The translations under genes and the position numbers were made by a program. Under the pieces are notes generated by a model, which was not told the DNA's origin, did not search any database, and saw nothing but the letters and a program-made list of their open reading frames with translations. Of a stretch of 64,000 bases of DNA, positions 1-64,000 are shown piece after piece (the first letter of the stretch is position 1; every line of letters starts with the position of its first letter). The stretch covers positions 736,001 through 800,000 of the forward strand of contig CAVWLP010000003.1 in NCBI GenBank assembly GCA_963755915.1. Direction: 5' to 3'. Origin of the DNA: an uncultured Phycisphaerales bacterium (lineage in GTDB: Bacteria; Planctomycetota; Phycisphaerae; Tepidisphaerales; Tepidisphaeraceae).

Positions 1-2
1 AG

Positions 3-740
3 GAGGGCGTCATCGACGAGCCCGAGCTGGGCAAGCTGCTCGGCGAGGCGGGAAGCGACGACGGGATCGGCGGGGTTGGCCTGCATGATGCCCAGGAGCT
101 GCTGGACGCGATCGACGGGGAGCGCGGTGGCCTGAGTCGTGATGTAGCGGATCTTCAGCGCCTTGAGGTTCATGGGATTGAGCGTGCGGGCGTCGTCGAG
201 CATTTTCATGGCCTCTTTGTTGAGGCCCTTCTGCTGGAGGAGTTGGGCGGCACGCCAGGCGACTTCGCTTTTGACGGGGTCGGAAATTCCCTGCTTCTGG
301 AGGAGGAAGCGGAGATAGGCGAGGCGCTGATCGACGGATTGGACCGCGTCGGACTGGAGATAAAGATCGATGTACTGGAGCTGGGCGGTCTGGTCTTCGC
401 GGGCGTCGTCGCGGTCGAGCTTGCGGTAGTCGGCGAGGGCCTGGAGGGCACCCTGTACGTCATTGGTTTCCATGAGCACGTCGGCGAGGGAGCGGTAGAA
501 GCGCGGCTCGGAAGGTTCGAGGCGGCTGGCGGCGCGGTAGAGAGTGGAGGCCTGGTCGAATACGCGCGCAGGGAGGGGGTCTTTGCGGAAGATCTGGTGA
601 GCTTCGAGGGAGAAGCGTTCGGCGAGGGCGATGGAGCCGTCGGGGTCGGATTGGGGGACGTCGGTGTCGTCGGCAAAGGTGCGGGCGACGAAAAGAGCGA
701 TGGCGGCGGTCAGGATTGGTAGAAGAAAACGGTCCTTCAT
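3..740 (-). CDS. Secreted TPR-like helical repeat protein, 5' part (runs off the window edge)
   Basis: Manual translation from ATG at 740 gives MKDRFLLPILTAAIALFVARTFADD..., a signal-peptide-like start followed by helical repeats. No stop before position 1. Confidence 0.6.
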   Translation of the reverse strand, partial: MKDRFLLPILTAAIALFVARTFADDTDVPQSDPDGSIALAERFSLEAHQIFRKDPLPARVFDQASTLYRAASRLEPSEPRFYRSLADVLMETNDVQGALQALADYRKLDRDDAREDQTAQLQYIDLYLQSDAVQSVDQRLAYLRFLLQKQGISDPVKSEVAWRAAQLLQQKGLNKEAMKMLDDARTLNPMNLKALKIRYITTQATALPVDRVQQLLGIMQANPADPVVASRLAEQLAQLGLVDDAL

Positions 741-812
741 GGGTTCCTCATGGGATACTTCAGATTTATTGAATTACGAATCTTCGAGGAGGAAAGGTCG
801 GGAGGCAAGAGG

Positions 813-898
813 CAAATGCCGATTGCCGAATGCCAAATGACGAATTGAAGAGCTGCATGTTGCGTTTATTCGGCATTTGGCATTCGGCACTTGGTAAT
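813..898. repeat. Inverted heptamer-array repeat (AATGCCR / YGGCATT family)
   Basis: aatgccg-attgccg-aatgcca-aatgacg followed by complementary cggcatt-tggcatt-cggcact. A sister copy lies at 17236-17333. Confidence 0.8.
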
Positions 899-948
899 TA
901 GGAATAGGTCCCCTTCGATATACGGCTAAATGAGCATGTTATCGGCGT

Positions 949-1758
949 TTATGCGGGTTGCTGGAACATTTCCTGCAGGATTGGGCGTCCGGCACTGATT
1001 TCCTCGGGGTCGGCGAGGAGCTCAGCTCGGCGGCGGAGCCAGCGGGCGAGGTCCAGGCGATGGGTTTTATATGCGGCAACCGCCAAAAGAGCTTGGGAAC
1101 GGGCGGCGTCGAGCCGGGACATCAGCTCGCACATCTGGATCTTGGCACCGACGAACTGAAGCATAGACTCCCAAGCGCCAATGCGCCAGCCGTAGTCAAG
1201 TTGCAGAAATTGCAGATTGAGGGCCTCGGCGAGGTCGAGACGGAAGCGGTAGAGGCGGGTCATGGCGTTGTAGGCGCCGGTGAGGTCGCCGACCTGAAGC
1301 ATGGAATCGGCAAGAACCAGCAGCGAACCGCGGGCGAGGCCGGGGAGATTGGAGAGCCTTTGGGCGAGGACGGCCTGACAGAGGAGGGTGGATTCGCGCC
1401 AGCGCTGCTGAGCGTGGCGGAGGACGGCAAGATGGTGGAGGTTGAGAAGCTTGGCGGTTCGGAAAAGAGAGAAGGTTCGCAGGGCCTCGTCAATGTGGCG
1501 TTCGGCGCGGTCGAATTCACCGGCGGCGATGAGTGAGGGAGAGTCGGCGGCGATGCGGGTGCCCTGCATGCTGCGATAGCTGAGGAAGACCCAGAGGCCT
1601 CCAACGCCCAGGAGCAGGACCATCCAGTTCTGGTGGGTGCCGAAGAGGGGCTGGGCGAGGATACAGAGCATGGCGGCAACGAGCAGGGCGAGGCGAATGA
1701 GGGCGGCGATGGTGAGATCGCGGCGGAAACGAGTGATGGCGACTTCGACGGGAAGCAT
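949..1758 (-). CDS. Hypothetical membrane-anchored helical/TPR-like protein
   Basis: 269-aa ORF with two N-terminal hydrophobic segments, then Leu/Ala-rich helices. Abuts the upstream gene. Confidence 0.65.
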   Translation of the reverse strand: MLPVEVAITRFRRDLTIAALIRLALLVAAMLCILAQPLFGTHQNWMVLLLGVGGLWVFLSYRSMQGTRIAADSPSLIAAGEFDRAERHIDEALRTFSLFRTAKLLNLHHLAVLRHAQQRWRESTLLCQAVLAQRLSNLPGLARGSLLVLADSMLQVGDLTGAYNAMTRLYRFRLDLAEALNLQFLQLDYGWRIGAWESMLQFVGAKIQMCELMSRLDAARSQALLAVAAYKTHRLDLARWLRRRAELLADPEEISAGRPILQEMFQQPA

Positions 1759-1760
1759 GG

Positions 1761-2648
1761 TTATGCGACCTCCGCGGGAGCGGGGGCCGGGGAATATTTT
1801 TGAGTAAGGACGGAAACTTCGGGGTAGCGGCGGATCAGCTCTGCGAGGGGCAATAGGTTGGTGGCGTTTTTGAAAGCGGTTTGGGCTTCTTCGCGGCGGT
1901 CGAGCATGTCGAAGGCGCGGGCGACGAGCGCCCAGCCGTCGGCGACGCGATGGCCGAGCTGCTTGCGCATGACGGCTTTGCGCTGGTCGAAGAGTTCGAT
2001 GGCTTCGGCGGGGTGGCCGGTTTTGACGTCGCGGTAGATTTCGACGAGGGCGAGGCCGGCGGATTCGACGCCGCGGGAGGTGCGGCGAAGCTCGGCGATG
2101 GCGCGATCGGCGTCGAGGAGGTTTTCCTCGCGAAGCAGTGCCATGGCGCGGCCGAGGCGGACGAGATGATCGGTGGCGTCGTCGAGGGCCATTTCGCTGA
2201 GAATGTAGTCGTAGACGGAGACGGAGTCTTCAAAGCGGTGATAGCGGGCGAGGACCATGGCGAGGAAAAAGAGCGCCTGGGCGCGGGCGATGGGAGAGCG
2301 CGCCGGGCGGGAGAGAAGGCCCTGGAGCATCAAGCCGGCTTCGTTCCAGCGGCGGAGATGGATGAGCTCTTCGACGGAGGAGACGGTGGCGTGCTCGATG
2401 CGGGCGCGGCGGGCGCCGCTGAAGGCCATGAGGGTGATGCTGCCGACGAAACCCATGAGGGCGCAGCCGATGAGGGAATCGAGCAGGTCCTGCGATTGGG
2501 CGCTTTGGGAAGAGTGGCCGACGGCCCAGGAGAAGATCATGGCGATGACGAAGCCGCCGAGGAGAAACTGGAGCCAGGGAATGCGGGCGCGGGGCTCTGA
2601 GACTTCGATGAGGACAGTGGGGTCGAGGAATGGGGGCTGGGGTTCCAT
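1761..2648 (-). CDS. Hypothetical membrane-anchored TPR-like protein
   Basis: Likely start MEPQPP at 2648; two TM segments, then TPR-like repeats. Confidence 0.65.
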   Translation of the reverse strand: MEPQPPFLDPTVLIEVSEPRARIPWLQFLLGGFVIAMIFSWAVGHSSQSAQSQDLLDSLIGCALMGFVGSITLMAFSGARRARIEHATVSSVEELIHLRRWNEAGLMLQGLLSRPARSPIARAQALFFLAMVLARYHRFEDSVSVYDYILSEMALDDATDHLVRLGRAMALLREENLLDADRAIAELRRTSRGVESAGLALVEIYRDVKTGHPAEAIELFDQRKAVMRKQLGHRVADGWALVARAFDMLDRREEAQTAFKNATNLLPLAELIRRYPEVSVLTQKYSPAPAPAEVA

Positions 2649-2664
2649 GATCGGCAAGAGGATT

Positions 2665-3660
2665 CTAGGCGAAGCACTCTGGATTGGAAGGTAACGGGTC
2701 GGCAAGGGCGATGGGACGGGTAAAATCGCGGGTGAAAGCCGCAGCGGACTGGGCAATGTCTTTTTCGATCTGGATTTTCAGGGGCTCGATGGCGGAGTAG
2801 ATGCGCTGCTCGCGGATCCAGTCGAGGAGGTCTACGGAGAGGGTTTGGCCGTAGAGGTCGCCGGAGAAACCGATGATGTGGGCTTCGATTTGACGGGGGT
2901 TTTCGCCGAAGGTGGGCATGGTGCCGATGCTGAGGGCGACGGGGAAATCTTTTCCGGCGATTGTGGTTCGGGCGGCGTAGACGCCGTCGGCGGGGATGAA
3001 TTGGTCGTCACACTTGAGGTTGGCGGTGGGGAAGCCGAGGGATCGTCCGCGGGCGTGTCCGGGCTGGACGGGGCCGGCGAGGCGATAGGGGCGGCCGAGG
3101 CAGATGCAGGCTTCGCGGGCGCGGCCGTAGGCGAGAAGGAAGCGGATGACGGAGCTGCTGACGGGGGTGATTTGGAGATCGAGCAGCGAGAGCTGCAGGG
3201 AGGGGACGATGTGTAGTTTGACGTTGGTGTTCTGAGACCATTGCTGGAGCAGCTCGACGGAGCCACGGGCGCCACGGCCGAAACGGAAGGAGGCGCCTTC
3301 GACGAGATCGGAGACGGCGATCTGGTCTTTGAGGATGGTCCAGAAGTCTTCGGCGGTGAGGTCGAGGACTTTTTTTTCCGGGGGGAGGATGACGAGGTAA
3401 TCGGCACCCTCGGATTCCAGGAGGGTCTGTTTGAGGCCGGGGGGCGTGAGGCGCGGGGGAGCGGCGGAGGGACGGAGGACGGTCATGGGATGGGGTTCGA
3501 AGGTGACCAGGACCATCGGTGCGCGGCGCTTGTCGGCGAGTTGTCGGGCGAATTGGAAGATTCGGCGGTGACCGAGGTGGACGCCGTCGAAGTTTCCGAT
3601 GGACATCACGGAATTTCTGGGGGTTTGGTGGAGACCGTCTAGGCCGTGTAGGAGGTGCAT
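2665..3660 (-). CDS. ribF: Bifunctional riboflavin kinase / FAD synthetase
   Basis: IGNFDGVHLGH, TFEPHP, VSSSVIR and GRSLGFPTAN motifs. Confidence 0.95.
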   Translation of the reverse strand: MHLLHGLDGLHQTPRNSVMSIGNFDGVHLGHRRIFQFARQLADKRRAPMVLVTFEPHPMTVLRPSAAPPRLTPPGLKQTLLESEGADYLVILPPEKKVLDLTAEDFWTILKDQIAVSDLVEGASFRFGRGARGSVELLQQWSQNTNVKLHIVPSLQLSLLDLQITPVSSSVIRFLLAYGRAREACICLGRPYRLAGPVQPGHARGRSLGFPTANLKCDDQFIPADGVYAARTTIAGKDFPVALSIGTMPTFGENPRQIEAHIIGFSGDLYGQTLSVDLLDWIREQRIYSAIEPLKIQIEKDIAQSAAAFTRDFTRPIALADPLPSNPECFA

Positions 3661-3696
3661 ATGGGTTTGCGAAGAACGGGCCGGGGACGGCCCGGC

Positions 3697-4842
3697 TCAT
3701 GCCTGGGGCGAAAGTTTGCCTGGATTATTGCGCCGTGGTGAAGAGCGCGGGAGAGAACGCGCGGGTTGGGTCCGGGCGGTCGCCTTGGGGGTTTTGTAGA
3801 CATCGAGAATCAGCGCGAAAAGCCAGAGGATGAGCAGGGCAACGAGGGCGTAAATGCTCTGCCAGGCGCCCATGCCTGGGGTTTGGGAGGCGAGATATGC
3901 GATACCCTCGACGACCCACAGGTGCAGGACGTAGACCGGGAGGCTCTTTTTGCCCAGGGTCTGGACGAAGGCGGCGGCGGAGGTGTCACGCAGCCAGGGC
4001 CAGAGGAGATCGGTCGTGGAGATCAGGGCGAAAGTGATGCTGAGGTAACGCAGGGCTTCGGGGGTGGAAAGGGGCGTTTTCACGAAGGCGATGCCGAAGC
4101 TGAGATATTGCATGCCCCAGAGGTAGCTGTACTCCATGACGAAAAGGACGCAAGCCATGAGAGTGGAGGCAGCGGCGAGGGTGATTTTCCATTTCTGGGA
4201 GAGGGCGTTGTATTTGGGCCAGGCCCAGCCGAGGAGCAGGCCGAGGATGAAGATCATCTGCCAGAGGACGGGCGCGAAGACGTCATGCTGAGCAGGTGCG
4301 AGAGCCCAGGGGTGCCAGAGGCCCCAGGCGAAGAGGGAGATGCTACCGATGAGGACGAAGAGCCATCCGCGGGAGAAGCGGAGGAGCATCATGAGGATCG
4401 GGGAGAGGGCGATCATCATGACATAGAAGGGAAGAAGATCGCCGCCTTCGCGGAGGAGGAGGATATCGCGGAGGAGGGACAGGGGGTTGATGGAGGCGCC
4501 GCGAGCCCCGGTGAGGACCTCGATGATGATGGCCACCATCGCGCACATGTAATTGACGACGAGGATGTAGAGGGAGCGTCGCCAGAGGGCGCGGTAGGTT
4601 TTAGCGCGGCGTTTGGGGTCCGCAGCGCGGGGGCAGAAGATGACCCCGATGCTGAGTCCGGAAACGAAGATGAACCCCCCCGCCGCGAAGCGGGTATAGG
4701 AGCCGAAGAAGTCGTGGAAGAAAGAACCGAACTGGACCTTGGCGTTCCAGACGAGGTGGACAAGGAGCATGTCGATGAGGCACAATCCGCGCCAGAAGTC
4801 GAGGCGTTGATCGCGAACGGCAGGATGGCTGGAAGCGCTCAT
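3697..4842 (-). CDS. OpgC-domain integral membrane acyltransferase-like protein
   Basis: RDQRLDFWRGLCL start, DLLPFY, WQMIF and LGKKSLPVY motifs; many TM segments. Confidence 0.75.
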   Translation of the reverse strand: MSASSHPAVRDQRLDFWRGLCLIDMLLVHLVWNAKVQFGSFFHDFFGSYTRFAAGGFIFVSGLSIGVIFCPRAADPKRRAKTYRALWRRSLYILVVNYMCAMVAIIIEVLTGARGASINPLSLLRDILLLREGGDLLPFYVMMIALSPILMMLLRFSRGWLFVLIGSISLFAWGLWHPWALAPAQHDVFAPVLWQMIFILGLLLGWAWPKYNALSQKWKITLAAASTLMACVLFVMEYSYLWGMQYLSFGIAFVKTPLSTPEALRYLSITFALISTTDLLWPWLRDTSAAAFVQTLGKKSLPVYVLHLWVVEGIAYLASQTPGMGAWQSIYALVALLILWLFALILDVYKTPKATARTQPARSLPRSSPRRNNPGKLSPQA

Positions 4843-4952
4843 CGTCGGAATAGTGTAGGTGGCCTATATACTAATTGACCCCTGGCGCGTTGGTTGCCGG
4901 ATGTTACGTAACGGTCCTAAGCATATCAAGTGCCGGAACATGGGAGGAATAA

Positions 4953-5731
4953 ATGTTTCAGCGTTTAGCAACATTTTTTATGGTTTTAGTGCCCGTTTTT
5001 GCGTTTGCGGACATCGTGAAAACACCCGTTCATTATCGACAGGGAGACACCGACCTTGAAGGATTGTTAGTTTACGACAACAGCATCACGGGTCAGCGAC
5101 CGGGAGTTCTGGTATTTCCGGAATGGTGGGGATTGAACGATTATCCGAAGCATCGCGCGGAAATGCTTGCACAGCTTGGGTATGTGGCGTTTGCGGCGGA
5201 TATGTACGGGAACGACCAGACGACAGACAGCCCGGACGATGCGCAAAAGTGGATGACGGCAGCGAAAAGCGACCTAGGGACGCTGCGGCGCGGGCCCAGG
5301 CGGCGCTGGACGTTTTATCGAAGGATCCACACGTCGATCCCAGCAAAATCGCGGCAATCGGGTATTGCTTTGGGGGAACCGTGGCCCTGGAGCTGGCGGA
5401 GAGCGGGGCGCCGATCGCGGGGGTGGTGTCATTTCACGGCGGGTTGCCGACCGACCATCCGGAGGATGCCAAGAATATCAAGGGAAAGATACTGATATGC
5501 ACGGGTGGGGATGATGCATTCGTGCCGCCGAGCCAGGTGGAGGCGTATGAGGACGCGCTACGGCAGGCTGGAGTGGACTGGCAGGTGATTTCTTACGGCG
5601 GGGCGCATCATGCGTTTACCAATCCGGCAGCGGATTCACACCATATCCCCAATATTGCCTATAACGCGGCGGCGGATAAGCGGTCTTGGGAGGCAATGAA
5701 GGGGTTTTTTACCGAGGTGTTTGGGGGATAA
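4953..5731 (+). CDS. Dienelactone hydrolase family protein (one frameshift near 5290)
   Basis: PEWWGLN in the first frame; GYCFGG, SFHG and HAFTNP in the second. Confidence 0.9.
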
Positions 5732-5794
5732 AGGGGTGGGAGAGGGGGTGGACAACGTCTATAATGGGTTGAGCATTTAGCGGAGATACTGCGT

Positions 5795-7069
5795 ATGGCC
5801 ACTTTTGCGTATGAAGCGATGAATTCTTCCGGGCAGGAGGTAAAGGACGTCATCGAGGCGGATTCGCCGGAGAAGGCGCTGGAGAAGATCAAGGGGAAGG
5901 GGCTGTTTCCAACGAAGATCCGGGAGAAGGCGCAGAAGAAAGCGAAGCAGAAGAAGGCGGCCGCCGGGGATTCGGCGCCGCTGCAGAAGAAGCGCAAGAT
6001 GCCGATCTCGATCGGCGGGGTGCCGCGCAAGCAACTGGTCATGTTCACGCGTCAGCTTTCGACGCTTCAGGACGCGGGTTTGCCGATCTTGAGGAGTTTG
6101 CAAATCCTGGAGCAGCAGCAGAAGCCGGGATTGCTCAAGGCAATCATCGGGGGCGTGTCGGATGAAGTGGAAGGCGGCGGCACTTTATCGGATGCGATGG
6201 CGAAGTTCCCCAAGGCGTTTGACAAGCTGTACGTGAACATGATCAACGCGGGAGAAGCGGGCGGTGTGCTCGATCTGATCCTGGCCCGCTTAGCTGAGTT
6301 CATGGAGAAGGCGGCCAAGCTGAAGAAGAAGGTCATTGGGGCGATGATCTATCCGTGCGTGGTCATCTCGATCGCGATCGGCGTGGTGTCGCTGATCATG
6401 GTGGTCGTGATTCCGAAATTTCAAGGGATCTTCCGCGACTTCCACACCGATTTGCCCGAGGTGACGCAGATCTTGCTGAACATCAGTCATTGGTTTGCGG
6501 AGGATTATGGGTGGGCGTATGTGATGTTTTCGCCGCTGGTGCTGATCGGGCTCGTGAAGCTGATTCAGCTCAGCCAGGGCGGGAAATATCTGGTCGACGC
6601 GATCAAGCTGAAGATTCCGATTCTGGGGGGCATCCTGGGTAAGACGGCAATTGCGCGGTTTACGCGGACACTGGGAACGCTGATCAGCGCCGGTGTGCCG
6701 ATTCTCGATGCGATTAACATCACCAAGGAAACCTGCGGCAACGAGGTGTATACGCGGGCGCTGTCGAAGGTGCATGATGCGATTCGCGAAGGCGAGTCGA
6801 TGGCGGACCCGCTGAGGGCCACCAAGGTTTGCGACGCGATCGTGGTGAACATGATCGACGTGGGAGAAGAAACCGGCGACCTGGACAAGATGCTCATCAA
6901 GGTCGCGGATAACTATGACAGCGACGTGGACGTGCTGGTCAGTTCGCTGATCAGCATCCTGGAGCCGGTGATGGTGGTGGTGCTGGGTGTGATCGTGGGA
7001 TTCATTGTCGTGGCGCTGTTTATGCCGATGGTGAGTTTGATTGAGACGATTTCTTCACCCAAGCACTGA
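5795..7069 (+). CDS. pilC: Type IV pilus / T2SS platform protein (GspF/PilC family)
   Basis: FTRQLSTLQDAGLP, AGEAGGVLD, AMIYP and GEETGDLD motifs. Confidence 0.9.
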   Translation: MATFAYEAMNSSGQEVKDVIEADSPEKALEKIKGKGLFPTKIREKAQKKAKQKKAAAGDSAPLQKKRKMPISIGGVPRKQLVMFTRQLSTLQDAGLPILRSLQILEQQQKPGLLKAIIGGVSDEVEGGGTLSDAMAKFPKAFDKLYVNMINAGEAGGVLDLILARLAEFMEKAAKLKKKVIGAMIYPCVVISIAIGVVSLIMVVVIPKFQGIFRDFHTDLPEVTQILLNISHWFAEDYGWAYVMFSPLVLIGLVKLIQLSQGGKYLVDAIKLKIPILGGILGKTAIARFTRTLGTLISAGVPILDAINITKETCGNEVYTRALSKVHDAIREGESMADPLRATKVCDAIVVNMIDVGEETGDLDKMLIKVADNYDSDVDVLVSSLISILEPVMVVVLGVIVGFIVVALFMPMVSLIETISSPKH

Positions 7070-7637
7070 CGAAATCCAAGACCCCCTCCCCTGCCCTCCC
7101 CCGGGGTACCGGGGGCGGGGGAAAGAGCGGGGTATCACGGGGTTCACGCTTATTGAGGCGATGACTGTTGTCGCATTCCTTGTCATCGTACTGGGACTGA
7201 TGATCAGTTTATCGCGGCACGTGCGGGCGACGTCTGCGGATGGGTTGACCAAGGATATTCTGCGGCGGCTGGATGAGGCCATGGATGCGTATGTGCATCA
7301 GTTTGGGTCGATCCCACCGGTGCCGGCGTTTATCGGCGATCAGGCGGTGCCGCCGGAGAGTAATCTGCGCCGGCCGGCGGAACGGAATGATGAGGCGGTG
7401 ATCCGGGCGTTGAAATCGGTTGGGCTGATGAACAAGCGGTTCGATGATCTTTCGATTGCCTATTACGACGAGGTGAGGGTGAGGGATGCGTGGGGAAGCC
7501 CGATTGTGTTTATGCCCCACATGCATCCGGCGATCGGGATGAATCCGAAGGGGTGGTTTTTTTTCAGCGCGGGGCCCGATCGCCAATTCCTGACGCGGGA
7601 TGACAATCTTTATAGTTATGATCAGTTGGGGCAGTAA
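7041..7637 (+). CDS. Prepilin-type N-terminal cleavage/methylation protein (pseudopilin-like)
   Basis: G|FTLIE followed by a hydrophobic helix; C-terminal DAWG...SAGPD motif. The TTG start is uncertain. Confidence 0.8.
   Translation: MRRFLHPSTDEIQDPLPCPPPGYRGRGKERGITGFTLIEAMTVVAFLVIVLGLMISLSRHVRATSADGLTKDILRRLDEAMDAYVHQFGSIPPVPAFIGDQAVPPESNLRRPAERNDEAVIRALKSVGLMNKRFDDLSIAYYDEVRVRDAWGSPIVFMPHMHPAIGMNPKGWFFFSAGPDRQFLTRDDNLYSYDQLGQ
7080..7125. repeat. C-rich/G-rich palindromic REP-like repeat
   Basis: ccccctcccctgccctcccccggggtaccgggggcggggg. A related inverted copy lies at 56432-56473. Confidence 0.65.
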
Positions 7638-7643
7638 CGATTT

Positions 7644-7831
7644 AGGGCGATTTGCATCCGCCGGTAGCGTCTGCGCCGCCTACGGCGGCCCTTCGCGTTG
7701 AGTTCCAAGAGGTCGTCTGCGGCGTCATCGCTCCATCCTGCGGAAGCTGCCTGCGGGAGGTTCGTCGCTCTTCCTTGCATCCGACCTCTTGGAACTCAAC
7801 GCAAACGCTACGGGCGGATGCAAAACGCTCT
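7644..7831. mobile_element. Long palindromic MITE-like element
   Basis: Arms tttgcatccgcc..gtagcgt / acgctac..ggcggatgcaaa and gcgttgagttccaagaggtcg / cgacctcttggaactcaacgc. Confidence 0.7.
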
Positions 7832-7834
7832 TGT

Positions 7835-9142
7835 TTATTGCGCTGGTGGTTTGGCGGGAACGCGACGGGCGCGTGGGAGATGGCGCGAGTAGCGCGGGGC
7901 GTTGACGCCGGGGATTACACGCTCGAAATGGATGTAAACCCAGGGGAAATTGCGGTGGTGAATGCGGTATTCCATGCCCAGGAGCCAGGCGAAATAGTGC
8001 ATGAGGATGATGCCTGAAAAGAGGCAGCCGTAGGCGGGAAGAAAATGCAGGATCCAGGGCGTGGCAGCGCTGCCGAGAATCAGGGCGATCGGCTGCATGC
8101 TGGTGGCGTAGATGCCGGTGAGATAGATGCTCAACGCGATGGGGTAGAGGATGACGAAGAAGGCGTAGCGCGGACCGATTTTTCCGATGGTGCCGAGGAT
8201 GCGCATGGGGTGAAGATTGGAAAGCGATCCGCTGGTGAGGGTGATCAGGACAATCGCGGGGAAGAAGATCAGGCCGAGGCAGTCGAACGAGAGAGCGGAG
8301 AGGAAGGTGATGGGGAGCGGCCAGTTTTTGGCTGCGCCGAAGATCCAGATGATCCGGCCGACGCCGAAGCAGATTATCCAGGCGAGGAAGATTCGCACGA
8401 AGGGGAGCCAGACGTCGTCGGTGAGATTGAAATGGCGGAGGAATCGCGGGAGCTCGTCGCGTTCTTCGAGGCCGACTTCCTCGACGACGTTGCCGTAATG
8501 GGCGACGAGGCCGAGGCCGACGACCACCATGGCGCCGACGGCGAGGATGAGGGAGAACGAAGCCGCGATAAGGAACATGTGGGCGAGGAGGACGAAGAGC
8601 ATGGCGGCGAGATTGACGGGAGAGAAGAGGCGAATGAAGGGGATGGCGATGGAGTAACTATCGGAAAGATCGGCGCGGGCGTAATCGAGGGCGGTGCCGG
8701 CGACGGGAATGGTCGCGGGATGGGGCCGTGGATTTTCCTCCGGGGCGACGGTGAGGGGGCGAATCAGCTCGCCGGTTTCGGGATCGTACTTGGGGGCGGT
8801 GGGATGGAGCTCAAATTCGTCGATGCGGAATTCGGTGCCGGCCTGGGCGATGTCTTCATGGGTAAGGCGGAGATCGCGTTCGACGCCGTCCTCGTCGACG
8901 TGATCGCGGGAGAAGGCCCGCATCATTCTCTCGACCTGCTCCGGATCAGAAACGGGCGGCGGCGCGTCGATGAGGAAGGTGCCATCGTCCGATAACTGGG
9001 CCAACTCGTCCATGGAGGGAACGTCGACGAGGCGCTGGCAGGCGGGGCACTGGACTTGGCGGCCGGCCATGTCGTCTGGGAGGTCGAAAACATGTTTGCA
9101 GCGGCAGGCAAAGTGGATCATGGGGGTTTCCCGCGACATCAT
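7835..9142 (-). CDS. Hypothetical membrane protein with N-terminal Zn-ribbon
   Basis: CRC...CPAC N-terminus, an acidic linker and multiple TM segments. Confidence 0.7.
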   Translation of the reverse strand: MMSRETPMIHFACRCKHVFDLPDDMAGRQVQCPACQRLVDVPSMDELAQLSDDGTFLIDAPPPVSDPEQVERMMRAFSRDHVDEDGVERDLRLTHEDIAQAGTEFRIDEFELHPTAPKYDPETGELIRPLTVAPEENPRPHPATIPVAGTALDYARADLSDSYSIAIPFIRLFSPVNLAAMLFVLLAHMFLIAASFSLILAVGAMVVVGLGLVAHYGNVVEEVGLEERDELPRFLRHFNLTDDVWLPFVRIFLAWIICFGVGRIIWIFGAAKNWPLPITFLSALSFDCLGLIFFPAIVLITLTSGSLSNLHPMRILGTIGKIGPRYAFFVILYPIALSIYLTGIYATSMQPIALILGSAATPWILHFLPAYGCLFSGIILMHYFAWLLGMEYRIHHRNFPWVYIHFERVIPGVNAPRYSRHLPRARRVPAKPPAQ

Positions 9143-9253
9143 ATTATATACACGGGAAGGGCATATCCTCGGTCCGGAGGCATTGATAAGATCGGCTGCG
9201 TCCAGGATGAAGACGCCACCGGAGGGAGGGCGTTTCGTGGAAAAGGATCAAAA

Positions 9254-9658
9254 ATGCTGCGTTTATATGGATTTCTGACGGTGTTTCTGGTTGCCGGGGC
9301 GGCTTATGGGCAGAACGCCACGCCACAGGATTTGCAGAAGGTGAATGCGGAGCTTAAGGCGGAACTGGCGCAGGTGCAGGACCGGAAGGCGGAGCTTTCG
9401 ACGCGGGTGGCCGAGCTGGAGAAACAGAACAACGCGCAGGCGGCGCAGATCGAGGCATTACAAAAGCAGGCGGAGGGATTTGCGGACCGGACGCTTTTTC
9501 TGGGGGCGCATTTCGCGGCGTGGCAGCAGTTCATCGCAGCGAATCCGGCGATCGAGTATCAGTGGGAACTGTTTGAGGCGATGACCGGGGTGGGAAATAA
9601 CCCGCAGGAAAACCCGGTGTTTGTGGATACGAATTGGCCGTTGTCTTCAAAAAAATAA
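9254..9658 (+). CDS. Secreted coiled-coil hypothetical protein
   Basis: ATG at 9254 with an upstream AAGGA; signal peptide and heptad pattern. Confidence 0.6.
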   Translation: MLRLYGFLTVFLVAGAAYGQNATPQDLQKVNAELKAELAQVQDRKAELSTRVAELEKQNNAQAAQIEALQKQAEGFADRTLFLGAHFAAWQQFIAANPAIEYQWELFEAMTGVGNNPQENPVFVDTNWPLSSKK

Positions 9659-9662
9659 AGCG

Positions 9663-9752
9663 ATTCACCGCGGAGATCGCAGAGAGCGCAGAGAAAGTCA
9701 GAACGCAATTTTGTTTTTATCTCTTCGCTCTCTGCGGGCTCCCCGGTGAATT
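9663..9752. repeat. REP-like inverted repeat (TTCACCGCRGAG family)
   Basis: attcaccgcggagatcgcagagagcgcagag...ctcttcgctctctgcgggctccccggtgaat. A half copy lies near 63875-63900. Confidence 0.75.
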
Positions 9753-9753
9753 C

Positions 9754-10537
9754 CTAGTTTTTGGGACGTCTGGCCTGGATAAGAGTCGTCGGGGGATGGT
9801 CGCGGCGGAGGGTTTGGAAGCCCAGGTGCTGGAGCTGGGAGATCGCGGCGTTTACGTCGCCGGCGTGAGGGTGGAGCTCGGCGGCGAATTGCTGGGCGGC
9901 GGCGAAGAGAGGGCCGGGGTTTTTCAGGAGATCGAACTCGCTGCCTTCGATGTCGCACTTGATGAAGTGGATCGGGCCGGGGCCGAGACGCGAGAGGATT
10001 TCCGCTTCGGTGATGTTGGGAATCGTTGCGGCGCGGGGTGGATTTGAGGTCGGACTGGAACGATGTGGTTCCGCCGACGAAGGCGTTGATGATGGTGGCG
10101 CGGGATTCGAGATTATTGGCGGCGAGGGTGGCGCGGAGGCGGGCGCATTCATTGGGGTCGGCCTCGACGGCGAGAACGCGAACCCCCCTGCCGGAGGCGA
10201 GGGCGAGGACGGTGAAGAGGCCCATGTTGGCGCCGAGATCGACCACCGTGGCGTTGTCTGGGATGGTGAGGAAATCGTTGAGGTAGGGGTCGCGGACCCA
10301 GATTTCACGGATGCCGGTGAGGATCTGTTTGCCGGAGAGGGTTGCCCTGGCGTTGCGCAGCCTGGCGTGGAAGGGGCCGTCGCCGAGGGCGGCGTCGGCG
10401 GGTTGGAGATTGCCGGAGCGGCGGCAGGCCTTGAAGTGGAAAATAATCGCCAGGAGCCAGCGGAGCGCCACGATGGGGCCGCAGACCCGGCATAGTCCCC
10501 GGAAATCGGAGGCGATGATCCGGATGGAGCGGAGCAT
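9754..10537 (-). CDS. FkbM family methyltransferase (frameshift near 10040)
   Basis: VVDLGANMG and VEAD in one frame; IKCDIEGSE in the next. Confidence 0.85.
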
Positions 10538-10543
10538 TTGGCG

Positions 10544-11359
10544 CTATTGGCCGACTTCGATGCGGATGTATTTTTCGATTGCGGCGCCCTTGGCCTTCAG
10601 GTAGTTGGCGACGGAGCCTTTGAATACTTCGGGGTTGATGTATTCCTGGTCGAGAAGGACGCGCTCGGAGAAAAAGCTGTTGAGCTTTCCTTCGGCGATT
10701 TTTTCGGCGATGTTTTGCGGCTTGCCGGTGGCCTTGGCCTGCTCGACGGCGATGTCCTTTTCCCTGGCGACGAGGTCGGCGGGGACGTCGTTGCGGGTAA
10801 GGGCGATGGGACGGGCGGCGACGATGTGCATGCCGAGGTCGCGGAAGATTGAGTCGTCAGTTTTGCCGGTAATGGAGATCAGGACGGCGCTTTTGCCTTT
10901 TTCGGCGACGGAATAGACGTAGGAGCCGATGGCGCCGGAGATGGTGGTGAGAACGGACGTGCGTCCGATCTGGACGTTTTCGCCCGTCTGCTGGGAGACG
11001 GCGACGAGCTGGTCCTTTATGGCCGGATCGTCGGCGAGCCTGGCTTCAATGTCGGCGAGAAGCTTTTGGGCCGCGAGGGCGGCGACTTTGGCAACGGGCT
11101 CGCTCTTGGCGGTGAAGTCGGTGTTGCAGTTGATCTCGACGATGACGCCGCGCTTGCGGTCGGGGGAGACGGCAGCGAGAACGCGACCCTCGGTGGCGGC
11201 ACGCTCGGTGATGGAGGTTTTCACGCCCTTCTTGCGGAAATAGTCGATGGCTTTTTCAACGTCGCCGGCACATTCGGAGAGGGCCTTTTTGCACTCCATC
11301 ATTCCCAGGCCGGTTTTGGAGCGGAGTTCGTTAACGAGTTTAGCGGTAATTTCAGGCAT
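10544..11359 (-). CDS. tsf: Translation elongation factor Ts
   Basis: LRSKTGLGMMECKKAL, EINCNTDF and MHIVA motifs. Confidence 0.97.
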   Translation of the reverse strand: MPEITAKLVNELRSKTGLGMMECKKALSECAGDVEKAIDYFRKKGVKTSITERAATEGRVLAAVSPDRKRGVIVEINCNTDFTAKSEPVAKVAALAAQKLLADIEARLADDPAIKDQLVAVSQQTGENVQIGRTSVLTTISGAIGSYVYSVAEKGKSAVLISITGKTDDSIFRDLGMHIVAARPIALTRNDVPADLVAREKDIAVEQAKATGKPQNIAEKIAEGKLNSFFSERVLLDQEYINPEVFKGSVANYLKAKGAAIEKYIRIEVGQ

Positions 11360-11375
11360 AGGACCTCCAGAATCA

Positions 11376-11500
11376 TTTTAGCCATGGATCAAAAGCCAAA
11401 GGCACACAGATAAATGCAGGGGGAATCATCATCGCATTCTCATCTGTGTTCATCTGATTGTCATCTGACTTCGACGAGCTCAGTCGAGTCGTGGCAATAA
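11376..11500. repeat. Composite REP-like repeat with nested CTTCGRCGAGCTCAGTCGAG unit
   Basis: cacacagataaa / atctgtgttcatctg arms. The nested unit recurs at 62718-62742. Confidence 0.6.
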
Positions 11501-11505
11501 TTTCT

Positions 11506-12365
11506 TTAGGCCGATTGGACGGCGTGCACATTCTCGGCAGGCGGGGTGTTTTCGGGGTGTTCGGCGGGGCCTGGGCCGGTGGCCTCGTCGGCGCGGAAGG
11601 CGGTGCGGGTGCTTCGACGCCGGGGCTGCTGGGGCTCTTCGCCCTTCACTTCGCCGCGGCCGGTCTTGCCTTCGATGATCGAGTCGGCCAGTTCCTTGAG
11701 GATGATCTCGACGGCCCGCATGGCGTCGTCGTTGCCGGGGATGGGGAGGTCGATGAGATCCGGGATCGCTGTCGGTGTCGATGAGGGCAACGGTTTTGAC
11801 GCCGAGCTTGCGGGCTTCCTTGACGGCGATGTGCTCGCGGCGGGTGTCGATGATGAACATCACGCCGGGCATGCGGTCCATTTTGCGGATGCCTTCGAGG
11901 TTGGCCTTGATCTTGTCGCGCTCGCGGCCGAGCGTGGATTTCATTTTCTTGGAGTAGGTGTCGATCGGGGCTTTGCCGGAGGGCCCGGCTTCAAAGAGTT
12001 TTTCGAGTTCTTCGAGGCGGTTGAGCCGGGCGCGGATGGTGCGGAAGTTGGTGAGCGTTCCGCCGAGCCAGCGCTCCGAGACGTAGTGCATTCCGCAGCG
12101 CCTGGCTTCTTCCTCGACGGCATGCCGCGCCTGGCGCTTGGTTCCGACGAAGAGCACGTCGCGTCCACCGGCGACGGTCTGCTGGATAAGTTTTTTGGCT
12201 GCGAAGGAGGCCCTTGAGGGTTTCGCGGACATCGATGATGTGAATCATGTTCCGCTTGCCGTGGATGTAGGGCGCCATCTTGGGGTTCCAGCGAGAGACG
12301 CGGTGGCCGAAATGAACGCCGGCATCGACGAGAGATTTGACCAGATCCGCCTGCGACTGTGGCAT
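11506..12365 (-). CDS. rpsB: 30S ribosomal protein S2 (two frameshifts)
   Basis: [26 protein letters not shown] and IPGNDDA spread across three frames. Confidence 0.95.
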
Positions 12366-12693
12366 TCAGCAACTCCAAAACAACGGCGATCTCGTTAGAG
12401 AAAAGCCGGCAGCCCGTGCGGCGAGGGGATGGCCAGACATCCATCGCCGCCATGGGGCTTGGGATAAGAAGAAGTTTTTAAACGACCCTCGACAACGGAC
12501 AGACCGAACGGCCGGGAATCCATCGCAGGGGGCTCCTGGCGAGCCAAGTCGTCAAGCTTAGGCCGACGGGGGGAAATTTGCAAGAGTTGAATGGGGAATG
12601 CCCGCGCCAATCGCGTAAGCGGGGATGTCGCGTGGAGGGGTGGGAAATGCCGGGGGAGCGGCTACAATCGCGTCAAATTATCCGGAGATTGCC

Positions 12694-12978
12694 ATGGGTA
12701 AAGAGGAAAAGGAATTATCGGATGTTGTGGTGGTGATCGTGGAAGAAGCGGGCATGTCGGCGGCGGATGCCGCGGAGAAACTGCGGGAGATAGGGCTGGT
12801 CGTTTCGGGGGTGGATGAAAATGAGTGCGTTATCGAGGGGTGCATCGAGACGGAAAAGATCGGGGGAATCAGGCGGATGGAGTTTGTGAAATATGTGCGC
12901 AACGTTTTCGACTATCTGACGGAAGAGGGGGAGGAGGACGACAAGCTGAATTCGGAAGCAGACGACGCCGGCGCTTGA
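12694..12978 (+). CDS. Small acidic hypothetical protein
   Basis: ATG at 12694 after GGAG; followed by a terminator. Confidence 0.55.
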   Translation: MGKEEKELSDVVVVIVEEAGMSAADAAEKLREIGLVVSGVDENECVIEGCIETEKIGGIRRMEFVKYVRNVFDYLTEEGEEDDKLNSEADDAGA

Positions 12979-13000
12979 GTGCGCCGGCGTCGTGGTTTTT
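12962..13000 (+). terminator. Intrinsic terminator
   Basis: acgacgccggcgc-ttgagt-gcgccggcgtcgt followed by ggttttt. Confidence 0.75.
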
Positions 13001-13063
13001 ATGCCCAAGATTTCTTCTGGGGGCTTTCCGGCGAATGAGCTCGCCGGGAGTTGATGACTCACA

Positions 13064-13456
13064 TTAGCGCCAATAGCCGTGATAGTAGACGTAGCCGTGC
13101 GGGCCGTAACGCCAGCCGGGGCGTACCCAGACGTGATATCCGGGGGCGGGTCGGCGGTAGTAGCCGTGGCGCCAGACATAGCTGTAACCGTTCCACCACC
13201 AGTAGCCGCCGACCCAGACGAACGTGGGATCGGGCGGAGCAGGTATAACCTCGACCTGATCGGGGGGAGGCGGATTGGGGGCAACGACTTCGGCATTGGG
13301 ATCAGGCGGCGGAGGAGTAGCCGGGGTTGGCGGCGGCGCGTTCGTATAGACGACGGTTGGGGCGGGTTCCTCACGGACGACGCATCCGGCAAGGCCGCCG
13401 AAGCCAAAGGCGGCAGCAGCCGCTAGCAGAATTGATTTTCTGATTGAGCGAGTCAT
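13064..13456 (-). CDS. YXWGXW-repeat lipoprotein
   Basis: LAGC lipobox; Pro-rich linker; WVGGYW, WRHGYY and WVRPGW repeats. Confidence 0.85.
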   Translation of the reverse strand: MTRSIRKSILLAAAAAFGFGGLAGCVVREEPAPTVVYTNAPPPTPATPPPPDPNAEVVAPNPPPPDQVEVIPAPPDPTFVWVGGYWWWNGYSYVWRHGYYRRPAPGYHVWVRPGWRYGPHGYVYYHGYWR

Positions 13457-13582
13457 TTTAAGACCTCCCTATTAATGGGCCTGGTTCATAGTAGTTGCTA
13501 ACCGTGCACCAGTTCCACAAAGTCTAACGCGGAGGCGGGCCCGTTATTGCCAGCCAACTTTATCTTGTGAGCCAGACGGAGC

Positions 13583-14120
13583 TTACATCGGCTCTTTTTT
13601 GACGGTTTCGTCGAAAATATTGAGGAGCTTGGCCTTGTCGAAGATCATTTCCTGGCGGGTGAGTCCGACGATGTCGTAGGTGTGGGTGAGTTCGATGGCG
13701 TCGACGGGGCAGGCTTCTTCGCACATGCCGCAGTAGATGCAGCGAAGCTCGTCGATGTCGAATTTTGCGGGATATTTTTCGCGGTCGGCCCAGGGGCTCT
13801 CGGCGGCTTCGATGTGAATGCAGTGGGCGGGGCAGGCAGTGGAGCACATGAAGCAGGCGACGCATTTGACGCGGCCCTCTTCGTCCTTGTTGAGACGGTG
13901 CACGCCGCGGTAGGTCTTGATGAGCATTCCGCCCTTTTCGACCTGCATGTCTTCGCGTTTTTCTTCGGGGTATTGGATGACCCGATCCTTGCCGCGGACG
14001 ACGACGGCAAGCATGTGCTTCATCGTGGTGCCCAGGCCGATGAGAACCTGCGGCAGGTAGAAGGTGTCGGCCTAGCGAGAGCTTTGGTTCGTCGAGGACG
14101 ATGACGTCGGAGTCTTTCAT
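13583..14120 (-). CDS. nuoI: NADH-quinone oxidoreductase subunit I (frameshift near 14070)
   Basis: CVACFMCSTACP and CIYCGMCEEACP motifs; QYPEE. Confidence 0.93.
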
Positions 14121-14124
14121 GGGA

Positions 14125-15577
14125 TTACTCAGTTGGAATGACTCGGAACCGACCCCGCAGGCAAGGGCGTGTTGGAAAATCGGCTGCCGATAACGGTGAG
14201 CGCGCCGGTTGGTCGCTGGGGCGGGGGGAATCCAGGCGGTGAAGATCATGATGAGCGGCGCCGAGGAGGACGTTGAAGACGAGCATGGTGAGCGCGGCGG
14301 CGCCGCCGAGGCCGTCGTAGGTGTTGCCGTGGAAGGCGAAGACGATGATCGAGGTCACCATCAGCATGGCCAGCGCGATCGGGATCAGCGCCCGCCAGGC
14401 GAGCATCATGATTTGGTCGAAGCGGAATCGCGGCAGGCTCCAGCGAACCCACATGAAGACGAAGATGATGGCGACGGTTTTGACGAAGAAGACGATGCGC
14501 GCGAAGGATGCAGATGATGAAGCTGGTGGTGACGGCGGGATGACCGGGCAATGTCGCCGCGGCAGGCCGGGGAAATCCCAGCCGCCGAAGAAGAGGGCGA
14601 CGCAGACGGCACTGGTGGTGATCATGCCGGCGTATTCACCGAGGAAAAAGAGGGCGAATCGCATCGCGCTGAATATTCGGTGTGATAGCCGCCGACGAGT
14701 TCCTGCTCGCACTCGGCGGTGTCGAAGGGGGCGCGATTGGCTTCGGCGTGGATGCAGATGAGGAACATGACGAAAGCCAGCGGCTGCGAGAAGACATTCC
14801 ACGCGGGGATGATGCCGACCCAGTAGTGGCACTGTTTTTCGACGAGGGTGTTCAGGTCGAGCGTGCCATACATGACGACGATGCAGAGAACCGCCAGGCC
14901 GAGGGGAATTTCATAGGAGATCATGTTGGCGGTGGCGCAGAGCCGCCGAGGAAGGAATATTTGTTATTGCTGGCCCAGCCGCCGATGACGACGCCGTAAA
15001 CGGCCAGCGAGAGGACGGCCAGGACGAAGAGGACGCCGATGTTGAGGTTGGCGATCTGGAAGGGGTATTGGTAGGTGATCGTTGTACTGGTCGATTGCCG
15101 CAGGTCCTGCGGCTGGCCGACAAGCTGGTCGCCCTGTGCGATCTGGGCGCTGGCGGCGGCAGTGAATCGTCAGTCGTATCGGCAGGAATCGTGATGACCC
15201 GGCTGGCCTGGCGGGTTCCGCCCCAGGGAAGGACGGCGATGCTCACGATGATCACCAGGACCATGAGTCCGGGGGCGACGGTGAAGAGAACTTTGTCGAC
15301 GCTGGCGGGATGGTAGTCTTCCTTGACGATGAATTTGAGTCCGTCAGCAAGCGGCTGGCCGAAGCCGGCCATTTTCTTGTCTTTGAGGAAGGGAATGATT
15401 CCGAAGCCAAGGCCCGACGCGGTTGGGGCCGATGCGGTCCTGCACCCAACTGGCGACTTTGCGCTCGAGAAGGATCAGATAGGCTACGGTGCCCATGATG
15501 GCGCCGTGGGCGATGAGGGCGATCCAGAACCATGGGGGGATGTTGGCGACAAACCAGTTAATTACAGTGTCGATCAT
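14125..15577 (-). CDS. nuoH: NADH-quinone oxidoreductase subunit H (several frameshifts)
   Basis: [40 protein letters not shown] and LPRFRFDQ in successive frames. Confidence 0.9.
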
Positions 15578-15611
15578 GATGCTGTCTCGGGGAGATAATT
15601 ACATTGGTTTT

Positions 15612-17201
15612 TTACAGTTCGGCAAACTCCATTGCCGGGGCCGGGGTATGTTCGACCGGCAGGGAGACCGAGGCAAATGGTTCGCCCATTTCCTTGCGGA
15701 TGGCTTCGGCGTTGTAGAGGCCGGGGGTATTCAGGAGCGATAGATATAAATCCCCTTCGCGGGTGACGCCCTGCGGCGGAGCAACGGCGGCGACGAAAGG
15801 CTGAATCTTTCCCGAGAAATTTTCCCAGCAGCCGTCTTTTTCGGCCCACGCCGCCGAGGAGAGAATGATGTCGGCGCTGTCACTGAGGGTTGTGGGGAGA
15901 ATGTCCTGAACGACTTTGAAGCCTGATTTCAGGGGAGCGGGGATTTCGCCGGTGATCCAGTTGGAGTGATATCCGCCAACGATCCAACCGGCTTTCAGGT
16001 TGGCCGGTGCAGAGGTCGAGAATTCATTCCAATCTGAAGTTGGGCCGCCGAAAGTTTGCAGGACCCGGCGGATGCCGGCGGCGTTTGGGACCTTTTCGGC
16101 TTTGATCACGAACGTCTGCTGGCCGGTGAGATAGTTCCGGAAGATTTCGTCCTGCCCTGTCGAGGGAACGGGGCCGAGGACGAGAAGCGCCTGCGGATCA
16201 ATCGCGCGAATTGCTTTCGCGAGAAGGTACGCTTCTTCGCACGCCATCATGGGGGAAAGGACGGCATAGAGACTTCCCGGCGAGTTCGCGGCGAGGGACT
16301 TCAATTGTTTGACGGCAATATCAAACGCCTCAGGCGTGCTAGCAGGCGTGAGCGCTCCGTGCTCGCGCTTAAACGCGGTTTTCAGGCGCTTGGGGTGATA
16401 GAGAATTTTGTACGAATAGCGGGTGTCGTCGCTGATCCACCAGGTGTTGATCTCGGCGTTATAGCGCGACTAGATGCGATAGACGACGCCTTCGTTAAAT
16501 TCGACGAACATGTTTTCACCGCCGCTGTCGGCCGGGGAAATAGACGGGGCCTGCTTGAGGAGCCAGACGCGCTGCTTGAAGAGGAAATCTTTATCCAGCA
16601 GGGCGCCTACCGGGCAGAGTTCGACGACGTTGCCGGCAAGTTTATTGTTGCACGGTTTGCCGGGGAAGACGTCGATTTCTTCTTTGTGCCCGCGGCCATT
16701 GACGAAAAGCTCGGAGGTGCCGGAGACTTCGCGCGTAAAGCGCACGCAGCGGGTGCACATGATGCAGCGGTCGCCGTAGAGGAGGATATTCTCGCCCACG
16801 TCTTTTTTGGGCTTCTTGGCCTTGTCTTCCTCGAAGCGGGATTGGCTGCGGCCGTATTCGTAGGAATAGTCCTGGAGGAAGCACTCCCCGGCCTGGTCGC
16901 AAACCGGGCAATCGAGCGGATGATTGATCAGCAGATATTCCATCACCTGCTTCTGGTTCATGACCGCCTTGGTGGACTTGGAATAAACCACCATTCCATC
17001 CCGCACCGGCGTCTGGCAGGAGGGGACGAGCTTGGGGATGCCTTCGACTTCAACGAGACAGATTCGGCAGGAGGCGGGAATCGAAAGGCCCCCGTGGTAA
17101 CAATAGGACGGCATTTTGACCCCGGCATCCTCACAGGCCTGGAGGATCATCTGGCGGTCTTTACACTCAATTGTCTTGCCATCGACGGTGATCTTGGGCA
17201 T
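15612..17201 (-). CDS. nuoG: Short NuoG-like Fe-S subunit (internal TAG at 16470-16472)
   Basis: YCYH..CRICLVE, NHPLDCPVCDQAGEC and RCIMCTRCVRF. The frame continues past the TAG into the 15612-16304 ORF. Confidence 0.85.
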
Positions 17202-17235
17202 AGAGTGGGGATGGTACACGAGATGATAGGCGAGG

Positions 17236-17333
17236 CAAATGCCGATTGGGAAGAGAATGCCGAATGCCGATTGCCAAATGCCGAATGAAACGGCGGCTCT
17301 TCATTCGTCATTTGGCAATCGGCATTCGGCAAT
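17236..17333. repeat. Inverted heptamer-array repeat (same family as 813-898)
   Basis: aatgccg-aatgccg-attgcca-aatgccg...cgtcatt-tggcaat-cggcatt-cggcaat. Confidence 0.8.
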
Positions 17334-17370
17334 ATCCACACAAGTCTGATATCATTTGCAGCACATCATT

Positions 17371-18542
17371 ATGGAACGATTATTTTTTCGCACGGCTGGA
17401 GAGTCACATGGGAAGGCGCTGATTGCGCTGGTGGAGGGAATGCCGGAGGGGGTGGCCGTCGATCAGGCGTTTATTGACGGGGAATTGCGGCGGAGACAGG
17501 GAGGCTATGGCCGCGGAGGCCGGCAGAAGATCGAGACGGATCACGCGGAATTTTTGAGCGGGGTGCGGCTGGGAAAGACAATCGGGTCGCCGATTGCGAT
17601 GGAAATCGTGAACAAGGATGCGCGGCTGGATGATCCGGCCGCGACCCCCCCACTGCATCGCCCGCGGCCGGGACATGCGGACCTGGCGGGTTCGGTGAAA
17701 TGGCTGACGACGGATTGCCGGCTCACGCTGGAACGCGCCAGCGCGAGAGAGACGGCAGCACGCGTAGCGGCGGGCGCGTTGTCCCGATGCTTCCTGCGGG
17801 AGTTTGGGATCGAAGTGTTCGGGTTTGTCCGCAGCGTGGGGCCGGTGGAGGGGAAGTTTGTCGTCGACGAGAAGAACTGGCGGGAGATGCTCCGGCGCGG
17901 GATGCTTCGGAGGTTTATTGCCCCGATCCGGCCGCCGATGAGGCGATGCGGCAGTTCATCAACGATCAGAAAATGGCGAAGGACACGGCCGGAGGAATCG
18001 TCGAAGCGCATGTTTTCGGATGCCCGATCGGGCTGGGGAGCTGCATGACCTGGGATGGAAGACTCGATGGCCGCATTGCGGCGGCGGTGGCGAGTATTCA
18101 GGCATTCAAGGGAGTGGAGTTTGGATTGGGCTTTGAGGCGGCGCGCAGGCCGGGGTCGCAGGTGCATGATGAGATTGGATTTGACGCGAGCCAGAAGAAC
18201 ACGCCCGCGCTGGGTTTTGTGCGCGGGACGAATAATGCCGGGGGATTGGAAGGCGGGATGACCAACGGAAGACCAGTCATCGTGCGCGGGGCGATGAAGC
18301 CGATCAGCACTCTTGGCAAGCCGCTAAAGAGCGTGGATCTGAATACGAAGGAGCCGTCGGAAGCGGGGTGGGAGCGGTCGGATATCTCAGCGATCGGCGC
18401 CGCGTCGGTGATCATGGAGAATGTGGTGGCGTTTGAGATTGCGCGGGGGTTTCTGGAAAAGTTTGGGGGGGATTCGATGCGGGAGATTCGCACGAATTAC
18501 GACAGCTATTTAGCGATGGCGAGGAAGTTGCCGCTGGAGTGA
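17371..18542 (+). CDS. aroC: Chorismate synthase (frameshift near 17890)
   Basis: TAGESHG, RPGHADL, ERASARET, GGLEGG and MKPISTL motifs. Confidence 0.95.
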
Positions 18543-18545
18543 ATC

Positions 18546-18767
18546 GTGAAAATCCGTCTAGAAGCAATTTCTTGTCGACGTGTGCGTAATCATCAGATCA
18601 GTGCAATCGAAGGGATTCGTAGGGGGTTGGAAGATGTCAAAAATGGTCGTACGCGACCAGTGCGAATCGCGTTTGCGGAGATTCGGCGGAGATTAAAAAG
18701 CTCCGCGAAGCAAAACGTGACAGGGTTGTCGAAGCGGAAAACGCGCTCCCCTTCGGGTCGCGGCTAA
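18546..18767 (+). pseudogene. Possible antitoxin C-terminal remnant
   Basis: AIEGIRRGLEDVKNGRTRP resembles the C-terminal helix of Phd/YefM- or ParD-like antitoxins. No toxin follows. Confidence 0.35.
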
Positions 18768-18783
18768 ACGGCTGGGTGCGGAG

Positions 18784-20290
18784 TTAGTTTCGCGGCGCCT
18801 GCGCCTGCTGGGCAGCGGCGGCTTTGGCGGCGAACAGCTTCTTTGCTTCGCCGACGAGGTAGAAGCTGCCGGTGATGCAGATGAGGTCTTCTTTCGTCAC
18901 GGCGCGGTTGGCGATGGCGAGGGCTTCTTCGAGATTTTCGGCGACCTGGGCCATTTTGCCGTAGAGTTCGACGTAGCGGGCGGCGAGTTCGTGGGGGTCG
19001 GCGGAGCGGACGTTGTCGATGCGGGTGAAGATGACTTTGTCGGCGCCGCTGGTGATGCGATCGAGCATTCCGGGGACGTCTTTGTCGCCGCAACATCCGA
19101 AGATGACGACCATGGAGTCGTAGGGGATGTGCTGGCCGATGGCTTTCATGGCGGCGTCGAGGCTGGCGGCGTTGTGGGCGCCGTCGACGATGACGCGCGG
19201 GGTCTGGGAGACCATTTCCATGCGGCCGGCAACGGAGACCTTGGAGAGGCCTTCCATGGCGCGGATGTCGTTGATGGCGACGCCGCGGGATTTAAGGCGG
19301 TCGATGACGGCCAGAGCCAGGCCGCAGTTGATCGCCTGGTGTTCGCCGATGAGGGGGACGGCCAGATGCTCAAACTTACTGTTGGGCGTCGTGAGGCAAA
19401 TACGGTTGTGCGGGCCGAGCATTCGGCTGGACTCGAAGCGGTAGCTGAATTCGATCGTCTGGCCGGTGATATCGAGCGGGGCGCCGACTTTTTCGGCGAC
19501 TTTTTTCAGCGCAGCCTCCGCCTGAGGATCCTGGACGACGCTGACGGCCGGGATGCCATGCTTGAAGATGCCGGCCTTTTCGGTGGCAATATGGCCGAGG
19601 GTGGGGCCGAGCTGGGCCATGTGGTCATGGCTGATGCTGGTGATGGCGGTGACTTCGGGCTTGATGACGTTGGTGCTGTCGAGGCGGCCACCGAGGCCGG
19701 TTTCGACGACGGCGATGTCGATCTTGTTGTCGGCAAAGTATTTGAAGGCCACTGCCGTGAGCACGTCGAAATAGGTCGGCGTCGGCTTAATGCGGTGGAC
19801 CATGGGCTCCATCAGGCGCACAAGGCGGGCGAAATTGGTCTGGGGGATCATCTCGCCGTTGATGACGATGCGCTCGCGAACGTCGACGAGATGAGGGCTG
19901 GTGTAGAGCCCGACCTTGTAGCCATTGGCCTGGAGCATGGCGGCGATCATCGCGCAAGTGCTGCCTTTGCCTTTGGTTCCGGCGACGTGGACAGAGCGGA
20001 ACTTTTCCTGAGGCGTCCCCAGCCTTTTGAGCAGGGTGCCGCATGCGCTCGAGGTTGAAATTTTCGGAGTTGTAGCGGACGATGCGAAGCCGCTCGAAAT
20101 CGGCCAAAGTGGAAAGAAAGCGGACGGCCTTGGCAAAACTGGGCCCGGATTTGTGCGCGGGCGGGTGAGGTCGGGCCTTCTTAAGGTCGACCATTACAGG
20201 CTTTCGGTGCTTAACCGGCGCGCGCCGGGAATGCACTGGGGACGCTTTGTGAGCGCTTGTGTGACGGCGGATTTTCTCTCGCACGGGCAT
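18784..20290 (-). CDS. folC: Folylpolyglutamate synthase / dihydrofolate synthase (frameshift near 20040)
   Basis: HVAGTKGKGST, YTSPHL, ETGLGGRLDSTN and DGAHN motifs. Confidence 0.95.
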
Positions 20291-20489
20291 AAGAAACGAT
20301 TCTATCAATACGGTTGGGGCGTTTCAACTTTGAACCCAAGTTGATGCCAATTATTCAGTTACGGTTAATTATCCTATGTATATATAGGTATTTGAGTTAG
20401 GTCGGATTTAGCGTCAATTCGGAGGTTGGGGACAAACTGACGGCTACACAGGGAGGGGATTTGAGCGTATTGTAGGGGGCTCGAATTTT

Positions 20490-21941
20490 ATGGCTGAGGA
20501 TATGCAGACAATCGCGTTTGTGAGCCTTGGGTGTCCGAAAAACCTCGTGGACAGCGAGAGGATGCTCGGACTGTTGGCGCAGGATGGATTGACCGTGACT
20601 GGGGATGCCGGGGATGCGGATGCGATTGTCATCAATACCTGCGGGTTTCTGGAAGCTTCGAAGACGGAGTCGATGGGGGAAATTCATCGGGCGATCCGGC
20701 TGAAGGAAAACGGGAAATGCAAGCGGGTGGTGGTGGCGGGATGCCTGGTGCAGCGGCATAAGACGAAGCTGCTGGCGGAAGCGCCGGGGATTGATCGGCT
20801 TGTGGGGGTGTTTGATCGGGAGAATATCGTCGAAGCTGTTCGCGGGAACGGGGGTGGTGGGAAAGAGGGACATTTTCTGGGGAAGTATCACGACCTCTCG
20901 CGCCGGCTGGCGGATGAAGCGAAGCTGGATGCGAGTGTTAAGCAGACGAAGACGACGCGGCTGGCGGTGTTTGAGGATGATCGCGGCCGTCTGCGGCTGA
21001 CGCCGCGGCATTATGCGTTTTTGCGCCTGAGCGAGGGGTGTAACCAAGGGTGCGCGTTTTGCACGATTCCATCGATTCGAGGGCCGATGCGGTCTAAGCC
21101 GATCGATCATATTTTGGCCGAGGCGCGGGAGCTGGCAGCGGATGGGGCGGTGGAGCTGAATCTCATCGGGCAGGATACGACCAGCTATGGCACCGACATC
21201 GGCTATGAGCCGGGACTTGCGGGACTGCTCAAGCGGCTGGACCGGGAATTGAAAGATGTGCACTGGCTGCGGTTGATGTATGCGTATCCTTCGTGCTTTA
21301 CGGATGAAATGATCCGGGCGATTGGGGAGTGTGAGCGGGTGGTGAAATATATCGATATGCCGCTTCAGCATATCAATGATGAGATGCTCACGGTGATGAA
21401 GCGGCGGGTGACGCGCGGGCAGATTGAGACGCTGCTGGAGAAGCTGAGGAAATGGGTGCCGGGGATAACGATTCGGACGACGTTTATCGCGGGGTCGCCG
21501 GGGGAGACGGAAGCGCAGCATGGGGAATTGGTGAAATTCGTGAGGGAGTTTGGGTTCGACATGATGGGAGTGTTTCCGTATAGCGCTGAGCCGGGGACGC
21601 CGATGGGGCGGATGGAGGGGCAGATTCCGGAGGGTGTTAAGAAGGCGCGGGTGGAGGAATTGATGCTGGCGCAGCAGGAAGTGGCGTTTGCCAAGGCGCG
21701 GGGGAAGATCGGGCAGAAGGTGGAAGTTTTGATCGACAAGCCGGCGGGGAAGAAGGGGCGATGGGTGGCGCGGACGACGGGGCAGGCGCCGGAGATCGAT
21801 TCGGTGACGAATGTGCGCGGGAGAGAGCTTGGGGCGGAGCTGCATGCGGGGATGATGACTTCCGTAAAAGTGGTGGATTCGGATGGGTATGACCTGGTTG
21901 GGGAAGTGCCGCGGCCGAGAAGTTTGACGGTTGTGGGTTGA
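20490..21941 (+). CDS. rimO: Ribosomal protein S12 methylthiotransferase
   Basis: SLGCPKNLVDSE, NTCGF, CNQGCAFC and APEID motifs. Confidence 0.95.
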   Translation: MAEDMQTIAFVSLGCPKNLVDSERMLGLLAQDGLTVTGDAGDADAIVINTCGFLEASKTESMGEIHRAIRLKENGKCKRVVVAGCLVQRHKTKLLAEAPGIDRLVGVFDRENIVEAVRGNGGGGKEGHFLGKYHDLSRRLADEAKLDASVKQTKTTRLAVFEDDRGRLRLTPRHYAFLRLSEGCNQGCAFCTIPSIRGPMRSKPIDHILAEARELAADGAVELNLIGQDTTSYGTDIGYEPGLAGLLKRLDRELKDVHWLRLMYAYPSCFTDEMIRAIGECERVVKYIDMPLQHINDEMLTVMKRRVTRGQIETLLEKLRKWVPGITIRTTFIAGSPGETEAQHGELVKFVREFGFDMMGVFPYSAEPGTPMGRMEGQIPEGVKKARVEELMLAQQEVAFAKARGKIGQKVEVLIDKPAGKKGRWVARTTGQAPEIDSVTNVRGRELGAELHAGMMTSVKVVDSDGYDLVGEVPRPRSLTVVG

Positions 21942-21974
21942 ACGCATGGGTGTGGGGAGACGATAATTGGGGGT

Positions 21975-23198
21975 ATGTCGGCGAGCTATTATTCGCCTTA
22001 CGTGCAGAGGCCGGCAGTTTTGTCGGCCATCGGGGTTTTGAGCATCATCGTCGCATCCGTCTCGCTGCTGGTGGATTTTGGATCGCTTTCGTTTGCGAAT
22101 GTCGTTTCGCGGTTTGCGCGGGCGACGACGCCTGCGAGCACGGTTGCGCCTGCACCGGCTCCGGCGAAGCAGGCGGCGGCGGAATATGTTGCGGCGCAGG
22201 GGCTATCAAGCTCGCAGCGGGGGATCGTGATCGGGGCGCTTCAGGCGATGCATCCGATTTCCGATGCGCGGCAGAAGCAACTGGATGGATTGCTGGCGGA
22301 TGTGGGTCAGGAGGTGATCCAGATTTCGCCGGACAATCTGACGAGTGATCGGGTGACGGCGTATGTGACGGACGTCCGGCAGATGCCCAGCGGGTCGGGC
22401 GGGGAGCCGGACGATCTTTTTATCCTGGGGAGCGGGCGATTACAGATTTCGGATCAGAGCGCGATCTTTTTTCCGCAGGACAGCCCCTCGCCGATCCGAT
22501 CGGGCGGGGGGAGTTACACGGATTCATCCGGTCAGACACACCTCGCGAGCGAGCAGATCGCGGGGGTGATCGACCGGGTGCAGACAATGTGCAATCACGC
22601 GATGAACGATACGCAGCAGACAGCGCTGGCGACGGAACTGGCGGCGCCGGCACAGACGCTGATAACGCCGGGTAATTCTGTGGCCGTGGTCGCGGGGCAG
22701 GTGCAGAATGCACAGATGCTGCCGGACGGAACGCTGGCGGTGACGACGGTAAATGGGTCGATGAGCTTTGGGCCGTCGGGGCAGAGTTATCCGGGGATCG
22801 TGTCGGCAACGGTGGCGGCATCGCCGTGGGGAAAAGGGCCGGTGGTCGTCAAGGGCGATGCGAACCTGCTGGTGATCGACGGCCTGCTCAGTTTTGTTCT
22901 CGCGGGGTTTCTGCTGGCGAGCGGGATCGTGCTGATGCGCAATTCGCCGATGGCGCGGTGGATGCTGGTTGGATATGGAATCGCGAAGCTGCTGGGGACG
23001 GTGTTGTCGGTTTGTGCCGTGTATACGATCGGACAGGAACTGGGTGGCGGGGATTCGGATGCGCAATCCGTGGCGATGGCTTGGGCGATTATTCTGGGGG
23101 CGCCCGGGGCGGTCTGGGCGGTGGTGGTGCTGATCGTGATGAGCTTGAGATCGGCGCGGGAGTTTTTGAGTGTGCCGGCGGGGGCGGGGAGTTTTTGA
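21975..23198 (+). CDS. Hypothetical membrane protein
   Basis: One N-terminal TM segment, a large soluble domain and three C-terminal TM segments. Confidence 0.65.
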   Translation: MSASYYSPYVQRPAVLSAIGVLSIIVASVSLLVDFGSLSFANVVSRFARATTPASTVAPAPAPAKQAAAEYVAAQGLSSSQRGIVIGALQAMHPISDARQKQLDGLLADVGQEVIQISPDNLTSDRVTAYVTDVRQMPSGSGGEPDDLFILGSGRLQISDQSAIFFPQDSPSPIRSGGGSYTDSSGQTHLASEQIAGVIDRVQTMCNHAMNDTQQTALATELAAPAQTLITPGNSVAVVAGQVQNAQMLPDGTLAVTTVNGSMSFGPSGQSYPGIVSATVAASPWGKGPVVVKGDANLLVIDGLLSFVLAGFLLASGIVLMRNSPMARWMLVGYGIAKLLGTVLSVCAVYTIGQELGGGDSDAQSVAMAWAIILGAPGAVWAVVVLIVMSLRSAREFLSVPAGAGSF

Positions 23199-23286
23199 GC
23201 TGCTGGAAGAGGTAGAGGGTTGCAAACCCATATCTCAGAATATCTCACTTTATCTCACATTTGGAGACTGAATCGGGTCGGCGCGG

Positions 23287-23331
23287 TTTTTTTTGGCGCC
23301 CTTGGCGTCTTGAGCGAAGCGGGCGGTTAAG
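23287..23331. repeat. REP-like arm (CTTGGCG units), reverse complement of the IS target arm
   Basis: ttggcgcccttggcgtctt-gagcgaagcg-ggcggttaa. Confidence 0.7.
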
Positions 23332-23519
23332 AGAATTGATCGGTCTCCGGCCTACCTTTCGCGGTGTACCGCCCGTCGCCGTCCGCGGCTCCGTTTTAAC
23401 CGCCAAGAAACTATGAAGCCGAGCCTTTCTCGGGACGTGAACGGGGTCAAAATGCCCCAAGTATGAACGAGCGTACCGCGTAGGTCGCTCAAACGTCTTT
23501 TTTGAGAAAGGACTCGGCA

Positions 23520-24563
23520 ATGCGAATTCTCGCTTTGGACCTGGGAAAGAACAAGAGCGTTTTTGTGGATTATGTCACCGGCGGTGGAGAAAGAACGTTC
23601 GGCAAGATCGGCACCAATGCCCACGAGGTGCAAAAACTACTCGAGCGGGTGCGTCCGGATCGACTGGTCATCGAGGCCGGTCCGGCGGCAGGATGGGTTT
23701 GTGATCTGGCGGAGCGGAACAATGTTCCCGTCCAGGTGGCCAATGGCAACGATGAACGCTGGCGCTGGAAGACGGTGAAGGAGAAGAGTGATCGTAAAGA
23801 CGCGCTGAAGATGGCGGCGATGTCGGAGATGGATTCGCTGCCGACGGTGCACGTGCCCAAGGCATCGGTTCGGCAGTGGCGTTCATTGATTGAATACAGA
23901 CACGGCCTGGTGGATCGCCGCACGGCGCTCAAGAACTCGATCCGATCAATCTACGAGCGGCAGGGTTTGTATTTGCCCTCGGCGACCAAGGCGTGGACGA
24001 AAGCGCGACTGGAGGAAATGAGGAAGGAAGCAGCGGCCGCATCGGCGGAAGATCTGTGGCTGTTTCAGATCGGTTGTGAGGTGGCGCAACTGGAGCACCT
24101 GGAGAAGCAGATCGAAACTGTCGAAAGCAAGCTTCAGGAGTTGGGCCAGGCCAACAAAGCGGTGAAACGATTGCAGGAGGTGCCCGGCGTTGGTCCGCGG
24201 CTGAGCGAGGCGGTGGCGGTGATCATTGATGATCCCAGGCGATTCAAGAATGCACGTCAGGTGGGATGTTACGTGGGTCTGACGCCGCGGCGCTGGCAGA
24301 GCGGCGACAGCGATCGCCAGGGGCGGATCAGCAAGGCAGGCAACGCGCTGCTGCGGGAGTTGCTGGTGGAGGTGGCGTGGCTGGGGGTTCATCGCAATAC
24401 GTGGATGAAGGACGTGTACGAGAGGGTTCTACGTGACAGCGAGAAGCGCAAGAAGATCGCGATTGTTGCGGTAGCCAGGAGATTACTGGTGAAGCTGTGG
24501 GCGATGCTGCGGGACGGAACCCGATGGAGAGAACCCCAGCGATCGCTGACGGCGGCCACTTGA
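23520..24563 (+). CDS. IS110 family DEDD recombinase/transposase
   Basis: ALDLGK, VIEAG and KSDRKDA (DEDD residues); VPGVG, GLTP..WQSG, GRISKAGN and AVARRL. Confidence 0.95.
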   Translation: MRILALDLGKNKSVFVDYVTGGGERTFGKIGTNAHEVQKLLERVRPDRLVIEAGPAAGWVCDLAERNNVPVQVANGNDERWRWKTVKEKSDRKDALKMAAMSEMDSLPTVHVPKASVRQWRSLIEYRHGLVDRRTALKNSIRSIYERQGLYLPSATKAWTKARLEEMRKEAAAASAEDLWLFQIGCEVAQLEHLEKQIETVESKLQELGQANKAVKRLQEVPGVGPRLSEAVAVIIDDPRRFKNARQVGCYVGLTPRRWQSGDSDRQGRISKAGNALLRELLVEVAWLGVHRNTWMKDVYERVLRDSEKRKKIAIVAVARRLLVKLWAMLRDGTRWREPQRSLTAAT

Positions 24564-24868
24564 AAATCGAAAAGGCGATGACTGTCCCGACAAGTCGGTA
24601 CAGGCGATGGAGTATCTCCCCTCCGGAAGACACCGTGTCAGAAAGCCGTTGTCTTCTGTGCAGGGGATTGAGTAGAGTTGAAGTGAAGTGGAATTGACGC
24701 GTTCGTGCAGGTTGAATGAGCAAGGCCAGACCCCGGTTGGCGTCTTAAGCTTCAAAGCTTGCCGCTAAGAATAGGGCTGGCCATTTGTACAGTTGAATAG
24801 GCCCGCCGCCAGGCGAGAGCACTGAATAGAAGGCTCACCCAATCGACCGCATGAGCGATCAACGCCCC
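24564..24868 (+). ncRNA. Putative bridge RNA / seekRNA
   Basis: About 300 nt of structured non-coding sequence. An internal loop at 24724-24782 carries two segments matching the insertion target. Confidence 0.75.
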
Positions 24869-24945
24869 TTGACAAGGCTCGGCTCATAGAAGACGCCAAG
24901 AGCGCCAAGAAAATACAGGCCGGTTCGCGAAGTGCTATAGTCTCG

Positions 24946-26307
24946 GTGATGGGCGAAAACTTTTTCGATTTCCAGCAGCGGCTTGCCGAGAAGAAATCAT
25001 CGCCAGCGCCGGATGCGGCGGCGGCGCTGACGGTTACGGAGCTTACCTTCGCCATCGAAAAGGCGATCAAGACCGGGGTTCCATCGCTTGTGACCGTGCG
25101 CGGAGAAGTCAGCAACGCCAGCAAGCATCATGCATCGGGGCACCTTTACTTCACGATGAAGGACACGGACGCGTGCATCAACTGCGTGATGTGGCGCGAC
25201 AACGCAGCGCGGCTCCAGTTCAAGGTTGAAGACGGGCTGGAGATTATCGCGACGGGCCGAGTTTCGGTTTACGCGCCGCAGGGAAGATATCAGCTCCAGG
25301 TGCAGCGGCTTCAGCCGGCGGGGAAGGGGGCGCTGGAGCTGGCCTTTCGGCAGCTTCAGGCGAAACTTGCGGCGGAGGGGCTCTTTGAGGCGGAGCGGAA
25401 AAAGCCGATTCCGCAATATCCGCGGCGGATTCTTTTGGTCACCAGTCGGGCCACCGCGGCGCTTCAGGACATGCTCAAGGTGCTGCGGCGATATCCGTTT
25501 TTGAAGCTGATGCTCTATCACGTGCCGGTGCAGGGCGAAGGGAGTGGTGTGAAAATCGCGGAGGCGATCCAGCATGTTTCGCGGCGATCGAGTGATATCG
25601 GTGGCGTCGACGTGATCCTTCTGGGTCGCGGCGGGGGGTCGCTGGAAGATCTGTGGTCGTTCAACGAGGAAGTCGTCGCCCGGGCGATCGCGGCATCGCG
25701 GATTCCGATCATCACGGGAATCGGGCATGAGGTGGATTGCTCGATTGCCGATCTCGTGGCGGATTATCACGCCCATACGCCTACGGAAGCGGCGCAGGTG
25801 GCGACGCACCAGTGGAAGGCCGCCGGCGATACGCTGCGGCAATCGCGGCTGCGGCTGTTTCAGTTCATCCGGCAAACGGCGCAGGATTGCCGGCATCGGC
25901 TGGCTTCCATCCAGCGACATGAATTTTTCCGTCGGCCGACAGACTGGATTCAGATGCTTCGGCAGCGATTGGACGATCGGCAGAAATCGCTGGGGCTGGC
26001 GCTGACGGGGCGGTTATCGAAGGCGGGGCATCGGTTGCAGATGCTAGAGCCGCGTTTGCCGTTGGGGATCAAGCTTTCGGTTCAGAACCGCAGCAGCCGG
26101 CTCGATGCGATGGGGAAGCAGCTTCAGGCGCTGTCGCCGCAGGCAGTGCTGACGCGGGGATATACGATTACCACGCTGAAAAAAGGCGGGGAAATCTTGC
26201 GCAGCTCGGCTGCGCTGAAGCCGGGGGACCGGCTTCTGACGCGATTCTCTGACGGGCAGACTGAATCGACGGTGCATGATTCGCGGCAGATGTCGCTGTT
26301 TGAGTAG
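24946..26307 (+). CDS. xseA: Exodeoxyribonuclease VII large subunit
   Basis: GEVSN..SGHLYF, RGGGSLEDLW.FN, GIGHEVD and TPTEAA motifs. Confidence 0.95.
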   Translation: MMGENFFDFQQRLAEKKSSPAPDAAAALTVTELTFAIEKAIKTGVPSLVTVRGEVSNASKHHASGHLYFTMKDTDACINCVMWRDNAARLQFKVEDGLEIIATGRVSVYAPQGRYQLQVQRLQPAGKGALELAFRQLQAKLAAEGLFEAERKKPIPQYPRRILLVTSRATAALQDMLKVLRRYPFLKLMLYHVPVQGEGSGVKIAEAIQHVSRRSSDIGGVDVILLGRGGGSLEDLWSFNEEVVARAIAASRIPIITGIGHEVDCSIADLVADYHAHTPTEAAQVATHQWKAAGDTLRQSRLRLFQFIRQTAQDCRHRLASIQRHEFFRRPTDWIQMLRQRLDDRQKSLGLALTGRLSKAGHRLQMLEPRLPLGIKLSVQNRSSRLDAMGKQLQALSPQAVLTRGYTITTLKKGGEILRSSAALKPGDRLLTRFSDGQTESTVHDSRQMSLFE

Positions 26308-26385
26308 ACGGATTTAGGAAGCATTACTGGGGCATTCGACGGCCGATTGGCGGCAATTTGACTAAATATCTGAGATTCCGGAATC

Positions 26386-26414
26386 TTGACACAACCCTGA
26401 TATGCAAATACGCT
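26386..26414 (+). promoter_or_regulatory. Sigma70-like promoter for the rpmF-plsX-fab operon
   Basis: TTGACA-17 bp-TACGCT. Confidence 0.6.
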
Positions 26415-26497
26415 CGTTAGTGCATTGTGCGGCGGGTACCATCCCGCCGTGTTTTTTATCAGGATGCCAGTAGTTTATTTGTAGAAGAGGTCAGCGC

Positions 26498-26683
26498 ATG
26501 CAACCGGTGATGAAAATCAGCAAGTCTCGTAAGCGCAAACGCCGTTCCCATCACGCGTTGCGGCCGATTCATTATGTGCGTTGTCCGCAGTGCTCCAACG
26601 CCAAGCTGCCGCATTGCGCCTGTGATAATTGCGGCTATGTGAACCCGAAATTGGCTCTTCAGATGGAGACGGAGCAGGCCTGA
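26498..26683 (+). CDS. rpmF: 50S ribosomal protein L32
   Basis: KISKSRKRKRRSH, CPQC and PHCACDNCGY; lies upstream of plsX. Confidence 0.92.
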   Translation: MQPVMKISKSRKRKRRSHHALRPIHYVRCPQCSNAKLPHCACDNCGYVNPKLALQMETEQA

Positions 26684-26729
26684 TTACGGATGATCGGGCC
26701 GGAACTTAGCCGATCGAAGGAGAAGGCCG

Positions 26730-27749
26730 GTGCGAGTTGCGGTGGATGTGATGGGCGGGGACCATGCTCCCGCCGAAATCCTGCTGGGATGTTGGCATGC
26801 GGCGCCGCTTCTCGGTGAAGGGGACATGGTTCTGCTCGTGGGGGACGATAGCGCCATCCGGGCCGGGATGGAATCTTCGACGCTGACCGGGGAGCAGCGC
26901 AAACGATACAAAATTATTCCTACAACGCAGATCGTTGCGATGGATGAGTCGCCCGTCGAGGCGATTCGCGGCAAGCCCGACAGCAGCATCGCGGTCATGT
27001 GCAAGCTGGCGGCGAAGGGGGAGGCGGAAGCGGTTATCTCTGCCGGCAACACCGGCGCTTGCGTCGCGGCTGCACAGTTGCGAATGCGATTGCTCAAGGG
27101 CGTCAGCAGGCCGGGGATTGCTGTTATCCTGCCGACTTTTCATGGGCCGGTGGTGATCTGCGATGTCGGGGCCAATCCCGAGCCCAAGCCAAAGCATCTG
27201 GAACAATACGCCATCATGGCGGGGGCTTATGCGAGCGCGGTCTGCGGCCGTGCGGAGCCGCGGGTTGGTCTGCTCAGCATTGGGGAGGAAGACGCCAAGG
27301 GGAACACGCTCACGAAGGAAGCCCGCAAGCTGATGCGGGATGAGCCGCTGGTGAATTTCATCGGCAACGTGGAGGGACGAGATCTCTTCAAGGGCGTGGT
27401 CGATGTCGTGGTCTGCGACGGATTCGTCGGCAATATCGTCCTGAAGTTCACCGAGGGGATGGCGGATGGACTTTTCCGCACGATTGCCTCGGAAATCCAG
27501 CATGCCGCCCCTGAGCTGGTGAAGCAGTTTGACCCCATCCTCCGTAAAATCTATGCGAATCACGACTGGCAGGAATATGGCGGGGCGCCGCTGCTGGGCG
27601 TGGATGGCTATTGCCTCATCTGCCACGGACGGTCGGAGGCACGGGCAATCAAAAATGCAATCCGCGTGGCGAAGCAGCTTACCTGCAGTAAAATCAACGA
27701 GAAGATCGTGGAGACGATCGAAAGCTCGATACCGGTTGCGGAGGAATAG
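26730..27749 (+). CDS. plsX: Phosphate acyltransferase
   Basis: DVMGGDHAP, SAGNTGA, DVGAN, GNVEG and CDGFVGN motifs. Confidence 0.96.
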   Translation: MRVAVDVMGGDHAPAEILLGCWHAAPLLGEGDMVLLVGDDSAIRAGMESSTLTGEQRKRYKIIPTTQIVAMDESPVEAIRGKPDSSIAVMCKLAAKGEAEAVISAGNTGACVAAAQLRMRLLKGVSRPGIAVILPTFHGPVVICDVGANPEPKPKHLEQYAIMAGAYASAVCGRAEPRVGLLSIGEEDAKGNTLTKEARKLMRDEPLVNFIGNVEGRDLFKGVVDVVVCDGFVGNIVLKFTEGMADGLFRTIASEIQHAAPELVKQFDPILRKIYANHDWQEYGGAPLLGVDGYCLICHGRSEARAIKNAIRVAKQLTCSKINEKIVETIESSIPVAEE

Positions 27750-27756
27750 CGGGGAA

Positions 27757-27897
27757 GCCCGAAACCAGAAACCAGAATGACGAATCAATTCCGAATGACG
27801 AAATCCGAAACATATTCGCGAACGAGAAAAGTGAACGCCATTCGTCATTCGGGTTTCGGATTTGATTCGGAATTCTGGTTTCGGATTTCGGGTTTTG
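27757..27897. repeat. Inverted heptamer-array repeat (GAATGAC / GAAAYCM family)
   Basis: cgaaacc-agaaacc-agaatga-cgaatcaa mirrored by ttcgtcattcggg...tttcggatttcggg. Confidence 0.8.
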
Positions 27898-27922
27898 TTC
27901 AATTGTCCGCGAATTTCTGACC

Positions 27923-28909
27923 ATGTCCCTCTACTCCGCCATCCTCGCTGGTTTCGGCAGTCAACTGCCCGACAAGCGTCTGACCAACGACGATCTCTCG
28001 AAGATGGTCGAAACCAATGACGAATGGATTACCCAGCGCACCGGGATCAAGGAGCGGCGCATTGCCGGCGAGGAGGATTCGACGGCTTCCCTCGCCACCG
28101 CGGCAGCACGCAAAGCCATTGCCTCCGCGGGGCTGGAGCCGGGCGATATCGACCTGATCGTCTGCGCCACGATCACGCCTGAGATGGTCTTTCCGTCGAC
28201 CGCATGCTTTGTCGGCGCGGCCCTGGGGATTGCGGGCACGCCGGCCTTCGACATGTCGGCGGCCTGCAGCGGATTTATTTACGCCCTCGTGACGGGGTCC
28301 AATTTCATCCGCACGGGGCAATACCGAAATGTGCTGGTCATCGGCGCTGAAACGCTAAGCCGGATCACCGATTACACCGATCGCTCGAGCTGCATTCTCT
28401 TCGGCGACGGCGCCGGGGCGGTGGTCTTGAAGCGATCCAGCGAACCGGGCAAGGGGGTTATCTACAGTTCGCTTCATGCCGACGGGTCGGGCGCGGATGC
28501 GATGAAATGCCAGCCCGGCAGCCGATTCCCGATCAACCAGCAGATGCTGCTCGATCGGAATCAGTATATGAAGATCAAGGGGCGCGAGGTCTACAAATTC
28601 GCGGTGACCAAGTTCGAGGAGCTTATTCACGAAGCCATGCGGGCCTGCGAGCTGACAGAAAAAGACGTGAAGCTCATCATCCCACACCAGGTTAATCAGC
28701 GCATCATCGACTCGGCAATGGAAAAGCTGGAGATGCCGAAAGAAAAAGCCTTCGTGAACATCGACCGCTACGGCAACACTTCGGCCGCCAGCATTCCCAT
28801 TGCGATGGACGAGGCCCATCGCCTCGGCCGCTTCGGCAAGGGGGATGCGATCATTTTCGTCGCCTTCGGCGGCGGTCTCACCTGGGCCAACGCGGTAGTC
28901 AGGATCTAG
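27923..28909 (+). CDS. fabH: 3-oxoacyl-ACP synthase III
   Basis: AACSGF, LFGDGAGA, PHQVN and YGNTSAAS motifs. Confidence 0.96.
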   Translation: MSLYSAILAGFGSQLPDKRLTNDDLSKMVETNDEWITQRTGIKERRIAGEEDSTASLATAAARKAIASAGLEPGDIDLIVCATITPEMVFPSTACFVGAALGIAGTPAFDMSAACSGFIYALVTGSNFIRTGQYRNVLVIGAETLSRITDYTDRSSCILFGDGAGAVVLKRSSEPGKGVIYSSLHADGSGADAMKCQPGSRFPINQQMLLDRNQYMKIKGREVYKFAVTKFEELIHEAMRACELTEKDVKLIIPHQVNQRIIDSAMEKLEMPKEKAFVNIDRYGNTSAASIPIAMDEAHRLGRFGKGDAIIFVAFGGGLTWANAVVRI

Positions 28910-28910
28910 C

Positions 28911-29825
28911 ATGGCGGCGCAGACCTACATCCTCTGCCCGGGCCAGGGCGCTCAAGCTGTGGGAATGGGCAAGGCGCTGTGCGAATCCTTCCCGGCGGCA
29001 AAGGACCTCTTCGATCGCTCGTCTAAAATCCTTGGATTCGATCTGGCCAAAATCTGCTTCGAAGGCCCCGAAGAACAGCTCAGCAAAACCGATGTCAGCC
29101 AGCCGGCGCTTTACGTCGCCGGCGTGGCCAGTTTTCGGCACGCCGTCGAATCGGGGAAGTTCGACGCGGCCGCTGTGACTGCCTATGCAGGTCTGAGTCT
29201 CGGCGAATACACCGCGCTGCATCTGGCCGGAACATTCGGCTTTGAGGAGGGCCTGAAGCTGGTTGCCCTGCGCGGGAAATATATGCAGGAGGCGGCGGTC
29301 GCCACGCTCAGCGGAATGGTCGCACTCATCGGCGCGGATGAAGCTGTCGCGAAAAAGATTTGCGAAGAAGCCGCCGGCGGGCAGGTGCTTGTGCCGGCGA
29401 ATTTCAACGCCCCCGGGCAGATCGTCATCAGCGGCGCGATCGAAGCCTGCGGCCGCGCCGTCGCGGCTGCTGAAGCCCATGGAATTCGCGCCATGCCGCT
29501 CAAGGTCGCGGGCGCGTTTCACAGCCCGCTCATGCGGCCTGCCGCCGACAAAATGATTGCGGAATTGGCCAGGGTCGCCTTCTCTCGCCCCGGCAAAACC
29601 GTATACTCCAACGTGACGGCTGCCCCGCACGGCGACGCCGATTCGATCAAAAAGCTCCTCGTCGAGCAGATCGTTTCGCCCGTGAAATGGGAGCAGACGA
29701 TGCAGGCGATTGCCAGCCAGTTGGCTTCAGCCGAAGCGCGATTCATCGAGCTTTCGCCGGGCAAGACGCTGGCGGGCCTGGCCAAGCGGATCAATCGGCG
29801 AATGGCCGTCGAAAGCCTGGGATAG
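28911..29825 (+). CDS. fabD: Malonyl-CoA:ACP transacylase
   Basis: PGQGAQ, GLSLGEY and GAFHS motifs. Confidence 0.95.
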   Translation: MAAQTYILCPGQGAQAVGMGKALCESFPAAKDLFDRSSKILGFDLAKICFEGPEEQLSKTDVSQPALYVAGVASFRHAVESGKFDAAAVTAYAGLSLGEYTALHLAGTFGFEEGLKLVALRGKYMQEAAVATLSGMVALIGADEAVAKKICEEAAGGQVLVPANFNAPGQIVISGAIEACGRAVAAAEAHGIRAMPLKVAGAFHSPLMRPAADKMIAELARVAFSRPGKTVYSNVTAAPHGDADSIKKLLVEQIVSPVKWEQTMQAIASQLASAEARFIELSPGKTLAGLAKRINRRMAVESLG

Positions 29826-29837
29826 GAGAAGAGTGTC

Positions 29838-30575
29838 ATGGTGGACAAACGCGTGGCGATCGTAACCGGCGGATCTCGCGGCATCGGCGCGGCGATCGTG
29901 CGCCGACTCGCCGGCGACGGGATGCACGTCATCGCCCTCGCCAGAAACCAGGAAAAACTTCAGCAGGTGTGCGCGGAAACTTCCGCCGCCGGCGGGGCGG
30001 CCGAGCCTCTCGTCTGCGACATCGCCGACAGCAAAGCCCTCGCCGCGGGCATCGAATCCGTCGCCGAACGGCTCGGGCGGATCGACGTGCTGGTCAACAA
30101 CGCCGGCATCACCCGCGACGGCCTTGTCCTCCGGATGGAAGACGAGGATTTTGACACCGTCATCGCGACCAACCTCAAAAGCGCCTTCGTTGCCATCCGC
30201 TCCGCGGCGCGGCCCATGATGCGCGCCAAGGGCGGCCGCATCATCAACATCAGCTCCATCTCTGGCGTCGCCGGAAACGCCGGGCAGGCCAACTATGCGG
30301 CCAGCAAGGCGGGCCTCATCGGGCTCAGCAAGTCGGTCGCCAAGGAGCTGGCGGGGAAAAACATCACCTGCAACGTCGTGGCGCCGGGATTTGTGGTTTC
30401 GGATATGACGGATGTGCTCAGCGACCAGATCAAAGAGGGCGTGAAGAACTTTATTCCGCTGAAGCGGTTTGGCATGCCGCAGGAAATCGCCGCCGTGGTC
30501 AGTTTTCTGGCCAGCCCCGATGCCAGTTACATGACGGGGCAGGTATTATGCGTGGATGGGGGCATGGTGATGTGA
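29838..30575 (+). CDS. fabG: 3-oxoacyl-ACP reductase
   Basis: TGGSRGIG, NNAGITRD and YAASK motifs. Confidence 0.96.
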   Translation: MVDKRVAIVTGGSRGIGAAIVRRLAGDGMHVIALARNQEKLQQVCAETSAAGGAAEPLVCDIADSKALAAGIESVAERLGRIDVLVNNAGITRDGLVLRMEDEDFDTVIATNLKSAFVAIRSAARPMMRAKGGRIINISSISGVAGNAGQANYAASKAGLIGLSKSVAKELAGKNITCNVVAPGFVVSDMTDVLSDQIKEGVKNFIPLKRFGMPQEIAAVVSFLASPDASYMTGQVLCVDGGMVM

Positions 30576-30659
30576 GCGGTTGGCAAAACCCTTACGCACC
30601 GATATAGTTTGTCCCCTTGGGCCGTGTGGCCTATGGACTCATTGTTAGGGCAGGTGGAT

Positions 30660-30902
30660 ATGGCAGAAGATATTGAGCAGAAAGTGATCGAAATCGTCAG
30701 CGAGCAGATGGGCGTCGATAAAAGTGAAGTCACCCGTGAGACTCACTTTATCAACGACCTGAATGCCGACTCGCTCGACACCGTCGAGCTGGTCATGGAG
30801 TTCGAGGATGAATTCGAGCTGTCTATTCCTGATGAAGAGGCGGAGAAAATCCAGACCGTAGGTCAGGCGATCGACTACATCAAAGAACATTCCAGCAAAT
30901 GA
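30660..30902 (+). CDS. acpP: Acyl carrier protein
   Basis: [14 protein letters not shown]. Confidence 0.97.
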
Positions 30903-32155
30903 GCTCGCGCCGAGTAGTCTTAACCGGTCTGGGGGTCGTGACCTCTCTGGGCGAAACGGTAGAGGACTTGTGGGGCAACCTCTGCGCCGGCAAGAGCGGA
31001 ATCTCCACCATCTCGCGCTGGGACGCCTCTCAATTCCCCACCCGCTTCGGCGGCGAATGCGCCAGCTTCGACCTGTCGAAATACGACGTCTCCAAGTGGT
31101 CGTCCGAACGGCTGATGCCCAAGCGGCTCGACCGCTTTGGGCAGTTTGGCCTGGCGGCTTCCATTTCCGCGGTGAGCGACTCGGGAATCGACTTTGAACG
31201 CACCGACCGCTATCGCTGCGGAGTCATCATCGGCAGCGGGATCGGGGGGATCGAAACGCTCGAAGACCAGAACAAGATCCTCAACACCCGCGGGATCAGT
31301 CGGGTGAGCCCGTTCACGGTGCCGCGGCTGATGGTCAATGCGGCCAGCGGAAACGTGTCGATCCTCTTCAAGCTTTACGGGCCCAATACGGCCGTCGCGA
31401 CGGCTTGCGCCACCGGGTCCAACGCCATCGGCGACGCGGCGCGGCTGATTCAGCACGACCAGGCGGAAGTCATGATCGCCGGCGGTTCGGAAGCGGCGCT
31501 GTGCGCCCTCGGATTGGGAAGCTTCTGTGCGGCCCGGGCGCTGTCGACGCGGAATGACGATCCGGAGCACGCGAGCCGGCCGTGGGACCGGGACCGGGAT
31601 GGGTTTGTCATGGGGGAGGGCGCGGGGGTCGTTATGCTCGAGGAATATGAACATGCCAAGAAGCGGGGGGCGAAGATTTATTGCGAGCTGATCGGGTATG
31701 GGATGAGCGCGGATGCCTATCACATCACCGCGCCCGATGAGCAGGGGCATGGGGCGAGCCGGGCGATGGATCTGGCGCTGCGGGATGCGAAGATCTCGGC
31801 GGATGAGGTCGAATACATCAACGCCCACGGCACCAGCACGCCGCTGGGCGACCTCGCCGAGACCAAGGCGATGAAGCATTTCTTCAAGGACCATGCTCGG
31901 AAGCTGGTAATCAGCTCAACCAAGAGCGAGCTGGGGCATTTGCTCGGTGCAAGCGGCGGGGTCGAGGCGGTGATCAGCGCGATGACGATTTATCGCAGCA
32001 TGATCGCGCCGACAATCAACCTGAATAATCCGGACCCGGAATGCGATCTGGATTATGTGCCGAACAAGGCGCGGGAGCGGCGGGTGAATGTCGCGATGAG
32101 CAACAGCTTTGGGTTTGGGGGGCATAATGCTTGTTTGCTGATGCGAAGGGTTTGA
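30899..32155 (+). CDS. fabF: 3-oxoacyl-ACP synthase II
   Basis: TACATG, NAHGTST, GHLLGA and SNSFGFGG motifs. Confidence 0.96.
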
Positions 32156-32211
32156 GGGCTCCGAGATTTTTTTGCGCCGGCGGCCTCGGGTACAAAAGGG
32201 AACACTCTGCG

Positions 32212-32280
32212 GCAAATTCGAAACTTGAATCCCGGCGCGCGGGACAAATTCGAAATTCGAATGTTCGAAAGATTTGATTT
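32212..32280. repeat. Degenerate AAATTCG heptamer repeat
   Basis: caaattcgaaac...caaattcgaaattcgaatgttcgaaa. Confidence 0.55.
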
Positions 32281-32297
32281 GCCGTGAGAGATGGGGT

Positions 32298-33131
32298 TCA
32301 GCTTGGAATGAGCAGGCGCCACAAAGGGCGTCTTAGGCGCAGCGCGATCAAGCATACACCGGCAAACGCCGGCCCAAGCGCCGCTGGTTCGGGGACGACG
32401 GCCGTGATTTGAAAACTTGTCGAGCTGCCGTCGCCGAGGCTGAATGGCGCTGTCGACGATTCGGTCGAGGTCAACGTATAGGTTTGTCCGGGCTGAAGAG
32501 TGATCTGGCCGAAAACAGACTCAAGCTCCGCGCCCGGCGCCGGAGGGGCGGCCGGCAGGGTCTCGGAAAGTGAATCTGGTTCTCCATTCTCGGTCAGTTC
32601 GGTGGTCACGCTTAACATCGGGGGACCGTAGAAATCGTTGTTGATTGCCTCCAGTTGCCCGGAGATCGTCAGGACCTGTGCGACCGAATCGGTGAAGCTG
32701 ATGGAAACAGTGGCAGTGCCCGCGTCGGTGTTGGTGTCCGGGCCATACGGCAGCGACTGGCCGGCAGTGCCGCCCTGTTCAAAGATCGTGTCGGCCGAGG
32801 TCGTGTACATATCCGTGGAGGTTTCAGTCAATTGATCGGTCTCATAAGAGCCCAGGGAAGTGAGGTTGATGGAGGCCAGCGAGGATTCGTCAGCGCCGCT
32901 GTTGCCCGCGGTATTGGTGTCTCCATAACCGTCGGTGACGCTGGCGGACTCGCTGCCGGAGACGGTTAAAATCGTCAGATCGCCCTTGGCGCGCGGGCAG
33001 CAGCAGAGGGCGAACATTGCCGCGGCCAGGGTGCAACGCGCAGGCTGGAAAACTGAAATCCGTGTCGAGAAACCATTTTGTTTTTTGGAAGCGGCGGGGG
33101 AGAACTGAGCCGTGGGAAATCGCATGGCCAC
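32298..33131 (-). CDS. PEP-CTERM surface protein (Ser/Thr-rich)
   Basis: VPEP plus hydrophobic helix plus RLRR at the C-terminus. Start codon uncertain. Confidence 0.75.
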   Translation of the reverse strand: MAMRFPTAQFSPAASKKQNGFSTRISVFQPARCTLAAAMFALCCCPRAKGDLTILTVSGSESASVTDGYGDTNTAGNSGADESSLASINLTSLGSYETDQLTETSTDMYTTSADTIFEQGGTAGQSLPYGPDTNTDAGTATVSISFTDSVAQVLTISGQLEAINNDFYGPPMLSVTTELTENGEPDSLSETLPAAPPAPGAELESVFGQITLQPGQTYTLTSTESSTAPFSLGDGSSTSFQITAVVPEPAALGPAFAGVCLIALRLRRPLWRLLIPS

Positions 33132-33321
33132 CTCCGATTGACACCCTGGCCGAGCTTGGACTATGGCACCATCGATGACGCGATGTTGCTGGATGGAGTC
33201 CGCAGGATTTTGCGAGGATTCTTTTGGCGTGCCGCTGCTTCAGTGGCGAAGAGGGTCAAGGCAGGGAATGGAAGCGGGGTGTCTGCTCGCCGAATTGCTT
33301 ACGTTTCGGCTCGCTACCCTG

Positions 33322-33822
33322 TCATTTGGCCGCGGAAACCAGCGCGATGAGTTCTTCAAACATCGCGTGAGTGCGCTCCCTGATGGTCTTCATTGATGGC
33401 CCGGAACCACCTGCACAGACGAAGAATTTACTGGACGGGGAGTCGACTTGACCTTCGACCTCGATAAACGAAGGCGTGTAGTATTTAATTGGGCTTTTGG
33501 GGATTTCTGCCCACCGAACTGCCTTTATTTGAGCTGCTGTCAACGAGAATCGCAAATCGTCACGAACGCCTCGGTAGGTGGATCGCGTTGTATTTTTTGC
33601 AACACCATGAAACGCAAGTCCCGAGTTCGATATCTCCAATATACCGGAGCTGAAGTGAACGATCGGGTACCATCTACCTCCAATTCGCATCGAAGGAAAC
33701 GAAACTGGCACGCGGTAGCCAAGAAATATTTTGCGAAACAAAGACGTACTGTGAACAATGTCGTGAAACTTCGCGAGATGTTCCGCTGAGCTAATCCATG
33801 CTGGATCAACGAGCATTTGCAA
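33322..33822 (-). CDS. Hypothetical protein with lower GC than the host genes
   Basis: 166-aa ORF with visibly AT-richer codons. Confidence 0.55.
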   Translation of the reverse strand: MQMLVDPAWISSAEHLAKFHDIVHSTSLFRKIFLGYRVPVSFPSMRIGGRWYPIVHFSSGILEISNSGLAFHGVAKNTTRSTYRGVRDDLRFSLTAAQIKAVRWAEIPKSPIKYYTPSFIEVEGQVDSPSSKFFVCAGGSGPSMKTIRERTHAMFEELIALVSAAK

Positions 33823-33886
33823 ACAAATATAACCCTGGCACAGAAATTTAAAAGCGATCCATCTCTATTGAGCGAGCGGGGCGCCG

Positions 33887-34186
33887 CTAGAACTGCTCAC
33901 GGGGGAATGGAACCGGGGCGTGCGCATTCCCGTGGCGCTCACTTCCCGGTTTGTTCCTCTGACCTAACAAAACGCTCGCCACCGGCGCGCGAGCAAAGCG
34001 ACTCCCCCCAATCCGAACAGCGTCGTCGATAAAGGCTCCGGAACCAGCGACACGGACGGATCGGCAATAAACGTCGGCAAACGTCGCATAAGTTTGAATC
34101 GTTCCAGGCGATGTCACGATGCCGATGGCGCCGTTGGTTCCGTCGCTCTCGGAGACATAAAGCGTTCCGTGGCTGTCGAAGGCCAC
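33887..34186 (-). pseudogene. Fragment of an NHL/beta-propeller repeat protein
   Basis: MAFDSHGTLYVSES..IGIVTSPG..TYAT is one propeller-like blade, after which the sequence degenerates. Confidence 0.45.
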
Positions 34187-34247
34187 GCCGTAAAGATCGA
34201 CGGTCGCGCCCCCAAATCCCCCGGGTTGTCTAGCTTTTTGCGGAGCG

Positions 34248-36721
34248 TCAAGTTTTGTGTTTACGCGTCTGCCGGCGAATCATTAGTCCGCCGGCGCACG
34301 CGAGCGCGGCCAGAGACGTTGGTTCGGGGACATCGGCCATCAAACCGTTCACCGCCGCAAACGCGTCGAGCGCGGCAAAGTCGGCGGGAGTGACATCAAC
34401 CGCCGCGCCGTTGTCCCCCTGGCCGAAGTTGGCGGCCAAAGCGCTGAAGTCGGAGCCGTTGACGGAAGAACCGTATAGGAAATTTCCCTGGTCCCAGTTG
34501 GTGGCGCCGGTGCCGAAGTTGGCGGCGAGGATGCTGAAGTCACTTCCGTTGACGACGCCATCGAGATTGGCGTCGCCGAGGAGCGTAAATTTTAACTCGA
34601 TCTGTCCGGAGCTGAGGCCGGCAACGACGCCATCAGCGCCGTCGGCGAAGCCAACGGCATAGGAGACGCCATTAATGGGGGCGTAGGCGGTGCTGGAGAT
34701 GATTCCCGGGCCGCCGGATGCGCCCGATCTCACGTAGGACGCGATGGTGGCGATCGGGTCGCTCGATCCGTAGTCGATAATGACGTGGTTGTTGGTGATA
34801 TCGAGGGTGCCGTTACCGGAGATGGCGAGGGAGGAGAAGGAGACGTTGCTGATGACGCCGCTGCCGAGGCTTGTATTGGGGGCGATGGCAAGTGTGCCGC
34901 CGGTGATGGCGACGTTGGCCGCGCCGAGTGCGCCGGGGGTATTGACCAGCAGGGTGCCGGCAGTGACGGTCGTGGAGCCGGTGTAGGTGTTGGCGTCGGA
35001 GAGTGTCCAGGTGCCGGTACCGGCTTTTAAGAGAGAGATGGTGGCGGTGCCGTTGGTGATTTGGCCGGTGACGTCTCCATTGCCTGCGCCCTGGAGCGTG
35101 ACGGTTCGCGCCCGGTTGAGCCGTTGCCCGTGATGGCGACTCCACCGCCGGCCGCGCCGGAGAGGATGAGCGTGCCGCTATCGGATTGAACAATGTAATC
35201 GCCACCGCCGACGTTGAGGCCAATGGTTCCCGAAAGTGTGTTGTTGTCGGCGATGTTGTCGATGGCCGCCATGGTTTCGTTTCGGCCGCTGAGCGAGATG
35301 GGGTTGGAGAGGGTGGCATCGCCGATGAGCTGGAGCTGCCCGGTGGTGCTGTTGCCTGCGGGGTTGAAGACGATGGATCCGGTGCCGAGCGCGCCGGAGG
35401 TGGTTGCTTCGAGGATTGCGGGGCCTTGGGTGCCGTTGTTGATGAGGGTGTTGCCGGTAAAGGTATTGTTTCCGCTTCCGACGACGACGGTGCCGGCGCC
35501 GTTGACGATGAATTCACCGGAGCCGGTGATGGGGCCGTCGATGTTGAGGTCCTCTCCGCCGGTCATGTTGTTGGCGAAGGTGACGTTGCTCCAGAGCTCG
35601 ATGCCGGCGGCAATGGTTTGCGAGACGGTACTGGCCGCGGTGGCCTGGACGACGACGCCGGAGGAGCTTGTGGTGGCGAGCTGGAGCTGGCTGGAGGCGG
35701 AGCCGAGTGTGTAGGCGGTTGTTCCGCTGGCAGAGCCGTCGAAGGTGATTCCGCCGAAGAGTTGCCAGGCGCCGGTGGAGATGGCGGCGGTGGCCGCAGT
35801 GCCGACCCGGCCGAAGTAGGCGACTTCGTTGCTGTACATGGGGACGCCTTCGGACCAATTACTCGCGGTGTTGAAGGAGCCGCTGCCATTGACGGTCCAG
35901 TCGGAGGGGGCGTCGTTGTTGGGATTGGTCTGCCAGACGCGGACCCAGTCGACGTTCATCTGATCCGTGAACCCGATCGGCCACTGCGTGGTGCTGGGAG
36001 TTCCCGGCCACCCACCGACGGCGTAGTCGAGGATCATGTACATCGACGCCATCTGCGAGACGGCGGAGCCGGTGTAGGAGCTGACTTCGGTGCCGTCGAG
36101 GTAGAAGGCGACGGACGTGTTGGAGATCCACTGCATTCCGAAGGTGTGCCAGGTGCCGGCGAGGTCCGACCCGGTGGTGATGGCGCCGGCGCCGGCGGCG
36201 TCAGCCCCGCTGGAATTTACGTAGTGGTAGTTGGTGTTGTACTGGTTGTCCTGCAGGCCGTCGGTTCCGCCATCGGTGGTGTAGGGATATTCCATGATGT
36301 CGGCTTCGGGAGGCCAGCCGGTGTAGAGGCCCCAGAAGGCGGGCCAGGAGCCTGGGGTGCTGGGGAGCTGGATGCGCGCCTCAATGTAGCCGCTGGACAT
36401 GTTGTAGAGGCCGTAGGTTGAGAGGGCGCCGGAATTCCAGGTGTTGGCCCCCGTGCGGGTGGCGGAAAGCGTCAGATAGCCATTGTTCACCGTTACATCA
36501 CTCGGCGTGGCCGTGGAATCGCTCGCGGGCATCGTCCACCCGTCATTGCTCGTCGGGCTCGTAACCAGCCATTTGGCGGTGTCGAGGGAGGGTTCGTCGA
36601 ATTCATCCGCGAAGACGAGGCGGTAGCTGGAATTGGGCGGGCTGGCGAGGGCGCTGCGCACGATGCCTGCTGACACAGATGCCGCTGCCATTACCGCTAG
36701 CGGCGAGAGCCGACGATTCAT
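34248..36721 (-). CDS. GH16 glycoside hydrolase + autotransporter-type beta-strand repeats + dockerin-like + PEP-CTERM (frameshift near 35105)
   Basis: WPAFW and EADIME (GH16 catalytic ExDxxE); KAGTGTWTL..ANTYTG.T; GDANLDGVVN.SD; VPEP...RR. Confidence 0.85.
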
Positions 36722-36914
36722 GGGATGGATACCTCCGCTACCGGTGCGTGCCTTGAGAGGTAAAGCTACTAAAGGACGTGGGGGTGATGCAAGTAAATTT
36801 CATGCGGGGTCTGTAAATTTGATGTAAATAAGATGTAACAAGATTGAACCCCCTGCTGATCGCTCCTATTGCCTTAGCAACGAGGGGACCGATAATGAAA
36901 CTACAGAGGTACGG

Positions 36915-37226
36915 ATGCCTGTTCTTCACGCCCCAATTCCGGCCAAGATGGCCCCAAGCGCCGGGGAACTCGATCGCATTCTGCAGTTGGAAGTGCCGCT
37001 CATCGTGCGGCTTGCCGAGAGGAAGATGAATTGCAGCGAAGTAATGCGCCTGGGGACGGGGGCCATCATTGAGTTTTCCAAGAGCAGCGAGCAGCCGCTG
37101 GAATTGCTTGTGAATAATAAGGTAATCGCGCTGGGGGAAGCGGTGAAAGTGGGGGAGAATTTTGGGCTGCGGATCAAGCAGGTGGGGGATGCCCGGCAGG
37201 TCGTGCAGGCACTGGGCGGGGAATGA
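36915..37226 (+). CDS. FliM/FliN (SpoA) family C-terminal domain protein
   Basis: LVNNKVIALGEAVKVGENFGLRI. No other flagellar genes in the window. Confidence 0.85.
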   Translation: MPVLHAPIPAKMAPSAGELDRILQLEVPLIVRLAERKMNCSEVMRLGTGAIIEFSKSSEQPLELLVNNKVIALGEAVKVGENFGLRIKQVGDARQVVQALGGE

Positions 37227-39625
37227 ACGGCCGGCGGGCGATTTCGAGGGGGCAACTTCGTAATGAGATTGACGGCGCGACCAAACGAAATGTACATTGC
37301 CCGCTACAAATCAGATCGATTGGGTTGGCGGAGAAATGCACCGATCCTGCAAAAAATCCCGTCGATATCCGCGCCGCAAATTCGGGGCGGAGATTTCGCG
37401 CTGTTGTCGCCGCGCTGATCCTTGTTGACGGTCGCCTGGCGCACCGGGCTTCGGCGGCTTCGGCCACATGGGACGGCAATGCACCCATCGGCGCCACCGG
37501 CGATGGCGTCAGTTGGACCAACCCCGACAACTGGACCACCAACGGCGTCGTTGATACCGCGCCTGCGGCCACCGTGCCCGGCGACGACCTGCTTTTCGGC
37601 AACGGTACCGTCGGAACCATCAACCTCCAGGGAAACGAGATCGCCAATTCGCTGACGTTCAACGCCGGCTTTACGCTCGATGCGCCAAATTCGACCAATA
37701 CGCTCAGCATCACAACCGGGACCGTAAGTGTCGGCAGCTTGACCTCGGCAACCATTAACTCTCAGCTTGCCGGTAGCGGCGGGTTAACAAAAACGGGAAG
37801 CGGAACGCTGACGATAACATCCAGTGGATTGCACTATCATGGCGGGACGACCATCGCGGCCGGGACGTTGGTCCTTGGCGCCTTGCAGGGTTTTGTGCCG
37901 GCGCCGGTGACGGTGGATTCCGCGGCGACACTTGCCCTGGTTAACGAGGGTTACCTCGCCGTCGAGGGGACCGTAACGAACAATGGCGACATCACGCCCG
38001 CCACCGGCCAAGCCGTTATTTCCGCCGACACTTTTAACCAGGATTCCGGCACGGTGGCGCTGAATGTTTCGGCCGGGACCTTTAACGACAACGGAGGCAT
38101 GCTGACTGCAACGGTCACGCTGGACCTGCTGCAGCCGACGCTGAGCCTGGGGACCGGAGCCACGAATTCGGGCGTCTTTGTCTTTCCAATCAGCGGAGCG
38201 ATCACCAGTTCCGCCTCTACGCCCTCGATCCAATCAGCGCAGACCGTGGATGTTCAAGCCGGTGTTGAATTGAGCTCGACGACGAATCTGACGAACGCCG
38301 GAGCACTTAATCTCGCAGGCGGCTCAGGGTCAAATTCCGCGACCGTTTCCGTCGGGACGAATACGCTTACCAACACCGGCGCAATAACGGCGTCGATTTC
38401 CGCACTCGTTTCCGGAAATCTCGCGAACACCAGCGGTTCGTTCAATGTGGATTCCGCAGTCACCGTGTACGGAAGTCTGACCAACAGCGGTTCGATCACC
38501 GTTGAAGGGGGAAAAGAGTTAACCGACGGCGGCTCAGCTTTCACTGAAAATGCGGGAACGGTGGAGGTAACGCCGGGCGGACAATTGAATCTCACAAATG
38601 TTCCGCTGGTTATGACAGGAGGGAACATACAGCTTGACGCGGGGACCGGGGCCTCGGGGACAATGTGGCTTTCCGGCCTCACCTATAGCGGCACGTCTGC
38701 CATCGCGACGATTTCCAACGGCCCAATGACCCCAGGGCAATCCAGCGGCATCATTATGCTCACCGCGAGCAATACGACATTCGACATCGGGGCGGGAACG
38801 GCCCCTGTGCAGGTAATTATTTCCGCGCAGCTCGATGGCCTGAACATCACCAAGAGCGGCGCGGGCACTCTTGAACTCAACGGCAACAACGCCTTCGACG
38901 CGACCACTGTCTCGCAGGGCAAATTGATTTTGGCCTCCACGAGGGCGATCACCAATGAGCCCCTCGACATTGATTCCAATGCCGTCGCACAGATTGCAGG
39001 AGGGATCGGCGGAATTAACCTAAGTTCCCTTTCGATATCGGGCGGCCAGTTCGATATCGTCAACAATCATTTCACCCTCTACTACGGCAGTTCGGATCCG
39101 ATCACCACGATAGCGGCTTTTATTCGGTCCGGCTTCAACAATGGGTCGTGGAACGGCCCCGGCATCATCTCTTCGGCGGCCGAAACACCGACCAGCGGAC
39201 TGCATTACGGGGTCGGCTTTGCCGACGGCGCGGATAAAGTCGTCGCGGGACTTTCTTCCGGTCAGATCGAGGTGAAATACACGCTTCTTGGCGATGCCAA
39301 TCTCGACGGAATGGTCAACGGCACGGACTTCAGCATCCTGGCCGCAAATTTCGGGCTGGGAACGACGAACTGGGACCAGGGGAATTTTCTTTATGGTCCA
39401 TCAGTGAATGGCGCGGATTTCAGCGCGCTGGCGGCAAACTTCGGGCAGGGGGATAGCGGGGCGGATGCTTCGGTGAGTCCGGCCGATCAGGCGGCGCTTG
39501 ATGCGTTTTCCGCGGCGAATGGCTTGACGGCGGATGTGCCCGAGCCGGGGGTGGCCATGCTGGCGTTGGCGGGGGCGGGAATCTATTTGCGCCGCCGTCC
39601 GGCCCGCAACTTCTCACGGAAATAG
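37223..39625 (+). CDS. Autotransporter-type beta-strand repeat + dockerin-like + PEP-CTERM protein
   Basis: GGLTKTGSGTLT, TKSGAGTLEL, GDANLDGMVN.TD and VPEP..RRR. Start codon uncertain. Confidence 0.85.
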   Translation: MNGRRAISRGQLRNEIDGATKRNVHCPLQIRSIGLAEKCTDPAKNPVDIRAANSGRRFRAVVAALILVDGRLAHRASAASATWDGNAPIGATGDGVSWTNPDNWTTNGVVDTAPAATVPGDDLLFGNGTVGTINLQGNEIANSLTFNAGFTLDAPNSTNTLSITTGTVSVGSLTSATINSQLAGSGGLTKTGSGTLTITSSGLHYHGGTTIAAGTLVLGALQGFVPAPVTVDSAATLALVNEGYLAVEGTVTNNGDITPATGQAVISADTFNQDSGTVALNVSAGTFNDNGGMLTATVTLDLLQPTLSLGTGATNSGVFVFPISGAITSSASTPSIQSAQTVDVQAGVELSSTTNLTNAGALNLAGGSGSNSATVSVGTNTLTNTGAITASISALVSGNLANTSGSFNVDSAVTVYGSLTNSGSITVEGGKELTDGGSAFTENAGTVEVTPGGQLNLTNVPLVMTGGNIQLDAGTGASGTMWLSGLTYSGTSAIATISNGPMTPGQSSGIIMLTASNTTFDIGAGTAPVQVIISAQLDGLNITKSGAGTLELNGNNAFDATTVSQGKLILASTRAITNEPLDIDSNAVAQIAGGIGGINLSSLSISGGQFDIVNNHFTLYYGSSDPITTIAAFIRSGFNNGSWNGPGIISSAAETPTSGLHYGVGFADGADKVVAGLSSGQIEVKYTLLGDANLDGMVNGTDFSILAANFGLGTTNWDQGNFLYGPSVNGADFSALAANFGQGDSGADASVSPADQAALDAFSAANGLTADVPEPGVAMLALAGAGIYLRRRPARNFSRK

Positions 39626-40890
39626 TCCCTTGAGCTTGCACGCCTCCGCCACCCGGCCGATGGCGATGCTGTAGGCGGCGGTGCGGTAGTCGCAATCGGC
39701 CTGGTCGGCTTTTGCGTTCACGGCGGCGAAGGCCCGCTCCATGACCTTCTCCAGCTCCGTGTTGACTTCTTCGAGACTCCAGAAAAAGTTCTGGAGGCCC
39801 TGCACCCATTCGAAATAGCTGACGGTGACGCCACCGGCGTTGGCCAGGATGTCGGGGAGAACGGTGACGCCGTTCTCTCGCAGGATTTCGTCAGCTTCGG
39901 GCGTGGTGGGGCCGTTGGCGGCTTCAACCATGACGCGGGCCTTGATGTGCGGGGCGAATTCTTCCGTGACGGTGCTTTCCATGGCGGCAGGGATGAGGAC
40001 GTCGCAATCGCAGGTGAGCAGCTCGTCGTTGCTGATCGGATCGCCGTGCGGAAAGTCGATGAGGTCGCCGCGCTCGCGGTAATACAGGCTGGCCGCCTCA
40101 ACGTCGATTCCGCTTTCGTCGAAGATTCCGCCCTTTTTCTCGGTGATGGCGATCACGTTCGCGCCCATTTCGTCGAGCAGCCGGGCGGCATGTGACCCCA
40201 CGTTGCCGAAGCCCTGGACGGCGATGCGAATTCCGTTGAGAGATTTTCCCTGGGTTTTGAGGAAGCGCGCAGGACGTACATCACGCCGCGGCCCGTGGCT
40301 TCTTCCCGGCCGGCGGAGCCGCCGAGGTGGACGGGTTTGCCGGTGACGATGCCGAGTTCCTGGTGACCGACCATCATGCTGTAGGTGTCGAGGAACCAGG
40401 ACATCACCTGCGAATCGGTGCCGGCGTCCGGGGCGGGGATATCGTGTACGGGGCCGATGATGGGGAGAATCTCGCTGGCGTATCTGCGGGTGAGGCGTTC
40501 CTTTTCGCCCATGGAGAGTTTTCGCGGTTCGCAGACGACACCGCCCTTGGCTCCGCCGAAGGGGAGTTCGACGAGCGCGTTCTTCCACGTTTGCAGCATG
40601 GCAAGTGCCATGACCTCGTCGCGATTAACCGATGGGTCGTAGCGGATTCCGCCCTTGAAGGGCCCGCGGGCGTTGTTGTGCTGGGCGCGGTAGCCGGTGA
40701 AGACCTGGATGCGGCCGTCGTCCATTTTTACGGGACAGGAGACGCTCAGCACGCGTTTGGGCGAGGCGAGGACTTCGCGCCAACTGGCGTCGAAACTCAT
40801 CTGCTGATAGACGCGGTCGAAATAGCGATGGGCGTTTTGCCAGAACTGTGAATGCTCGGGCTGCGCCTTGAGGAGATCGGTGTTTTCCAT
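39614..40890 (-). CDS. gdhA: Glu/Leu/Phe/Val dehydrogenase (frameshift near 40265)
   Basis: GPFKGGIRY, GGAKGG, DIPAPD, QGFGNVG, EAANGP and NAGGVTVSYFEW motifs. Confidence 0.92.
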
Positions 40891-40950
40891 GGGGCACCAT
40901 TGTAGAAGAAATGCCGAAGCGGGGAATTGGGCTTAGGGTCCGGCGCAAAC

Positions 40951-40986
40951 AAAAACCCCGTAGGCGTGGGTGAGACCTACGGGGTA
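40951..40986 (-). terminator. Intrinsic terminator about 60 nt upstream of gdhA
   Basis: Minus strand reads accccgtagg-tctcacccacg-cctacggggt-tttt. Confidence 0.8.
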
Positions 40987-41100
40987 AGGAGGGAAGAAAC
41001 ACTTCGCACGAGTGTTACGCGGTTCCGGGAAGCCCGGTTCTGTGATCAGCCTGCGAAACACTCGATTCGCTCAAAAATTTTATTTACATGCCCAGAGTTT

Positions 41101-41364
41101 TCATATTGCTGCCAGAGCCTGCTCCACTTCTTTGGTTAGATCGGACCAGCGGGCTTCGGGCCGCTTCATTACCGTTACAAAATCGCCAAGCAGCAGAAGT
41201 CCATTGATGCCGGGTATGGCGAAGAGCCGCGATGCAATTGGATGACCGGCGCCAGAGGCCGGGTTTAAAAAACTCATCGGGCGATCCGCTATCACCCTGT
41301 CGAGAACCAGTTTCACGGCGTTAGGATTCGGGGTCGGCTGTATTTCCCTCACCCTGAATGGCAA
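41101..41364 (-). CDS. Nfu/NifU N-terminal domain protein
   Basis: QPTPNPNAVK, LFAIPGI and DFVTV.K motifs. Confidence 0.85.
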   Translation of the reverse strand: MPFRVREIQPTPNPNAVKLVLDRVIADRPMSFLNPASGAGHPIASRLFAIPGINGLLLLGDFVTVMKRPEARWSDLTKEVEQALAAI

Positions 41365-41532
41365 GATCAGCCAACCTCCCGTTAGTCGCGACTATATCAA
41401 CTCAAATTTTTTTCTTCCAGTGGTAATCTGGGGTTTTTTTAAAGAATTTTCTGTCTGAGAACGGGGAATTTCATCGCATTTTTGCCATTTTGCGGATTTG
41501 GCGGCGGGCGGCGTCGCTTGGTGGGGTGATTC

Positions 41533-41560
41533 TTGACATCAGAATGCTCGTCGCTACACT
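41533..41560 (+). promoter_or_regulatory. Sigma70-like promoter for rplM-rpsI
   Basis: TTGACA-16 bp-TACACT. Confidence 0.65.
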
Positions 41561-41627
41561 TCTGCGTCCTTCCAGCCGGGCCGTATTTTCCGGTGCGGAA
41601 GGCTTTTTTGTCGAATCGGAACCACAA

Positions 41628-42059
41628 ATGAGCACCTTCATGGCAAAACCTGGTGAGATCAAAGGCGACTGGTACGTCGTTGATGCCACCGACAAGGTCC
41701 TGGGACGGCTGGCTTCCAAGATTGCGATGGTAGTACAAGGGAAGAACAAGCCGACATATACGCCGCACGTCGATACCGGCGACTTCGTGATCGTCCTCAA
41801 TGCGGAGAAGATCAAGGTCACGGGGAAAAAGGCGGATGTCATTGAGTACGAGACGTATTCGCGATATCCGGGCGGGCGACACCTATATTCATATAAGACC
41901 ATGAGTCAGTTGCACCCCGAAAAGCTCCTGCAACTGGCGGTTCGCCGCATGCTGCCCAAGAACAAGCTGGGGCGGACGATTCTTACCAAGGTGAAAATAT
42001 ACAAGGGGGACAAGCATCCCCATGGCGCCCAGCAGCCCAAGCCGCTGACTTTGCCGTAA
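41628..42059 (+). CDS. rplM: 50S ribosomal protein L13
   Basis: WYVVDA..LGRLAS, KPTYTPHVDTGD and MLPKNKLGR motifs. Confidence 0.97.
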   Translation: MSTFMAKPGEIKGDWYVVDATDKVLGRLASKIAMVVQGKNKPTYTPHVDTGDFVIVLNAEKIKVTGKKADVIEYETYSRYPGGRHLYSYKTMSQLHPEKLLQLAVRRMLPKNKLGRTILTKVKIYKGDKHPHGAQQPKPLTLP

Positions 42060-42074
42060 CGAAAGCGAAGCACC

Positions 42075-42621
42075 ATGTCGCAGGATATAACTGAGATTCC
42101 CGAAGTGACTGAACCGACCCCAACACCCGAAAAACCGTCGCCCGAAAAACCCGCCCCTGAAAAGCCGGCGGCAGAGAAGCCGGTCGCGGAAAAGGCCGCG
42201 CCCAAGCCCGCGGAGCCTGCCGCACCGGCTCCCAAGCCGGTCTACACCTGGGGCGTCGGAAGGCGCAAGACGGCGGTCGCTCGCGTACGCATCGCGCCGG
42301 GGAGCGGAAAAATCGAAATCAACGGCCGCACGCTCAACGACTATTTCACGGCTGAAAAAGATCGCAAATCGATCTTCGGCCCGTTGGAAGTCACCAACAC
42401 CGGCGGGAAGATGGATATCTGGGCCCGCTGCAATGGCGGGGGGCATACAGGACAGGCCGGGGCGATTGTCATGGGCCTGGGGCGGGCGCTTGCAAAATAT
42501 GATTCGTCGCTGGAGGGGGCGCTGCGGGGTTCGAGATTTTTGACACGCGACAGCCGGATGAAGGAACGGAAAAAGTACGGCCAGCGCGGCGCGGCGGCGG
42601 TTCCAGTTCTCCAAACGATAA
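42075..42621 (+). CDS. rpsI: 30S ribosomal protein S9 with N-terminal repeat extension (frameshift near 42590)
   Basis: GRRKTAVARV, GGG.TGQAGA and ERKKYG; FQFSKR-stop in the shifted frame. Confidence 0.95.
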
Positions 42622-42638
42622 ACGTCAATTTGCAAACG

Positions 42639-42672
42639 AAAGCCACAGGATTGCCATCCTGTGGCTTTTTTG
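42639..42672. terminator. Bidirectional intrinsic terminator
   Basis: aaagccacaggat-tgcc-atcctgtggcttttt. Confidence 0.85.
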
Positions 42673-42680
42673 TTGGAGTC

Positions 42681-44168
42681 TTACTGCATCTTGATAGTGA
42701 CGTTCTTGAAGATCATTTCTTTGTTCCAGTAGGAGTAGAGGTCCACTGTGCCGGCCGCCGCCTCGCGGCTGGGACGCAGGACGACGTCGATCTGGCCCGG
42801 CGGCGGGGCCGACATTACTCCGAAGATTCCATAACCGTTCATGCCCGGCCCGGCGCGGCAATTGACTTGCCCCATCGGATATTCCTTTCCGCCGTAGCGA
42901 ACGAAAACCTCGAACGCCAGGTTCACGGGAGCATTGGTGAAGCTGATCATTCCGCTTAGAAGCTGTTTCATAACCTCGCGCGGCCGCTGCTTGCGTCTGG
43001 CGAAGGCTGGCGGCGTTGCTCCTCCTCCCCATATTTCCGGTCAATATTGTTCGTCGTCGCGCCTTGCCAGCATTCGCCAGCCGCGGCGCATCGGCTCGCG
43101 GGAGGTTATGAAACAGCTTCTTAGCTGCCTGCTGCGGTGCGCGTAAAAGAAATCGGCGAGCGAAACCGCGGCGTTTACGGCGGCTTGCTTGGTGGGGTCG
43201 AAGGCGGGTTTGATGACGTCTTTCGAGCCGGAGGGAACCACTTCGAAGCTGCCTGTCAGCGCTCGGTTTGTGGTAAAGAGGGCCGCCCCTCCCAGCGGAT
43301 GTTGTATCGAACCGCTGAAGATTTCAACGTGCAGGGTCTCGGCGAATGTGTGCTTACCGACGGCGGGGCAATTCATGGTCGTCCAGGTTGAGCCGCTGCC
43401 GCCGGGCGAGGAAAACTCGGCCGCATCCCTTGCCAAATCGCTCAGCATTTTGCCATCGACACTGCAATCGGAGTAACTCAGGTTTCCCCAGTAGTTGGAA
43501 TGGTTACCCAGCGAGTACAGGTAGCTGACGCCATACGGCAACCGGTCCCCGAAAACCACGGTGGTGCGGAGCAGAAGGGCCGTTCGGACCGACTGATCGA
43601 AAAATTTGTTTTCCTGATCCGCAGGCAGGTCGCCGGCGGTGCATCGCGCCGCCAGGTAATCGACCACGGCGTTGTCGAGCGCGGTGGGGGGCGTCGGCGC
43701 GTTTGCCTGCCGGGCCAGGGCGAAACGCACCATCGCATCGCGCGAGGCAGCGGAGAGTGAGCCGGCCTGGTCGCGGGCTATGAGCTCCGTCCACGCCCGC
43801 TGAACATCGACGGCGCTGGGAGATTTCAAGTCCCAGAGGACGAAATAGGTCGGCTTATACTGATACCAGTTGACGGATCGAAGCAGCGGTGTCTGGCTGA
43901 TAATTAAGACAAGTCCGAGGAGGATCAGCAGCAGCCATTTCGGTCGCAAAGCCTTCCAGCGCGGGCGCGACGCTCCGCGGGCAATCGCGTCGGGAGAGAG
44001 GATGGCTCCGCATTCCGGGCATCGCTGGCTTTCCAGGCCAAGCAATAGGTATCCGCACTTGCGGCAATGGGGATCGTCCCCGAGGCGGCGGCGGGATTCG
44101 CGGTAGATGAGGGCGATGCCCATGGCGAGCAGGATTACGCCGAGAATGAGGAGAAGGAGTTCCAGCAT
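42681..44168 (-). pseudogene. Membrane protein with Zn-ribbon (CRKC..CPEC), interrupted by a MITE
   Basis: Two same-frame ORFs join as ...RSRQL-SGMISF... once the element and one TTA are removed (440 aa). Confidence 0.75.
42959..43120. mobile_element. 162-bp MITE with 19-bp TIRs and a TTA target duplication
   Basis: GAAGCTGTTTCATAACCTC...GAGGTTATGAAACAGCTTC, with TTA at 42956-42958 and 43121-43123. Confidence 0.9.
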
Positions 44169-44209
44169 TTTGTGGGAGGGGAATCATACCTTGCGGAAAG
44201 CCCCGGGCC

Positions 44210-45099
44210 TTATACCCGCCGAAGCGCCAGCACCCGATCGTTTCCCGCAAGGTCCTTTATGATTCGCGCGTCGGTGAAATCGGGGTGCTGGGTTGCGATT
44301 TGTTTCGCGAGTTCGGCTTGATCGAAGGCGATCTCGAGCAAAATCTGGCGCTTGGGGCGAGCCAATTTGCGGATTCGGTCAGAATCCGGCGATGAACGGA
44401 CAAACCATCCAGGCCGCCGTCGAGCGCCGCCATTGGCTCAAAATCGCGGACGCTGCGGTCAAGCGCAGCGATCTCCGCGGTGGCGATGTAGGGAGGATTG
44501 CTGACGAGCATCTGGAACGGTCGCCGATCGGGGAGTTGGTCGAGCGGCTCGAATAAATCTCCCTCCAGGACGGTCACCCGCTCGGCAAGCCCCAGCCGCT
44601 CGATATTCTTTTTCGCAACGGCGGCGGCGGGGGGGCTGATTTCCGTAGCGGCCACCGTCGCATCCTTCACGTTTTTCGCGATCGCGGCGGCGATGTTGCC
44701 GCTGCCCGTGCAGAGGTCGAGCACGCGCCCCCCCTCCATGCCAGGCTGTCGCCGGAGCAGTTCGATGGCGTGCTGCACAAGAGTTTCGGTGTCGGGCCGC
44801 GGGATCAGAACGTCGCGGGTGATTTCCAGTTCCAGGTTGAAAAAATGGGCCTTGCCGGTCAGGTAAGCAACCGGCTCTTCCTCCGCGGCGCGCTTGACGA
44901 GATCGCGGAATTCATCGAGCTGCTTAGGCTCGGCAACGCGCTCATAATCGGTATAAAGCTTGATCCGCGGCACGCCCAGCACGTGGGCGAGGAGCAGTTC
45001 TGCCGACAGTCGCGGGGAATCGACCCCCTTGCTCGTGAAAAATGGAATCGTCCATTCCAGCAGGCGGCGGACCGTCCATGTCCCTGCGCTGTCCGACAT
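44210..45099 (-). CDS. prmC: Release factor glutamine methyltransferase (frameshift near 44350)
   Basis: VLIPRPDTE, LDLCTGSG and SNPPY; DLAGNDRV in the shifted frame. Confidence 0.93.
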
Positions 45100-45197
45100 T
45101 GCGGAGGGATTGTACACAAATCGCGTATTTTCTCAGGAGTGCCAATGGCCTAAAATTTGGGATATCATAGAGTTGGCTGTCGATCGGAGGCCTTGCG

Positions 45198-46571
45198 TTG
45201 CGCCTTTCGGTGAAACTGCTGCTGTCCGCGATGTTTTTCAGTTCAGCCGCCGCGCGCGCCGACATCGTCTATCTCACCGATGGAACCAAGGTCGAGGGGA
45301 AAATCCACAAGACCGATGACGGATGGTCGGTGACCAAAGCGGATGGCTCCGTCGTTGATGTCGACGCGGACAAGGTGGATTCCATCGAAGCGACGCCGAC
45401 GGACGCCGGCATATCCGTCGGCGAGGATCGGCTTCTGTCCCTTCGCCGCGCGGTCCAGAACATGACCGATCCGCATGACATCATCGACCGCTATCAGAAA
45501 TTCATCGCCACGACGGACAACCCGACCGTCCTTGCGGAGGCAAGGCAGGATTTGCAGATGTGGCAAGGCCGGCTCGACCAGGGAATGGTGAAGCTGGGCG
45601 ACCAGTGGATTCCCTCCGGCGAACGCGATCGGCGGCGGGCGCTGGCCCAGAACGAGGCCCTGCCGGCCAAGGACCTGATCAACAATTACAGATATGCCGC
45701 CGCCGCGCAAACCCTTCAACAGGCCGTGCTCGACGATCCGCAGTGCGCCACGGCGCTCTATCTCCAGGGCGTCATGTTTTACAAGCAGGACCAGGTAACC
45801 GAAGCGCGAAAATCTTTTGAGGCGGTCGTTCCCATTGTTCCCGATCACGGGCCCACGCTGAACAACCTGGCGGTGATCGCCTGGCGGGAAAGATCGTTTG
45901 TCGTCGCCATGAATTATTATGACCAGGCGATGATGGCCTCGCCGGTTCAGCGGGAAATTCTCGATAATGTTGCCGAGGCCATCAATGTGGTTCCGCACGA
46001 GAATCAGAATGCGCCGGTTGTTCTAAAAGGCGTGCGCCTCTTTGCCGAGCAGGACACAACGCTTCAGAAAATCGCGGCCCAGCAGGGGATGTATCGGTGG
46101 GGGGCCACGTGGGTGAACTCGACCCAGCTCGCCGAGCTGAAGGCCGCCGAGGCGAAGGTGAAGCAGCAGATGGATGCGCTTCAGCAGCAGGTGGACGCGC
46201 TTCAGCAGCAGATCGATGCGCTGAACGCCGAGGCGGCCAAAAATCAGATCCAGATGGACCGGCTCCAGGCCCAGAGCATTATCGTGGATCGCAACGGAAA
46301 TCAGATCCAGTTGCCGCTGCCGGACGACTACTATCAGTTGAAGAACGACAACGCGTCGCTGACATCGCAGAAGCAGACGCTGGTCGATCAGCAGAACAAA
46401 CTTCACGACCGCGCGAAGGATATCGAGGCGCAAATTCCGGTGCCGAAGTTTACCGGCGTGCAGCAGATCATCGGGGTGGACGGCGTGCCGGTGCGCGATG
46501 TCGGTTCAGGCGCGGCGACTGCTCCCAGCCCGGAGAATTCTTCTCAGGGCCAGTTTCCTCAGGCCAATTGA
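45198..46571 (+). CDS. Secreted TPR / coiled-coil protein
   Basis: Signal peptide, ADIVYLTDG..VEG, TPR-like segments and a Gln-rich coiled coil. Confidence 0.7.
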   Translation: MRLSVKLLLSAMFFSSAAARADIVYLTDGTKVEGKIHKTDDGWSVTKADGSVVDVDADKVDSIEATPTDAGISVGEDRLLSLRRAVQNMTDPHDIIDRYQKFIATTDNPTVLAEARQDLQMWQGRLDQGMVKLGDQWIPSGERDRRRALAQNEALPAKDLINNYRYAAAAQTLQQAVLDDPQCATALYLQGVMFYKQDQVTEARKSFEAVVPIVPDHGPTLNNLAVIAWRERSFVVAMNYYDQAMMASPVQREILDNVAEAINVVPHENQNAPVVLKGVRLFAEQDTTLQKIAAQQGMYRWGATWVNSTQLAELKAAEAKVKQQMDALQQQVDALQQQIDALNAEAAKNQIQMDRLQAQSIIVDRNGNQIQLPLPDDYYQLKNDNASLTSQKQTLVDQQNKLHDRAKDIEAQIPVPKFTGVQQIIGVDGVPVRDVGSGAATAPSPENSSQGQFPQAN

Positions 46572-46813
46572 CTGTGCGCGGTTCCAAGCTCCGGGGTTTC
46601 AATCTCCACCGCTTCCTGGATGCAGGAAGAATCCAGCGGAAGCCGGGCTTCATCGCGGTGAGTTTCGACCATCAGTTGGAGGGAACTTCGCAGCTTCTTT
46701 CGGCACTCATCGAGGGAGCGTCCGTGGGTCAAGGTGCCGGGAATTTCCTCGACCCAACCCACAAACACACCCGTCGATTCCGGCTTGATGATGGTGTGAT
46801 ATATCTGGCGCAT
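46559..46813 (-). CDS. HicB-like antitoxin (orphan)
   Basis: FVGWVEEIPGTLTHGRSLDEC. Confidence 0.7.
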   Translation of the reverse strand: MRQIYHTIIKPESTGVFVGWVEEIPGTLTHGRSLDECRKKLRSSLQLMVETHRDEARLPLDSSCIQEAVEIETPELGTAHSQLA

Positions 46814-46993
46814 GGCGTTATCACACCGCCGCTTGGGCGCAACGTCAAGATAAATTTCCTATTTTGACAGGTGGATGGCACCCCCCAGGTTGAACATCGC
46901 CGGGGCAATTGCTATCGTTTGTACCTGTTAAGACCGCGGGATCACAATCCTGCGGTGATTTTTTCGACCATTCGAATTTATGAAAGTGAATTT

Positions 46994-48943
46994 ATGAGCG
47001 TCACGTCTAACGAGACGGGACAGGCATCTTCGCCGACCCGGTCCGCCAAGTCCGTGAATCGCCTGAAGTCGGCGACCATCCGATTTGCCGGAGACAGCGG
47101 CGATGGGATGCAGCTCGCCGGCACGCAGTTCACGGACACGTCGGCCGCGGTGGGCAACGACATCAGCACGCTGCCGGATTTCCCCGCCGAGATTCGCGCC
47201 CGGCCGGAACCCTTGCCGGCGTCAGCGGGTATCAGATCCACTTTTCCAGCACCGAAATATTTACCCCGGGCGATGAGGTCGACGTTCTGGTCGCCATGAA
47301 CCCCGCTGCGCTGCGCACCAACGTGAAGTCGGTTCGGCCCGGCGGGATTGTGATCGTCGATGTCGATTCGTTCGGGCAAAACGATCTGCGCAAGGCCGGT
47401 TATGCCGCCAATCCGCTGGAGGATGGATCGCTGGCCGGGCTGCGGGTCGTTTCCGTGCCGATCGACAAGCTGACCCTCTCGGCAACCAAAGAGACCGGGC
47501 TTGGCGCCAAGGATGCCAACCGCTGCAAAAACATGTTTGCCTTGGGGCTGGTTTACTGGCTCTATGGGCGGCCCCTTGACTTGACTTTCGAGCACATACG
47601 CCAGAAATTCGCCAAAAAGCCCGCCGTTGCCGAAGCGAACCTACTGGCGCTGAAGGCGGGGTTTAACTACGGGGAAATCACCGAGCTTTTCACCGAGCAA
47701 TATCACGTCCCCAAGGCGGCGCTGCCGCCGGGGAAATATCGCAAGATCACCGGCAACGAGGCCCTGGCGATGGGGCTGATCGCGGCCTCAAAATTGTCGG
47801 GAAAACAGCTTGTTTACTGCAGCTATCCGATCACCCCCGCCAGCGATATCCTGCACAATCTGGCGGCGGAAAAGCATTTTGGAGTTCTGACCTTCCAGGC
47901 GGAGGATGAAATCGCCGCCGTGGGGGCCGCGATTGGGGCGAGCTTCGGCGGTGCGCTCGGCGTTACCGGGACCAGCGGGCCGGGAATTGCCCTTAAATCT
48001 GAGGGCATGGCGCTGGCGGTGATGACGGAACTTCCGCTGGTGGTCGATGGACGTTCAGCGGGGCGGGCCGAGCACGGGATTCCGACGAAAACGGAGCAGG
48101 CGGATTTGCTCCAGGTTCTCTTCGGGCGAAACGGCGAATGCCCGATGCCGGTAATCGCCGCGGCGTCGCCCGCGGATTGCTTTCAGGCGGCCATCGAGGC
48201 GTTTACCGTCGCGACGAAATATATGACGCCGGTTGTCCTGCTGAGCGATGGTTATATCGCCAACGGGGCTGAGCCCTGGCTCATCCCGGATGTCGCGAAG
48301 CTGGCGAAGATCGAGATCAAGCACCCCGATGCGGATGGCACGCCGTTCATGCCTTACCGGCGCGACGAGCATTTGGTGCGGCCCTGGGCCGTTCCCGGCA
48401 CGCCGGGGCTGGAGCATCGCATCGGCGGGTTGGAAAAACAGGATATCACCGGTGGCGTGAGCTATGACCCGCAGAATCATGAGCACATGGTTCGCACCCG
48501 GGCGGCAAAAGTGGCGGGAATCGAGCCGGCCGGAAACGATCTGCTGCTTACCGGCGAACCGAGCGGCGATCTGCTTATCGTCGGCTGGGGGAGCACATAC
48601 GGGGCGATCAAGGCTGCCACGCTACAGCTTCAGGCAGAGGGCCTGGCGGTTTCGGCTGTGCACATTCGATATCTCAATCCGCTCCCCGCGCGGATCGGTC
48701 AATGATGCAATCGTTCCGCCATGTGCTGATTCCTGAATTGAATCTCGGCCAGCTTCGGCTTCTGCTTCGCGGCCGATTTCTCGTCGACGCCAAGGGGCTC
48801 AACAAAGTGCGCGGCCAGCCTTTTACGATCACCGAAGTCGTTCGCGGCGCCCGCGCGATTACTTTCCGGCGACTGCGACCAACGGCGAAGTTCCGCTTAA
48901 CTCCGACGCCCCAGCCACTGCCACCGAACCGGCGGGTGGGTAA
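46994..48943 (+). CDS. 2-oxoacid:acceptor oxidoreductase alpha subunit (frameshifts)
   Basis: FAGDSGDGMQ, SYPITPAS, QAEDEIA, TSGPG and EHRIGGLE motifs. Confidence 0.92.
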
Positions 48944-48948
48944 ACAAT

Positions 48949-49975
48949 ATGAGCATTGCCACCAATCAATCCCTCAGCGTTCTGAAACCCGCGGATTATG
49001 CCAGCGACCAGGAAATCCGCTGGTGCCCCGGGTGCGGGGACTATTCGATCCTCGCGCAGATGAAAAAAGTCCTCGCCAGGCTCGGCGCCGATCGCAGCAA
49101 GACGGTCTTTATCTCTGGGATCGGATGCAGCAGCCGGTTTCCCTATTATTTGAACACCTACGGATTCCACAGCGATCCACGGCCGGGCGCCGACCTTTGC
49201 CAGCGGGCTTTCACTGGCCCGGCCCGATCTGAACATCTGGATGGTGACCGGCGATGGCGATGCCCTCAGCATCGGCGGGAACCATTTCATGCACTTGGTC
49301 CGGCGTAACCTCAACATTCGCGTGCTGCTGTTTAACAACCGGATTTACGGGCTGACGAAAGGGCAGTATTCGCCGACGAGTGAACAGGGCAAGAAGACCA
49401 AGAGCAGCCCGATGGGTTCCGTCGAGACGCCCCTGCGGCCGATCAGCGTTGCAATCGCCGCCGAGGCGACCTTTGCCGCCCGGGCCATCGACGTGGATGT
49501 GAAACATCTTGAATATGTGCTGGAGCGAGCCGCCCGGCACGTAGGGACGGCCTTCGTCGAGATCTATCAAAACTGCAATATCTTTAATGACGGGGCCTTT
49601 GACTATGCCACCGACAAGGCCTTCAAGGGAGATACAACGGTCTACCTCGAGCATGGCAAGCCGATGGTCTTCGGCAAGAATGCTGAAAAGGGAATCCGGC
49701 TCAATGGTGAGAATCCGCAAGTGGTGGAGCTGAAGGATGTTCCGCAGGACGATCTGCTGATCCATGACGAATCGGCGGACGACCCCAGTCATGCCTTCAT
49801 GCTGAGCCGGATGCGGCATCCCGCCGTGCCCGAGCCGCTGGGGGTCTTCCGGCAGGTGAGCCGGCCGGTCTATGGGGAGATGGTTCGCGGACAAATCGCC
49901 GAGGCAATCAAGTCGAAAGGTCCAGGCGACCTGCAATCTCTTATCACCGGCCATGAGACCTGGACCGTTGAATAG
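48949..49975 (+). CDS. 2-oxoacid:ferredoxin oxidoreductase beta subunit (frameshift near 49175)
   Basis: WCPGCGD, SGIGCSSR, GDGD and NN.IYGLTKGQ motifs. Confidence 0.92.
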
Positions 49976-50199
49976 ACCCCCGCCCTGAAATTCCCGCAAG
50001 AATCGATTTTGCTGCAACTTTGCCCGCTTGAGGGGGGTGCTTTAGATAGTGAGTTTTGGCGAAGGATCGAGGCTTGGCAATAATTTGACAAAGTAGCAGA
50101 AATTTATTACAGAATTGAAGGCCCCCGAACCGATGCCTTAATCCAGTTCGACCCAATTTATGCATTTGATTATCGAAATGAGTGTGGTATAAGATAAGA

Positions 50200-50286
50200 T
50201 AGGTAAAATTTGAAGGCAAGCGCCTATGGCGCATTTTCTCCCCTCCGGAAGACACCGTGCAGAAATGCCGGTGTCTTCTTTTTATT
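50200..50286 (+). ncRNA. Candidate small RNA / terminated leader homologous to the first hairpin of the IS110 non-coding region
   Basis: TGnTATAAG upstream; CU-rich tract; gaagacaccg/cggtgtcttc hairpin plus T-run. 23-nt identity with 24615-24637. Confidence 0.5.
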
Positions 50287-50419
50287 CCTCCTGCATAATC
50301 TCCCAAGCCTACCCTAAACGGATTCTTGAGCCTTTTATTTCCGAAATATGTGGCAGCGTTTGATTCGATTTCTCCCCCATTCGCGCAGCCTCACATCTGG
50401 ATGCTATAAGGTGCAATCC

Positions 50420-50793
50420 ATGAAACTTCGCTCATCATCAATCGAAAAAGCTGGATATGTCAAACTGCGACCGAAGGGGAAATCACCAGCGACGATCTCG
50501 CTCGATGCCAAAGAAAACAATCCGCTCGAAGGGGTCCTGGGCACATCCTGGGCTTCCAACAATGTTTTGCTGAACTCTGGCCAGAACTCCGTTCATTGAT
50601 TCCATGCGATCGGCTGGCTGCTGGACAGCGCATCGCAAGATGCAGCAAGCCGGCGGAAAGTTTGTCGTCCATTCGCTCCAGCCGCGGGTCAGCGATCTGC
50701 TGGAGCTGTTGAAGCTGGGAACCGTCCTGAATCTCAAAACCCGACGAAAAATCCGCGCACGATTTCATCACTCGCCGTCTTGAGACTAATCAA
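50420..50793 (+). CDS. STAS-domain (anti-sigma-factor antagonist) protein, multiply frameshifted
   Basis: Pieces across frames: VLLN..., FIDS, AIGWLL and HRKMQQAGGKFVVHSLQPRVSDLLELLKL. Confidence 0.65.
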
Positions 50794-52036
50794 ATGAGCA
50801 CCGGCGCAAAAGCCCCGATGATTGATGTCCAGAAGCTTCCCGTCGAGCAGGCGGTCGCCAAGCTGCTTGCCTATGCCATCATGCTTCCCGCCAGCGATAT
50901 TTTTTTCGCGGCCGATGAATCCAACGTCGTCGTCAGCGTCCGGCACCTGGGAATCGTCAATCCGATCGCAATCGTTCCGTGGAAACTGGGCCGGCGATTC
51001 GTTTCGCACGTCAAGGCTCTTGCCGGGATGGACCTGGCGGAGAAACGCCTGCCCGCAGGATGGCCGCTGGCTCTATTGCGACGAAGCGGGCCACGTCGTC
51101 GATCTGCGCGTGAACATGGTGCCGACGATGCTTCGGCGAAGACATGGCCCTGCGGATCCTCAGCCGCAACACCCGGCTCTACAAAATCGAGGAACTGGGG
51201 CTGGTCAAGATCCCAGTTCGATGAGTTGGTAAGACATGCTCGGCACGCCCGGCGGCCTGATCCTTTTCACCGGCCCCACCGGCTCGGGAAAAACGGCGAC
51301 GCTTTACTCGGCCCTGATGCAGCTCAACGACGGGCGGCGGAAAATCAACACCATTGAAGACCCGATCGAGCACGCCATCGACGGCATCCGTCAATCGCAG
51401 ATCAATACCGCAGATCGATCTCGGATTCTCGACCCTGCTGCGCAATATTCTTCGCCAATCGCCGGATGTGATCATGGTGGGGGAAATTCGCGATCAGCGA
51501 AACCGCCGAGACCGCCGTCCGGGCCGCCAACAGCGGGCATATGGTGCTGGCCACGATCCACTCGCCGATCGCGGCCGGGGCGGTGCAATCGATGCGCAGG
51601 CCTCGGCGTTCATCCCCATTTCCTGGCGACATCGCTGCTGGGCATCATCTCCCAGCGGCTCGTCCGAACGCTCTGCCCTCAGTGCAAGCAATCCTTCGAC
51701 CTGTCGATGGCACCCCACACGTTTGACGACGTGCGCCCCTGGCTCGCCGCCGATGAGGGATCAAAGCTGTTCGCCCCCAAGGGGTGCGCCGCCTGCCAGA
51801 TGCTGGGCTACGCGGGGCGCACCGGCGTCTTCGAAATCCTTCGCATCAACCGCAAGCTGCGCGATCTGATTTCCGACGCCCGCCCGACGCGCGAAATCCG
51901 CCAGGCCGCCGCCGCCGACAAGATGCTGGAATTCCGCCAGTCGGCAATGCTCAAGGTCGCGCAGGGGCTGACCAGCACCGAAGAAGTGGTTCGAGTAATT
52001 CCCTCAGAACATCTTCTCGAAGAGACGCTGGTCTAG
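50794..52036 (+). CDS. GspE/PulE/PilB family ATPase (several frameshifts)
   Basis: ASDI, PQDGR, TGPTGSGKT, TIEDPIE, LRQSPDVIMVGEIRD, SQRLVR.LC and GYAGRTG. Confidence 0.9.
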
Positions 52037-52143
52037 CCGGCCCGATCCTCACGTCAAAATTCCGCGCATAAAAAAGCTCCCATCGGCTCGGCACGTTTAG
52101 GCCAATGGGAGCAGGTTGGAGCAACGTTCGTTGCCGCGCGACG

Positions 52144-52724
52144 TTACGCGCAATTGCGCCGGCGGAGCAACAAAGCTCCCGCACTCGCGCCCAGAATGCT
52201 GATGGAAACCGGTTCGGGAACGACCGGCGTCACGTTGAATTCAAATCCTGCGTCGGTTTCGGGAAAACCTGCATAAACGAAGGCAGTTGTCTGATCGTAG
52301 ATCGAGCCGAGCGGGCCCATTCCCGCGCAGAGATCTGCGCGAGGGTCTCAGTGCTGTCGAAGGAGAAGTTGTTGGTTGCCCCGGCGGCGAGCTGATCGCC
52401 CGAGCCGCCGTTGTTGTAGTATTCGATGGCATATCCGTCCCCGGTGAAAGCGGGTCCGGTAACGGGGTCAAGCCAGCCCGTGGGGGCGGTGATGCTGGTG
52501 GGGGAGACGTTCATGAAATCGTAGCCGGGGATCCAGGAGAACCAGAACGTACCAATAGAGGTTGAACTGGTGTTCTTAAGGGCGATGTTGTACTGAAAGT
52601 TTCCACCGCCCAGGGATGTCGCCGAGATCGTCGCCGACGCGGTTTCCGCCGCCGAGGCCGAGCCAACGAGGCCGGCCGCTATCAAAACGCTGCAAACACC
52701 TGCCATTTTCTTCAGTTGCGTCAT
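52144..52724 (-). CDS. PEP-CTERM protein (frameshift near 52300)
   Basis: Signal peptide; the shifted frame ends ...VVPEPVSISILGASAGALLLRRRNCA-stop. Confidence 0.8.
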
Positions 52725-52877
52725 GTAAGACCTCCGTTGTGAGAGGTAACTTCGGCGGGAGGGGCTTTATTCCAATTGCGGAAAATTTTTGAACCCCTGT
52801 CGGAATCGGGAATAGAGGCTGCGCAAATTGAGTTGATGCTGGCGGAGCAACAGAAACCTTTTACGCGGAGGAGTCAA

Positions 52878-53546
52878 ATGCGTAGTTTCTGGCGCTCCCA
52901 AACGGGTGTTTTTTCGGTTTTATGTGCGGTCGGATTGGCGGGAATCGGGGCAAATTGCTGGGCCGCGGTCATCTGGAATCAAACCAGCAACGGGCCGCTG
53001 TCAGAGCTTCCCGCATCGCCGACGTCCTTTACCCTGTCAGCCGGGACAAATTCGATCATCGCCACGGAGGGGGGAGGCAGCGGGGAAAGCGGAACCAACC
53101 AGAATTGGGTGAACATTAACATTCCCACCGGGTTGCAGTTGAGCAACCTCGTGCTGGCGTCGTATGTTTCCACCGATCCGCAGGGGTTTATCGGTGTGGC
53201 GTCAGGTACGACGTTCGCCGGTGGCGAGGGGGCCGTCAATACCGAGAGCTCCTACCTCGGCTATTCGCACTACGGAACGGCGGCGAGCAATAACGGCCAA
53301 CCGGCGGTAAACCTGGTTGGGGATGATTTGCTGCCGATCATGGGGAATAACGTGGTAGATGCGCCGGGTTCTACGGGATTCACCCCGCCGCTGCCGAGCG
53401 GGAGTTATACCTTTCTGATTCAGCAACTGGGCGCCACGACGAATTACCAGTTCGATTTTGACGTGACGTCCGTGCCGGAGCCAGGAAGCATCTGTCTCGC
53501 GGTTGGCGGGACCCTGGTCGGGCTGTTAAGACGCCGCCGCCGGTGA
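52878..53546 (+). CDS. PEP-CTERM protein
   Basis: GGAG-ATG start, signal peptide and VPEPGSICLAVGGTLVGLLRRRRR. Confidence 0.85.
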   Translation: MRSFWRSQTGVFSVLCAVGLAGIGANCWAAVIWNQTSNGPLSELPASPTSFTLSAGTNSIIATEGGGSGESGTNQNWVNINIPTGLQLSNLVLASYVSTDPQGFIGVASGTTFAGGEGAVNTESSYLGYSHYGTAASNNGQPAVNLVGDDLLPIMGNNVVDAPGSTGFTPPLPSGSYTFLIQQLGATTNYQFDFDVTSVPEPGSICLAVGGTLVGLLRRRRR

Positions 53547-53598
53547 GCGGTCGCGGCAGGTTCATTTTCGGCGTGGGAATGCCTACCATTAGCCGAAC

Positions 53599-56388
53599 GT
53601 GGCAGACGAGCGCAAGACCTTCTTTATCATCGACGGGCACGCCCAGATTTTCCGGGCCTACTTCGCCCCGTTTCGCGATCTCTCCAGCCCCACCGGCGAG
53701 CCAACCAAGGCCACCTACGTTTTCATCCAATGGCTGCTCAACCTGGTTGAGAACCGCAAGCCCAATTACCTGGCGATGGTCGCCGATGCCGGCGATGAGA
53801 CTGTTTTTCGCAAGGAAATCTCCCCGGAATACAAAGCCCATCGCGAGCCCCCGCCCGAAGACTTTTTTCCGCAGGAACAGCGGATTCTCAAAGTAGTGGG
53901 GGACCTGGGCATTCCGATCTTTTCCAAAGGTGGATTTGAGGCGGATGATCTGATCGCCACCATGGTCCATCGCCTGCGCGATCAGAATTTCGATACCGTC
54001 ATCGTTTCCAAGGACAAAGACCTTCGCCAGCTTCTGGATTCCTCCACCCGCCTCTACGACGTGCAGGGCGATTCATTTCTCGACGCCGACCGCCTCAAGG
54101 CCGAGCTGGGCTATGCGCCGTCACAGGCGATCGAAGTGCAGACCCTCATGGGCGACACCGTCGACAACGTCCAGGGGATTCCCGGCGTCGGCGAAAAAAC
54201 AGCCGTCAAACTCATCACCACCTACGGCAGCATCGAGGGAATTCTTCAGAACGTCGAAAAACTAACACCCAAAATGCGTGAGAATTTTGAGAAATATTCC
54301 GATCGACTGCCGATCGCGCGCAACTGGTGACCCTGAAAAACGATGTGGAATTTGATTTCGATCCCCAGCGGTGCCGCTTTGAGGGCCTCAACATTGCCGC
54401 CCTGAAACCGCATCTTCAGTCGTTGGGCTTTACGACGCTTTTAAAACGACTCGGCGCGGATGAAGCGATGCCTGTCCCCAGGGTCGTCGCGCCAATCAAG
54501 GAGGATGAGGGTCTATTCGGATCGATGTCCGCGCCGGCGGAGGATTCCGCCCCGGTCAGCAACCCCGAGACCTGTGCCGATTGCGATTATCACCTGGTGA
54601 ACACCCCAGAATTGTTCGAGCAATTCCTGGTCGAGCTGAAAAAGCAGAAGCGCTTTGCCTTCGACACCGAAACCGATGCCCTGGGCGCGATGGCTTCTTC
54701 CGTCGTCGGGATGAGCTTCAGTTGGCAGCCGCGCACGGGGTGGTACGTTGCCGTCGATGGCCCCACAGGCCAGCCGTTCCTCGATCGCGCTCAAGCGGTC
54801 GCGAAGCTCAAGCCGATCCTCGAAAACCCGAAAATCAAAAAAGTCGGCCATAACCTCAAGTACGACATCCTCGCCATGCGCCAATACGGCGTTGAGGTGC
54901 AGGGTGTTCAGCTCGACTCCATGATCGCCGCGTTCGTCCTCGATTCCAGCCGGATGCAATATGGCATCGACCGGCTCGCGATGGACTACCTGAACATCCG
55001 CAAAGTTCCCACCAGCGATTTGATCGGCAAGGGGGCAAAGCAAATCTCCATGCGGGTGGTCGATCTCAATCGCATCGCCGCCTACGCCTCGGAAGATGCC
55101 GATGTCGCCCTCCGCCTCGTCGATCTGCTCAGCGAGCGACTGGAAAAAATCCCCGAGCTGAAAAAATTATGCGCTGAAGTCGAAACCCCGCTCATCGACG
55201 TTCTGGTTGAAATGGAAGCCAACGGCGTCGGCATCGACCCGGCCGTTCTCAAGGAGCAAAGCGACGTCCTGGCGGTGCGAATCCACGACCTGCGCGAAAA
55301 AATCTTCAAGTCGGCCGGCTGCGAATTCAATCCCGATTCCCCTAAGCAATTGCAGGATGTCCTCTTTAACCGCCTGTGTCTGGGCACCGTGAAAAAGACC
55401 AAGACCGGCTATAGCACCGACGTGGAAGTGCTCGAAAAACTGGCCGAAAAGCACGAAATACCCCGGCTGATTCTCGACTACCGCAGCCTGGTCAAGCTGA
55501 AAAACACCTATCTCGATAACCTCACCGATTTCCTCAACCCGCGCACCGGGCGGATTCACGCCAGCTTCAACCAGATCGGCGCCGGCACCGGCCGGCTGAG
55601 CTGCAGCGATCCGAATCTCCAGAATATCCCCATCCGCACCGACGAAGGCCGCCGGATTCGCCTCGCGTTTGTGCCCGGCGATCCGAAGAAAAACGTCCTG
55701 CTCACCGCCGACTACAGCCAGATCGAGCTGCGCATCCTCGCCCACTTCACGCGCGAGCCGGCCCTGCTTCGCGCCTTCGAAGCCGATGAAGACATTCACC
55801 GCGCCGTCGCCGCCGAGGTCTTCGGCGTCTCCCTGGAAAACGTCTCGCGCGACCAGCGCGCCCAGGCCAAGATCATCAACTTCGGCATCGTCTACGGCGT
55901 CAGCGCCTACGGCCTCGCCCGTCGGATCGACAACCTCACCGTCCCCTCCGCCCAGAAACTGATCGACGATTACAACCGCCGCTTCCCCGCCATCCAGAAA
56001 TTCCTCGACCAATGCGTCATGCAAGCCCAGAGTTTCGGTTTCGTGGAAACCATCCTCGGCCGCCGCCGGCCAATTCCAGAAATCAAAAGCAGCGTGCTGG
56101 CACTCCGTAATGCCGGCGAGCGCACCGCCATCAACAGCGTCGTCCAGGGCTCCGCGGCCGATCTCATCAAAGTCGCGATGAATAACATTCACCGGCGGAT
56201 CAAAGCAGAGGGACGCCCAGTCGAAAATGCTCATGCAGGTGCACGATGAACTGGTCTTCGAAACGCCTGAATCGGCGGTTGAATCTGAAGCGGAGATGGT
56301 CCGGCAGGAAATGACCACGGCGATGAAACTCGCGGCACCGCTGAAAGTCGAAGTTGGGTGGGGGAAGAATTGGCAGGAGGTGAAATGA
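53599..56388 (+). CDS. polA: DNA polymerase I (frameshifts near 54320 and 56215)
   Basis: FEADD, GIPGVGEKTA, FDTET, GHNLKYD, DYSQIELR, AK.INFG..YG and QVHDEL. Confidence 0.96.
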
Positions 56389-56431
56389 GATTTGAAACTG
56401 CTCTACTGCAATCCTCCCGCGATCCCCTTCT

Positions 56432-56473
56432 TATCCCCTCCCCCGGTACTCCAGGGGAGGGTTAGGGTGGGGG
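56432..56473. repeat. C-rich/G-rich palindromic REP-like repeat
   Basis: tcccctcccccggtactccaggggagggttagggtgggg. Confidence 0.65.
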
Positions 56474-56551
56474 CCGACTCGGAATTAAGCACGCGAAGAT
56501 CGCAGACATTTGGTAAATCGCCGGGCTCTTTTTTGATATAATTCCCTCGAT

Positions 56552-57022
56552 ATGTCTCAGCCGTCAGACCAGATCGAACTCGACCAAGCCACTACTGGCT
56601 TCCAGACGGCCGAGGACCCCCGCCCCAAAATCGAAGAGCCGCCCCCCGTTCGACTGCTTTCGGTCGACGATTGTTATCTCTGGTCCCCCGCCGGACTCGA
56701 GCCCCAGCTCGACCAGTTTTACGCCGGCCTGCTCAGATTTCAGCGTGAGGAAACACCGGCCAGTGACGGCGACCACGAGCTCGTCTACCGCACCGAAAAC
56801 TTCCGCCTCAGGATCGAGGTCCTCGAGCGCCCGATCAACCGCGATGATTTCCGCCCCCTCGGCGTGATCGTTCCCTCCCTGGCCGATCTGGGCCAGCGCC
56901 TCGCGGATGCAAAAATCGAATATGAACACCAGCGCGGTCTGCTCGCCGGCCAGGAGAATTTCCTCCTCACCGATCCCGCCGGCAATCCCGTGATCGTCGG
57001 CGAATTCCACGTTATGATCTGA
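56552..57022 (+). CDS. VOC/glyoxalase-like protein
   Basis: FY.GLL.F and LTDPAGN motifs. Confidence 0.65.
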   Translation: MSQPSDQIELDQATTGFQTAEDPRPKIEEPPPVRLLSVDDCYLWSPAGLEPQLDQFYAGLLRFQREETPASDGDHELVYRTENFRLRIEVLERPINRDDFRPLGVIVPSLADLGQRLADAKIEYEHQRGLLAGQENFLLTDPAGNPVIVGEFHVMI

Positions 57023-57029
57023 ATCCCAA

Positions 57030-57638
57030 GTGTTCCACGGCAAACCCGTCATCGGAATCACCGGCGGCATCGGCAGCGGCAAAAGCACCGTCGCCCAGAT
57101 GTTCGGCGAGTTCCATTGCCTTGTCATCAGCTCCGACCAGCAGGTGAACCAAGCCTACCGCGACCCGGCCATCATTCAGCAGCTCCGCTTCTGGTGGGGC
57201 GATGCAATCGTCCGCCCGGATGGGCAGGTTGACCGCGCCCGCATCGCCGACATCATTTTCAGCGACCCCGGTCAACGCCTTAAGCTCGAAGGTCTGCTGC
57301 ACCCCAAAGTTGAACAGTTGCGCCAAGGGCTGATGCTGGGGGCAGCCGATGATCCGCAAGTCCCTGCCATTATTTGGGATACGCCGCTGCTTTTTGAGAC
57401 TGGCCTTTACCGCCAGTGCGATGCTATTGTCTTTGTGGAAGCGCCGCTCCCCCAGCGCCTTCACCGGGTCCGCCAGACCAGGGGCTGGACTCAGGATGAA
57501 TTAACTCGAAGAGAAAATTCGCAGTGGCCCCTAGACAAGAAGCGAGAAATATCCGATTATATTGTTGATAACACTGCCGATGCGGAGTTTGTCCGCGGTC
57601 AAGTCAGAGAAGTGCTTTTCCGAATTATCTCGAATTGA
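57030..57638 (+). CDS. coaE: Dephospho-CoA kinase
   Basis: GITGGIGSGKST, LHPKV and PLLFE motifs. Confidence 0.95.
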   Translation: MFHGKPVIGITGGIGSGKSTVAQMFGEFHCLVISSDQQVNQAYRDPAIIQQLRFWWGDAIVRPDGQVDRARIADIIFSDPGQRLKLEGLLHPKVEQLRQGLMLGAADDPQVPAIIWDTPLLFETGLYRQCDAIVFVEAPLPQRLHRVRQTRGWTQDELTRRENSQWPLDKKREISDYIVDNTADAEFVRGQVREVLFRIISN

Positions 57639-57913
57639 TTCCCGAAGCGGTTCTGACATAAGCTATTTCCGGCAGCTATTTTTCGCCAGTGATATTTGGC
57701 AGTGACATCGGCATGGGGCGGATTCAATCGTTTTGAGTTCAATGGAATGACAACCGTGCGTTAAAGACCTTCGATGGATACGAGGGTATAATCACCTAGT
57801 CCGGGACTAATAACTTCCGCTGAATCTCTCACCTTCCCGACAGCTATTTGGATCGTTCGAGAACACCGGAACAAAGACACTTACAACTTACAGTCACATT
57901 CAGGAGGCCGTTC

Positions 57914-59423
57914 ATGGCAAAGTCTAGCAGCACCCGTTCGCGTCGCAGCGGTGGATCGCATCATTCGTCATCCGCCGACGCCGAGGTGCGCGAACCCAAA
58001 GAAACCGAAGCCACCGCGGTGGCCGACGCTCCCGCCGAAGTTGCGGATGAGCAGCCGCGCAAGACCGAAGAGGCGGAACCGCGCGGCAATGGCCAGCCCG
58101 GCTCCTCCGAAGACGTCGCCAACTTCGACGCCGAAACCAACGCCAAGTACGAGCAGGTCAAGGGCGGCAAGCTTTACATCAAGGACCTCCAGCAGATGGA
58201 CGTGCATAAACTGCACGACATCGCCAAGGAAGAGGGAATCACCGATTACGTCGGCCTCAAGAAGCAGGACCTGATCTTCCAGATCCTCCGCTGCCGCATC
58301 CGCCAGAACGGCCTGATGTACGGCGAAGGCGTCCTGGAAATCCTCCCCGACGGCTTCGGATTCCTCCGCAGCCCCGAATACAACTATCTCCCCTGCCCCG
58401 ACGACATCTACATCAGCCCCAGCCAGATCCGCCGCTTCGGCCTGCGCAACGGCCACGTCGTCCAGGGCCAGATCCGTCCGCCCAAGGAATCCGAACGATA
58501 TTTCGCGCTCCTCCGCGTCGAAGCCATCAACGGCGAAGACCCCGAGCGCATCACCGACACCAGCAATTTCGAAGACCTCACCCCGCTGCATCCCAACCGC
58601 CGGCTCATGCTCGAGACACGATGCCAAAGACCTGAACATGCGCATCGTGGATCTGGTCACGCCGATCGGCAAGGGCCAGCGCATGCTGATCGTCGCCCCG
58701 CCGCGCACCGGCAAAACCGTCCTCCTCCAGAAGATCGCCAATGCGATCACCAAGAATCACCCCGAGGTGGTGCTGATCGTCCTGCTGATCGACGAGCGGC
58801 CCGAAGAAGTCACCGACATGGAGCGCAACACCAAGGCCGAGGTCGTCTCCAGCACCTTCGACGAACCCGCCTCCCGCCACGTGCAGGTGGCCGAAATGGT
58901 CATCGAAAAAGCCAAGCGCTACGTCGAATTCGGCAAGGACGTGGTCATCCTGCTCGACAGCATCACCCGCCTGGCCCGCGCCTACAACACCGAAGTCCCG
59001 CACAGCGGCAAGATCCTCACCGGCGGCGTCGACGCCAACGCCCTGCAGAAGCCCAAGCGCTTCTTCGGCGCCGCCCGCAACATCGAAGAAGGCGGCAGCC
59101 TGACGATCCTGGCCACCGCCCTGATCGACACCGGCAGCAAGATGGACGAAGTGATCTTCGAGGAATTCAAGGGCACCGGCAACGCCGAGCTGCACCTCGA
59201 CCGCCGCCTGGTCGACAAGCGCGTCTATCCCGCCATCGACATCAACTCCAGCGGCACCCGCCGCGAAGAATTGCTGCTCGATGCCAAGGAACTGGAACTG
59301 GTCTATCGCCTCCGCCGCGTCCTGAGCGACATGAGCCCGGTGGAATCCGTCGAACTGCTCAAGGGCCAGCTTGACAAGGTGCCGAGCAATGCGCAGTTCC
59401 TGATGACGATGAATTTGGATTAA
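57914..59423 (+). CDS. rho: Transcription termination factor Rho (frameshift near 58620)
   Basis: [39 protein letters not shown] and FEEFKGTGN motifs. Confidence 0.97.
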
Positions 59424-59426
59424 GTC

Positions 59427-60095
59427 ATGTCAGTTACCGAGGCTCCCATCACGGGTGCGCCAAGTGCCCCCGGCCGCTACCGCACTGCGGCAGAGTGGTG
59501 GGACGCCCTGGGCAACGTGCCCCTGGAGCGCATTGTTTTCGCCCCATTGCCCGGCACGGCAACCGAGGCCGACGTCGTTCGCCTGGACGATCATGAAGAT
59601 CGCATCTGCGAATTGGTCGATGGAACACTGGTGGAGAAGGCGATGGGCTTTGATGAGTCCGCGATCGCAATGCGCATTGCGCAGCTTCTATTGAATTTCA
59701 TCCTTCCACGAAAACTTGGGATTGTCACCGGCGAAGCAGGAATGATGCGCATCCTCGCTCGCCGCGTTCGCATTCCCGACGTTGCTTTCATTAGTTTGGA
59801 CCGCCTGCCCGACCGTAAACTGCCCGGAGTGCCCATTCCCCAGCTCGCTCCCGATCTGGCTGTTGAGGTGATCTCCGACAGCAACACTCCCCGCGAAATG
59901 GAAATCAAGCTGCGAGAGTATTTCATGGCCGGCGTCCGGCTTGTTTGGTATGTCGATCCCAAAACCCAGTCGGTGGATGTCTACTCCTCGCCCACCGGGC
60001 CGACCAGGTTCTCCAGTTCCGATACTCTCAGCGGTGGCGACGTCCTTCCGGGCCTGGAAATTCCCGTTTCCCAAATCTTCGATCTGACAAAGTAA
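59427..60095 (+). CDS. Uma2 family endonuclease
   Basis: ELVDG, RIPDVAF, PDLAVEVIS and YF.AGV.LVW motifs. Confidence 0.9.
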   Translation: MSVTEAPITGAPSAPGRYRTAAEWWDALGNVPLERIVFAPLPGTATEADVVRLDDHEDRICELVDGTLVEKAMGFDESAIAMRIAQLLLNFILPRKLGIVTGEAGMMRILARRVRIPDVAFISLDRLPDRKLPGVPIPQLAPDLAVEVISDSNTPREMEIKLREYFMAGVRLVWYVDPKTQSVDVYSSPTGPTRFSSSDTLSGGDVLPGLEIPVSQIFDLTK

Positions 60096-60110
60096 CTACA
60101 ATCAACCATC

Positions 60111-61863
60111 ATGTGGCACCGCTTCCCTCCGCGAATGCGCCGCGCCCTCGTCTTCTCCCTCCACGAAGCCGCCCTGCGCGGCAGCGATGTCGCCACGCCC
60201 CAGGACCTCCTCGCCGCCATCCTCGGCGACCGCGAAAGCGCCGGCGCCTACGTCCTTCAACAATGCGGCGTCGATGCCGCTCGCATCCTGAACCGTGAAA
60301 TCCACACCAACGGCAAACCTCCGGTCGAAAAAGCGAAGGGACTCGACGCCGATTCAATCCAAATCCTTCGCGCCGCAGCCGCAGCTTCGCAGCGCCTCCA
60401 TCACGAGCACATCGGCACCGAGCACGTCGTCGCCGCCTTCGCAGATTTCCCCGACCTGATTCTTGGCCGTCAGCTCATCGAAGCAGGTCTAACCCCCGCT
60501 CGCGCCCGCACCGCCATCCGAAACTGGATCGCCGACGGCATGCCCCGCCGACGCGGGCGATGGGGATGGATGCCCATCCATAACGGTTTCCTGGCCAAAA
60601 TCCTGCGCCCCGTCCAGAAAGCCATCCGATTCCCGCCGCTGCTATGGAAAGTCTACGCCGGCAAAAGCCTCGCCCATCCGAAATTCGTCAGCGATCCCTA
60701 TCCCATCTACGCCGCGCTTCGCGCCCGCGAGCCGGTGCGCAAGGACCCTCTCGCTCCCGTCTGGATTCTCACCCGCTACGACGACGTGATGGAAATGCTG
60801 CGGAACCCGCGCTATCTCAAGGACCCTTTCGCCGCCCAGCGCCTGCCGCCCTCGGTCCGCCGCCAGCTTCAAGCCTCCGGCGACGAAATGAGCGAGCAGC
60901 CGGAAGTCGTCTCAATGCTTTTTCTCGACCCCCCCGATCACACCCGCGTCCGCGGCGTATTCGCCCGCGCTTTCACTCCCGCCTCCCTCTCCCAGCTACG
61001 CCCCAAGATCGAATCAATCGCCAAGGCGCGCCTCGACGCCGTCGAATCCGCCGGCCGCATGGACCTCATCGCCGACCTCGCCTATCCGCTCCCCGTGATC
61101 GTCATCGCCGAAATGCTAGGCTTTCCGTCGGAGGATTATCCGCGCATGAAAGTCTGGTCGGATGCTCTCGCCGCCTCCCTCTCCCTGCGCCACCCCCGAG
61201 CAGCAATCCGCCGCCAACGTCGCCTGGAATCAGATGCGCATTTATTTCGAGCAGGTCGCCGCCCGCGTTCGCGCAAATCCCGGCAACACGATCCTCTCCC
61301 GTCTTCTCGATTCCGAAAGCGAGCCCGGCGGCCTCAATTTCGACGAAATCTTCACCAACTGCGTCCTCCTCCTCGCCGCCGGTCACGAAACCACCACAAA
61401 CCTTATCGGCAACGGCATGCTCGCGCTTCTCCGTAACCGCGACCAATGGGAACTGCTCACCCGCGACCCAGACCTTATCGAATCCGCCGTCGAAGAAATC
61501 CTCCGCTACGACAGCCCCGTGCAGTGGACCAGCCGCCTCGCCGCCGAACCCACGCAGCTTAACGGCCAATCCATCGCTTCCGGCGAAGTAATCCTCGGCT
61601 GCGTCGGCGCCGCCAATCGCGACCCCGCAAAATTCCCCAACCCCGACCGTCTCGACATCCGCCGCTCCGAAAACCGCCACCTCGCCTTCGGCATCGGAAT
61701 CCACTACTGCATCGGCGCCGCCCTCGCCCGGATCGAAGCGCAAGTTGCCATCGGCCAGCTCGCCGCCCGCTTTCCCAAAATGCGCCTGGCCACGCGAAAA
61801 GTCCGCTGGATGAAGGGCCTCACCTTCCGCGGCGTGAAGAAACTTCCGGTTGTGCTGCGGTAG
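60111..61863 (+). CDS. Cytochrome P450 with N-terminal Clp-repeat (Clp-N) domain (frameshift near 61190)
   Basis: HEHIGTEHVV Clp-N repeat; DPPDHTR, AGHETT, EILR, AANRDP and FGIGIHYCIG. Confidence 0.88.
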
Positions 61864-61907
61864 GGGTGCTTTGACCTGAATTTCCCGCATCAATAGACTG
61901 CGCCCCA

Positions 61908-62654
61908 ATGCCCGGCCTCAGCTTCATCACGCTCCTCGCCTACGACTATCGCTACGCGTTCAATGCAATCCGCTCCTACTACGACATCGCCGACGAGATC
62001 ATCCTCGGCCTCGACTCCGACCGCCTCACCTGGATGCGCCAGCCTTTCCCCATCGACCAGAGCGAACTCCGCGCCTTCATCTCCCAAATCGATTCCCGGA
62101 AAATCATTCGCATTGTCGAGGGAAACTTTCACGCCGCCGATCACCCGATGATCAACGAGACCCAGGAGCGAAACGCGCTCTCCATGCACTGCTCAGAAGA
62201 CAATTGGATCGTCCAAATCGACGCCGACGAACTGCTGTTGAACCCCGCCGATTTCAAGAATTGGATGCTCACCGCCGACTCCAATTCCAACCCATGCGCC
62301 CGCTGGATCGGCGTCTTCAAAATCTTCGGCAACCAGGCCCTGGTCATCGACCCGCCAAACGAAATCAATCCCATCGCCACGCGTCTTCGCGGCCGATACA
62401 CCCGTACCCGCTTCACGTCGCAGCCTGAATCGCTCTCCCCGCTGAACCTTCTTCACTACTCCTGGGGCCGCACGCCCGAAGAGCTCCTCACCAAGCTGCG
62501 GAACTGGGGCCATGCGAAGGATTTCAATGTCGATGCCTTCTTCAACTTCTGGCAATCGGTAATGCTTCAAAACTACCAGCAGTTTCGCAACTTCCACCCC
62601 ATTCAACCAGAACTCTGGCAAAGCCTCCGCCTCGCCACAATTACCCGAAGCTGA
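61908..62654 (+). CDS. Glycosyltransferase family 2-like protein
   Basis: ADEII, ET..RN, WI.QIDADE and HYSW motifs. Confidence 0.6.
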   Translation: MPGLSFITLLAYDYRYAFNAIRSYYDIADEIILGLDSDRLTWMRQPFPIDQSELRAFISQIDSRKIIRIVEGNFHAADHPMINETQERNALSMHCSEDNWIVQIDADELLLNPADFKNWMLTADSNSNPCARWIGVFKIFGNQALVIDPPNEINPIATRLRGRYTRTRFTSQPESLSPLNLLHYSWGRTPEELLTKLRNWGHAKDFNVDAFFNFWQSVMLQNYQQFRNFHPIQPELWQSLRLATITRS

Positions 62655-62693
62655 AGACCACTATTGGATTTTCGATTGAGATCCAAATTGCAA

Positions 62694-62750
62694 ACCGCGC
62701 GTTTAGCCGCCCCGCTTGACTTCGGCGAGCTCAGTCGAGCCGCGGGGCGT
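62694..62750. repeat. REP-like repeat with nested unit
   Basis: cgtttagccgc (compare gcggctaaacg at 18760) plus gacttcggcgagctcagtcgag. Confidence 0.55.
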
Positions 62751-62775
62751 TTCTTCGATCACCCCACAAATCGCT

Positions 62776-63678
62776 CTATTCCCCACTCCCCGTCGGTGGA
62801 GTCGTCCCCTCCGGCTCTTCCTCTTCCACCGTTATCGACTTCAATATATCTTCCGCCGCCGTCTGCCGTCCGATCGCCGCTTTCAGGTTGCTCGTCTTCA
62901 CCCGCGGCTCTCTCTTCTCCTTCACCTTGTTCACCGCCATCTCAATTGGAAGATCGTCCGGAATATAAAGAATCCGCCGGCAGCTCGGACAGAAAACCAG
63001 CTCATCCCGGCTATGCAATTTGTTGTAAACGTCGGTGACCAGGTCCATGTTGCAGACCGAGCAGGCATATTCCTCCCGCCGCCGATCCGGCTTCGTCAGG
63101 GCACTAAGGGCCTCACCCTCAAATCGGTCCCCCAGCCGGTTAAACTCTTCGACCGCCTTCGCCGGAACCGCCGCCGCCGCGGCTTCCCTCGCCGGACGCA
63201 ACGACTCAATCTCCGCCTGCAGTTCCTTAACCCGCCCGTCGATCTCCCCGCGCATCGCCTCCAGCTTGGTGTTCTCCGCAGCGCTGACCTCGGCCAATTC
63301 TTTGACTTCCTTCTGAAACTTCTCCACCCCTTCCATCACCTTCAGCAGCTCTTCCTCGGATTTCCCCTTGTCCACCTTTTCCGTATTGATTTCGACGAGG
63401 AACGCCTGATATTCGCGGTTGGTCTTGGCGTTCTGCTGCTGCGCCCGCAGCCGCTCGATTTTCGCATCCCGCGTTTTCAGGTCCAGGTCAAGCTCGGCAG
63501 ACTTCGCCTGCTGCTCCTTGAGGTTTGCCTGCCCCAGCCGCAGCCGCTCCGACAGATCCGCGACCTTCCGTTCCTGGATGCGGACGTTCTTGCTCACCGC
63601 GTTCAGCCGGCCCTGCGCTTCCCGTAGTTTCTGATCCGCGCGGTACAGGGCAACCAGTGCGACGTTAATTGGACCCAT
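62776..63678 (-). CDS. Coiled-coil protein with C4 zinc ribbon (DUF164-like)
   Basis: KTNREYQA, a long coiled coil, and CSVCNM...CPSCRRILY. Confidence 0.85.
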   Translation of the reverse strand: MGPINVALVALYRADQKLREAQGRLNAVSKNVRIQERKVADLSERLRLGQANLKEQQAKSAELDLDLKTRDAKIERLRAQQQNAKTNREYQAFLVEINTEKVDKGKSEEELLKVMEGVEKFQKEVKELAEVSAAENTKLEAMRGEIDGRVKELQAEIESLRPAREAAAAAVPAKAVEEFNRLGDRFEGEALSALTKPDRRREEYACSVCNMDLVTDVYNKLHSRDELVFCPSCRRILYIPDDLPIEMAVNKVKEKREPRVKTSNLKAAIGRQTAAEDILKSITVEEEEPEGTTPPTGSGE

Positions 63679-63913
63679 AAGGCGATTACCTCTAACGACT
63701 CTAGGCCACATTATGGCGAGAGAGCGGCGATTGCAAAGGGGTCAACAGCAAATCGCCCAACCCGCCAACCACCTTTTGCCCCAACTCCGCCGCATAACTC
63801 CCGAATTTTCGCTACCCTTAGCATCGAATTCAACATTCCACTCTTAAGGCACTGCAACACCAATATCTCCTGAATTCTCTCAGCGATCTCTGCGGTGAAC
63901 TAAGCCTATTTCG

Positions 63914-64000
63914 CTAAGGATTCACAAAACACCCCTGCGCATCCACCGGCCCATCCAGCGTTCCAATCTCAATCAATTGCTCCTGCAAATCCTTCCACCG
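63914..64000 (-). CDS. 3' end of a gene entering from outside the window
   Basis: RWKDLQEQLIEIGTLDGPVDAQGCFVNP-stop; too short to assign a function. Confidence 0.4.
   Translation of the reverse strand, partial: RWKDLQEQLIEIGTLDGPVDAQGCFVNP

Follow-up and report, generated by a model that had tools for sequence, protein, structure and literature searches.

The locus raises the question of whether an insertion sequence of an uncultured Phycisphaerales bacterium is directed to its site by an RNA that it encodes downstream of its own recombinase gene. The element lies in a 64,000-nt stretch of DNA (hereafter the window), of which an earlier reading made from the letters alone (the sequence-only reading) had described a self-targeting IS1111-type element; every position that it gave was exact. 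A direct sequence check found AAGA at 23405-23408 and again at 24890-24893, and deleting 23409-24893 restored, as that reading had claimed, the empty site AACCGCC-AAGA-CGCCAAGAGCGCCAAG. The element boundaries may slide by up to 4 nt inside the AAGA repeat. The 20-mer of the rebuilt site, AACCGCCAAGACGCCAAGAG, has 14 uninterrupted occurrences in the whole genome, and its central 15 nt have 22.

Nine genome copies of the element were found, seven identical to the window's copy and two with one mismatch, and the flanks were identical in all nine. All copies lie between TAACCGCCAAGA and CGCCAAGA, at the same position in a REP-like palindromic repeat; the first 8 bases of the right flank are ACGCCAAG in 9/9 copies, with AG as bases 9-10 in eight of those. 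The target sequence expected for the element is CCGCCAAGACGCCAA, and copies at unrelated sites, which the sequence-only reading had named as the finding that would speak against it, were absent from the genome, all nine being at the predicted site. In the assembled contigs of public runs, neither a circle junction nor a true empty form of the window's locus was seen, and parts of the element had no cover in the contigs of runs X5, X9, and X20. Two "skips" in run X1 were considered as an empty locus and rejected, as they are other variants of the repeat.

The 347-aa protein of the element was matched by NCBIfam NF033542, "IS110 family RNA-guided transposase" (216.6 bits, cut-off 140), and by Pfam PF01548 (2.9e-10) and PF02371 (2e-24), Pfam finding both an N-terminal RuvC-like DEDD domain and a C-terminal Tnp domain. 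The candidate DEDD residues are D7, E52, D91, and D94, of which D7 and E52 are placed by motif only. The protein's C-terminal half can be aligned with the recombinases of IS621 and ISCro4, whose structures are solved (E = 1e-16 to 3e-18); in this alignment SDRKD, which contains the D-x-x-D of the DEDD tetrad, corresponds to TDTVD, and GLTPRRWQSG, which carries S261, corresponds to GLTPRRYESG of IS621. The catalytic serine motif given for IS110 elements is G(L)-P----S/T-G, and IS1111 transposases are described as 330-350 aa long, a range that includes the 347 aa found here (PMC11187229). About 111 nt upstream of the gene and 330 nt downstream of it are non-coding. The inverted repeats lie inside the core copies by 3 nt on the left and 1 nt on the right, and they have the form given for the IS1111 group, subterminal, 7-17 bp long, and with short terminal extensions. 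The family matches, the downstream non-coding region, and the subterminal repeats uphold the earlier assignment to the IS1111 type of IS110, and 23409-24893 is an intact, recently active IS110-family member of the IS1111 branch.

Table 1 Features of the element and its insertion site in the window.
Feature	Positions	Strand	Basis
Left target half AACCGCCA, in one arm of the REP-like palindromic repeat	23398..23405	+	9/9 copies
Left copy of the probable 2-nt core AG	23406..23407	+	End comparison; left/right identity spans AAGA 23405-23408
Insertion sequence, limits of the sequence-only reading, 1,485 bp	23409..24893	+	9 genome copies
Left subterminal inverted repeat CTATGAAGCCGAGCC	23411..23425	+	Pairs with 24876-24889, one 1-nt indel
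Transposase/recombinase gene, 347 aa	23520..24563	+	Pfam, NCBIfam NF033542, IS621/ISCro4 alignment
Long hairpin between gene and guide RNA	24617..24667	+	Fold
Predicted closing stem P1, 5' strand	24699..24721	+	Constrained fold
Predicted target-binding arm, both guides and apical hairpin	24724..24782	+	Sequence check, constrained fold
Top-strand target guide TTGGCGTCTT	24737..24746	+	10/10 complement
Apical hairpin AAGCT-TCAA-AGCTT, between target guides	24747..24760	+	Sequence check, constrained fold
Bottom-strand target guide CCGCUAAGA	24762..24770	+	Cognate matches at homologous position
Probable right donor guide ACAGUU	24789..24794	+	Covaries with left-end variants
Conserved GAATAGG motif after right donor guide	24795..24801	+	In most relatives
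Predicted hairpin P3, between donor guides	24801..24820	+	Constrained fold
Left donor guide AUAGAAG plus one further base G	24826..24833	+	Matches element's right end
Predicted closing stem P1, 3' strand	24834..24860	+	Constrained fold, flank-pairing test
TTGACA, -35-like hexamer, 10 nt before right-end CATAG	24869..24874	+	Recurs in related loci
Right subterminal inverted repeat GGCTCGGCTCATAG	24876..24889	+	Pairs with left repeat 23411-23425
Right copy of the probable core AG	24891..24892	+	End comparison
Right target half ACGCCAAGAG	24893..24902	+	Flanks of 9 copies

Both segments that the sequence-only reading had proposed as target guides were recovered in the downstream non-coding region. 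The top-strand guide TTGGCGTCTT is the exact reverse complement of AAGACGCCAA, which comprises the core and the right target half, and when the non-coding region was dinucleotide-shuffled, an exact 10-nt complement to the 28-nt target arose in only 5 of 2000 cases. The bottom-strand guide, read as CCGCTAAGA, matches CCGCCAAGA at 8/9 positions, the lone mismatch being an rU·dG wobble, and covers the left target half, the core AG, and one more A. By our estimate this 8/9 match is not significant alone, and a wobble-tolerant shuffle test was uninformative for this guide, the observed value being equalled or exceeded in over half of the shuffles; the bottom-strand guide is supported instead because of its position and the relatives described below. 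The top-strand match lies 5' of the bottom-strand match, the order described for IS1111 seekRNAs (PMC11187229), and the two overlap at the insertion point.

Relatives of the element were found in Phycisphaerales and Pirellulales genome bins, and comparison of their sequences indicates that guides covary with targets, which bears out what the sequence-only reading had expected across homologues. At one locus whose protein is 90% identical (L096), target and guide are both the same as in the window. Four copies with 91% amino acid identity (L031-L034) lie one 8-bp unit further on, at GACGCCA-AG-AGCGCCAA, and their guide, TTGGCGCTCT, is the exact complement of their own shifted target; three of the five differences between L031 and the window in the 59-nt arm fall within the top-strand guide. 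The earlier description of the element as probably reprogrammable is supported to the extent of this natural retargeting in a 91% relative. Across 15 loci, the top-strand guide matched its own target at a mean of 8.1/10 positions versus 5.6 for the targets of other clades (1.7% of 238 non-cognate pairs reaching 8), and the bottom-strand guide, taken at the homologous fixed position in 15 loci, matched at 6.8/9 for cognate versus 3.6/9 for non-cognate targets (2.9% of non-cognate comparisons reaching 7), contrasts that overstate significance because related loci are not independent. Two loci, L067 and L073, showed a poor guide match to their single observed target. A longest-common-substring matrix of targets against whole non-coding regions also favored cognate pairs for the top-strand guide, and was replaced by the position-specific test because it was blunt and confused by the conserved CAGTTGAAT.

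None of 100 shuffles folded as well as the 330-nt non-coding region itself (z = -4.0), and a bridge/seekRNA of ~160 nt, at roughly 24699-24860, is predicted downstream of the gene. The stem at 24724-24733 and 24774-24782 and the hairpin at 24747-24760 are present as first described: the arm strands are GGCCAG.CCC and GGGCTGGCC, forming an outer stem GGCCAG/CTGGCC and an inner stem CCC/GGG. In Rfam (23000-25300, E up to 10), only chance-level matches and no bridge or seekRNA family were found, and RNAalifold returned only 4 pairs for 16 target arms aligned with MAFFT, because the alignment had misplaced the stems. Structural support for the RNA therefore comes from a flank-pairing test and from stems read by eye. 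Duplexes of the 5' and 3' flanks averaged -18.8 kcal/mol for cognate versus -11.2 kcal/mol for non-cognate pairs, and in 12 of 18 loci no non-cognate flank beat the cognate closing-stem pairing. By eye, the target-arm stems of relatives differ in sequence with complementarity kept, and P3 varies in length with compensating stems. For the outer stem of the target arm, duplex energies were -14.2 kcal/mol for cognate versus -11.1 kcal/mol for non-cognate pairs, many of the latter being equal; this test is noisy in GC-rich sequences, so that covariation of the target-arm stems was judged only by eye. In two RNA libraries, of a kind that can hold DNA, there are contigs that overlap 24523-24727 and 24695-24893.

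The ends of related loci were compared by an alignment anchored on C.ATG and CAT.G, used in place of an automatic inverted-repeat search by 7-mer seeds, which picked spurious repeats and was rejected. The resulting rule places the core, 3 nt, and C.ATG at the left end, and CAT.G, 1 nt, and the core at the right end; under this rule, 25 of 31 related loci have the same core dinucleotide at both ends. The sequence-only reading had proposed an AAGA core of up to 4 nt. The AAGA identity stands, but these comparisons favor a 2-nt AG as the exchanged core. A search of 23300-25000, which takes in the whole element, gave no sigma-70-type promoter. The TTGACA hexamer near the right end is a candidate half of a circle-junction promoter, as 36 of 42 loci have TTGAC no more than 26 nt ahead of CAT.G, the spacing being exactly 10 nt in most of them; read by eye, a -10 partner in the left end is weak.

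As the sequence-only reading had noted, ATAGAAG at 24826-24832 recurs at 24886-24892, where it consists of the right-end ATAGA and the core AG. In 27 of 34 loci this candidate donor guide is identical to the right end of its own element, and it tracks right end and core across seven or more different sequences. Its partner, which had been left unclear, is now probably AGUU at 24791-24794. This 4-mer pairs with AACT (23409-23412) in the left end, with an adjacent C·A mismatch in the window, and in 18 of 26 loci the reverse complement of left-end positions +2 to +5 makes up the 4 nt before the second GAAT.GG. The match holds across three left-end variants, the 4-mer becoming GGAT or GGGT exactly where the left end changes.

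Other explanations of these matches can be weighed against this comparative evidence. The target-like segments could be a captured piece of the REP-like repeat, the fossil of an old insertion or recombination, rather than guides; the genome is indeed rich in this repeat, the element always lies within it, and both segments can pair together in an unconstrained fold. However, capture would leave the two halves contiguous and in the same sense, whereas here the right half is reverse-complemented and placed 5' of the left half with a hairpin between them. In relatives with unrelated targets, these two positions are likewise occupied by halves of the relative's own target, and the 91% relative altered only the segment that had to change, making capture a highly improbable origin. 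It is also conceivable that the protein reads the shape or sequence of the palindromic repeat, REP-like hairpins being often targeted by several transposase families, and that the RNA matches are incidental or only regulatory. We consider this very unlikely: register differences between proteins of 90-91% identity follow exactly those between their guides, and the family is RNA-guided by experiment, according to published accounts (PMC11187229; PMC11208160).

More weight attaches to the idea that the target guides are right and the donor guides wrong, the ends being recognized mainly through protein contacts with the 14-15-bp subterminal repeats while AGUU and AUAGAAG are structural. AGUU is just 4 nt long and is followed by the strongly conserved GAAT.GG; donor covariation rests on few independent changes, because most relatives have identical left ends (ATCC occurs in one locus and ACCC in four); and an 82-nt ISEc11 seekRNA is described as sufficient for movement (PMC11187229). 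Against this, the 7-mers follow their own right ends and the 4-mer changes in step with the left end, as set out above, and we judge it unlikely that the donor guides are misread.

An RNA-guided IS1111 element, comprising an intact insertion sequence, a ~160-nt guide RNA, and target and donor guides, is thus in our view very probably the right explanation as a whole. The element would supply the 347-aa DEDD/serine recombinase and a guide RNA whose long closing stem would hold a multiloop, one arm of it being the target-binding loop. In that arm, the first guide would pair with the top strand over the core and right target half, and the second with the bottom strand over the left target half and core. 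The donor guides would sit in the single-stranded joints of the multiloop, AGUU reading the left end and AUAGAAG the right end and core. The recombinase-RNA complex would then join the circularized element with CCGCCA-AG-ACGCCAA, a site in one arm of the REP-like palindrome, with strands exchanged at the AG dinucleotide. Circle formation, production of the RNA, its binding by the protein, and strand exchange at AG are all expected by homology to ISEc11 and IS621.

The relatives also point tentatively to a further feature. In 25 of 34 loci, the base after the left donor 7-mer is the one with which the right target flank begins, a match that spans all four bases (permutation mean 9.3; 0 of 20,000 permutations reached 25); in the window it is G versus A, a possible G·T wobble. 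In this IS1111 clade, each bottom-strand guide might thus continue for a single base beyond the core and so enter the other DNA partner: the left target guide would take in the first base of the element's left end, and the left donor guide that of the right target flank. We hold this to be somewhat doubtful. If true, the RNA would be fully complementary to both integrated junctions, the extensions would correspond, on the bottom strand, to the "handshake guides" that IS621 has for the top strand and would tune strand exchange or excision, and the G·T wobble of the window's clade would be a leftover of retargeting. No description of such an extension in IS1111 elements was found in the literature text consulted, and the figures and supplements of the 2024 papers may show it.

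By their published description, the element resembles the IS1111 seekRNA elements ISEc11, ISPa11, ISKpn4, and ISPst6 (Siddiquee et al. 2024, PMC11187229). It shares with them a long downstream non-coding region, subterminal inverted repeats, one specific target, the guide order, the overlap at the insertion point, and natural retargeting between close relatives. It differs in having a host of another phylum and a tandem CGCCAAGA unit within a REP-like palindrome as its target, and retargeting among its relatives is a one-unit register shift. Its nearest annotated plasmid-borne homologue is only 40% identical. As described for IS621 and ISCro4 (Durrant et al. 2024, PMC11208160; Hiraizumi et al. 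2024, PMC11208158), it combines a DEDD and serine recombinase with a single predicted RNA, in which target and donor each have a guide pair of their own with one guide for either strand, a probable dinucleotide core, and a REP-type target site. Unlike these, it has its predicted RNA in the right end rather than the left, a reversed order of guides, and long subterminal inverted repeats, and its donor guides would sit in a multiloop and not in a simple internal loop; multiloop donor guides are remarked upon for many IS1111 members in the text of Durrant et al. (PMC11208160). ISPpu9 of Pseudomonas putida, in the IS110 group, likewise inserts in REP sequences with AG as recombination dinucleotide, but is described as having no subterminal inverted repeats, an upstream RNA, extra small RNAs, and modular circles (PMC12288879).

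The known seekRNA/bridge RNA mechanism, published in 2024, is unchanged by this element, which is a clear new example of an RNA-guided one: well resolved, natural, multi-copy, and from a poorly studied phylum. The window's element, L096, and L031 are three near-identical natural variants that provide a ready-made retargeting pair, in which a three-base change in one guide accompanies an 8-bp register shift within a tandem repeat. Ends, cores, targets, and guides can be read in ~30 related elements, and this set might be used as a table for designing bridge editors of the IS1111 type, which have been explored less than IS621; the possible one-base extension of the bottom-strand guides is raised as a testable point. 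Separately, the motif of the long hairpin at 24617-24667 has 43 further matches in the genome and is seen again where other insertion sequences of this genome have their 3' ends.

The element belongs to the known seekRNA/bridge RNA class: these RNAs have been in the literature since 2024, and in standard annotation the protein already carries the name of an RNA-guided transposase. What is added here is proof that the copies share a single insertion site, a natural pair of elements retargeted by one register, an indicated 2-nt core, a closing stem and overall size for the RNA, a candidate second donor guide and an apparent one-base extension of a donor guide into the target. The sequence-only reading of an IS1111-type element whose downstream RNA encodes its own target holds in both observation and interpretation, and all its coordinates were exact on re-reading.

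Against the NCBIfam model NF033542, named 'IS110 family RNA-guided transposase', the 347-aa protein scored 216.6 bits (cut-off 140). The solved IS621 and ISCro4 recombinases can be aligned with its C-terminal half, where GLTPRRWQSG faces GLTPRRYESG and SDRKD lies opposite the IS621 D-x-x-D. A sub-threshold match of residues 130-263 to the NCBIfam TIGR-Tas RNA-guided endonuclease model (26.8 bits, cut-off 100) probably reflects a shared helical region. Passages of PMC11187229 and PMC11208160 give subterminal inverted repeats and a long downstream non-coding region as hallmarks of the IS1111 type; the element possesses both, the non-coding region lying 3' of the transposase gene.

Features of the element and its surroundings (window positions)
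Feature	Position	Sequence or size	Remark
REP-like palindrome	23283-23330; 23397-23408 / 24894-24915	CTTGGCGCTCTTGGCGTCTTGGCGGTTA, spacer, TAACCGCCAAGACGCCAAGAGCGCCAAG	also in flanks of the nine genomic copies
AAGA at both ends	23405-08; 24890-93	AAGA	
Core, as it would be	23406-07; 24891-92	AG	
Element	23409-24893		
Subterminal inverted repeats	element ends	CTATGAAGCCGAGCC and GGCTCGGCTCATAG	
Transposase ORF	23520-24563	347 aa	PF01548 + PF02371
Hairpin with repeated motif	24617-24667	CTCCCCTCCGGAAGACACCG ... CGTTGTCTTCTG	
Closing stem	24699-24721 with 24834-24860	about 20 pairs	
Target arm, outer stem	24724-33 with 24774-82	GGCCAG.CCC with GGGCTGGCC	
Top-strand target guide	24737-46	TTGGCGTCTT	exact reverse complement of AAGACGCCAA
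Target arm, apical hairpin	24747-60	AAGCT-TCAA-AGCTT	
Bottom-strand target guide	24762-70	CCGCTAAGA	8/9 match
Probable partner donor guide	24791-94	AGUU	
Hairpin between joints	24801-20		
Donor guide and its right-end match	24826-32; 24886-92	ATAGAAG	
ORF beside the element	24946-26307	453 aa	start 53 nt past right end

Deleting the element restored the empty site AACCGCC-AAGA-CGCCAAGAGCGCCAAG, and the outer stem, both target guides and the apical hairpin were all found as described. The lone mismatch of the bottom-strand guide sets U against a top-strand C; this U would oppose G of the bottom strand, which makes it an rU·dG wobble. When the non-coding region was dinucleotide-shuffled 2000 times, 5 of the shuffles contained a 10-nt stretch exactly complementary to the 28-nt target; the 8/9 match, taken alone, is not significant. 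The 330-nt non-coding region folded better than all of 100 shuffled versions (z = -4.0).

The genome (3 contigs, 6.6 Mb) contains nine copies of the element, seven identical and two with one mismatch. None sits at an unrelated site, as all nine share the left flank TAACCGCCAAGA and the right flank CGCCAAGA, and the target is one arm of a REP-like palindrome built from CGCCAAGA-type units. The rebuilt site occurs uninterrupted 14 times as a 20-mer and 22 times as its central 15-mer; hence, free targets are still available.

We gathered relatives from genomes of the phylum and class and from metagenome contigs, which shared 28% to 91% amino acid identity, most above 30%. The covariation of guide with target that the sequence-only reading called for was present. 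L096 (90% identity) occupies the same site with the same top-strand guide, and L031-L034 (91% identity; four copies in one genome bin) occupy a site shifted one 8-bp unit onward, GACGCCA-AG-AGCGCCAA, with the top-strand guide TTGGCGCTCT, the exact complement of the shifted target. The 59-nt target arms of the two types differ at five positions: three in the top-strand guide, one in the apical loop and one restoring a stem pair. The left target half is nearly identical in the two registers, so the bottom-strand guide stays the same. An RNA-library contig (run X20) carried the L031-type guide plus the flank GCGCCAAGA. A variant palindrome arm (TAACCGCC-CGCTTCGCTC-AAGACGCC) lacks the window-type site and keeps the L031-type one.

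At these two guide positions, more distant elements have sequences that match their own targets. The top-strand guide of L098, CTTATCCCCT, matched at 10/10, those of L099 and L068 at 9/10 (10/10 with one wobble) and that of L075 at 8/10 (10/10 with wobbles). L098, a 51% relative, sits in a ~16-nt tandem repeat (ATCAGAAAAGGGGATA; L098:1-183 and right flank), and its bottom-strand guide (8/9) has a U·G wobble like that of the window. Across 15 loci with both flanks known, the top-strand guide matched its own target at a mean of 8.1/10 (at least 8 in 11 loci), compared with 5.6 for targets of other clades, where 1.7% of 238 pairs reached 8. The bottom-strand guide, read at a fixed homologous position, scored 6.8/9 (10 of the 15 reaching 7), compared with 3.6 for non-cognate targets (2.9% reaching 7); as kin loci are non-independent, these contrasts are descriptive only. 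Poor cases were L067 (6/10), L073 (6/10 and 6/9) and L069 (bottom strand, 4/9).

With the guides constrained single-stranded, the closing stem of the folded RNA enclosed the target arm and a hairpin, with one joint between them and a second after the hairpin. The closing stem pairs 24 nt before the target arm with 28 nt after the ATAGAAG segment; cognate flanks had a mean pairing energy of -18.8 kcal/mol, compared with -11.2 (sd 3.8) for non-cognate ones, and for 12 of the 18 loci the cognate flank paired better than every non-cognate one. Among relatives, all three stems of this arm (outer, inner and apical) vary in sequence with complementarity kept, as judged by eye from the alignments, the outer GGCCAG/CTGGCC becoming GACGAC/GTCGTC, GATGAC/GTCATC or GCGGCGGC/GCCGCCG. 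The pairing-energy test of this outer stem was noisy, and RNAalifold on a MAFFT alignment failed to recover the target-arm stems. At about 160 nt, the RNA resembles the long seekRNAs (148-172 nt) in a review table (PMC13604230), and its donor-binding bases lie in a multiloop, as in many IS1111 members according to a passage of Durrant et al. (PMC11208160).

The sequence-only reading had given the core as AAGA, up to 4 nt. AAGA stood as the identity and upper bound, but not as the core length: with ends anchored on C.ATG (left) and CAT.G (right), 25 of 31 loci had the same two bases 3 nt beyond the left anchor and 1 nt beyond the right one, and this equality points to a dinucleotide core. The shared dinucleotides were AG, TG, GA or AT, and GG in two metagenome elements; L039, L076, L079, L082, L083 and L093 were the exceptions. 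IS621 likewise has a dinucleotide core (CT), as does ISPpu9 (AG; a passage of PMC12288879). In the related multi-copy families of L076 (G522) and L079 (G488), the right-junction dinucleotide is GG or AA against AG on the left; their guides still predict an AAG-containing target, and the junctions appear one base short or long. The right flank of L077 (G559) resembles the stop-codon region of the same kind of transposase gene, which suggests insertion beside or into another copy; the L077 guide mismatches this flank.

The repetition of ATAGAAG at the right end is a family feature, since a right-end-matching 7-mer (AT.G, one base and the core) occupies this position in 27 of 34 loci, in forms including ATAGAAG, ATAGGAG, ATGGATG, ATAGATG, ATAGTGA, ATAGCGG, ATAGAGG, ATGGAAG and ATAGTCG. 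Its partner is probably the 4 nt preceding the second conserved GAAT.GG motif; no part of the RNA model is weaker than this assignment. Each locus offered up to four occurrences of the motif, and the best was scored. Of 26 loci, 18 had a 4-mer identical to the reverse complement of left-end positions +2 to +5, five matched it at 3/4, one at 2/4, and two had no such motif match; in every 4/4 case the best occurrence was the one after the target arm. The 4-mer changes with the left end: AACT with AGTT, ATCC with GGAT (L039) and ACCC with GGGT (L074, L078, L082, L083). One base upstream, the window has a C·A mismatch, and L031 has six matches (ATAGTT).

In the left donor guide, the nucleotide that follows the core was identical to the one opening the right target flank in 25 of the 34 loci (17 of 23 distinct combinations, all four bases represented; permutation mean 9.3, 0 of 20,000 reaching 25), and to the first left-end base, next in the circle, in only two. 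The nine misses were L070, L076, L079, L083, L093 and, in the window's clade, L037, L096, L031 and L097, where G faces A, a possible G·T wobble. In a similar way, the bottom-strand target guide runs on with an A equal to the first left-end base, which is nearly invariant. According to passages of PMC11208158, IS621 'handshake guides' adjoin the top-strand guides and pair with non-cognate DNA after strand exchange, and PMC13626964 has them modulating insertion and excision alike; by analogy, the one-base extension looks like their bottom-strand counterpart. Literature passages joining 'handshake' and 'IS1111' described no such extension for IS1111, and it may be new.

No sigma-70-like promoter was found inside the element. 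A TTGACA lies 10 nt ahead of the right-end CATAG; 36 of the 42 loci have it within 26 nt, and in most of these the distance is again 10 nt. This would suit the -35 box of a circle-junction promoter of the type that part of PMC12288879 describes for the family; by our own reading, its candidate -10 partner in the left end is weak. As the neighboring ORF starts close to the right end, the insertion sets an outward-facing TTGACA just upstream of a host gene. In public runs, taken as contigs, the element occurs in soil and sediment metagenomes, one RNA-library contig being identical over 24523-24727 and another, of L031 type, spanning 24695-24893; no circle junction or empty form of the window locus was seen in these contigs.

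The motif in the hairpin between gene and guide RNA has 43 further occurrences in the genome (contigs C2 and C3; also window about 50237-50279). Thirty-one lie toward the 3' end of one element; its open frame, with an IstB-like ...ITGKSYRLR, reads through the motif, and by our own reading of this C-terminal peptide the element would be IS21/IstB-like. Nine are similarly placed in another such element. Three copies are isolated; in the one within the window, a T-run comes next, as in an intrinsic terminator. The relatives L097 and L103 carry the motif elsewhere in their non-coding regions.
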